From NCBI RefSeq assembly GCF_001194135.2, contig NC_068984.1, forward strand, positions 64,350,210 through 64,397,117: a stretch of 46,908 bases of DNA, written 5' to 3'. Source of the stretch: Octopus bimaculoides. Taxonomy: Eukaryota. The position numbers were made by a program, and so were the translations under genes. The notes beneath the pieces were generated by a model. It searched no databases. It was not told the DNA's origin and worked only from the letters and a program-made list of their open reading frames with translations. Numbering within the stretch: the stretch's first letter is position 1; each line of letters begins with the position of its first letter. Positions 1 to 46,908 of the stretch are shown here, piece after piece.

Positions 1-34
<34 letters not shown>

Positions 35-61
35 GTGTATATATGTACATTCAGTTTCAGT

Positions 62-175
62 ATTTGTGTAGATTTTGTTTCGGCATTTTGCTTTTTCTCT
101 ATTTCCTCAATGAATGGTACACAATGGTAAAACAGGTGGAAATCTCATTATTGTAAACTAGAACTTTTGTAATAT
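62..175. repeat. Copy 1 of a ~120-bp dispersed direct repeat (copy 2 at 1478-1603)
   Basis: tttgtgta.gattttgtttcggcattttgctttttctctatttcctcaatgaat...caggtggaaatctcattattgtaaactagaacttttgtaatat aligns by eye with 1478-1603. Confidence 0.8.
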
Positions 176-250
176 AATATATCTGACTATGAATTGAAGC
201 CTTCAACCATTTTTCTTTCCCTCCGCTTTCACTTTATCCTTCTATACATG

Positions 251-281
<31 letters not shown>

Positions 282-429
282 GTATATAAATGAATATAAA
301 TGAGTGTATGTATCTTTATGTATACAGGCACAAACATATATATACGTGTGTGTATGAATGTATGTATGTATGTATGTATTATGTATGTATGTATGTATGT
401 ATGTATGTATGTATAAATATCCTGCAGGG

Positions 430-1200
430 CGTCCAAATCTAGTCTTTATTTAGAGGTCTCTCTAAGAGAAGGAAATTCCAAAATAACACCCACCTCATTG
501 CGAAGCCAGAATTCTTGCTCTTGCTTGTTTCTGGATTACTCGGCTTCGTAAATGAGAGTCATAGCGGTGTTGTGCAAGCTGTTATTGACTTTAAAATTCA
601 GCACGGATATTGCTGATATTTATTATCCTTAATTTCTAGAAAAACTTGTCATTGATGTTCATACATGTCTATGAGTTGACAATCACCCTGTATGTATTCC
701 TGAATACTTTGGTTAATTTGATTACTCTAGCAATTAGTTAAAATGACTGATTACATTCATGAATGATTTTTTCTGCATCAAAGTATTCACTCTTCTGATT
801 TTTTTTTTCTGCAGCAAAGAATTCCCACTTCTAATTTTGAAATCTTTAAATTCACACTGTCCTTTAGTCTAGTATGTGTTACGTTGTACTTTAGCCTAAT
901 ATAATATACGAACCAATGAGGGTACTTAAACTTGGTCGGGCTCGTCTAACTGATTGGTTGCTGGTCCGGCTAGGAACAACGATTAGAAAATATACCTAAT
1001 TGTGTCTCATCTTCATATGTCTCTTTCAAAACAGAATCTTTTTTAGGGTGTTACATGATGTAAATTCAACCGTTACCCAAGCAGATCCAGTATGCAGTGG
1101 CTCATTAGTTTATCTAAAATCCTTAGTTGTTTCGTATAATATTCATTTTAATCGTATGTCAGAATACTAAAGCTTAATAAGCACGTCCTTAATCTCCAAA
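430..1200 (-). mobile_element. Possible very decayed LINE 3' coding remnant (CR1/Crack-like)
   Basis: Only weak minus-strand echoes of RT-thumb motifs (AKVQRN ~ EKVQRR; WVLFWNFL ~ RV..WN.LP), with many stops. Confidence 0.25.
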
Positions 1201-1477
1201 ACTAAATTGCAAAATCTGAATTTTCACTTAGGTTCCTACATTGAAGCTGGAGGATTAATAAAGACAGCAACCAAATTTTCATTTCAGTTTACCTTCTTCA
1301 TTTATTTCTTTCTTTCTTTATTTTTATTTACACCTATTTGTTCTCATCGAATTTACTTTCTTTTCCGCACTAGCGTTATAACTTTATTTTTCTTTATTTT
1401 TCACCAATGCACTGGAAAGCAATTTAGAAGAAAACTGTTACCTATATTTATTGTCTGACAGTTTTCGACGCCTTCGT

Positions 1478-1603
1478 TTTTGTGTACTGATTTTCTTTCC
1501 GTATTTTGCTTTTTAGCTTTTTTTCTCTATTTCCTTAATGAATTGTATATAATACTAAAGCAGGTGCAAAACTCATTATTGCAAACTAGAAATTCTGTAA
1601 TAT
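1478..1603. repeat. Copy 2 of the ~120-bp dispersed direct repeat
   Basis: Same-orientation match to 62-175. Confidence 0.8.
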
Positions 1604-1657
1604 ATCTTACAATGAGATAAAGTACACATTTAGTTATCAATTTGTTTGCATTTATAC

Positions 1658-1691
<34 letters not shown>

Positions 1692-1957
1692 NNNNNNNNN
1701 NNNNNNNNNNNNNNNNNNNNNNNNNNNNNNNNNNNNNNNNNNNNNNNNNNNNNNNNNNNNNNNNNNNNNNNNNNNNNNNNNNNNNNNNNNNNNNNNNNNN
1801 NNNNNNNNNNNNNNNNNNNNNNNNNNNNNNNNNNNNNNNNNNNNNNNNNNNNNNNNNNNNNNNNNNNNNNNNNNNNNNNNNNNNNNNNNNNNNNNNNNNN
1901 NNNNNNNNNNNNNNNNNNNNNNNNNNNNNNNNNNNNNNNNNNNNNNNNNNNNNNNNN
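1692..1957. other. Assembly gap; other gaps at 2722-3029, 9105-9866, 12479-12976, 14274-15186, 22538-23370, 31582-32361, 39264-39273, 45927-46036
   Basis: N runs, mostly flanked by (TA)n/(CA)n/(TAGA)n; ORFs spanning them are artefacts. Confidence 0.99.
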
Positions 1958-1997
<40 letters not shown>

Positions 1998-2150
1998 AGC
2001 ATGTATATATGTATATATGTAGATACGTAGGTTGGTAGGTATGTATGTAGGTATATATAACTACTTATGTATTCATCTATTATTGATCTATCAGCTTAGT
2101 TAAATAAGATCATGCAGGGATGACTTGTCTCTTAATTAAAAATTCACATA

Positions 2151-2373
2151 CAGTAATCCCTCGACTGTCACGGGTGTTACGTTCCAAACCCCCATGCCGC
2201 GATAGGGGAAAATCCGCGAAGTAGAAACAGTACTGTACTGTATATCTTTTAATTATTTTTATAATTTGTATGTATTTATTTTAGTATAAATGCAAAACAA
2301 CGCCACGAATGAATCAATGTAAGCTTCAATATAAACAGCGATAGGTGAACCGCAATATGGCGTGGGATTACTG
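2151..2373. mobile_element. pogo/Tigger-like MITE (Tc1/mariner superfamily)
   Basis: TIRs cagtaatccctcg / cgtgggattactg (12 of 13 complementary), TA on both sides (2149-2150, 2374-2375), AT-rich non-coding interior. Confidence 0.85.
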
Positions 2374-2599
2374 TATTTCGAAATTTATACAACAACGAAA
2401 TTAAAATTTGGAAGCAACATTACCGTGTTCACATCGTACCGATTTGGATTTCATATCAATAATTCTAAAAACACCATGTATAGCAAAGACTAATTTCTAC
2501 ATATAAATCACAATAAGCAGTTTGCTGCATAAATTTGCTGCGAAGCATAAGACAGATTCTCTGTGAACATAAGTTTCAGCAACATCTCATTCGAAAGTA

Positions 2600-2675
2600 C
2601 AGCGGTTCCCAGCCTGGGGTCTGCGGACCTCTGGTTGTCCGCAAAAGTAGTACGGGGTTGTTCATGAACTAAATA
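2600..2675. mobile_element. One end of a hAT (Charlie-like) non-autonomous element
   Basis: cagcggttcccagcctggggtctgcggacc resembles CAGYGGTTCYCAACC hAT termini (compare 44996-45204); other end not found, runs into a gap. Confidence 0.55.
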
Positions 2676-3226
2676 AAAAATTTCATATACATACATACAT
2701 ATATAAATATATATATATATANNNNNNNNNNNNNNNNNNNNNNNNNNNNNNNNNNNNNNNNNNNNNNNNNNNNNNNNNNNNNNNNNNNNNNNNNNNNNNN
2801 NNNNNNNNNNNNNNNNNNNNNNNNNNNNNNNNNNNNNNNNNNNNNNNNNNNNNNNNNNNNNNNNNNNNNNNNNNNNNNNNNNNNNNNNNNNNNNNNNNNN
2901 NNNNNNNNNNNNNNNNNNNNNNNNNNNNNNNNNNNNNNNNNNNNNNNNNNNNNNNNNNNNNNNNNNNNNNNNNNNNNNNNNNNNNNNNNNNNNNNNNNNN
3001 NNNNNNNNNNNNNNNNNNNNNNNNNNNNNAAAACACGTTTATTTTCGTTGCAGTGATGCAACACAAAAAGAGCATATAAATGCTTCTGATCTTGCAGGAA
3101 AGTGCATTAATTTGCATTTTAATTTGAATATGACTATCATTAAAAAATTATTAATGGATCAGTGCAATAAATTTTTATAAGCCTTCAGATTATTATATTT
3201 AATATATTTTATGTTCGCTGCTAAAC

Positions 3227-3401
3227 ATTCTTTTCTACTCTAGGCACAAGGCCCGAAATTTTGTGGAAGGCGATCAGTGGATTAGATCAACTGGTACTTA
3301 TTTTATTGACCCCGAAAGGATGAAAGACAAAGTCGACCACGGTGGAATTTGAACTCTGAAAGTCGCCCGGCGTGCTAATGTTTCTGCCAGTTCGCCGCCT
3401 T
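3227..3401 (-). mobile_element. tRNA-derived SINE, family B (internally deleted)
   Basis: Reverse complement of head aggcggcgaactggcagaaacattagcacgccgggcg, core ttcatcctttcggggtcaataaaataagtacc and tail gccttgtgcctagagtagaaaagaat; matches 27754-27967. Confidence 0.85.
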
Positions 3402-3862
3402 GTTTGCTGAAACAGTTACAGTTATTTCCATAATAGTCTTTACAATTGATACGTGTTTCTATTGCTACATCTATTATTGTTGCTACTTTTTGCTGATACC
3501 AAAATATGAAGTTTTGTTTGCCGTTGACATCAATAATTACAAGTATATAGTAAGTGCAAATAAACTGCTGCTGCAGCTGCTACTGCTGTTGTAGTAACTG
3601 TTTACAGGTGAGCCCTAATAGTGAATACTTATGGGTAAAGGTATTTCATCCCTAACGAAACTGTACAAGGAACTTGAACCACATTATCCGATGTGTTCTT
3701 TCCTCAGACAGTGAAGATGTGAGGGGGGGGGATTTGACTGCCATTTTCAGCAATCGGGTGACCATCTAGAGATTCCTTGTTTTGGTTCGACGGATAGCCA
3801 ACTGCAATGTGTATTGTGGTATTACAAAATGCTTCACTAGTTCTCATATACTTCATGCACTA

Positions 3863-4002
3863 AAGCGGCGAGCTGGCAGAATTGTAACTCTGTCTTTCAT
3901 TCTTTTGAAGTCAATAAAATAAGTACCACTTGAACACTGGGTTCTATGTAATCGACTCACCCCGTCCCGCAAAATTTCTGGCCTTGTGCTAAAATTTGAA
4001 AT
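3863..4002 (+). mobile_element. SINE family B, deleted and decayed copy
   Basis: gcggcgagctggcagaattg head, ctttcattcttttgaagtcaataaaataagtacc core, gccttgtgctaaaatttgaa tail. Confidence 0.75.
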
Positions 4003-5269
4003 CACTATCTTTATGCATTGACTTATATTGCAAATCGCTAGATATTTTAATATTCCACAACTTGTTCACTAACTTCTAAATGTTATACATTCGCATGATT
4101 TTAGTGCATTTTTTGCCTACCATACCCGGTGGAAACATCATTTTTACCTCTCACTTTCTATTGATTGTCCCCCTTTCATCAGAATATCAGCCAAATTAAA
4201 TCATTGCAACACCTTTACCAGCACCAAGTCGCTTAACTTACAAGGACGGGGTTAGTTCCTGTATACAGAGGCGGTTGTAGATTAGAGATGCAATCAATTA
4301 GAGGGTTTCATAATATTCAAATGATTGTTGCTTTGCATATATCTTTACCAAGAATATGTGTAGATGATGCATGGGCATTCTTCTTAAGTCCCCCAGATTA
4401 ATCTCCCTGTTGATGACACTTCAATAAGTCAAATTCCTTTGATATAATCCATTTGCGAGATACTTGCAGCCAATAATGAATTATATAACTAATTTCTAAC
4501 ATAAATGTGTTTTATTTTCGAGGTGGGAAATATAGATATCTGATATCAGACTTATTTTAACATATTTACAAATAAAAACTTTTATTGGCTCAGTTTACAC
4601 AGTCATTGGAGTTCAATACTTGCAGGATTCGAAACTAAATATTGGTTTCAGATTTTTACTAAATGCTGCTAAGCATTTTGTCCGGCGTGCTAATGATTCC
4701 GCCAGTTCGACGGTTTCAGAATTCGAAAATAAACATTACAAGCTATTTCGTCATCAATTCACTACGCATGTGACATAAACAAGGAACGATGCGTTTATTG
4801 AATGAGTAGCTGAGTGAATGAGAGAGTGAGTAGGTGATTGTTTAATTGAATAAGAGGGTGAATAAATAAGGGTGTGAATGGGTGATTGTTTGATTGAATA
4901 AAATAATGAATGAATGAGATTATGAATGGGTGAGTGTTTGACTGTTTGGTTAACTATTTAATTGACGGGGCATGAAATACTGAACATACAATCATACATA
5001 TATACATACAGTCTTGCATACATTCAGTAAATTGGACACAGACACAGTTATATACTTAAGAAATTCGTTTCACAAGAACATACTTTCGGATTCAATCCCA
5101 CAGCACATCAACTTGGGCATGTATCTTGTGCTAGAAGCCTCCACTGAGGAGAGCATTCTTGTTCTTGACTGATAGTCGTACTTCATTACTCGGTCTGACA
5201 ACACCCCATGCTCCTTGGTTTGTATGCATTGTACTCCCTTTAACATAGTACAATGAATACAATATGTTG

Positions 5270-6450
5270 CCACCATTCCAGTCCAGACATTAGCCGGAGG
5301 AAAGCTTTCTCCTTTCCTCTCACTAGTTTCGAAGATCCTCGATAAAGCTTGTACGTGTATCTCGTTCTTCTCTTACAGTTGTTATGAAAAAAATAAAACA
5401 GGAGAAAGATTTAGGAGAATTAAAGTTGTTTATGTAAAAGGATGATATGTCTAAAACGTTGAAAGCAATTCTCATAAGGGAAGAAACTACAGTTTATCAA
5501 TTTTGTTTTCGACTTGAACGAATGTAACTCACAACAACATTATTTTCTGTCGGAGAAGCTCTTTATCTCTATTGTTTATAAAAAAAAATCATAAAACACG
5601 AAAACAACTTAACATATATCATTGCTAATAATGCAGTTCTATCACTTATAATTCTGTTCATATTATCTTGAAAACTTTCGAAAATCTATGATTTTAATTT
5701 TGGCTTCTCTCTTCAACAAAATACCATCTGAAATACCGCACTGGAAAGATTGCCTCGACAATTATATCTAACCTATCGTTATCGTTGCTACTGCTGCTTC
5801 TTTTACTCTGGTTGTGCTTGTTCTCGTACTTTTTTTAACCCTGATTAGTCGAGATTGAACACACCTCTCCAAAACAGACGTATTTTCCAGACATATTTTA
5901 TCCAGCAACACACTATCTGAAGTATATTTTCTTTCATTTTATTTTTCTCACGATGGCTGAGCGTGATCTGGGCCAGATTCGGCTACTATTTCTAGCATGT
6001 GAGAAAGCCATATTGTAGCTCTGTCATCAATACCTTTTGACTTGATATAACTGTGCACAACATTTATATCAAAGTTAGCTAAATTGGAAAGTGGATAATA
6101 GTCTTGCAAACCCGCCAGCTTATTTAGCGGACACAAATGGAAAATCGCCAACAGACAAATAAATGAATACATAAAGAAACAAGTAAGTAAATATTAAACA
6201 TTACTCAAAAACGATTTCTCTGGTTATTCATTAGACAGCAGCTTTGATGTCATCCTTCAGAGTGGTTATTTTCCCTAACTTGTCTACACTTAGCCAAGAA
6301 ATGTGGGCAATAAATAACATTATAAATAGATTAAAGTCGTTAATATAGCTAACAACTAGCAATATAATATAAACATTTGAAATACTATCAATAGGAAAGT
6401 CTGCTGGGAATATTATTGGATTGAAACAGATATTATTTGATGACAATAAA
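5270..6450 (-). mobile_element. Heavily decayed CR1-like LINE RT/thumb/3' remnant
   Basis: Collinear minus-strand motifs: ADFPIDS..LLVVSYINDF (~SGVPQGS..LFLIYINDL), KGIDDRATIWLSHMLEIVA (~LGI.VD..L.F..HI..IV), LERCVQSR (~LE.VQRR), TRYTYKLY (~TRGH.YKL); explains ORFs 5948-6172 and 6231-6446. Confidence 0.5.
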
Positions 6451-6844
6451 TAAAGGATGTAAAGATATATACATATTTACATACAGACATTCACACACAT
6501 TTAAACACACATACATAACACACACCACTCGTATGAATTTAAGTATGTATGTATGTATGTATGTACGTATGTATGCATTTATGTAATGTACGTTAGTATG
6601 TATGTATGTGTGTATGTATGTATTTATGTATGTATGTATGTATGTATATGCATATATGTTCGTACACTCACAAGTAAGATATACATTTAAAACTTTTCAA
6701 AGGAATATAGCCTTTCTCCGGACAAGAAGACACTAATCAAACTTAATTTGCTTATATACTGTGTACATTCGCATTAATGTACACACAAATATATGCACAT
6801 ACTCACATAAATACACATATATACACATATACATATATATATAT

Positions 6845-6952
6845 GCATGCATGTATGTATGTATGTATGTATGTATGTATTCATTTATATTTACACACAC
6901 GCGACCCCACATACACAAACATATACACACGCACATATACATATACATACAA

Positions 6953-7020
<68 letters not shown>

Positions 7021-7128
7021 GCATGCATGTATGTATGTATGTATGTATGTATGTATTCATTTATATTTACACACACGCGACCCCACATACACAAACATAT
7101 ACACACGCACATATACATATACATACAA

Positions 7129-7196
<68 letters not shown>
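6845..7196. repeat. Tandem duplication, 2 x ~176 bp, of a compound microsatellite block
   Basis: gcatgcatgt at 6845 and 7021; gcgaccccacatacacaaac at 6901 and 7077; units nearly identical. Confidence 0.9.
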
Positions 7197-7521
7197 GAAT
7201 ATATACACATATACATTTATATATGCATGCATGTATGTATGTATGTATGTATGTATATTTACATTCCTCTCTTGCGTGTATATGCGTGTGTATATTTTTA
7301 GCTGTCACTACAAATGAACAGGCTTGTGTTATGTGCTTGATATAATGACAGTAGAGTGAAAACATGAGATCATCGTTGATATGAAGATCTATAAATGCTA
7401 TATACTTTTTACTTACATTTTTTATGCACGTATATATATTGACCTATATATATTTAAACAGATTGCCCCCCACACGCGCGCACACACACACATACACACA
7501 GACACGCACTCACATACATTT

Positions 7522-7571
<50 letters not shown>

Positions 7572-7957
7572 TTAAATACAGATATATAAAGAAATATATT
7601 TTTGAGCACATCGCTTTATACTATACTGAATACATAAAGATAATTATGATAATGGCAATATAGATCATATTAACCACAATAAGCCATATCTGAATTAATA
7701 ATCACATATATAGATCTGTTTGTAGTCTTGTAATGAAACAAACGTTGTTTTCCAGTTAACTCTTTACAACAGAGAAATTAAATGTGTTTCAGCAATAACA
7801 GTCAATATGTTTGTCAACCAATATAATATCACACTATTGAATTTTCTACCACATCAGCCACATTTATCTGAATCGTTTAAGCGGCTCTTGCAAAGTCATT
7901 ATGTTTCTGTGTTATGCTTTAGCTAACCTATTAGGAACTTAAAGCAATATGTTTTCA

Positions 7958-8280
7958 TTTATTTTTTTTATGCGCCCTTTTAAAGCCTAGCCGGCCTCAT
8001 GGGCCCGGTTTCCCGGTTTCTATGGCGTATGCGTCCCCCCACCCCAGCTGGACGGGACGCTAGTCCATCACAGCTTTACTCAATAAACAGGAAGAAAGAA
8101 TGAGAGAAAGTTGGGGCGACAGAGTACAACCGGGGTCTCCACCGCCACCCCTGCCACAGCCTCGTGGAGCTTTAGGTGTTTTCGCTCAATAAACACACAC
8201 GACGCCCGCTCTGGGAATCGAAACCGCGATCCTCCGACCGCGAGGCCGCTGCCCTAACCACTGGGCCATTGCACCTCCAC
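7958..8280 (-). mobile_element. tRNA-derived SINE, family A, tail variant 1
   Basis: Minus-strand head gtggaggtgcaatggcccagtggttagggcagcgg...ggtttcgattcccag with A/B boxes; body as 19908 copy; distinct tail gtgatggactagcgtcccgtccag...ctaggctttaaaagggcgcataaaaaaaat. Confidence 0.9.
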
Positions 8281-8444
8281 AAAATATGCTTTCATACTTT
8301 CTCAATATCTTTCGTTCACCATCTATCCTTCAGTTTCTGCGATTTCCCTCTCCAACGCTATCGGGTCGGTGATGGCTGTTCACAAATGCGAGCCATCCTG
8401 CAAGGCAACTTCTGCAGAGCAAGTTCTTAATGAAAAGTTATTCC

Positions 8445-8528
<84 letters not shown>

Positions 8529-10199
8529 TAGATTTTCGCTTTTTCATCCAAAATAGAGACGAACACCATTCCTCTGATCGGCTTGAAAAACTGTTAGGAT
8601 ATTAAGATATTCTTCTTAACATAAAACTAATGGTAGCCTTAATTTTATCCACCAATGCGGTGTGGAGCACTCATTCTCATTTTTTGACATTTAAGTAGAT
8701 ATATACAAACATGAATAGACCATAGTTAAGCACCAGGTTTAGGTGATTATGTGAGTAAGGGATCCAACTTAGGTAATATATCACCAGGTGAATATAAGGA
8801 TTTACTTTTGGTAATGAGATAAAAAAAAACTCATAGGGTATTGGAATCTTAATAATGGATTTACAAATGCAATGACCAATTTACGGACTATTTGATTTTA
8901 CTCACAAGGTATTGGAATCTTATATGTATACCATTCTGCCTAGACAATGGATTTACAAATATAATATCCCTGCACTCAATCTCTATTTCCTATATTATCT
9001 AAATTAACTATTGCTTTACCATCCTCTCACAAGGTCTCCGATGAAGGGATATAATAAATAACCTGGAAACAGCTGTAAGATAAATATGTATGTATATATA
9101 TATANNNNNNNNNNNNNNNNNNNNNNNNNNNNNNNNNNNNNNNNNNNNNNNNNNNNNNNNNNNNNNNNNNNNNNNNNNNNNNNNNNNNNNNNNNNNNNNN
9201 NNNNNNNNNNNNNNNNNNNNNNNNNNNNNNNNNNNNNNNNNNNNNNNNNNNNNNNNNNNNNNNNNNNNNNNNNNNNNNNNNNNNNNNNNNNNNNNNNNNN
9301 NNNNNNNNNNNNNNNNNNNNNNNNNNNNNNNNNNNNNNNNNNNNNNNNNNNNNNNNNNNNNNNNNNNNNNNNNNNNNNNNNNNNNNNNNNNNNNNNNNNN
9401 NNNNNNNNNNNNNNNNNNNNNNNNNNNNNNNNNNNNNNNNNNNNNNNNNNNNNNNNNNNNNNNNNNNNNNNNNNNNNNNNNNNNNNNNNNNNNNNNNNNN
9501 NNNNNNNNNNNNNNNNNNNNNNNNNNNNNNNNNNNNNNNNNNNNNNNNNNNNNNNNNNNNNNNNNNNNNNNNNNNNNNNNNNNNNNNNNNNNNNNNNNNN
9601 NNNNNNNNNNNNNNNNNNNNNNNNNNNNNNNNNNNNNNNNNNNNNNNNNNNNNNNNNNNNNNNNNNNNNNNNNNNNNNNNNNNNNNNNNNNNNNNNNNNN
9701 NNNNNNNNNNNNNNNNNNNNNNNNNNNNNNNNNNNNNNNNNNNNNNNNNNNNNNNNNNNNNNNNNNNNNNNNNNNNNNNNNNNNNNNNNNNNNNNNNNNN
9801 NNNNNNNNNNNNNNNNNNNNNNNNNNNNNNNNNNNNNNNNNNNNNNNNNNNNNNNNNNNNNNNNNNACACACACACACACACACACACACATCTCCATAC
9901 ACACACACACACACGCACGTCCATTTCATATATCTTGCAATTTCTGCTCTCTGCAAATAAAATTTTTACAGATAAAACTGCTTACAAAAATTGCGATTAA
10001 TGTATAATTTCTTTTTATGTCCATAATTAAATAAATCTTTTAATGATTAGACACACATCCAATAGAATAGCTCTCGCAAACAGACTACGTACAAATTCTT
10101 TCTTCACAACTCCTGAAACCATTTTCTGACAGGAGTGGGTGAAATCTTCATACAGCTGGAGGCTCCAATCGAAACGCGACACGAAATGATCAGGTTGAG

Positions 10200-10286
10200 A
10201 AACGCTGTTATTGATTATGCCTAACCGAAAACAATCACAGCCACATCATCCAAACAGACCGAGTGAAACCGGGTTTAGCTGCTAGT
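10200..10286 (+). mobile_element. Probable Helitron-type 3' terminus
   Basis: Short palindrome aaaccgggttt (10266-10276) followed a few nt later by CTAG (10282-10285) and T; no 5' end or Rep/helicase seen. Confidence 0.45.
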
Positions 10287-10369
10287 ATATGTATATATAT
10301 ATTGCTTATATTATTATATGATTGAACGCCATGCATCTATTTCCAAGTAAGTTTATCTATCTATATATA

Positions 10370-10404
<35 letters not shown>

Positions 10405-10443
10405 ATATATGTATGTATGTGTGCTTATATCTATGTGTATCTG

Positions 10444-10650
10444 TTTTTGTCTACCAATCATCGCTTGACAACCGATGCTGGTGTGTTCACAACCCTGTAA
10501 CTTAGTGATTCGGCAAAAGAGGCCGTTAGAATAAGTGCTAGGCTTACAAAGAATAAGCCCTGGGGTCGATTTGCTTTACTAAAGGCGGTGCTCCAGTATG
10601 GCCGCAGTCAAATGACTGAAACAAGTAAAAGAATAAAATAATAAAAGAAT
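10444..10650 (+). mobile_element. SINE family C, 3' module only
   Basis: cgcttgacaaccgatgctggtgtg...ggcggtgctccagtatggccgcagtcaaatgactgaaacaagtaaaagaat. Confidence 0.9.
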
Positions 10651-11607
10651 ATATATCTAAAGATGGACACAAATGGGGTACCACACCTGGAAGCAATCCT
10701 GGTTCGTATTTCCGGTTTATTTGTTTTTGCTACTTATGTGTGTGTAAGTATATGTCTATGAATATATTTATCAAAGAATCGAAACACGAAAGTAAGTGAA
10801 ATAGAGTTATTTGCCACAGTTATTTACAGATTCATTAGATATATTGTACATTACATTGAAGAATCAAATTAAAAGAGGCAAGAATCAATGCAGGTGCTTC
10901 TGTGTGATTACCATACTACGAGACAGCAATCAAATTTCTTGTCTTCGGTCTAACAGCGATAAAAGTAAGTTATAATAAGTACACTCTTCACAGGTTATTG
11001 ACATTACCGTTTTGCACAGAAGATTGGCTGTCTCCGAAAGCCTAGATGATGATAACCTCTTAGTTTTGCGTGTAACTTTGAGTGGGTTTGTATGTATGTA
11101 TTTCTCTGTGTGTCAATGTTTTTCTCACTGGGATAGTCAATTTGAATAAGGCATACCTGAATTAATAATATTTTTGTAAGATCTGTATTTTTCATTGACA
11201 TCTAGTACATCTTGGATATTCAACCACTCTACATTTATTATAGAAAACCAGTCTAGCTTTATCCAGTTTTTAGTGGTGGATGTACTCTGCACTCAGGATT
11301 AACACCACCACCGGGCTCTTGGGTAGATAAGTGCAATTATAGTGGAATACACTCTGTTCCTTCCTTCCTACCTACCTGCCTTCCTTCCTACCTGCCTGTC
11401 TTCCTTCCTTCCTTTCTTTCTTCTTTCCTTCAGCCTCAGGAGACATCGAGAAAGGACGTGCGAACAGCCCTTCTCTTCTAAGTCATTTAGCACAAAAAGG
11501 CTATTGCTTTGTCCATTAAATCACTTTTATCTTTTTCTACGAGGAGTTTACTGTCTAACAGTAAAGCTCAGTATCTCTCTCCCTTGCCCTCTGTAATCCT
11601 TCCTCTT

Positions 11608-11655
<48 letters not shown>

Positions 11656-13501
11656 TTCCTCTGTCTGTCTATATTTCTGTCTCCCTCACTTTCCATCTAA
11701 CTAACTATCATTCCTTTCTTTGTGCAAACAATACAAGCCTGTCATCACTTTCTTCTTGCTCACTTCTTTTTATACTCTTGTTTCTCACCACTTCTTCATG
11801 TTAGTAATGAAAACCCATTTTCTTGAAATCTAAATTACTGTTTAACCTCCCATAGCAATTCAGTTTATTCTAACTTGTTAAGTACATCCATCTGAGAGTT
11901 TTGGGTTTATATTCTTTTAACTTTTAATTCCCGGGAGTTCTTTTACAGATTCTCTTTCAGATTCTACTTAGATTTCTTTTCCGTAGCACTATTATTATCC
12001 TCTTCGTTCTGATCCGTCCATCAAGAAATAAAAATAAAATTCTACTTCTCCGAAGCTGAGCTTGCATCATTTACTCGTCCGTTAATAGCACAATATTATT
12101 TCCTAAACACTCTCTATCTCTCTCTCTCTCGCAACGAGTCCTTACATATTCTCATTCTTTCATATTATCCCCATAACATGCTATTGTAATGTCTATTTCC
12201 TTACATATTCTGGTTAGGAAAGCAAAATAAGAGAACCATCCTTTAAACACGGATCAACTTTAGTTGGATTAAATTAGTGTTCTTCTTGAATATAAAAACC
12301 ATGTGAGCCGCAAAGTCCTCAAGTACCTCACTCAGCCGCGTTAATGGGAGCATAGTTACTATAGTGATTTTCTTTCCATAACCATTTTTCTCTTTTTTGT
12401 ATGTGCGTGTGTGCATGCGTAAATCAAAAACACATTTATAGATGCATCTAGGTATATATATACATACATATATATATANNNNNNNNNNNNNNNNNNNNNN
12501 NNNNNNNNNNNNNNNNNNNNNNNNNNNNNNNNNNNNNNNNNNNNNNNNNNNNNNNNNNNNNNNNNNNNNNNNNNNNNNNNNNNNNNNNNNNNNNNNNNNN
12601 NNNNNNNNNNNNNNNNNNNNNNNNNNNNNNNNNNNNNNNNNNNNNNNNNNNNNNNNNNNNNNNNNNNNNNNNNNNNNNNNNNNNNNNNNNNNNNNNNNNN
12701 NNNNNNNNNNNNNNNNNNNNNNNNNNNNNNNNNNNNNNNNNNNNNNNNNNNNNNNNNNNNNNNNNNNNNNNNNNNNNNNNNNNNNNNNNNNNNNNNNNNN
12801 NNNNNNNNNNNNNNNNNNNNNNNNNNNNNNNNNNNNNNNNNNNNNNNNNNNNNNNNNNNNNNNNNNNNNNNNNNNNNNNNNNNNNNNNNNNNNNNNNNNN
12901 NNNNNNNNNNNNNNNNNNNNNNNNNNNNNNNNNNNNNNNNNNNNNNNNNNNNNNNNNNNNNNNNNNNNNNNNNNNNATATATATATATATATATAACTGT
13001 TTATAACATTGCAACAGAATCTGGCCTGCGCCTTCCTGCTCAAGGGCTAAACCTACGGTCACTAACAACATACGGTATTAAAACCGAGCGAAGCAGGGTG
13101 TATTAAAATCATCTGACGAGACACTTCTGCACCTAGGAAGGCACCACAACCAATTGTACAGTACCCCGTTGTGCGAGAGATCGATGCAGAATGAAACAAA
13201 ACGATCGTTGTGGGCAATAAAATTTCCGTATGTTCTATTTTCCGCCTCTATCATTATATAAGCTTCGGTGGAACAAATAGAAATATATAACACAAATCAT
13301 AAGTGTATATTTTTGACTAGTCGTAAAGTTACACAAGTAACTAAAATGTTGAGTCTTTCGTAAATTGCTCGTTGAAAATAATGTTTGAAAGGACCAATTG
13401 TAAAAGCTCTCACCCTTTTAGTCAGGTATGTAACTTTACAACCGATTAATAAATCGATAGACAGACAAACAGGCAGACAGACAACTAGATAGATAGATAG
13501 G

Positions 13502-13574
<73 letters not shown>

Positions 13575-13904
13575 TGTCTTGAAGATGCCATACATATTTA
13601 GAGAGTGATGTGGTATGTCAGTTTTCTAGGTATCTGAAGAAGAATGCAATGTTTGTTTTCAGTACCGGTCTTTAAAACTGTTCCATATTTTAGTGATGAG
13701 GAATTCTATACATTATTTATATTATTTACATTGGAAAGAGAACACCACTGGAAAATTCGAAAACTAAAAGAGGAATCACATATGCTAGGACACAACCTCC
13801 TAAGTAGACTTAGTGCAGATATGAGTAGACTATGGGAACCGGTATTAATGAAGAACAAAAATATTACGCTTATAAGCCCTAAAATTCACTCTGTAATTGT
13901 CCAC

Positions 13905-13980
13905 GGGCATATAGCGTCATAGTTAAGAGCGTTGGCTACTAACCCCAAAATTCCTAGTTCAGTTCCAGGCAGTGCCTTGC
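13905..13980 (+). mobile_element. Decayed tRNA-like SINE head abutting an (AAT)n tract
   Basis: A-box-like tagcgtcatag, 7-nt anticodon-like loop CTACTAA, T-arm cctag-TTCAGTT-ccagg (B-box-like); not a functional tRNA. Confidence 0.65.
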
Positions 13981-13982
13981 AT

Positions 13983-13983
13983 A

Positions 13984-14061
<78 letters not shown>
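13983..14061. repeat. (AAT)n microsatellite, target of the Dong insertion
   Basis: About 26 AAT units with one GAT interruption. Confidence 0.97.
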
Positions 14062-15553
14062 TTGGCCTTGATAAATGTGCAAAAGCTACCTTTATCAAAG
14101 GAAAAATGACAAAAACATCTAATGTGAACCTTGACCAGCAAAATGTCATAAAAGAGTTAGAACTAGCGGAGAGCTACAAATACCTAGGGGTAATTGAAGG
14201 GGACAATATCAAGCATTCAGTGATGAGGGAAGGGATCAGAAGAGAATGTTATCGCAGGGTGGGAGCAATACTGNNNNNNNNNNNNNNNNNNNNNNNNNNN
14301 NNNNNNNNNNNNNNNNNNNNNNNNNNNNNNNNNNNNNNNNNNNNNNNNNNNNNNNNNNNNNNNNNNNNNNNNNNNNNNNNNNNNNNNNNNNNNNNNNNNN
14401 NNNNNNNNNNNNNNNNNNNNNNNNNNNNNNNNNNNNNNNNNNNNNNNNNNNNNNNNNNNNNNNNNNNNNNNNNNNNNNNNNNNNNNNNNNNNNNNNNNNN
14501 NNNNNNNNNNNNNNNNNNNNNNNNNNNNNNNNNNNNNNNNNNNNNNNNNNNNNNNNNNNNNNNNNNNNNNNNNNNNNNNNNNNNNNNNNNNNNNNNNNNN
14601 NNNNNNNNNNNNNNNNNNNNNNNNNNNNNNNNNNNNNNNNNNNNNNNNNNNNNNNNNNNNNNNNNNNNNNNNNNNNNNNNNNNNNNNNNNNNNNNNNNNN
14701 NNNNNNNNNNNNNNNNNNNNNNNNNNNNNNNNNNNNNNNNNNNNNNNNNNNNNNNNNNNNNNNNNNNNNNNNNNNNNNNNNNNNNNNNNNNNNNNNNNNN
14801 NNNNNNNNNNNNNNNNNNNNNNNNNNNNNNNNNNNNNNNNNNNNNNNNNNNNNNNNNNNNNNNNNNNNNNNNNNNNNNNNNNNNNNNNNNNNNNNNNNNN
14901 NNNNNNNNNNNNNNNNNNNNNNNNNNNNNNNNNNNNNNNNNNNNNNNNNNNNNNNNNNNNNNNNNNNNNNNNNNNNNNNNNNNNNNNNNNNNNNNNNNNN
15001 NNNNNNNNNNNNNNNNNNNNNNNNNNNNNNNNNNNNNNNNNNNNNNNNNNNNNNNNNNNNNNNNNNNNNNNNNNNNNNNNNNNNNNNNNNNNNNNNNNNN
15101 NNNNNNNNNNNNNNNNNNNNNNNNNNNNNNNNNNNNNNNNNNNNNNNNNNNNNNNNNNNNNNNNNNNNNNNNNNNNNNNNNNNNNNTGAAGACGAAAACA
15201 ATACCTATTGTCATAGGTGCCCTGGGAATGACAGCGAAACGGGCTGATTACTACCTAGCTCAGATGCCAGGAAACCCCAAAATGGCTGAATTTCAAAAGA
15301 TAGTGCTCATGGGAACTGCCCATATCCTACGTAAAATACTGTCTATGTGATCTCAAATTTTAAAACAAACACATAATTTTCTTATGGTTTCTTAAACATT
15401 CACTAGAACAAAACTGTACAAATCCAAATATATGGTACCCTAGGCATAACACCTACATGAACTTCTAACTTGTTGTCTCTTGAGGTCTCTGGGTGAGACT
15501 TGAGACCAACTTGTACAAATGCAAAACAAAAGTCAAACATAAAATAATAATAA
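14062..15553 (+). mobile_element. 5'-truncated R4/Dong-clade non-LTR retrotransposon (RT end plus RLE C-terminus; middle in gap)
   Basis: FGLDKCAK...ESYKYLGVIE (RT end/thumb); after the gap IPIVIGALG...FQKIVLMGTAHILRKILSM* (stop 15348-15350), typical of R4/Dong C-termini; ~190-bp 3' UTR ending in aataataat; AAT repeats on both sides. Confidence 0.88.
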
Positions 15554-15560
15554 CAACAAC

Positions 15561-15665
15561 AAAATACCTTAGGACACCTAATGAAGGCTGGAGAGTAAAT
15601 CAGCCGAAACGCTGTGGTGACAATAAACAAGATGGGGACACATATCCGTCCAATGTAAATAAATA
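15561..15665 (+). ncRNA. Degenerate minimal type I hammerhead-like motif in a Penelope-tail-like segment
   Basis: gacac CTAATGA a ggctg [10 nt] cagcc GAAA cg CT gtg, followed by aataaa; two core lesions (G5>A, U16.1>C), so inactive as written. Confidence 0.5.
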
Positions 15666-16252
15666 ATCGGTCTTTAAAGTTGTGTACTGAGAGACCGATA
15701 TAGCATTTGCTTGCATTTGCTTGCACCACTTTCCATTGAGTAAACAAGAAATGAGTTGTTGTAGGTACACAATGATGGAGGTTTAGATATATTTTTCTTT
15801 AGTTTGTATATCTTCAGTTCATCTCTAGTATTTTTTTGTCAGTGTAACAATATCTCACAGTATTTTTCATAAAGAATTTGTAACATCTATGAGAGTTTCT
15901 AATCCGAATAAAAATATGTATTACTTGGTGATAATACATATTTTTTATCTATTCAATATATCAACTGTAAAAAACACCAATGAGCAGAAGAAATTATTCT
16001 TGATGGCGCAGTTTTCTTATGAATAAGAGATTGATTTTTGAAATATATGACATCTTTCAAGGTATTGCGAATTCCTTATGCAGGAAGTAAATATATTGGT
16101 CGGCTCATAGTTCAATAATCTTATATAAAATGCGATAGAGGTGTTTGAATGAATTTATCAAATCTGATTTTTTTTCTTGTTTAAAATGATAAACAACTTT
16201 AATAAAAAGTTACACAGCACAACAGGCAGTATGACTTATTTTTTGATTATCG

Positions 16253-17320
16253 GACGAAGGTCGTTGGAATTGCTTATGTAAACAGAGTAACTTTTCCTCT
16301 AAACAAAGATACTACTCAACACAATCTTCATCACAAGTAACGCATTATACCGTAATTGAACCCAACTCTTGAATCCTCTTGAAAAATTCCAGGAGTATAC
16401 TGTTCTACCTACTTCTTCATGGTCACTTTCACCTTGTCTGTGTAATTAAATCTTTATCCCCGAAGACTGTCCTTCATTAGACTGAACAGATGGTAGTCTG
16501 GGATGTGCCAGGTCCAGTCTGTACAGGGCACTACTGACCAGACCAATATACTACATTGTAATGGAGATTGTGGATCGTTTTCCAATTAATATTTCTTCCT
16601 CCTAATACTTCTTTAAGCTTTTCGAGTGTCTCAATGTCCAAGATAAAGCCACCTTCCAGAAAATCAAGACAGAGAAACTCTTGTCATCTCAAGAAAGTCA
16701 CCATAACTTTTAGTGTCGACCGCTAGTTATTGTACTTGTTAAGCCTTGGGGAAGAGATATGACACTACTCCATGGATGAAGCCTTCGTTTCCGAATCATA
16801 AAAGCATCCGACGTTTCATACACTTTTATGAAGTCCGGAAAAAAGTATCGTTGTTGGCTTCAAACGCTTCCTGCAGACCAGAACAGACTTTCACCATTCT
16901 GCCCTTCAAATAGGGCATCAACTACCGAGGTTTCGAATTTGCGCACACATTTTGATAATCAAAGTATTTCAATAACTTATAAAATCCACTGTGACAAAAG
17001 CCCAGTTGTGCGGCATAGTCCATTGTTGTGGCACGTCTTTTCATTCGCTGGCAATTTGTGATAATAGTCGCAGTTGAGGGTCTCATGTTTTGTCTCCAAT
17101 GTTAGTTTATCCTCCTTTAAACTTTCGCTATGTCCGTAAACAGCTTCTAACCATCGGTGGATGTCGGACAGTCTACACCACTTCTTCGTAAAACAAAAAT
17201 CAATTATAGTGCTGCTTCTGTTTCGAACCCATTATTTGTTTGCAAGAAGTAGAACATAAAGAACAGTTAATATAGAAAATTGGTTCCTCTACAAATATAT
17301 GCAATTTGAACCACCTTGTC
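16253..17320 (-). mobile_element. Decayed mariner transposon with both TIRs
   Basis: Minus-strand motifs IHRWLEAVYG, YDSETKASSME, KVMVTF, and YRLDLA..DYHLFSLMKDSLRG (~YSPDLAPSDYHLF); imperfect TIRs gacgaaggtcgttggaattgc (16253) and gcaatttgaaccaccttgtc (17301-17320); many stops and frameshifts. Confidence 0.85.
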
Positions 17321-19359
17321 AAATAATGATAAAGTTATGCTCACTTTTGCATTACTTTCAGTATAACATTCATATATTTACACTTTGAAATACAAGTATA
17401 AATAATAATGCATTACAACTACAGGTATAGATAGTAAAGTAATAAAAGTATGTACTCTAAACCTTATGCGGCATGCTAATTCACTTTTCTCTGCAAGGAA
17501 GAGTGGCCCTCGAGAAAAGACTGATGCAGAAAGTCATATACCATTTGGAGTGCAAATATTAAGCTTGTTATAGCTTAATAGAGAAGTGTTTCGATTATTC
17601 CTACTGAGAGGTTTTCCCTTGTTTATACTGACAACAGATACTGCGGAACATTAAAAGAACTATAGATTACCCTAAGGGTTATTGTTTAAATACTTAATGG
17701 CATCTATGGTGTCTTAATATTGAGAATTATGTATTTATATGGTTTAGGAGAATTCTTGCAACATTAAAACAGGTTTGTAAAAGATGGGGAGAAATGTAAC
17801 ATATAATTGTGTTTCCTATAGTTGCGTTTATAAAAATTAATATTTTCCTGTATGAAGTATATTCTATATTCGACTCTATTGATCTAATGCATTAATCTAA
17901 TTATAGTAATTATGTGTAAGCTAATATTTTTGCTCACATATTGTCATGCTACTTCTCTGCGCCAATCGTTTGAGCAATCGAAGACTCGAAGCGTGCTAGA
18001 ATTATAAAGGCTTCTTTAATAAAATGCAAACACGTTACTTTATGCGTTGAGTGTTTTTCTACTCTTTGTAAACTCAACATTGAGCAATACACATACGCAC
18101 ATATATGCGCGTGTGTCTGTATGCAAAGACGTATCTCAAACACTATACTTTTCTCCGTTTTCTTTCTCTCAGCTACTCTCATCCTCTCCCTTTATTCTTT
18201 GTCTCTCTTTCTCGAGTCTTTGTGTCTCAGTCTTTCTCTATAGTTATCTCTCACATACTCTCTCTTTTACTCTCTCACACTCGTTCCATCTCTCATTATG
18301 CTTCTTATGCAATCTGTCCTTTGACTATCCCTTATAGCAATTTCTTCCTTATTAATATCATTTCTTGTTCTCACTCTCTGTATTTGATCATTTCTCTCTT
18401 TCCAATATCATCACATTCAATTTTTCTGCCATACCTCCTCTTTATTTTTTTCCTTAACTTTCACACATTCATGTCCCTATCAAAGCAATACTGAAACCGA
18501 ACATATTATCGTTTCGAGATTGAATCTCGAATATAATAAAGGATAACGTTTTTCTTCTTTTTTTATATTTCTCCTTTAAAATTGAAATTGCACAATATTT
18601 GAAAGATGCAAAAGAACACTTTTAAAAATTGTCTCTATGTGCATAATGATATTTTTATCGAAAAACACGAGTTAATTTCAAATAATAGCTGCACAAGGTG
18701 CATTTTTATGTACTCTTTTATTCTGGTAGGGATAAGTATTTTTTATTGAAAATGCAAATTATAGATTTCAGATGCTAAAAATGACATGAAGTTCGAGTTG
18801 ACCTTGTTAATAACCAAAGCGATCTACTTTAGTTTTTGTCTTTTTTCTTCACTTGGCTAATAAAAAAGAATTATTAACATTATTTTAAATTGTACAATGT
18901 TGCAAAACAGGCAAAACGAAGTACAAAACAAAATGTTTTTGTCGAACCAACAAAGGGACGTCTACTCAGTTGTTCATTTTGCGATAAATAGTATCCAGTT
19001 TATTCGTACTCACATAAAGCGAACAAAAGTACAGCAAATAGCCTACATTTTATTGCACACTACCAGAAATGTAGTGGAAACCGCCATGGTTGAAAAGTCT
19101 TTGTTTATATTTCTACTCTCTCTCAATCTCGCTCTCTCTTGGGCGCTATGGAATTAAATAATGTCTTCTTCTTAGGGTATGGGGCTTTAAAGCCCACGGG
19201 GATTAATTTTGCTTCTTATACTTCATGGGTTAAAATATAAAGTAATACGAATCGATCAATCGACGCCACGCATCTCCTAAAATATGCGACCATATGCCTG
19301 TTAAATAGTGACATCGATTTCTCATGTAAGCACAGAGCTCACCACTTGGGGGTCAGCAG

Positions 19360-19525
19360 TATTCGATTTAATCGACACCAGCACTTGACTGATACTTTAT
19401 TCTATCAACTACGAAAGGATAAAAAGTAGAGATGAACTCGGTACGACATGAACTCAGAGCATAAAATATTGTTGCTAAATACACTCAAGCATTTTGTTTG
19501 GCGTGATAATGATTCTGCCAACCCA
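19360..19525 (-). mobile_element. SINE family B, old decayed copy
   Basis: atcgacaccagcacttgactgatacttt...gaaaggataaaaagt...gaactcagagc...aagcattttgtttggcgtgataatgattctgcca. Confidence 0.65.
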
Positions 19526-19907
19526 GTACCGATATTAGGAATTCATATTATAAAAAGCAGGAGGCAGTCATTCTGCAGGATCGGTAGATTATCGGAGTAT
19601 GTGTTATTAGTCACGACCCTTTACGTTCAATTTCCGAACATGCCAACCTTACGTTTTATCTTCCCATGGTCAATAAAATATACTACCGACCGGAGGTGAT
19701 ATAATTGATCGTCTTTTACCCAAACGTCTGCGAATGATGGATTGGCAGAATCGGCAGAGTGACTAACCTTCAAATCCTAATGAGGTCGATAAAATAAATG
19801 TCAAGTAGAGAAAGTTAAATCGAATTAATACTGACATAGTATTTATGTGACGGATTATTATCTACGTGTGAATGCAATAGTACGTAGCTACCTACTTCTT
19901 GAGCAAC

Positions 19908-20291
19908 GTGGAGGCGCAGTGGCCCAGTGGTTAGGGCAGTGGACTCGCGGTCGTAGGATCGCGGTTTCGATTCCCAGACCGGGCATTGTGAGTGTTTATT
20001 GAGCGAAAACACCTAAAGTTCCACGAGGCTCCGGCAGGGGATGGTGGCGAACCCTGATGTACTCTTTCACCACAAATTTCTCTCACTCTTTCTTCCCATT
20101 TCTGTTGTACCTGTATTTCAAAGGGCCAGCCTTGTCACACTCTGTGTCACGCTGGATCTCCCTGAGAACTACGTTAAGGGTATACGTGTCTGTGGAGTGC
20201 TCAGCCACCTGCACGTTAATTTCACGAGCAGGCTGTTCCATTGATCGGATCAACTGGAACCCTCGTCTTCGTAACCGACGGAGTGCCAACC
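19908..20291 (+). mobile_element. tRNA-derived SINE, family A, tail variant 2, full length with TSD
   Basis: Head gtggaggcgcagtggcccagtggttagggcag...ggtttcgattcccag; TSD tcttgagcaac (19897-19907) / tcttgagtaac (20292-20302). Confidence 0.92.
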
Positions 20292-20775
20292 TCTTGAGTA
20301 ACATGAATGAAATAGAGAGATAGAGATAGTGTGTGTGTGAGTGTGTGCGAGATAAAGTAAGATATTTCAGCATTGAGAGACAGTAAAAGTAGATATTAAT
20401 ATAAATGTGTAAGACAAAGTGGGTGTGATATGGATAAATAGGAATATAGAGAGGCGATGATGATGGATATGAAGACGTAGCAAAGTTTATGGTGCAAGGT
20501 CTTTAGTTATCTAATTCTGTCTATTTTTATCTCTTCATACCTCTCACATCATCCGTCTCTCACCCCTCTCCTCACCACTCTCCCTCTCCTCACTTCTCTC
20601 CCCATCCTCACATCTCTCCCTCCCCTCTCCTCTCTCTCCCCCACTCTCTCTTTTTATCTCTACGATCGAAATGTTCTTTTAATTGTAAACCAGTAAAAAC
20701 AGAGAAAATGCAATGAGGTGTTTTGTTTTTTTTATGTGTATATGCATATACTCATGTATATGTGAGTGCATGCAC

Positions 20776-22100
20776 CACAGTAGGCTGAGGAAGAGATTTC
20801 GTGGAAATTTGGTAATAAATTGACGAAAAATTATCCCCTGATAGTGGTTGAGCTCTCGTTGAAGACATATTCATAAGGCAATTTGGAAAATTTATGAAAC
20901 TCAAACATTTCTCAAAAATCTGAGGGCCTAAGACCTAAATCTCATATTTGGGTACTTCTGTCCGGAAACATAAAATCTGGCATAATTTGAATTAAAACGA
21001 GGCTTGGAAAGTGAATGGGAGCACATTGGAAACATACGGGTGCAGCTGTTTTAGAAATTTATGAAAATTCCAAATTTACAAAACTCTCCGGATCTGGGGT
21101 TAAATTTCCATATTTGAGCATTTGGGGCTAAAATACAAAAACGGACATTGGTTGGGTGAACAAGATTAGAAAGTAGTTGAGACCTCTAAGGAAGCATATT
21201 GATTCCGTAATTCTGGAATAGGAATGATTTACTGTTACACATTATAGCATCATCTCGTCGAACAAGTAACCATCATATGTTACAGTAGGAGTAATCACAT
21301 TTTTTTTCTTACATTAACGAACTGAAAGTCCATATACATTCCTTGCAAAAAGGTTGCGCGTTCATTTTCTCAAGGACCGATGGATCAGAAACAATCCACA
21401 TCTTCCATAGAGTATCAATGCGGGCTGTCACCCGGGAAGTTTTCTGCGATAAATTGGTTTTTATTCTTTTAAAATTTATTGCAGCATTCTATTCCACTTT
21501 CATCCAAGTTCCCGAGTCCTTCATCATCGTTTAACTCAGTCAGTTCTCTGGAGTGACCTCGAATTTTATGTAACGTCGGATGATGCTTATCCAGCGTCAA
21601 GAAGGAAAATGTAAAGATTTATACGAAAGTTCTTGTTCGACTCTATATCAGCCTTCTTCTTGGGAGTACTTGAAAATATCATTGACAAAGTATGACGATA
21701 ATATGAGAACAATAAGAATTGAGAATAATTGCTCATATAGTATCAACTACTCTGATGTAATAATTTGCGTCCAGGTGAAATTTACCCCGAAATTTTCAAT
21801 GTTCATCATTATATCAGGTATTAAATTTAAAATTTTATTTTTAGATATTGGCCAATCAGATTTTTCGCGGGTTGAGCAGATTTTGGGGATCGAATCCTAA
21901 CACAGTGCGAGAAATAATTGCAAAAGCAGGTAATTTTAATATTTTTCCATGCTTATTTGGCTGTCACTACAAATAGATGTCAGGAGGCTATTTTCATTGA
22001 CTTCCATCACTTCAAACCCTTAGCGAGGTCGTGTAACAAGCTTTGTATGTTATTTTAAAATTTAGTGGGGAAAGCAGACAGACTTTGTAGTCCTGGTGAA
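20776..22100 (-). mobile_element. Decayed Transib/RAG1-like DNA transposon fragment (3' part of transposase plus one terminus)
   Basis: With two 1-nt frameshifts, minus strand 21593-21336 reads WISI-PTLHKIRGHSRELTELNDDEGLGNLDESGIECCNKF-KRIKTNLSQKTSRVTARIDTLWKMWIVSDPSVLEKMNAQPFCKEC, matching RAG1 HKTLAH..E..E..G..G...EG.ESGNK..R..RQS...DVL..HW and Transib SDP; terminus CACAGTA at 20776; extent beyond ~21870 is uncertain. Confidence 0.75.
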
Positions 22101-22200
22101 ACTGATTTTTCGTAAAGGCGGTGCACCAAATTGGCCGCTGTTTCAAAAACTGAAACAAAAGATAAAATATATTAAATTAAGAAAGATACGTTTCCCAATA

Positions 22201-22504
22201 TACTCTTTTACTTGTTTCAGCTATTTGACTGCGGCCATGCTGGAGCACCGCCTTTAGTCGAACAAATCGACCCGAGGACTTATTCTTTGTAAGTCTAGTA
22301 CTTATTCTATCGGTCTCTTTTGTCGAACTGCTAAGTTACGGGGACGTAAGCACACTAGCATCGGTTGTCAAGCGATGGTGGGGGACAAACACAGACACAC
22401 AAGCACACATACATATATACATATATACGACGGGCTTCTTTCAGTTTCCGTCTACCAAATTCACTCACAAGGCTTTGGTCGGCCCGAGGTTATAGTAGAA
22501 GACA
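22201..22504 (-). mobile_element. SINE family C (CORE-like), head truncated
   Basis: Same body as 25352-25764; ends at agaagaca before a gap; an extra 3'-module fragment lies at ~22110-22185. Confidence 0.9.
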
Positions 22505-23423
22505 TTTAGAAATACGACAAACTAAAATAGATACCACNNNNNNNNNNNNNNNNNNNNNNNNNNNNNNNNNNNNNNNNNNNNNNNNNNNNNNNNNNNNNNN
22601 NNNNNNNNNNNNNNNNNNNNNNNNNNNNNNNNNNNNNNNNNNNNNNNNNNNNNNNNNNNNNNNNNNNNNNNNNNNNNNNNNNNNNNNNNNNNNNNNNNNN
22701 NNNNNNNNNNNNNNNNNNNNNNNNNNNNNNNNNNNNNNNNNNNNNNNNNNNNNNNNNNNNNNNNNNNNNNNNNNNNNNNNNNNNNNNNNNNNNNNNNNNN
22801 NNNNNNNNNNNNNNNNNNNNNNNNNNNNNNNNNNNNNNNNNNNNNNNNNNNNNNNNNNNNNNNNNNNNNNNNNNNNNNNNNNNNNNNNNNNNNNNNNNNN
22901 NNNNNNNNNNNNNNNNNNNNNNNNNNNNNNNNNNNNNNNNNNNNNNNNNNNNNNNNNNNNNNNNNNNNNNNNNNNNNNNNNNNNNNNNNNNNNNNNNNNN
23001 NNNNNNNNNNNNNNNNNNNNNNNNNNNNNNNNNNNNNNNNNNNNNNNNNNNNNNNNNNNNNNNNNNNNNNNNNNNNNNNNNNNNNNNNNNNNNNNNNNNN
23101 NNNNNNNNNNNNNNNNNNNNNNNNNNNNNNNNNNNNNNNNNNNNNNNNNNNNNNNNNNNNNNNNNNNNNNNNNNNNNNNNNNNNNNNNNNNNNNNNNNNN
23201 NNNNNNNNNNNNNNNNNNNNNNNNNNNNNNNNNNNNNNNNNNNNNNNNNNNNNNNNNNNNNNNNNNNNNNNNNNNNNNNNNNNNNNNNNNNNNNNNNNNN
23301 NNNNNNNNNNNNNNNNNNNNNNNNNNNNNNNNNNNNNNNNNNNNNNNNNNNNNNNNNNNNNNNNNNNNNNATATATATGTATATTTGTATGTATATATAT
23401 GTATATATATATGTATATATTAT

Positions 23424-23454
<31 letters not shown>

Positions 23455-24432
23455 GATATATATATATTAGCTATATTATATACATATACATATATACATG
23501 TGTGTATATATGTATATGTCTTATATATGGATGGGTGTGCGTGTATATGTGTGTTAGTGTGCGTGTGTGTATGTGTGTGTGTGTGTGTGTCATAAAGTAA
23601 AAATGAACATATAAGAATATGCAAAATACTTTATGATCACTGCCGAGAGTATTTCAAAGAGAGCGTAGCAACGAAAGAAATAAAAATAGCCTAGAGTTAT
23701 TGGTGAAATTTATGGATGACTTTATCAAAAATAAAAATAATTCCACAAACTTGCAAGTAACATTCAACTGCATGAAGCCCAACAAAATGATTGCTGAGAA
23801 TATAAATTACTACATTTCACAAAAGATCAAAAGTGAATAGACTTTGTTGTACATACATACGTACACAGATAGATGTGTGTATGTGTGCGTTCGAGTGTGT
23901 GTGTACTCGTGTGGGTGTGTGTGTTTCTGTGTGTGTATGTGTACGTGCTATATTTACATGTCGGTATTTGGTACATAAGAGTGAGAGAGGTATAGCAAAA
24001 AAATACTGAGACATAAAGATGTACGTGATATCTATGTACATATATTTAAGAATATAAATATCTGTACACGTTATATATATATACTACGTACAGTTGCTTA
24101 TGGATGCACGCAAAGACACACACACATACACACACACACACACACATAAACACGCACATGTACACACACAGACACAGAGACCTAAATATAAAGAATTATG
24201 CATGAATATATTAATACGAATGTGGTACGCAGCAACATTACAAGTAAAAAAATACACGCGCGCGCGCACGCACACACACACATACACACACACATATATA
24301 TATGCATACATTTATACATACACTCATACGTATATAACACGAAGGTGAGTTAAATAACAATGTATTAATATACGCTCAGGAAATACGAAGAAAGTGAAGG
24401 ATTTTGCGTGTGTGTGTGTGTATGCGTGTGTT

Positions 24433-24500
<68 letters not shown>

Positions 24501-24901
24501 TGTGTGTGTGTAATATATCATAATATCATATACAACATATTTCCGAATACATATATCTGTGGATATCTGATGGTACATAAACCACGTTTCGCTGGTTTCC
24601 TCTGCGTTTTCTTTTTGTACCTTCTGTTGACTATTTGAAATTTGAAACATTTATAGGAGTTTATCAAATCTTTAAATTATTCTGTTTTATAGTACATCGA
24701 TTACCTTTCGAAAAAATAAATCGGTGGTTAAGCTTTTGCCATTGATTCTGTAAGAAAAAGGAACAGTTTTTTTAATATATTGGGGTTTTCTTTTTCAATC
24801 CTTTGGCGTTCAGGCAAGATGTTCATGCGCACGTAAGCACATTATGTATGTATGTATGTATGTATGTATGTATGTATGTATGTACATGTATATATGTATG
24901 A

Positions 24902-25174
24902 GTGGAGGCTAAATGGCACAGTGGTTATGGCAGCGGACTCGCGGTCATAGGATCGCGGTTTCGATTCCCAGACCAGGCGTTGTGAGTGTTTATTGAGCGG
25001 AAACACCTAAAAGCTCCACGAGGCTCCGGCAAGGGATGGTGGCGAACCCTGCTGTACTCTTCCACCACAACTTTCTCTCACCCTTACTTCCTGTTTCTGT
25101 TGTGCCTGTAATTCAAAGGGTCAGCCTTGTCACACTGTGTCACGCTGAATATCCCTGAGAACTACGTTAAGGGT
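24902..25174 (+). mobile_element. SINE family A, tail variant 2, 3' truncated
   Basis: Near-identical to 19908-20180; stops at gttaagggta. Confidence 0.9.
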
Positions 25175-25351
25175 AAAAGAGAGAGAATGCGAGACAGAAG
25201 TGAAAACAGGAGTAATATGGCGCACCTTGTAACTAATAATGCTAAGTATGACGCGCTGATTTTACTCATTTGCATTTAAGTGCATCATTAAACTTATATG
25301 CATTAATTAAAAAAACGGCGGGAACTTAGTTACCAACCTATTATATATATA

Positions 25352-25764
25352 TACTCTTTTACTCTTTTATTCTTTGACTTGTTTCAGTCATTTGACTGCG
25401 GCCATGCTGGAGCACCGCCTTTAGTCGAATCAAATCGACCCCAGGACTTATTCTTTGTAAACCTAGTACTTATTCTATCGGTCTCTTTTTGCCGAACCGC
25501 TACGTTACGGGGACGTAAACACACCAGCATCGGTTGTCAAACGATGGTGGGAGGACAAACAGACACACAAACCCACATACACATATATATACATATATAC
25601 GACGGGCTTCTTTCAGTTTCCGTCTACCAATCCACTCACAAGGCTTTGGTCGGCCCGAGGCTATAGTAGAAGACACTTGCCCAAGGTGCCACGCAGTGGG
25701 ACTGAACCCGGAACCATGTGGCTGGTAGGCAAGCTACTTACCACACAGCCACTCCTGCGCCTAT
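25352..25764 (-). mobile_element. SINE family C, full length (tRNA head, CORE-like box, internal microsatellite, 3' module)
   Basis: Minus head ataggcgcaggagtggctgtgtggtaag...gggttcagtcccactgcgtggcaccttgggcaagtgtctt (resembles MIR/CORE accttgggcaag); tail aagtcaaagaataaaagagtaaaagagta; (TA)n on both sides. Confidence 0.92.
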
Positions 25765-26156
25765 ATATATATTTGAATAATATTTACTTTATACAAGAGA
25801 AATTGCCTAACGCATCTTTAAGGGTATCTTCATGTTCTGAAACTTATAATCAATGTACTATTCTTGCCAGTAACAACAGTAACAAAAATAACAATATGGT
25901 CCTTCTCATAACCTCAAAGACTGGTGAAGGAAAATAATTTTCGACCGGAGCTTTGTTCCTAATACTAGCGACATCGCTAAATACACCAAAGCGCCTATTA
26001 GTTGCATAATATGAGCAATGGATTGATTCTGCCCTCGAATAACACGAGTACTCCTACCATTTTGGTTTTACCCAGTTCCCGAAAAACGAAATCACCATCA
26101 AAGTATGAGATAATGGCAGGGGATGCGTAGATTCTGGAATTGATCTGATGTGTGTG

Positions 26157-26188
<32 letters not shown>

Positions 26189-27350
26189 CGTGTGCGTGCG
26201 CGCGCGTATGTGTACGCACATGCGTATGCAAACTTAAATTTAATTCCAGCTTCTTTCTATATTTTCCTCTGTAGATACACGAGAGCGCGAACTTCACGCC
26301 TTGCCTAAATGGATCTTGCTTTAATGTTATGCTTGCTTTAATGTATCTAGCATGAAAGCAATTTGCATAAAACCCGAATTTAGAGTTACTTTTTTGATGT
26401 TGCTCTGGAAACTTACGCGTTTGCTAAATGCAAATTAGAAATTGAAATGAAAAATACAGACAGAAAAATCTTTTTTTAAAATTTGAAATGAAGGAAAAAG
26501 AAAATATAAATTTTTCCATATTTTCTATATACAAGCCATCTCCACCGACCCTAAGAACCGTAATTTTCTGCAATGAGTGTTTAAGCTATCATGAATACTC
26601 ATGTGTGGTATCTTCGGAAGCAACATGCCTATCGAAGTACAAGATAGCCAAAAGTGGATATGCTTCATAGGAAGACAGGTACCAATCGCAATACTGAGTT
26701 AGAGTTACATACTATGGGACAGTACTGTATCGTCCCAACGCGAGGTCAACTTGGAAGTAAAGTACACACTGCGACAAAGCCAAATCAGAGCGTTTAGTTC
26801 ATTTTTTTTTTAAATTATCATAACTGCAAGATAACTTCTAGATAGCTGTTCGTTATTTGAATTTTTTTACTTTCCAATACAGTATATATATTGTCTGTAG
26901 ATGTGCATATGCATGTTTGTGTATGTGTACGTGCATGTGTGTGTATGTGTGTGCGTGCGTGCGTGTGTGTGTATGTGTATATACATACATGGCTAAGGAT
27001 GACAATGTTGCAACACCTAGAAAGTTCGTTTCTAAGGTGCAGAACCAACTCAGATCTTTGGAGCAAGAGTAGCAGAGTGTCTCCCCTGCTTACAGAACCG
27101 AAGTGCTTCAAAGGAAAGCTAAACGTACAAATGTTGTCGTACCAAACTCAGAACGCAAGGAGCCACAAGGCATTTTGTCTAATGCTCAGATGTTCCGTCA
27201 ATTCATCACTTTTGACTGGTGCTCTATTTTATCAACCTCTGATTTCTAGAGAGCATGTAAGAGCCGTGGCTTACACTGCAAAACAAGTGTTTCATTCAAT
27301 CTACTACTATAACGGTGTTTAACATTAGCATAAAAGCACAGGTTTCTGAG

Positions 27351-27555
27351 TGGGGAAGGGCTGAAAAAGTTCCTGGCTTTAGGGGTATCGTGAAAGATCT
27401 GGTTGAAGTTCCAAACTTCCAAGTTCTTTTACAGGGTTCAGAACAACTAAGTATGTGAACCTGAGGGGGGGAGGAATGTATTTAAAAATCGCAATAACCT
27501 GATCCTTGTGTATTTTCCATTACCCAAAACCAGGAATTTTTCAATAGTAATAGTA
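27351..27555. mobile_element. mariner-derived MITE, decayed
   Basis: Inverted tgaaaaagttcctgg (27362-27376) / ccaggaatttttca (27530-27543). Confidence 0.6.
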
Positions 27556-27753
27556 CCTCATAGGAGTGGATACCAATTGATTGATTCGATCATATTTACG
27601 TATTTTCATAGGAACCAGAATTACAAAAGCAAATTCGACTTTGACTGAGATTTGAAATGATATCTTAAAGCAAACACGAACAACTTTTCCGAGAAGTAAA
27701 CTTCATGAGACATCACTCATCATCAGGCGATCCACAGTACTAAAAGCATTCAA

Positions 27754-27967
27754 AGGCAGCGAGCTGGCAGAACGTAAACACGCCGGGCGAAATGCTTAGC
27801 GGTATTTCGTCTGTCTTTACGTTCGGAGTTCAAATTCTGCCGAGATCGATTTTGCCTTTCATCCTTTCGGGGTCGATAAATTAAGTACCAGTTGCGTACT
27901 GGGGTCGATCTAATCGACTGGCCCCGCTCCCAAAATTTCGTACCTTGTGCCTAGAGTAGAAAAGAAT
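27754..27967 (+). mobile_element. SINE family B, full length with TSD
   Basis: Head aggcagcgagctggcagaacg, B-box-like ggagttcaaattc, core tcatcctttcggggtcgataaattaagtacc; TSD aaaagcattcaa (27742-27753) / aaaaacattcaa (27971-27982). Confidence 0.92.
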
Positions 27968-29170
27968 ACCAAAAACATTCAAGGCCATCTTTCGTCAGTG
28001 TACCATTCAGAAATTTCCGCAGGCCACAATTTATCTTTTAAATCTTAAAGGAACACACTCAAATACAGCAAAGCCATTTTGCATTGCATTCTGCTAGCCC
28101 GAGCACTAGACAAATACTATAACTACCGTTTTTAACTATTTCAAATATGAGCTTTTTTATATCTCTTCAAGATGAATTAGAAATATAACTATTCCTTTTT
28201 GGGGAAGTCATTTATATGTTTCTGAGATGCATGTTTATGTGAGGTTCCGCGTATATTTACCTTACCGAGTTAAGGAGAAATTTCGAAATTATTCCAAAGT
28301 ATAATTATGATATGAGAACGTTATATTGTTAAAATCCCAGATATACTTCCATCACAAAACTTTAAATTTAATCAACACTTGGCAGTAATATATTCATCTA
28401 AACTCCTGCAAGCAATTCTACAAACAGATCCGTTGTTTACCGACTCAACCAACGTTAGTAAGAAAAAAATATACATATAAATATTACAATGTTTATGAAA
28501 TAAGAAGCATTTAAAAGTATCTCTTCCGATATCGTCAGCTTCAAAGCTAAGTAGAAAATGAAATTAATAGCAACGTGTGAAAATAATTTCTATTCCTCGT
28601 GCAGTATTGATTCTTTGTATAAAAAGACATCCAACGAATATTAAGTATTCATGTGACGGTTGAGTTATTTCAATATCGATACACGTTCAGAATATATTAC
28701 CTTCTCCCAACGAATGATGGTTGTGTACTGACACGACACATAGAACAGAGTGGAAATTATTGACACAATAGACGAAAACATAGTAAGTATAGTCTTCAAT
28801 TGGGTTTCGATGTTGCTTCATATATTATATTAGTTTTGGTCATAAGGTATTAGCTGACCTTTGAATAATCTATGCGTGACGTGCTAGCATTGCAAATAAC
28901 GTTACATCTATTTTTTATTTATTTTTGGGTGTGTTTTTTTTTTCTTATAGTAAATTTAAAAGCTTTTATTAGCAAGATCAGTCATAATTGACATAAAGCA
29001 GTTAAGCCGTACTTGTCTATTCTTAATATTGTAATTTATATATGTGTGTGTGTATGTGTGTATGCAGTTTTCATGTTTACTGGAAACGTTGTTCAAGAAA
29101 GAGTGTAAATAATTCAGATTTCTGGGAGTGTTTTGTTGTTTTGTGTTTTTCTTATTTTTAGAAGTTGCAA

Positions 29171-29222
<52 letters not shown>

Positions 29223-29449
29223 CAATTAAATATATAGGAGGAATGAAGTAGAAAATGAATTTAGATAAAGCTTGGTGAAATTGTAAACAGTTCATTTTTA
29301 AATATATAATTGCTTATATGGGTTATCAGCCCATTAAAAAGAATTAATTCGAACAACTATACGTACATATGTATCAACATTTGCGCGTTTATATTACGAA
29401 AAACCGAATCTATGTAATTATCGAATAACAAGACGACCTTATATTAATG

Positions 29450-32400
29450 TTGGTAAGTTGGAAGTTGAAAGTGAGACTAAAGTTTCGGGTTGATTCAACA
29501 TATATTCCTTTTACATTTTCTTTTTCTTATCTTACCAATGTGATCTCATTTTACTCATGCTATTAACAACTTAATAGCTTACCAATTCTAGTGACTTTTG
29601 CCCTTGTTGTGTTCATCCAGCTTCAAGGCAGCCTTGAACGAGTACACAGGTCATCGACTGAATGATGACCACTGCGCCCATATAAAACACTGGCGTGTTT
29701 TATGTGTGTAAAATGACACTGAATTCTCTCCACTATCCAACCTATTACTGCGTGCCTATAGATTGTAGTTATGGTTTCTGCGTCATATATGGTTAGTATG
29801 ATAGTATCATCTATTTGACGTTCTCTGATATGACTAATAACAAGAGAGACAGCAGATTTAGAAGATACTGCTGCTGTAAAGCCAGGTTTCTATGTTATTT
29901 ATATAGGGTTAGTGTAGTTATACATCAGTGTTTGGAGTATGGTGAAGATGTGACTGTACTGTCATCTGAGTATGAATTTATCTGTTTTTTGTAGAGGTGT
30001 ATCAGTTTCATGGAGAATAGATCACTATGGTAGTTCATTCGGAAATTACTATTCTGGAGGTGTTATTTTTACACACTATATAGACTTGGAATCCAAACAA
30101 GTAATTTTCTATCCATTGCTTAGTATTGTTTCGTAAAGTGACGTTGAATATCTTTTGTATTGTTTGGAAAGTGAGGAATTCTAAGAACCTTTCTATTAGA
30201 GGATAGGGAGAGGGAGAAATGCTGAGACTTGACAGAATGGGAAATGTGAGATTTTTCTTTTTTTTTTTACTTAAGATGAACATATTGTGTTAGGCTTCTG
30301 AGTAGTGTTGTTTTTGAGCGTAGTTGTCTAAAATCGTGCTATGATCTGGAAAATGAATGTGTTGGTTGGTGATATCTTTCTAGAGATTGTAAGAATGGCA
30401 ATAGATCTGTTTGATGTTACTACGTTCGCTTAGGTTTCTTTTAGGCTTTAGAATTGTTATAACTTTGCCTTGACTCGAAAAATTGTTAGATGCTAATGCA
30501 TGTAGAAATTCTGTTGGCTTCCACGGTTCTAGACGTATGTTTGGGAGTTTCTCTGTCACTAAATGGAATGTAGTCCGTATTGATTTGGTGGTGGGTTGTG
30601 TTGTTCATTTTTGTACAACATTCTGTTTGGTGTGACTTTTGGTGGATGATTTTTTTTAGAAATGTATATGACACAATTAAAGTGGTGCTATGTGAGTATA
30701 GTATTTGAGGTTGTTACGACATAAGATGTGCTGCATTAGAAGTTATCTTAGATGATATTCCAGTTAGTCAGCTAATTTTGCGATTTCTGTTGGATGCAAA
30801 CGTTTTCCACTTTTCTGTTGTTCTAAGCTTTATTTGTTTTATATTTCATTGTCAAGTTGCTTGATATTGAGTTTTATTTCGGTTTGGTGTGGTTTTTGGT
30901 GTGCTGTGTGTAACGTTGTTTCTGGAAATTTTATAGTCTGGATATTTCTCGTGTATAATTTGGAGATGTATATTTTATATTACTTTCTAAGATCTTTTAA
31001 ATACGCCAATTAACTTTTTATTAAATGTACGTACTATAGTCTCTATGTGCAGTTGTTTTGTTGGATTCTAAAAACCTCGACACTGTTCCATTGTTTTGAA
31101 AATCTGGACTCGTTCCATTGTTTTGATGTAATTAACGAAAGTCCTTTTGATTTTTCATTTACGTGCGAGTGTACTATGACGATAACTGGAATACTGTCCG
31201 AGGAGAGGTGGGTATTGTTTACCAGATCGCTACGGTGATGTCTAGGGAAGAGTTATTGTTGTTAGTTTGATGGGATGTGTATATATTTTGGTATAGATTG
31301 TTTAGGATTTTAAGTGATTTCAGTTGTGATGCTATCGTGTTACTTCTTTCCTTATTTGTACCACTTTAAAACTATAGTTTGTTTGGTGCACAGAAGTGCA
31401 CCAAACATTTTAGGACATAAGAGAGTTGACGCCGGGGTGTGTAGCCTGGGTTGTATTTGGCGAGTTTTTTGCTGGTGTACATAAACACACACATCACTAT
31501 ATACATGTATATGTGTGCGTGCGTATATCTGTATGTATGTGTGTGTGTGTGTATATATATACATATATATATATATATATANNNNNNNNNNNNNNNNNNN
31601 NNNNNNNNNNNNNNNNNNNNNNNNNNNNNNNNNNNNNNNNNNNNNNNNNNNNNNNNNNNNNNNNNNNNNNNNNNNNNNNNNNNNNNNNNNNNNNNNNNNN
31701 NNNNNNNNNNNNNNNNNNNNNNNNNNNNNNNNNNNNNNNNNNNNNNNNNNNNNNNNNNNNNNNNNNNNNNNNNNNNNNNNNNNNNNNNNNNNNNNNNNNN
31801 NNNNNNNNNNNNNNNNNNNNNNNNNNNNNNNNNNNNNNNNNNNNNNNNNNNNNNNNNNNNNNNNNNNNNNNNNNNNNNNNNNNNNNNNNNNNNNNNNNNN
31901 NNNNNNNNNNNNNNNNNNNNNNNNNNNNNNNNNNNNNNNNNNNNNNNNNNNNNNNNNNNNNNNNNNNNNNNNNNNNNNNNNNNNNNNNNNNNNNNNNNNN
32001 NNNNNNNNNNNNNNNNNNNNNNNNNNNNNNNNNNNNNNNNNNNNNNNNNNNNNNNNNNNNNNNNNNNNNNNNNNNNNNNNNNNNNNNNNNNNNNNNNNNN
32101 NNNNNNNNNNNNNNNNNNNNNNNNNNNNNNNNNNNNNNNNNNNNNNNNNNNNNNNNNNNNNNNNNNNNNNNNNNNNNNNNNNNNNNNNNNNNNNNNNNNN
32201 NNNNNNNNNNNNNNNNNNNNNNNNNNNNNNNNNNNNNNNNNNNNNNNNNNNNNNNNNNNNNNNNNNNNNNNNNNNNNNNNNNNNNNNNNNNNNNNNNNNN
32301 NNNNNNNNNNNNNNNNNNNNNNNNNNNNNNNNNNNNNNNNNNNNNNNNNNNNNNNNNNNNNTATATATATATGATCAGATTCTTCTTCTTTCTGAAAGGG

Positions 32401-32600
32401 CCTGTCTTGTCTGATTTGATTTTAATTTGCACTGCTGACGGTTGTTTTCTCACAGAAAAAAATGTTTCTTATGTTATTGCTACATAAATGTTATCTGTGA
32501 TTATTTCTTTACTTCCATAAAGGTGTTTTGGATGCTAAGGATTTGACCAAGATTTCGTCGCTGTTAAATTTGCTGAAATATCAGCAAATTCAAATGACCA
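29450..32600 (-). mobile_element. Decayed APE-RT LINE (Jockey/I/CR1-type), interrupted by a microsatellite and gap
   Basis: Collinear minus motifs: NIYVAIT*ETF (APE start, ~32480), LKILNN..SSLDITVA (~31230), IPFSDRE, NRSIAILTISRKI (~YRPISLL, ~30390), HDFRQLRSKT (~Q.GFR..RST), YSDD at 29961-29972. Confidence 0.72.
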
Positions 32601-33051
32601 GCTAGAGTCTGGCTCCCTTCTTATTGGCTCGTATGCTTGTTTTAATATTTTTGTGGTGGCGGTGGTTGCGGGATGTGGTGGGTGCTGGTGGTAGTATTTA
32701 TGATACTATGGTGATAGGAGTGAGTTTGCTACATTACTACGCATTTATATTTAATACATTCAGCAAAGCAATGAAATTTTCAAACAAATCTAGCTTTTAT
32801 AAAAATATAGTATTGAAACCAGCCATATCAGGCCCAAACATTGTTCCTGTTCTATGTTCAAACGTGACAGATCAGGCCTCTCACACTAACCCTACAATGT
32901 CATTCTAAAAATAAACAATCAAAGTTATTGAAACCACAAAGTTACAAGATAATGTATGACAAATTCGAAACAATGTGAATGAAAAAGCATTACATTTGCT
33001 AAAGAATTAAGGATAAGTTATAAAGTTACTTTCCGTAATTATCATGCACGT

Positions 33052-33470
33052 ATACTCTTTACTCTCTTTTACTTGTTTCAGTCATTTGACTGCGGCCATG
33101 CTGGAGCACCGCATTTTAGACGACCAAATCGACCCCAGGACTTATTCTTTAGAAGCCTAGTACTTACTCTATCGGGCTCTTTTGCCGAACCGCTAAGTTA
33201 CGGGGACATAAACACACCAGCATCGGTTGTCAAGCGATGTTGGTGGGACAAACACAGACACACAAACACATACACACATACATATATTTATATACATATA
33301 TATACGACGAGCTTCTTTCAGTTTCCGTCAATCAAATCCACTCACAAGGCTTTGGTCAGCCCGAGGCTATAGTAGAAGACACTTGCCCAAGATGCCACGC
33401 AGTGGGACTGAACCCGGGACCGTGTGGTTGGTAAGCAAGCTACTTACCACACAGCCACTCCTACGTCTAT
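33052..33470 (-). mobile_element. SINE family C, full length
   Basis: Collinear with 25352-25764. Confidence 0.92.
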
Positions 33471-34016
33471 ATCAATTTCTGTTAATGAACTGAATGAGCA
33501 ATTCCGTTTCTTTAGAAAAAAAAATAACTTTTGTAATCTATTTAATTTCTTTTTCGACGGTCGAGTATTCAGATAAATTTTTATTCAATGAATTTCAATT
33601 CATTGTATTCGATATGCGAACTTTGTTGCGCAAAACACAATGCAATTAATAATGCTTGAGTCTTTTCCTCCTATGAGTTACAGCAGGCTAAACATGGATA
33701 GCATTTTAAAGTAGTATGTTACTTAGACCTAGTGCAAAAACTATAATAAACCGATAAACGTGTTATTGATATTCAACGTTTTCTAGTTAAAGTAAAGAAG
33801 CCTATATACTATTAAAACTCATACATCAGTGTTTATTTTCAATTAACACAGATATTGGCCAATAGATCGGTGATATATTGTGTATTGATAAAACAAAAAG
33901 AAATTGGTTTATCTATTTGTTTATATTCTTACAAATTTCTTTTCGTAACTTAATAAAAGATTACTACTACAACCACCACCACTACTACTACTACTACACA
34001 CACACATACACACACA

Positions 34017-34058
<42 letters not shown>

Positions 34059-34236
34059 TATATCTATTATACAATTAAGACGACGTTAGAATATATTTAA
34101 TACGTCTATGTTATTAGTTAGAATTGTTTCGCTGCCATTCCGTTTCTTTGCACCGAAATGATTTCCTGTTGCTTTTGTAGGGAGGAAACAAAATGTATAA
34201 AATAAGTGCAAAAATAGCAAAAACAAAAGTGAAATA

Positions 34237-34328
34237 GAAGAAGAAGAAGAAGAAGAAGAAGAAGAAGAAGAAGAAGAAGAAGAAGAAGAAGAAGAAGAAG
34301 AAGAAGAAGAAGAAGAAGAAGAAGAAGA
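34237..34328. repeat. (GAA)n microsatellite
   Basis: About 30 perfect units; source of the poly-S and poly-F ORFs. Confidence 0.97.
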
Positions 34329-34584
34329 CATACAATAATAATACTAAAGGAGTGATCTAAGTATTACAAATAGTATATATAAAGTGTGTTGGTCGATCAC
34401 GTCTTCACATTTCCCCAATGTCCTAGTGCAAGGATGCAGAGACCCAGAAGTTCAGGACCTACACTCTGTATGGGCGTGTGTGCTACAGAACCTCCCAAAG
34501 CTAGACCCCAATATCTAAACATTATCTTAGTACAATAAGATTATCCATGAAGAAAAACAACCAACAGTAATGCAAGTAATGTGT

Positions 34585-34816
34585 GCGTGTTTGTGTGTGG
34601 GTGTTTGTGTGTCTGTGTTTGTCCCCCTAGCATTGCTTGACAACTAATGTTGGTGTGTTTATGTCCCCGTAACTTAGCGGTTCGGCAAAAGAGAACGATA
34701 GAATAAGTACTAGGCTTACAAAGAATAAGTCCCGGGGTCGATTTGCTCGACTAAAGGCGGTGCTCCAGCATGGCCGCAGTCAAATGACTGAAACAAGTAA
34801 AAGAGTAAAAAGAGTA
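34585..34816 (+). mobile_element. SINE family C, 3' module, inverted relative to the 33052 copy
   Basis: gcttgacaac...ggcggtgctccagcatggccgcagtcaaatgactgaaacaagtaaaagagta. Confidence 0.92.
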
Positions 34817-34968
34817 ACACTATGAATCCACAAATACTCTCCACCTAACTAGAATGAATGACAGCTCTGAATAACAAGACATAACAATTCACAAACAAGC
34901 ATAACAATTGCGCATTCTCAGCGTCAGCTGCCAAATGGATATCACTATTGTTTCGTTTCGATATATAT

Positions 34969-35030
<62 letters not shown>

Positions 35031-35469
35031 CTCTATGATGTTGCAATGTCACCAAGCCTTTAATACGGACAGAATTCATATAATTAATCTCTCTCAGTTG
35101 CATTCCTTCAAAAGAAGTTTAACAGTGTATGCTGCCACTACAATATTTTCCTGTAAAGTTAAAAGTGGACGGGTAACAGGCTACAGCGATTTCTTTTAAT
35201 AGCGTTCAAACACCAATTTTAATGAGCCACTTACGCTTTTGAAAATTTATTTATTTTGAAAATTTATTTATCATTTCAAATCAAATTGATGAGGGTTTAA
35301 TTTATTCTCACATAAAATATTTCTTTCTCAATGAAAATTTTGATATAAGTTTTCATCCAATAGTTAACAAATCACCAAATCAACTTTGCTGTGAAAAAAA
35401 TCAATCAATCAATATATTAACCATACAATCAATATTTTACTTATTTCTCTAAAATGTGATGAATTAGAG

Positions 35470-36400
35470 TCAATTGACTGACATTTCGTAATCATAGGTT
35501 TATCTCAAATTACTGTTTAGCTTTATTGGTTATTGTAAATATCAAAAGAGTAACAAACAGAATATTTATGCTTTGCCGGAATTATAAACAAGTGATGCAG
35601 CCATCCCTCAGAAGATTTTGATGAAGCGGGTTATTTTTGTTGTGTTTTTAAAGTCTAGTTAATCTGATATAATAACAAGTGTTGTTGGAATTTTGTTATG
35701 AAGGACAATTTTTGTTGCTGCGTAGAGACTGAGTTATATTATTTCTAAATTTATATAGAGGAAAAATTGTAAAGTTTAGCTGTGTTTTGCCTGGATATAT
35801 GTCTATACCTTCCCTGGACCTTATTTGTTTGTACTCCCGCATTTCAATTTGCAATCTAGGCAGAGTTGTGTGTTGTAAAATGTTTCCCGTTTGTCCAATG
35901 TAATTTTCCCCACATCCTGACCATGTTATCGCATAAATTAAGATTCCAGACGCACTGGTGAAGCTATATTTTTATTGTGGAAAGTTGTCTTGGCATGAAG
36001 CGGATCGTTTACACTCCGCCTTTTCCCGGATGCAGTGGTATATAGCACAAAATATTCAGTGTAGGATTAGATATATTTTTAAAAACAGAAATGGGGTTTA
36101 AGGAAATATTTGGTTACTCTTTCTACCAAGTAGAGCTATAAAACACAGAGGTTTCCCGGTTAGCAGGTTTTTAGATAGCTAATGTTGATAGTGAAAAGTG
36201 TCAGTAGTAGGTTTGAATTTCTTGCCTGGACATAACACATGATATCATATTCTTTCTTATGGCAGTATTCCACTCGGGCGTGCATACAAGCCTAATGATT
36301 GTAGAAAAAGAATAAATGACACCATCACAGCTTCAAGGATTAAATTCCAGAATAAACTTGCTATCAGTGAAAACTAACTGAAAGAAAAAGTTGAGTCGAT
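35470..36400 (-). mobile_element. Decayed Penelope-like element, GIY-YIG endonuclease region
   Basis: Minus strand FTSASGILIYAITWSGCGENYIGQTGNIL (LIY 35941-35933; YIGQTG 35902-35885), the PLE NLIY.I.C..C...YIGQT signature; boundaries approximate. Confidence 0.8.
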
Positions 36401-36961
36401 AAGATGACGTGAAATTAACGTTCGGTATTCCATTACCAGAGTTACGCAGTTTTTCTTTAAAATGACGGATGCTTAATCGTCGAGACTAAATAGATATAAA
36501 AAAGAAAGAATGAGCATGTACAAAGTTTGAAAAAGATCTCACCCATATTTGAACTGTAGGCAACCTTTCAGACTGCTAATAATCATTTTAGTATTCAGTA
36601 CTAAATACATACTTGTATTTGTGTGCGATTATTTGAAGACAAGAGAATAAATTACACAAAATACAGCAATTTTTAACTTTTTGATTTTCTGCCAAAATAT
36701 CAAGCCATTGCCTTAAAAAAACACTTCACAATTGTACAAACCCATTAAGACCTCTGCTGTTATCTCAAAGAATTACCATGGCTTACTGGTGAGAGACTCC
36801 GAAAATTCAAAAGGTATTAAATTTATACATACATAATTCATATATATACATATGCGCGTTGTGCGTAGAATAATCCATGACGAAAGTGTTTCAGCGGACT
36901 CACAGTTATGGATTACACTTTTCCATTTCAGACTTCTACCACCTACTTATTCATTCTAAAT

Positions 36962-38923
36962 CAGTGGTTATTAACCTTTCCACTATCACGCTCCCCCTAG
37001 GAATTTGTCCTTCTCTCCACGCCCCCTTGCATCTATGAATAAAATTTCCTCCCAGATCTTAAATAAAATCTAAAGTATGTTCTGTCTTTTTATTGAATAT
37101 GAATTAGTCACCTAATACAAACTATATATAATTTTATATATAATCACAATATACAAAAAGTGAGATATTTGACATTGCTTCTTGGCAAAAAAAGTTTTTT
37201 TTTATTGAATATGAATTAGTCACATACTTAGCTACAAAATCTTAAATGCGTGGTTGAATGCCAGAGAGCGCACAACGTAAGTCCCTTTCAGCGTTCAGCA
37301 TGTTTCTGTACTTTGTCTTGACAGCAAGGAACGCAGAAAATGCAGCTTCACAAAGATACGTGGATCCAAACAGCTAAAGTCCGAAGAGCCTGATGTGAGA
37401 TCAGAGGGTAAACAGGAAGGTACCTGATCCAGTTCTTTGAAGTCTTCTTTAGCTAGTGAGTTGAACTCCAGCTCAAGAAACTCCTTTTGTACTTCATCTA
37501 AAACATCAGTAACTTCACACTGAAAAAGGTTCCTAATGAATTCCCAAGCTTCACGCTTTTCATCTATATATGGGAAGTGTCTGATGAATTCTGTTTTCAA
37601 GTCAGTTAGATGAGTTATTATTTGTTTCTTTAATTCAGAATCAAGGTTACCGGGAATGAAAGCAGAATCCAAGTAATAAAACTGGCTGTATTTCCCTGCT
37701 GAATTCGACATTTCCAGTTTGGCCATGAAGGTTCGAATAGTGTCGTGCTTCTTTTGATGTTGATGTTTTTCCCTTGTAGTTTAAGGCCGAGAGAATTCAA
37801 CACTTCGAAGATGTCCACCAGGTAAGCTAGAGATAGCTGAAAGCCTTCTGACTGGAACTTGTCATGGAGATTTACTTTCTGCTGCAAATCTAGAAATATT
37901 GCTACTTTTTGTACTTCGTGAAGCCGTCCAAGCATATTCTGTTTTTAATAGCCATCGTACGTTCGTGTGAAAAAGCAATGCTTCATGCTCAGATTCCATA
38001 TTTTTACACAACAGTTTAAAAAGACGACTGTTTAAGGCTCCACCTTTAACAAAGTTGACAACCTTGATAGCCACGATCAGGACATTTCTCATCTCAGTAG
38101 GTAAGCTTCTGGACGTTAAGGCTTCATGATGAAGTATGCAGTGTCTAGCTAAAACAGATGGATTTTTGTTTCTTCCACCTTAGTAATGTATCTAGACTGC
38201 AGATCAAGCATGGATGGAGCTCCATCAGTGCACGCCACTACCAGTGAATTCCACAATAGGTGGTTTCCAGGAGAGAAGTTTGATACATCACGAAAAATAG
38301 CTGCAGCTGTTCTACAACTATCCATAGGGTGAAACAACACTTCTTCTTTACACAATTGCCTGACACAAAACGAGCATATACCAGAAGCTGAGAACACTGA
38401 ACGATGTCAGTCGTTTCGTCACACTGGCTGGTAAAAATAGGAGAATCTCTTACTTGAACGAGAATTTGATCTTTGATGTCTTCAGACAAGTCGTCGATTT
38501 TTCATTTGACTATATTGTTTGATAGTGAAATCTGGGAAAGCCTGTTTGCGCTATCTTTCCCCAGAACTATTTCTGCTTCACGGAATAAACTTGGTTTTAC
38601 GAGAGACTCTCCTATGTTATGGCTCTTCTTGCTCTTTGCATTCAAAATGGCAATATCATAGGAAGCCTCAACAACCATTGGAGTTTGTTGCCGAAATGCC
38701 CCATTACTTAGCTTGCTTCAAATAATGTTTTTCGTTTCAAAGAATGCCTTAGACTTGTCTGCGAGAGCAGGATATGTCGTCTTCAAGTGTCGTTCCAAAC
38801 GTGAGGGTTGCATTTCATCACTGCTCAAAGTTTTGTAACATGTCACACACTGGGGGACTTCTGTGTCACCCGTTTTGAGGGACACGAATCCAAATCGGAT
38901 ATATTCGTCAAGTTACTTCCGTT
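36962..38923 (-). mobile_element. Decayed hAT transposon (Buster/Charlie/ZBED5-like), 5' truncated, one TIR kept
   Basis: BED finger QCVTC..RH..H; QCDETTDIVQCSQLLVYARF; ACTDGAPSML; VVNFVKGGALNSRLFKLLC..HEALLFHTNVRWL; HLTDLKTEFIRHFP; TIR cagtggttattaacctttc at 36962 after ttctaaat. Confidence 0.93.
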
Positions 38924-39042
38924 ACTGAGTACTGGTATCGATTTGTTCGCCTAAATACTTCAAAATAATTCCCCAGCATTGTTTCAGTCTAATGATTGCA
39001 ACAAATATAAATAAAATATATATATGTTTATGTATGTGTGTA

Positions 39043-39092
<50 letters not shown>

Positions 39093-40599
39093 CACACACA
39101 TATATATATATATGCACGTATGTATTTGTGTGTGTGTATATATATATGTGTATATATATGTGTGTGTCTGTGCATATATTCGTTTTGGCGTGTATATAGA
39201 GAGACATATTAAATTATATATCTATCTCTACACATTACACACACACACACACACACACACATANNNNNNNNNNCATATATATATATATATATATATATAA
39301 ATTCAGTTATGTAGACAGATTAATCCATAAGCGATTTAACAATTTAAACTAAAACTAGAATTCATAAAAATCCAACAAAACAACGTATCCGCCTCTGCGT
39401 TGTCGTCTGACATACTAAAAATCACTGCCAAAACACCATTCAGCAATACGGTGCACTAACTAAATGACGAAATGATTTAGCGTCACGGTTAAAATGCATT
39501 TGGCATTTCATTCCACTCCACTGGGTTGGCGATCATGTCTTCCCATTCAATGATGATTCGGGGCTAAGAAACAATCATAACATAAATTATTGATTCGAGC
39601 CTTACATTCTGAACTTGCGTTTGAAACCCGAGGGGAGACATTTTTTCAAGATCATATAAATTTAAATGCGCGCATGTCTATGTGCCTGCCTGTGTTATGT
39701 TGTTCATATGCATATTTACTTTTGTTTGATTGATGTGTTTATGTCGTATTTGATTTTTGCCAAACGATGTTGTGTTTCGAACATTTATCTTTTCGAGAAG
39801 CAAACTTTGAAAAAGATAAAGGAGATATCCGCAATGCTAAATTCACAAACAGACGTATCTGTAAAAACTCTTGCCAAAATCTGTTGGGAGAGAGAAGAAA
39901 AGAGAGAGAATCAAAATAAGAAAAGAGAAAGAGAGAAACCTAAGATGGAGAAGGGGAAAGAGAAATATACAAAGACAGCGACAGAGAGAGAGAGAGAGAG
40001 AGAGTATACGCACGTGTATATATCTATGTACGTGTGTAACTGCATGTGTGTATATATGTGTATGCTTGTAATTCTGAATGTGCGTGAAAGAGAAATCATA
40101 ATAAAAGAAAGGAAAAAGAAGCTGCACAGGGAAGAGAATGTGCGTCAGTGAATGTTTCATCTGTGAATGCGTGCGCATGCATATGTCTGTATATTTTGTG
40201 TACGTTTAAGAGGGGCCAAAATGGTATAGAGAAAGAAGAAAGTTGGAATAAGAGTGGGGGAGAGCTAGCAATATCTAAGAAATAGGACATCCGGTTTTAA
40301 AAGATTAGTCGGCGTTTTAACGTATTAAATGCAATAGCCAAGGCATAAGCCTCGACACGTGCTGCAAGACTAGATGGGATTAAATTGCAATTTACGAAAT
40401 ATCACGAAGATTTTCTTTTTACATCATGAAACTTCTTTGGTTTGATTAGAACATGTAAGTATACTTTACACCACCACAACAACCAGCCCACATATTCTCT
40501 AAATTATGGAAGGGATATACGTTAAATTTATTTCTGATGTGCAGCTAAAATCTATATCTAACCTCAGTATTCCCATCTTGATAGCATCTCTGTACATAT

Positions 40600-41360
40600 A
40601 CGCTAGTAAAGTCCATGTAACCAACAAAGTATGAACATTTACCAAATCATTTGATCAAAAGGAAATAGCAACCAATTTAAACTCAAATGGAACTCTAACT
40701 GCTGTTTCAAAAACAGGGATCCATTTTACAATATTGTCGTGGCTTGAATGCATTTGGTAATTGAATGCATTTGGTCAATCGGTCCTAGCGCGTGGCTAAC
40801 AACAACAATTATTTGAAAATGCTCTAACTTCTTAATACCTTGTTTCTAGTCCATACGTGCCAAAGTAATGCTTTGACATGAAAGGAAAAATGTTACTCAA
40901 TAAAGGAATGCAACTGATCTCTCTAGTATACGACCTTGTTTCAGACTTTAGCAGCAAGTGGTATTTTATAGATCTAGTAAAATAAGGTTAGTATTCCGTG
41001 AAAACGGAAACCTGAAATTTAAGGCATAGCTTATATTTGAAACAATCAGAAATTTATTGGCCTCTTGCTGTTGTCCTTATTCATAGTTATCTGAATTCAA
41101 CGCTGTTGGTACTGGTATAGATATATTAATCAGTATCATCAATCATAATTTCCAATGGAATACATTGGGAAATATGTTGTCTAATGAGGCAGAAGCACAT
41201 GCGCACAAAAGTTCTCATATCTCCAGACGATCAAGCAAAATTGTTTCATTTTTAATGGCATGTCAGTTCTGGAGAATTATTGATTCTTGAGATTATCTCT
41301 TCCGTTCATTTGGAGTTGGTCCCTGTCACCAGCGAGCGATTGTTTTACCTTCTCTGAAAG
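40600..41360 (-). mobile_element. Heavily decayed CR1-like RT fragment
   Basis: NKFL..SN...FS..TNLILL and RVPFEFKLVAISF*SNDL (~GVPQGSVLGP.LF..INDL) on the minus strand, with multiple stops. Confidence 0.45.
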
Positions 41361-41370
41361 TGAATATTTT

Positions 41371-41570
41371 CTTTTATTCTTTTACTTGTTTCAGTCATTT
41401 GACTGCAGCGATGCTGGAGCACCGACTTGAGGGGTTTTTGTCGAACAAATCGACCCCAGTACTTATTCTATCAGTCTCTTATGCTGAACTGCTACGGTTA
41501 CGGAGATGTAAACACACCAACACCGTCAAGCGGTGATGGGGAGACAAACACAGACAAAAAGACACACACA
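41371..41570 (-). mobile_element. SINE family C, 3' module
   Basis: tttacttgtttcagtcatttgactgcagcgatgctggagcacc...gtcaagcggtgatggggagacaaacacagac. Confidence 0.88.
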
Positions 41571-41729
41571 TTGATGTTACAAATTCTTTTGTTTTAATTT
41601 TTTAGAACGTTTTGCTCCAAGCCTTCTGACTTGGGCTAGCGTTCTAACTTGGCCCTTGAAATTACCTTACACGTGCCTTATCCATTGTTCACATGTTTGT
41701 GTTGTCCATTTCACATCAAATAATTCGCA

Positions 41730-42543
41730 ATGAGTGCAAAGAAACGGAAGTAACTTGACGAATATATCCGATTTGGATTCGTATCCCTCCAAACGGGTGA
41801 CACAGAAGTCCCCTAGTGAGAGATATGTTGCAAGACTTTGACCAGTGATGAAACTTTGACCAGTGATGAAACTTTGACCAGTGATGAAACTTTGACCAGT
41901 GATGAAATGCAACCCTCATGTCTGGGACGACACTTGAAGACGACACATCCTGCTCTCGCAGACAAGCCCAAGGCATTCATTGAAACGAAAAACATTCTTT
42001 GAAGCAAGCTAAGTAGTAGGGCATTTCGGCAACAAACTTCAATGGTTGTTGAGGCTTCCTATGAGATTGCCATGTTGAATGCAAAGAGCAAGAGCCATAA
42101 CATAGGAGAGTCTCTCGTAAAATCAAGTTTACTCCGTGAAGCAGAACTAATTCTGGGGAAAGATAGCGCAAACAAGCTTTCCCATATTTCACCATCAAAC
42201 AATACAGTCAAATGAAATATCGACGACTTGTCTGAAGACATCAAAGATCAAATTCTCGATCAAGTAAGAGATTCTCCTGTTTTTACCATCCAGTGTAACG
42301 AAACGACTGACATCGTTCAGTGTTCTCAGCTTCTGATATATGCTTGTTTTGTGCCAGGCAATTGTGTAAAGAAGAAGTGTTGTTTCACCCTATGGATAGT
42401 TGTAGAACAGCAGCAGCTATTTTTCGTGATTTATCAAACTTATTTCAGGGAAACCAGCTTTCGTGGTAGTCGCTCCTAGGGATGTGCACTGATGGAGTTC
42501 CATCTATGCTTGGTCTGTAGTCTAGATTCATTACTAAGGTGGA
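41730..42543 (+). mobile_element. Second, inverted copy of the same hAT transposase (N-terminal part)
   Basis: atgagtgcaaagaaacggaag start; 41743-42543 aligns with the reverse complement of 38174-38923; SEDIKDQILDQVRDSPVFTIQCNETTDIVQCSQLL. Confidence 0.93.
41835..41906 (+). repeat. 18-bp tandem repeat x4 (actttgaccagtgatgaa) in the BED-finger coding region
   Basis: Four perfect units; a single unit in the other hAT copy. Confidence 0.97.
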
Positions 42544-42625
42544 TTCGAATCATACCATCTATGGACTGCTCTATTTTGCATGAAATTTCAAGCCTTTATA
42601 AAAAGGTTGTAATACTTACATAATG

Positions 42626-42830
42626 TAAGGTGAGCTGGCAGAATCGTTAGTGCGCCGGGCAAAATTGTTAGTGGTATTTCTCCTGTGTTCTGAGTTCAAA
42701 TTTCGCGGAAGTCAACTTAACTTTTCAACCTTTCAGGAACGATAAAATAAATACCAGCTGATTACTATAGTCGATGTAATCGTCACACGCCCACTCCCGA
42801 AATCACTAGACTTGTACCAAACTTTGATAT
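42626..42830 (+). mobile_element. SINE family B, decayed
   Basis: ggtgagctggcagaatcgttagtgcgccgggcaaaa...gagttcaaatt...gataaaataaatacc. Confidence 0.8.
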
Positions 42831-42898
42831 CAATATTTACAAATCATATTCTAATGCACACACACACACACATATACGTACTCACATACATACATATA

Positions 42899-43312
42899 TC
42901 AAGTCATCCCATAATTTCTGTCCGAATTTTGAATAAAGAAAACAAGTGATCAAATGTTATATTTGATTGAAAATTAATCATCAATGTACATTGCCTGATC
43001 ATCTATAACTTCCTTCCATCTATTTACAAGCTTTTTAATTCCATCAATGTAACACTTCTGGTTTCAAAGCGAAGAACTCTGAAATGTCAGTTTCGACCTC
43101 CTCCTGGCTTGCGAAAGTTATGTCTCCCAAATGATTCTGTAAACTACGAAACTAATGGTAGTCTGAAAGAGCAAATTCAGGAGAATAAGGTGGATGAGGA
43201 ATTTTTTTTCCCCAACCAAGCTCTTCGATCTTCTGTGATGTGATCTTTGCAGTTTGGGATCGCGCATTGTCCTGATGAAGCATCACTGCTTTTCGATTCA
43301 CTAAAGTGGGTC
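42899..43312 (-). mobile_element. 3' fragment of a mariner with TIR (different family from the 16253 element)
   Basis: Minus LHQDNARSQTAKITSQKIEELGW..IPHPPYSPEFALSDYH*FRSLQNHL; TIR-like tcaagtcatcccataatttctgtccgaattt after TA (42897-42898). Confidence 0.9.
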
Positions 43313-43384
43313 TTTTTTATAAACGATACATATGTTCATATATGCATATATATACATGCATGCATATATTTGCATATAGGTGTG

Positions 43385-43665
43385 GGTAAATTCACCAACA
43401 CCAGTTGTCAAGCCATCGAGTGGGAAACACATACACAAAACAAACAGACTAGTTTTATACATAGAGAGAGAGAGAGTGAGTGAGAGAGAGAGTGAGAGAG
43501 AGAGAGATGACAGGCTTCTTTCTGTTTTTGTCTGCCAGATTCACTCACAAGGCATTGGTCAGCCCAAGGTTACAGTAGAAGACACTTGCTCAAAGTGCCA
43601 CGCTGTGGGACTGAACCCGGAACCAAGTCGAAGGGAAGCCTCCTTCTAACCATACAGCAACACCT
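43385..43665 (-). mobile_element. SINE family C, decayed, internal microsatellite replaced by (GA)n
   Basis: cttctttctgtttttgtctgccagattcactcacaaggc...gacacttgctcaaagtgccacgctgtgggactgaaccc. Confidence 0.8.
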
Positions 43666-43744
43666 GTGATTATGCATAGTCACCTTTCAGTTGTGACTAG
43701 CGCTTATTTTCGACTGAATGCACTGCAGCATCTTTTTTTCCTTC

Positions 43745-44144
43745 TTCTTTTCTACTTGAGGTACAAGGCCCGAAATTTTGGGGGATGGGACCAGTCGATT
43801 AGATTGACCCCAGTACGCAGCTGGTACTTAATTTATCGACCCCGAAACAATGAAAGACAAAGTCGACCGCAGAAAAATTTGAACTCCGAACGTAAAGAGA
43901 GACGAAATACCTATTTCTTTACTGCCCACAAGGGGTTATACACAGAGGGGACAAACAAGGACAGACAAACGGATTAAGTCGATTATATCGACCCCAGTGC
44001 GTAACTGGTACTTAATTTATTGACCCCGAAAGAATGGAAGACAAAGTCGACCGCAGAAAAATTTGAACTCCGAACGTAAAGAGAGACGAAATACTGCTAA
44101 GCATTTCGCCTGGCGAGCTAATGTTTCTGCCAGCTCGCCACCTT
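43745..44144 (-). mobile_element. Dimeric SINE family B (head, body, tail 2, body, tail 1)
   Basis: Body repeated at a 184-bp offset; 49 bp identical (43862-43910 = 44046-44094). Confidence 0.88.
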
Positions 44145-44603
44145 AATGTACTAGCGCATCGTGAATTAAGATTCGTTGCTGTAAAACATAATGCGCTGTC
44201 CATTTCGAAGAATCAAACCCATGCCCTGACGATTCAAACTACTAAACTACGTAGCTTTATGTTAAACATGATGCACTGTACTAATTAGAACTATAAGTAT
44301 CTTTAGATTGCTATTGATTAATTTTCCTATCCGAGCTGATGGATTACAGAGTATAATTTTATTTTCAACAATTACTTTTTATTTTAATTCGAGTATTATC
44401 TGAATGTTCTAACTGTGTCTTCTGTATCTTGATTAAAATCATCTCTTCTGGATAAAGAGAGACGACTGATTGTCTGTTCATTCAGATGTTGATGGTATTT
44501 TTAATATGTATTCGATATCATTTCGACATCTGTTGGATTTTCAGCTTCGTACATCAGGTAAATTCGGTTACCGGTGAAAATATTCGTATGATTGCGGTGT
44601 GTC

Positions 44604-44679
<76 letters not shown>

Positions 44680-44857
44680 TGCGTGTATATGTGTGTGTGA
44701 ATTTGTGTTGCAAGATTCCTGATGTCAAGCCGTATGTTGAAACAGATATTGTATTTCGGGGCGGTCATATTTTTTTCTTTTTTTGCCAAATAAACATACG
44801 TACTATATATTCGTTCTTCACTCGTTTATTACTGTCCTTATTCTAACTCATGTCCAT

Positions 44858-44902
44858 TGTCCGGAAATCTTTCGTCACACATCTGTGACTTCCTCAGCGA
44901 CA
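44858..44902 (-). ncRNA. Candidate minimal type I hammerhead ribozyme (Penelope/retrozyme-type)
   Basis: Minus strand: UGUCG-CUGAGGA-A-GUCACA[GAUG]UGUGAC-GAAA-GAUU-UC-CGGACA; intact core, perfect 6-bp helix II, 5-bp helix I with one bulge; aataaa ~30 nt downstream. Confidence 0.6.
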
Positions 44903-44995
44903 CTTTCCGTCGTCGTGTGTGCTCTTGATCTGCATATTCCGTTCTGAAGTTCCTCGGTTATCATTGCTGTTATCATTTCTAAATTTGCTTTAAGC

Positions 44996-45204
44996 TAGTC
45001 GTTCTCAACCGGGGTCCATATGATCCTGGGAGAGCCAACTGGTTATACTTTTACAATACACAAAAATATTTCATGCAATTCCTAATAATACTTAATTATA
45101 AAATATATAATAATATTTCTTAAAAGATTAAATTGCAATGGGGTCCTGCAGAGTAAAATAAGAAGGAAAGGGATCCATAGGCAAAAAATGGTTGAGAACC
45201 GCTG
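44996..45204. mobile_element. hAT MITE
   Basis: TIRs tagtcgttctcaacc / ggttgagaaccgctg; 8-bp TSD-like ctttaagc / ctttaaaa (6 of 8). Confidence 0.85.
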
Positions 45205-45260
45205 CTTTAAAATAACTTTATTTTGCGATATGCACGCATTAATATTATACGGTATTAATG

Positions 45261-45475
45261 AAGGCGGTGAGCTGGCAGAATTGTTAGCACGCAGGACAAG
45301 ATGTGTAGCGGTATTTCATTCGTTTCTAGGTCCTGAGTTCAAATTCCGCCGAGTTTCCCCTTCAACCTATATCGGTGTCAGTAAAATAAGTACTATATGC
45401 CTACTGAGCTCGATATAATCGACTCGACACCTCCCCAAAGAAAACTGCTGGCCTTGGGTCAAAATTGAAACTAAT
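45261..45475 (+). mobile_element. SINE family B, decayed
   Basis: aaggcggtgagctggcagaattgttagcacg...gagttcaaattccgccgag...aaaataagtact. Confidence 0.8.
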
Positions 45476-45893
45476 ATTACATCTGTAATTTAAATCGCTG
45501 GCTACTATTTCCTAATCATCGTCAGCCAAATGTAAAGCATCATTAGTTACCTCCAACTTTATCTTTTAATGTTTAAGTGTTTCAGTCTTTGGACGATGGC
45601 CACGTTGAAGAAATGCCGTGAAGAGTTTAGTTAAGGAAATTGACACCAGTTCTTATTTTTAAAACTTCAGCACTTTATTTTATGCTACTAGACACTATTT
45701 GTCGAACCGCTACTTTTTGGGTAGACAAACAGGAACAAAAACACATACATACACACAAACACACACACTCATCACATATAAAAATACACATATACACATC
45801 TATATACAAATTTATATACATATACATATGCAATACATATATACAATATATATATATGTATATACAAAATATATATACATACATGCATGTAAA

Positions 45894-45926
<33 letters not shown>

Positions 45927-46036
45927 NNNNNNNNNNNNNNNNNNNNNNNNNNNNNNNNNNNNNNNNNNNNNNNNNNNNNNNNNNNNNNNNNNNNNNNNNN
46001 NNNNNNNNNNNNNNNNNNNNNNNNNNNNNNNNNNNN

Positions 46037-46390
46037 TTACTCTTTTACTTGTTTCAGTCATTTAACTGCGGCCATGCTGGAGCACCGCCTTTAGTCGAGC
46101 AAATCGACCCCGGGACTTATTATTTGTAAACCTGGTACTTATTCTATCGATCTCTTAGGCCGAACCGCTATATGACGGAGACATAACCACACCAGCATTG
46201 GTTGTCAAGCAATGCTAGGGGGGGACAAACACGGACACACAAACACACACACACATATACATATATATACGACGGGCTTCTTTCAGTTTCCGTCTACCAG
46301 ATCCACTCACAAGGCTTTGGTCGGCCCGAGGCTATAGTAGAAGACACTTGCCCAAGATGCCACGCAGTGGGACTGAACCCGGAACCATGT
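46037..46390 (-). mobile_element. SINE family C, outer head missing at an AT microsatellite
   Basis: Collinear with the 25352 copy up to gaacccggaaccatgt. Confidence 0.92.
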
Positions 46391-46533
46391 TATATATATA
46401 CAATATATATATAATAAATATATATATACATATATATCATATATATATATATACATATATATCATATCATCATCATCATCTTCGTTTAACGTCCGCTTTC
46501 CATGCTACAATATATATATATTTATCTATAAAT

Positions 46534-46585
<52 letters not shown>

Positions 46586-46795
46586 TATAATATATTTATA
46601 TACAATATATATATATATGTATATATATAATATATATATACATGTATATAATATACTATATATACATATATATAATATATATATACATATATATAACATA
46701 TATACATATATATATAATATATATACATATATATAATATATATACATATATATATATATAATATATATACATATAATATATACATATATATATGA
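46391..46795. repeat. Degenerate (TA)n / tatatatacata-tatataa low-complexity array
   Basis: Almost pure A/T with periodic C; source of the YI-repeat ORFs. Confidence 0.95.
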
Positions 46796-46908
46796 AAGGG
46801 CTGATAGAAAGAAGGAAAGAATAAAAGAATAGAGTCGTACAAGATCTAGATCAATATATACTAACATATAACGTTATATATGTATAACTATATATATTGT
46901 ATATATAT

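Follow-up and report, generated by a model that had tools for sequence, protein, structure and literature searches.

A fossil 3′ end of a very probable Transib transposon, related to RAG1, in a repeat-rich region of the Octopus bimaculoides genome

The V(D)J recombinase is accepted to descend from Transib and RAG-like transposons, and for this reason both the distribution of these transposons and the architecture of their ends bear on the origin of the 12/23 RSSs. Transibs fall into two subgroups, of which Subgroup I, with members including MleTransib of Mnemiopsis and Transib-9_HM of Hydra, is the nearer to RAG1L (Tao et al. 2022, Natl Sci Rev; PMC9435367). Subgroup I is marked by a CTT1 tail, by an alpha11-alpha12 region that is missing in Subgroup II (e.g., HzTransib), and by asymmetric terminal inverted repeats (TIRs) (PMC9435367). 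A CCGHC tail has been described as the hallmark of CTT* in invertebrate RAG1L (PMC7204232), and has also been explicitly reported for Transib elements (bioRxiv 10.1101/2023.08.20.553239). In 39 mollusc and annelid genomes, including two cephalopods, ORF-bearing Transibs number one in total (PMC10294476), and we found no report of either Transib or RAGL in cephalopods in the literature searched.

The window analyzed here is the whole of a 46,908-nucleotide stretch of Octopus bimaculoides DNA (NC_068984.1, positions 64,350,210 to 64,397,117), numbered from its first letter. It is repeat-rich, with 18-40% G+C, nine runs of N, abundant microsatellites, and several SINE-like repeat copies. A hAT/ZBED5-like ORF is present at 37295-37726 on the minus strand, and most of its named homologues belong to Octopus sinensis, O. 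vulgaris, and O. bimaculoides (68-88% identity), with lobster and crab homologues as well (70-77%). The fossil is flanked by a microsatellite tract on one side (below 20776) and by a SINE copy on the other (22190-22537), with an 833-N gap (22538-23370) directly after the SINE.

We regard it as highly probable that positions 20776 to approximately 21793 preserve the 3′ part of a Transib DNA transposon that died long ago and whose gene was read from the minus strand. Minus-strand positions 21793-21242 correspond to the last 155 to 185 residues of a Transib/RAG1-type transposase. The whole feature begins with the 3′ terminal repeat at 20776 and reaches about 21690, perhaps even 21793. It is larger than the interval of 21311-21900 given in an earlier note that had drawn attention to this region. 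The components are as follows, in gene order and with asterisks for stop codons.

21590..21793, minus strand: frame 1 piece, ISG*ISPGRKLLHQSS*YY...LSMIFSSTPKKKADIESNKNFRINLYIFLLDAG (tblastn, 21709-21599; profile positions 557-588, -0.8 bits; DP alignments)
21579..21596, minus strand: short frame 0 piece, RWISII, matching the family PWISITP just 5′ of the His pair (frameshift-aware alignments)
21475..21576, minus strand: frame 2 piece, TLHKIRGHSRELTELNDDEGLGNLDESGIECCNK, with the ZnH2 His pair and the third catalytic Glu (profile positions 598-635, 45.2 bits)
21336..21470, minus strand: frame 0 piece, KRIKTNLSQKTSRVTARIDTLWKMWIVSDPSVLEKMNAQPFCKEC, C-terminal domain and first two knuckle Cys (tblastn, 21473-21336; profile positions 636-681, 23.3 bits)
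21242..21334, minus strand: frame 1 tail, YGLSVR*CKKKNVITPTVTYDGYLFDEMML*, second half of the knuckle (tblastn, 21337-21257; profile positions 684-709; alignments to relatives P0003 and P0021)
20813..21241, minus strand: non-coding 3′ subterminal stretch that links the end of the transposase frame to the terminal repeat
20776..20812, plus strand (read inward): 3′ terminal inverted repeat, CACAGTAGGCTGAGGAAGAGATTTCGTGGAAATTTGG, beginning with an RSS-like heptamer that has a single mismatch; after a spacer, GAAATTT follows as the second block at offset 29

In the corrected reading, the coding part consists of five colinear pieces with four frameshifts between them. The well-supported part has a single in-frame stop (TAA, 21316-21314), the weakly supported upstream part has another two, and with its four frameshifts and one to three stops the copy is dead, as the earlier note had recognized. 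The frame 2 piece aligns with the invariant family columns H620, H625, and E647, and with HzTransib, BbRAG1L, and RAG1. Several motifs that the note had read from the minus strand are present as described: the H-x4-H of LHKIRGHS has its His codons at 21570-21568 and 21555-21553 (the H937/H942 equivalents), the catalytic Glu of GIECCNK (the E962 equivalent) is a GAA codon exactly where it was placed, at 21489-21487, and the quoted block DTLWKMWIVSDP is found on the same strand. Past CNK the reading has to be revised, however. Staying in frame would give ...KNKNQFIAENFPGDSP, but tblastn and frameshift-aware alignment put a frameshift at about 21475/21470, and the true continuation is KRIKTNLSQKTSRVTARIDTLW...; the frame 0 piece at 21336-21470 aligns to HzTransib ...RKKSRQASNEDILNMLIISSDP.

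The C-terminal zinc knuckle had been interpreted as a decayed C-x2-C-x3-GH-x4-C motif, and this interpretation holds. The Cys codons of CKEC are at 21347-21345 and 21338-21336, after which the frame shifts and the sequence reads YGLSVR*C. In this stretch Gly lies at 21331-21329, the His is replaced by Leu at 21328-21326, and the TAA codon is followed by Cys at 21313-21311; the gap from the second Cys to the Gly is 4 nt instead of 9. The motif is nearly invariant in the relatives, with C696, C699, G703, H704, and C709 at least 90% conserved.

The upstream portion is read with less assurance. Within the frame 1 piece, 21688-21590 is weakly backed by the profile, and upstream of about 21690 GRKLL and the two stops are colinear and plausibly spaced, with no significant similarity to the profile. 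The proposed echo of RAG1 in GRKLL is thus present in frame 1 (21793-21590), colinear and correctly spaced relative to the family TGNxARxLL, although it lacks profile significance. A frameshift-aware alignment to P0003 placed the far-upstream part in frame 0; we judged frame 1 with GRKLL to be the more plausible, and neither is proven.

Both catalytic Asp residues (the D600/D708 equivalents), which the earlier note had hoped to locate, are absent from the fossil, with no match upstream of about 21793 by tblastn or family profiles, whereas D273 and D376 are invariant in the relatives. The missing 5′ part would have encoded the DNA-binding domains and both catalytic Asp residues together with the ZnC2 cysteines, and would have carried the 5′ TIR; it is either truncated, or inside an assembly gap, or decayed past recognition. 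Because the fossil is without two of the three catalytic residues and without an open frame it is inert, and the window copy is a neutral molecular fossil with no functional consequence.

An exhaustive phmmer search of 1.84 billion representative proteins gave 86 matches to the fossil, with a best E value of 1.6e-14 and 50% identity over 83 residues. The closest relatives (∼50% identical) are from marine metagenome contigs (ENA/Logan). When relatives are aligned back to the window by tblastn and frameshift-aware alignment, colinear matches extend from about 21740-21830 down to 21248. A first family HMM matched just two core blocks of the fossil, and a profile of 29 full-length relatives matches it in four colinear pieces (positions 557-588, 598-635, 636-681, and 684-709 of 713). 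There is no Octopus-named protein among the matches of the family, which is perhaps in keeping with the family surviving there as fossils only.

These searches bear on the suggestion that the motifs occur by chance, or derive from some other DDE superfamily or from the exon of a host gene, which we consider extremely improbable. It is true that the first-pass Pfam, PDB, and word-indexed searches of the fossil peptide were empty: as read in the earlier note, the peptide has no Pfam or word-indexed protein match and nothing relevant in the PDB (tryptophanase, E=0.76), and the corrected peptide still has no Pfam match. But an E value of 1.6e-14 among 1.84 billion proteins, the four colinear profile pieces, and the matching terminal repeat (see below) all argue against such an origin, and no working exon could contain these frameshifts and stop codons. 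In corrected frame, the fossil peptide has HzTransib as its sole significant PDB match (phmmer, E=4.4e-4). Smith-Waterman z scores of the fossil are 14.0 for HzTransib, 9.4 for BbRAG1L, and 6.2 for zebrafish RAG1, each above all 200 shuffles. HzTransib was the best match at every level tested, and at none of them was it displaced by another DDE superfamily or a host protein, the outcomes of which the earlier note had warned. In a neighbour-joining tree of 119 shared columns, drawn without support values and not including the sequences of Tao et al., the fossil is a long branch inside the family, adjoining P0001 and P0003, with HzTransib, BbRAG1L, and RAG1 outside.

The identity of the family is clearer from its long members (550-790 aa; ∼700 aa at full length), which match Pfam RAG1 (PF12940) above the cut-off, with up to 58 bits, and most of which carry the precomputed domain PF26100 (RAG1_RNase_H). 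These matches, and that of the corrected peptide to HzTransib, bear out the earlier description of a RAG1/Transib-type transposase. Compared with solved structures, P0021 matches HzTransib at 1.5e-24, amphioxus RAG1L at 3e-14, and vertebrate RAG1 at 5e-5. The 29-sequence profile (A2) behaves similarly, scoring 206 bits (8.7e-60) with HzTransib (6pqn), 152 bits (2.4e-43) with BbRAG1L, and about 110-120 bits (∼1e-30 to 1e-33) with vertebrate RAG1 structures. The catalytic residues D273 (in GFDGSG), D376, and E647 are invariant in the alignment of the 29 relatives, as are C391 and C394 (ZnC2) and H620 and H625 (ZnH2). Approximately 50 profile positions (399-449) are skipped by HzTransib and aligned through by BbRAG1L, a comparison of profile alignments rather than of structures; this region is absent from the fossil. 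The relatives, which are 600-790 aa long and have their first catalytic Asp near residue 273, show no RING or ZDD Pfam matches.

The sequence CACAGTAGGCTG at 20776 (plus strand) is the sole match in the window, within one mismatch and with both strands searched, to the terminus of the relatives, CACAGTGGGCTG. Its heptamer is CACAGTA, versus CACAGTG in the family consensus, and its orientation and position are as expected for an end downstream of a minus-strand gene; by our own estimate, about 0.002 chance matches to CACAGTGGGCTG are expected in the right orientation within 1.1 kb. The similarity to the 3′ TIRs of complete relatives (listed below) continues inward, with GATTTCG at offset 20 as in L003 and GAAATTT at offset 29 as in L004, and the fossil therefore holds a genuine RSS-like terminal repeat of the long-spacer type; this single end of the window is like the 3′ TIR of L004. 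From the transposase stop codon (21242) to the element end (20776) is 466 bp, which leaves no room for a RAG2-like gene. The flank of the 20776 end is TGCAC (20771-20775), and a 5′ TIR was not found anywhere in the window, whether searched with or without TGCAC as a flanking duplication. Since a single end is present, the 5′ TIR and the target-site duplication (TSD) are known from the relatives alone.

Four relative loci have complete elements, bounded by CACAGTGGGC termini within CACAGTGGG(C/T) TIRs, i.e., the consensus RSS heptamer CACAGTG.

L003, 6896-11187: complete relative
L004, 7212-10795: complete relative
L007, 2879-6805: complete relative from the ctenophore Bolinopsis microptera (GCA_026151205.1)
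L008, 3308-6448: complete relative

Perfect 5-bp TSDs flank three of the four (TCATC, AGATA, and TTGGT); L004 has no matching TSD. An inner 19-nt inverted repeat of L003 (7510/10143) had been taken as its TIR, and was superseded by the CACAGTGGG ends at 6896 and 11187. L003 and L004 each have one long ORF (∼700 aa) inside the TIRs and no second long ORF, including in the 690-1060 bp from the stop codon to the 3′ end. In all four elements the TIRs are asymmetric: the second conserved block is offset between the two ends by 10 nt in L003 and 9 nt in L004, as computed, and by about 10 nt in L007 and L008, as read by eye from the TIR sequences.

With the TIRs of the relatives defined, we can evaluate whether the fossil arose by internal deletion, as a non-autonomous derivative of about 1.13 kb with its 5′ end at a CACTGTG heptamer (21907-21901, minus strand). 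The sequence there, CACTGTGTTAGG..., resembles the L003 5′ TIR (CACAGTGGGTTAGAGG), and protein similarity fades about 100 bp downstream of 21907, as an internal deletion would predict. However, a heptamer within one mismatch is expected about once per 400 bp per strand (our own calculation), and alignment to the family TIRs requires a 2-nt gap and is poor past 12 nt. There is also no TSD, with TGCAC (20771-20775) at one end and CGAGA (21908-21912) at the other, and the second conserved block in the right orientation is absent. We therefore rejected CACTGTG at 21907 as a 5′ TIR because the resemblance is not significant, and regard a deletion derivative as unlikely; the fossil is better described as one end of a Transib whose other end is missing from the window.

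A different question is whether the fossil could instead be the relic of a RAG1L-RAG2L (RAGL) transposon, as in bivalves and nemerteans. RAGL elements are known from molluscs, invertebrate RAG1L proteins typically end in a CCGHC tail (PMC7204232), and the family profile matches BbRAG1L over its whole length (2.4e-43). Nonetheless, we think this very unlikely. The 466 bp between stop codon and terminal repeat has no space for RAG2L, L003 and L004 have one long ORF each, the same termini are common to all four complete relatives, the relatives are without RING/ZDD matches, and HzTransib has the top score at each level. The earlier note had proposed looking for a kelch RAG2L near fuller copies; in addition to the missing second ORF in L003 and L004, no kelch Pfam match is recorded on genes neighbouring the relatives. 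The tail does not decide the matter in favor of RAGL. It had been read as a mark of RAG1L, and is indeed published for the invertebrate proteins, but because CCGHC tails are published for Transib too, it is not specific to RAG1L. The element is a Transib and not a RAGL, given that its relatives are single-gene and lack an N-terminal RING region, and that only 466 bp separate its stop codon from the TIR.

Within Transib, the lineage fits the published Subgroup I (Tao et al. 2022), as judged from the published feature definitions. The CTT1-type tail and the asymmetric TIRs are found in the family, profile positions 399-449 are consistent with the alpha11-alpha12 region of Tao et al., and the "intermediate lineage" between Transib and RAG1L postulated in the earlier note is therefore one already described (PMC9435367). 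As a fossil of that lineage, the copy in the window is real but unremarkable.

By analogy with HzTransib and RAG, an intact element would encode a single DDE/RNase-H-fold transposase binding both ends. What is established for HzTransib, BbRAG1L, and RAG suggests that the ancestor, when intact, would have cleaved by nicking and then hairpin formation at the CAC border, and that its reinsertion would have produced a 5-bp target duplication. Its CCGHC tail probably gripped the TIR DNA immediately internal to the heptamer, the arrangement published for amphioxus RAG1L.

With this fossil, the hosts of the Transib branch nearest to RAG1L probably come to include a cephalopod. More tentatively, it could be the first evidence of a RAG-proximal Subgroup I Transib in cephalopods and, together with the marine-metagenome relatives, might mark a large, mostly uncharted, and possibly active marine clade, although we are doubtful of this. 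If true, such a clade could be used to test 12/23-like end asymmetry before RAG2 acquisition. The intact relatives, including that of Bolinopsis, are a more useful by-product than the inert window copy, and with their exact CACAGTG ends, 5-bp duplications, and 9-10 bp spacer asymmetry they are candidates for biochemistry.

The described elements closest to this family are the Subgroup I Transibs, with which it shares a single gene, a ∼700-aa transposase with a RAG1-core-like DDE, and a CTT1 (C-x2-C-x3-GH-x4-C) tail. The family also has CAC-initial asymmetric TIRs and a ctenophore member (L007, Bolinopsis), and probably the region missing in Subgroup II (alpha11-alpha12). Unlike them, the window copy is truncated, frameshifted, and one-ended, and is in a cephalopod host; its membership is judged by features. 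HzTransib (Helicoverpa zea, PDB 6pqn), of Subgroup II, has the H-x4-H, E-x2-NK, and SDP blocks in common with the fossil, is the best solved-structure match for both the fossil (E=4.4e-4) and the family (206 bits), and is the source of the nick-hairpin, 5-bp TSD mechanism. It differs in having no CCGHC tail, with a CTT2-type tail according to Tao et al. (PMC9435367), and in being without the ∼50 residues at profile positions 399-449 of the present family.

The invertebrate RAG1L proteins (BbRAG1L, PDB 6b40; mollusc and nemertean RAGL-B, PMC7204232) share the CCGHC tail, the ZnC2/ZnH2 ligands, and the DDE triad, and RAGL transposons share CAC-initial TIRs and 5-bp TSDs. However, RAGL transposons have a convergent RAG2L gene and an N-terminal RING/ZDD, of which the present family has neither, and BbRAG1L has the lower profile score (152 versus 206 bits). 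Vertebrate RAG1 is more distant: its H937/H942 and E962 equivalents are kept in the fossil, but the family is without a RAG2 partner and without the acidic tail, and identity is low (z=6.2 for the fossil). No nonamer-like ACAAAAACC block was seen. The terminal heptamer of the family, CACAGTG, is the consensus heptamer of the V(D)J RSS, and the spacer of one end is longer than that of the other by about one helical turn, reminiscent of 12/23.

The complete Transib relatives of the window's decayed Transib copy at loci L003, L004, L007 and L008 all retain an asymmetry of about 10 bp between their terminal inverted repeats (TIRs), one end (the long-spacer end) having its second conserved block 9-10 nt further from the heptamer, and the orientation of this asymmetry relative to the gene is not conserved. 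L003 and L004 carry the long-spacer end on their 3' side, L007 (from the ctenophore Bolinopsis microptera) and L008 on their 5' side. Within the L003 element there is also an inner inverted repeat, which tightly flanks the transposase ORF on both sides, with its right arm just 13 bp beyond the transposase stop codon.

L003 7510-7528 and 10143-10161: 19-nt inverted repeat, 95% complementary

A SINE-like repeat of about 350-400 bp is present in at least six copies in the window, with pairwise identities of 61-92%; its conserved head contains ...TTTTACTTGTTTCAGTCATTTGACTGCGGCCATGCTGGAGCACCGCC..., and one copy adjoins the region immediately upstream of the Transib fossil.

22190-22548; 25363-25775; 33057-33481; 46033-46446: SINE-like repeat, direct copies
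10396-10650; 34579-34818: SINE-like repeat, inverted copies
41370-41431: SINE-like repeat, fragment

The window also carries a tandem repeat and an ORF interrupted by an assembly gap; in appearance, the two ends of this ORF resemble the reverse transcriptase of a non-LTR retrotransposon in its C-terminal portion.

6781-6956 and 6957-7132: tandem repeat, 176-bp unit, 91% identical, rich in CA/TA/TG microsatellite
14106-15350, plus strand: ORF with an internal 913-N gap, ends …YKYLGVIEGDNIKH… and …IPIVIGALGMTAKR…

Two long repeat arms lie in inverted orientation about 3 kb apart and may represent either a foldback structure or a large element with TIRs; the pair adjoins a hAT-like ORF.

38174-38845 and 41875-42543: inverted repeat, 91-92% complementary, each arm about 670 bp long and made up of two blocks
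37295-37726, minus strand: hAT-like ORF, 143 aa

The hAT-like ORF resembles hAT-derived ZBED5/FAM200/SCAND3-like proteins in their C-terminal region. The majority of its named homologues are from Octopus species, and roughly equal similarity (70-77%) is seen for some homologues from Homarus, Petrolisthes and Scylla, a pattern that might have arisen if this hAT family spread horizontally between cephalopods and decapods.
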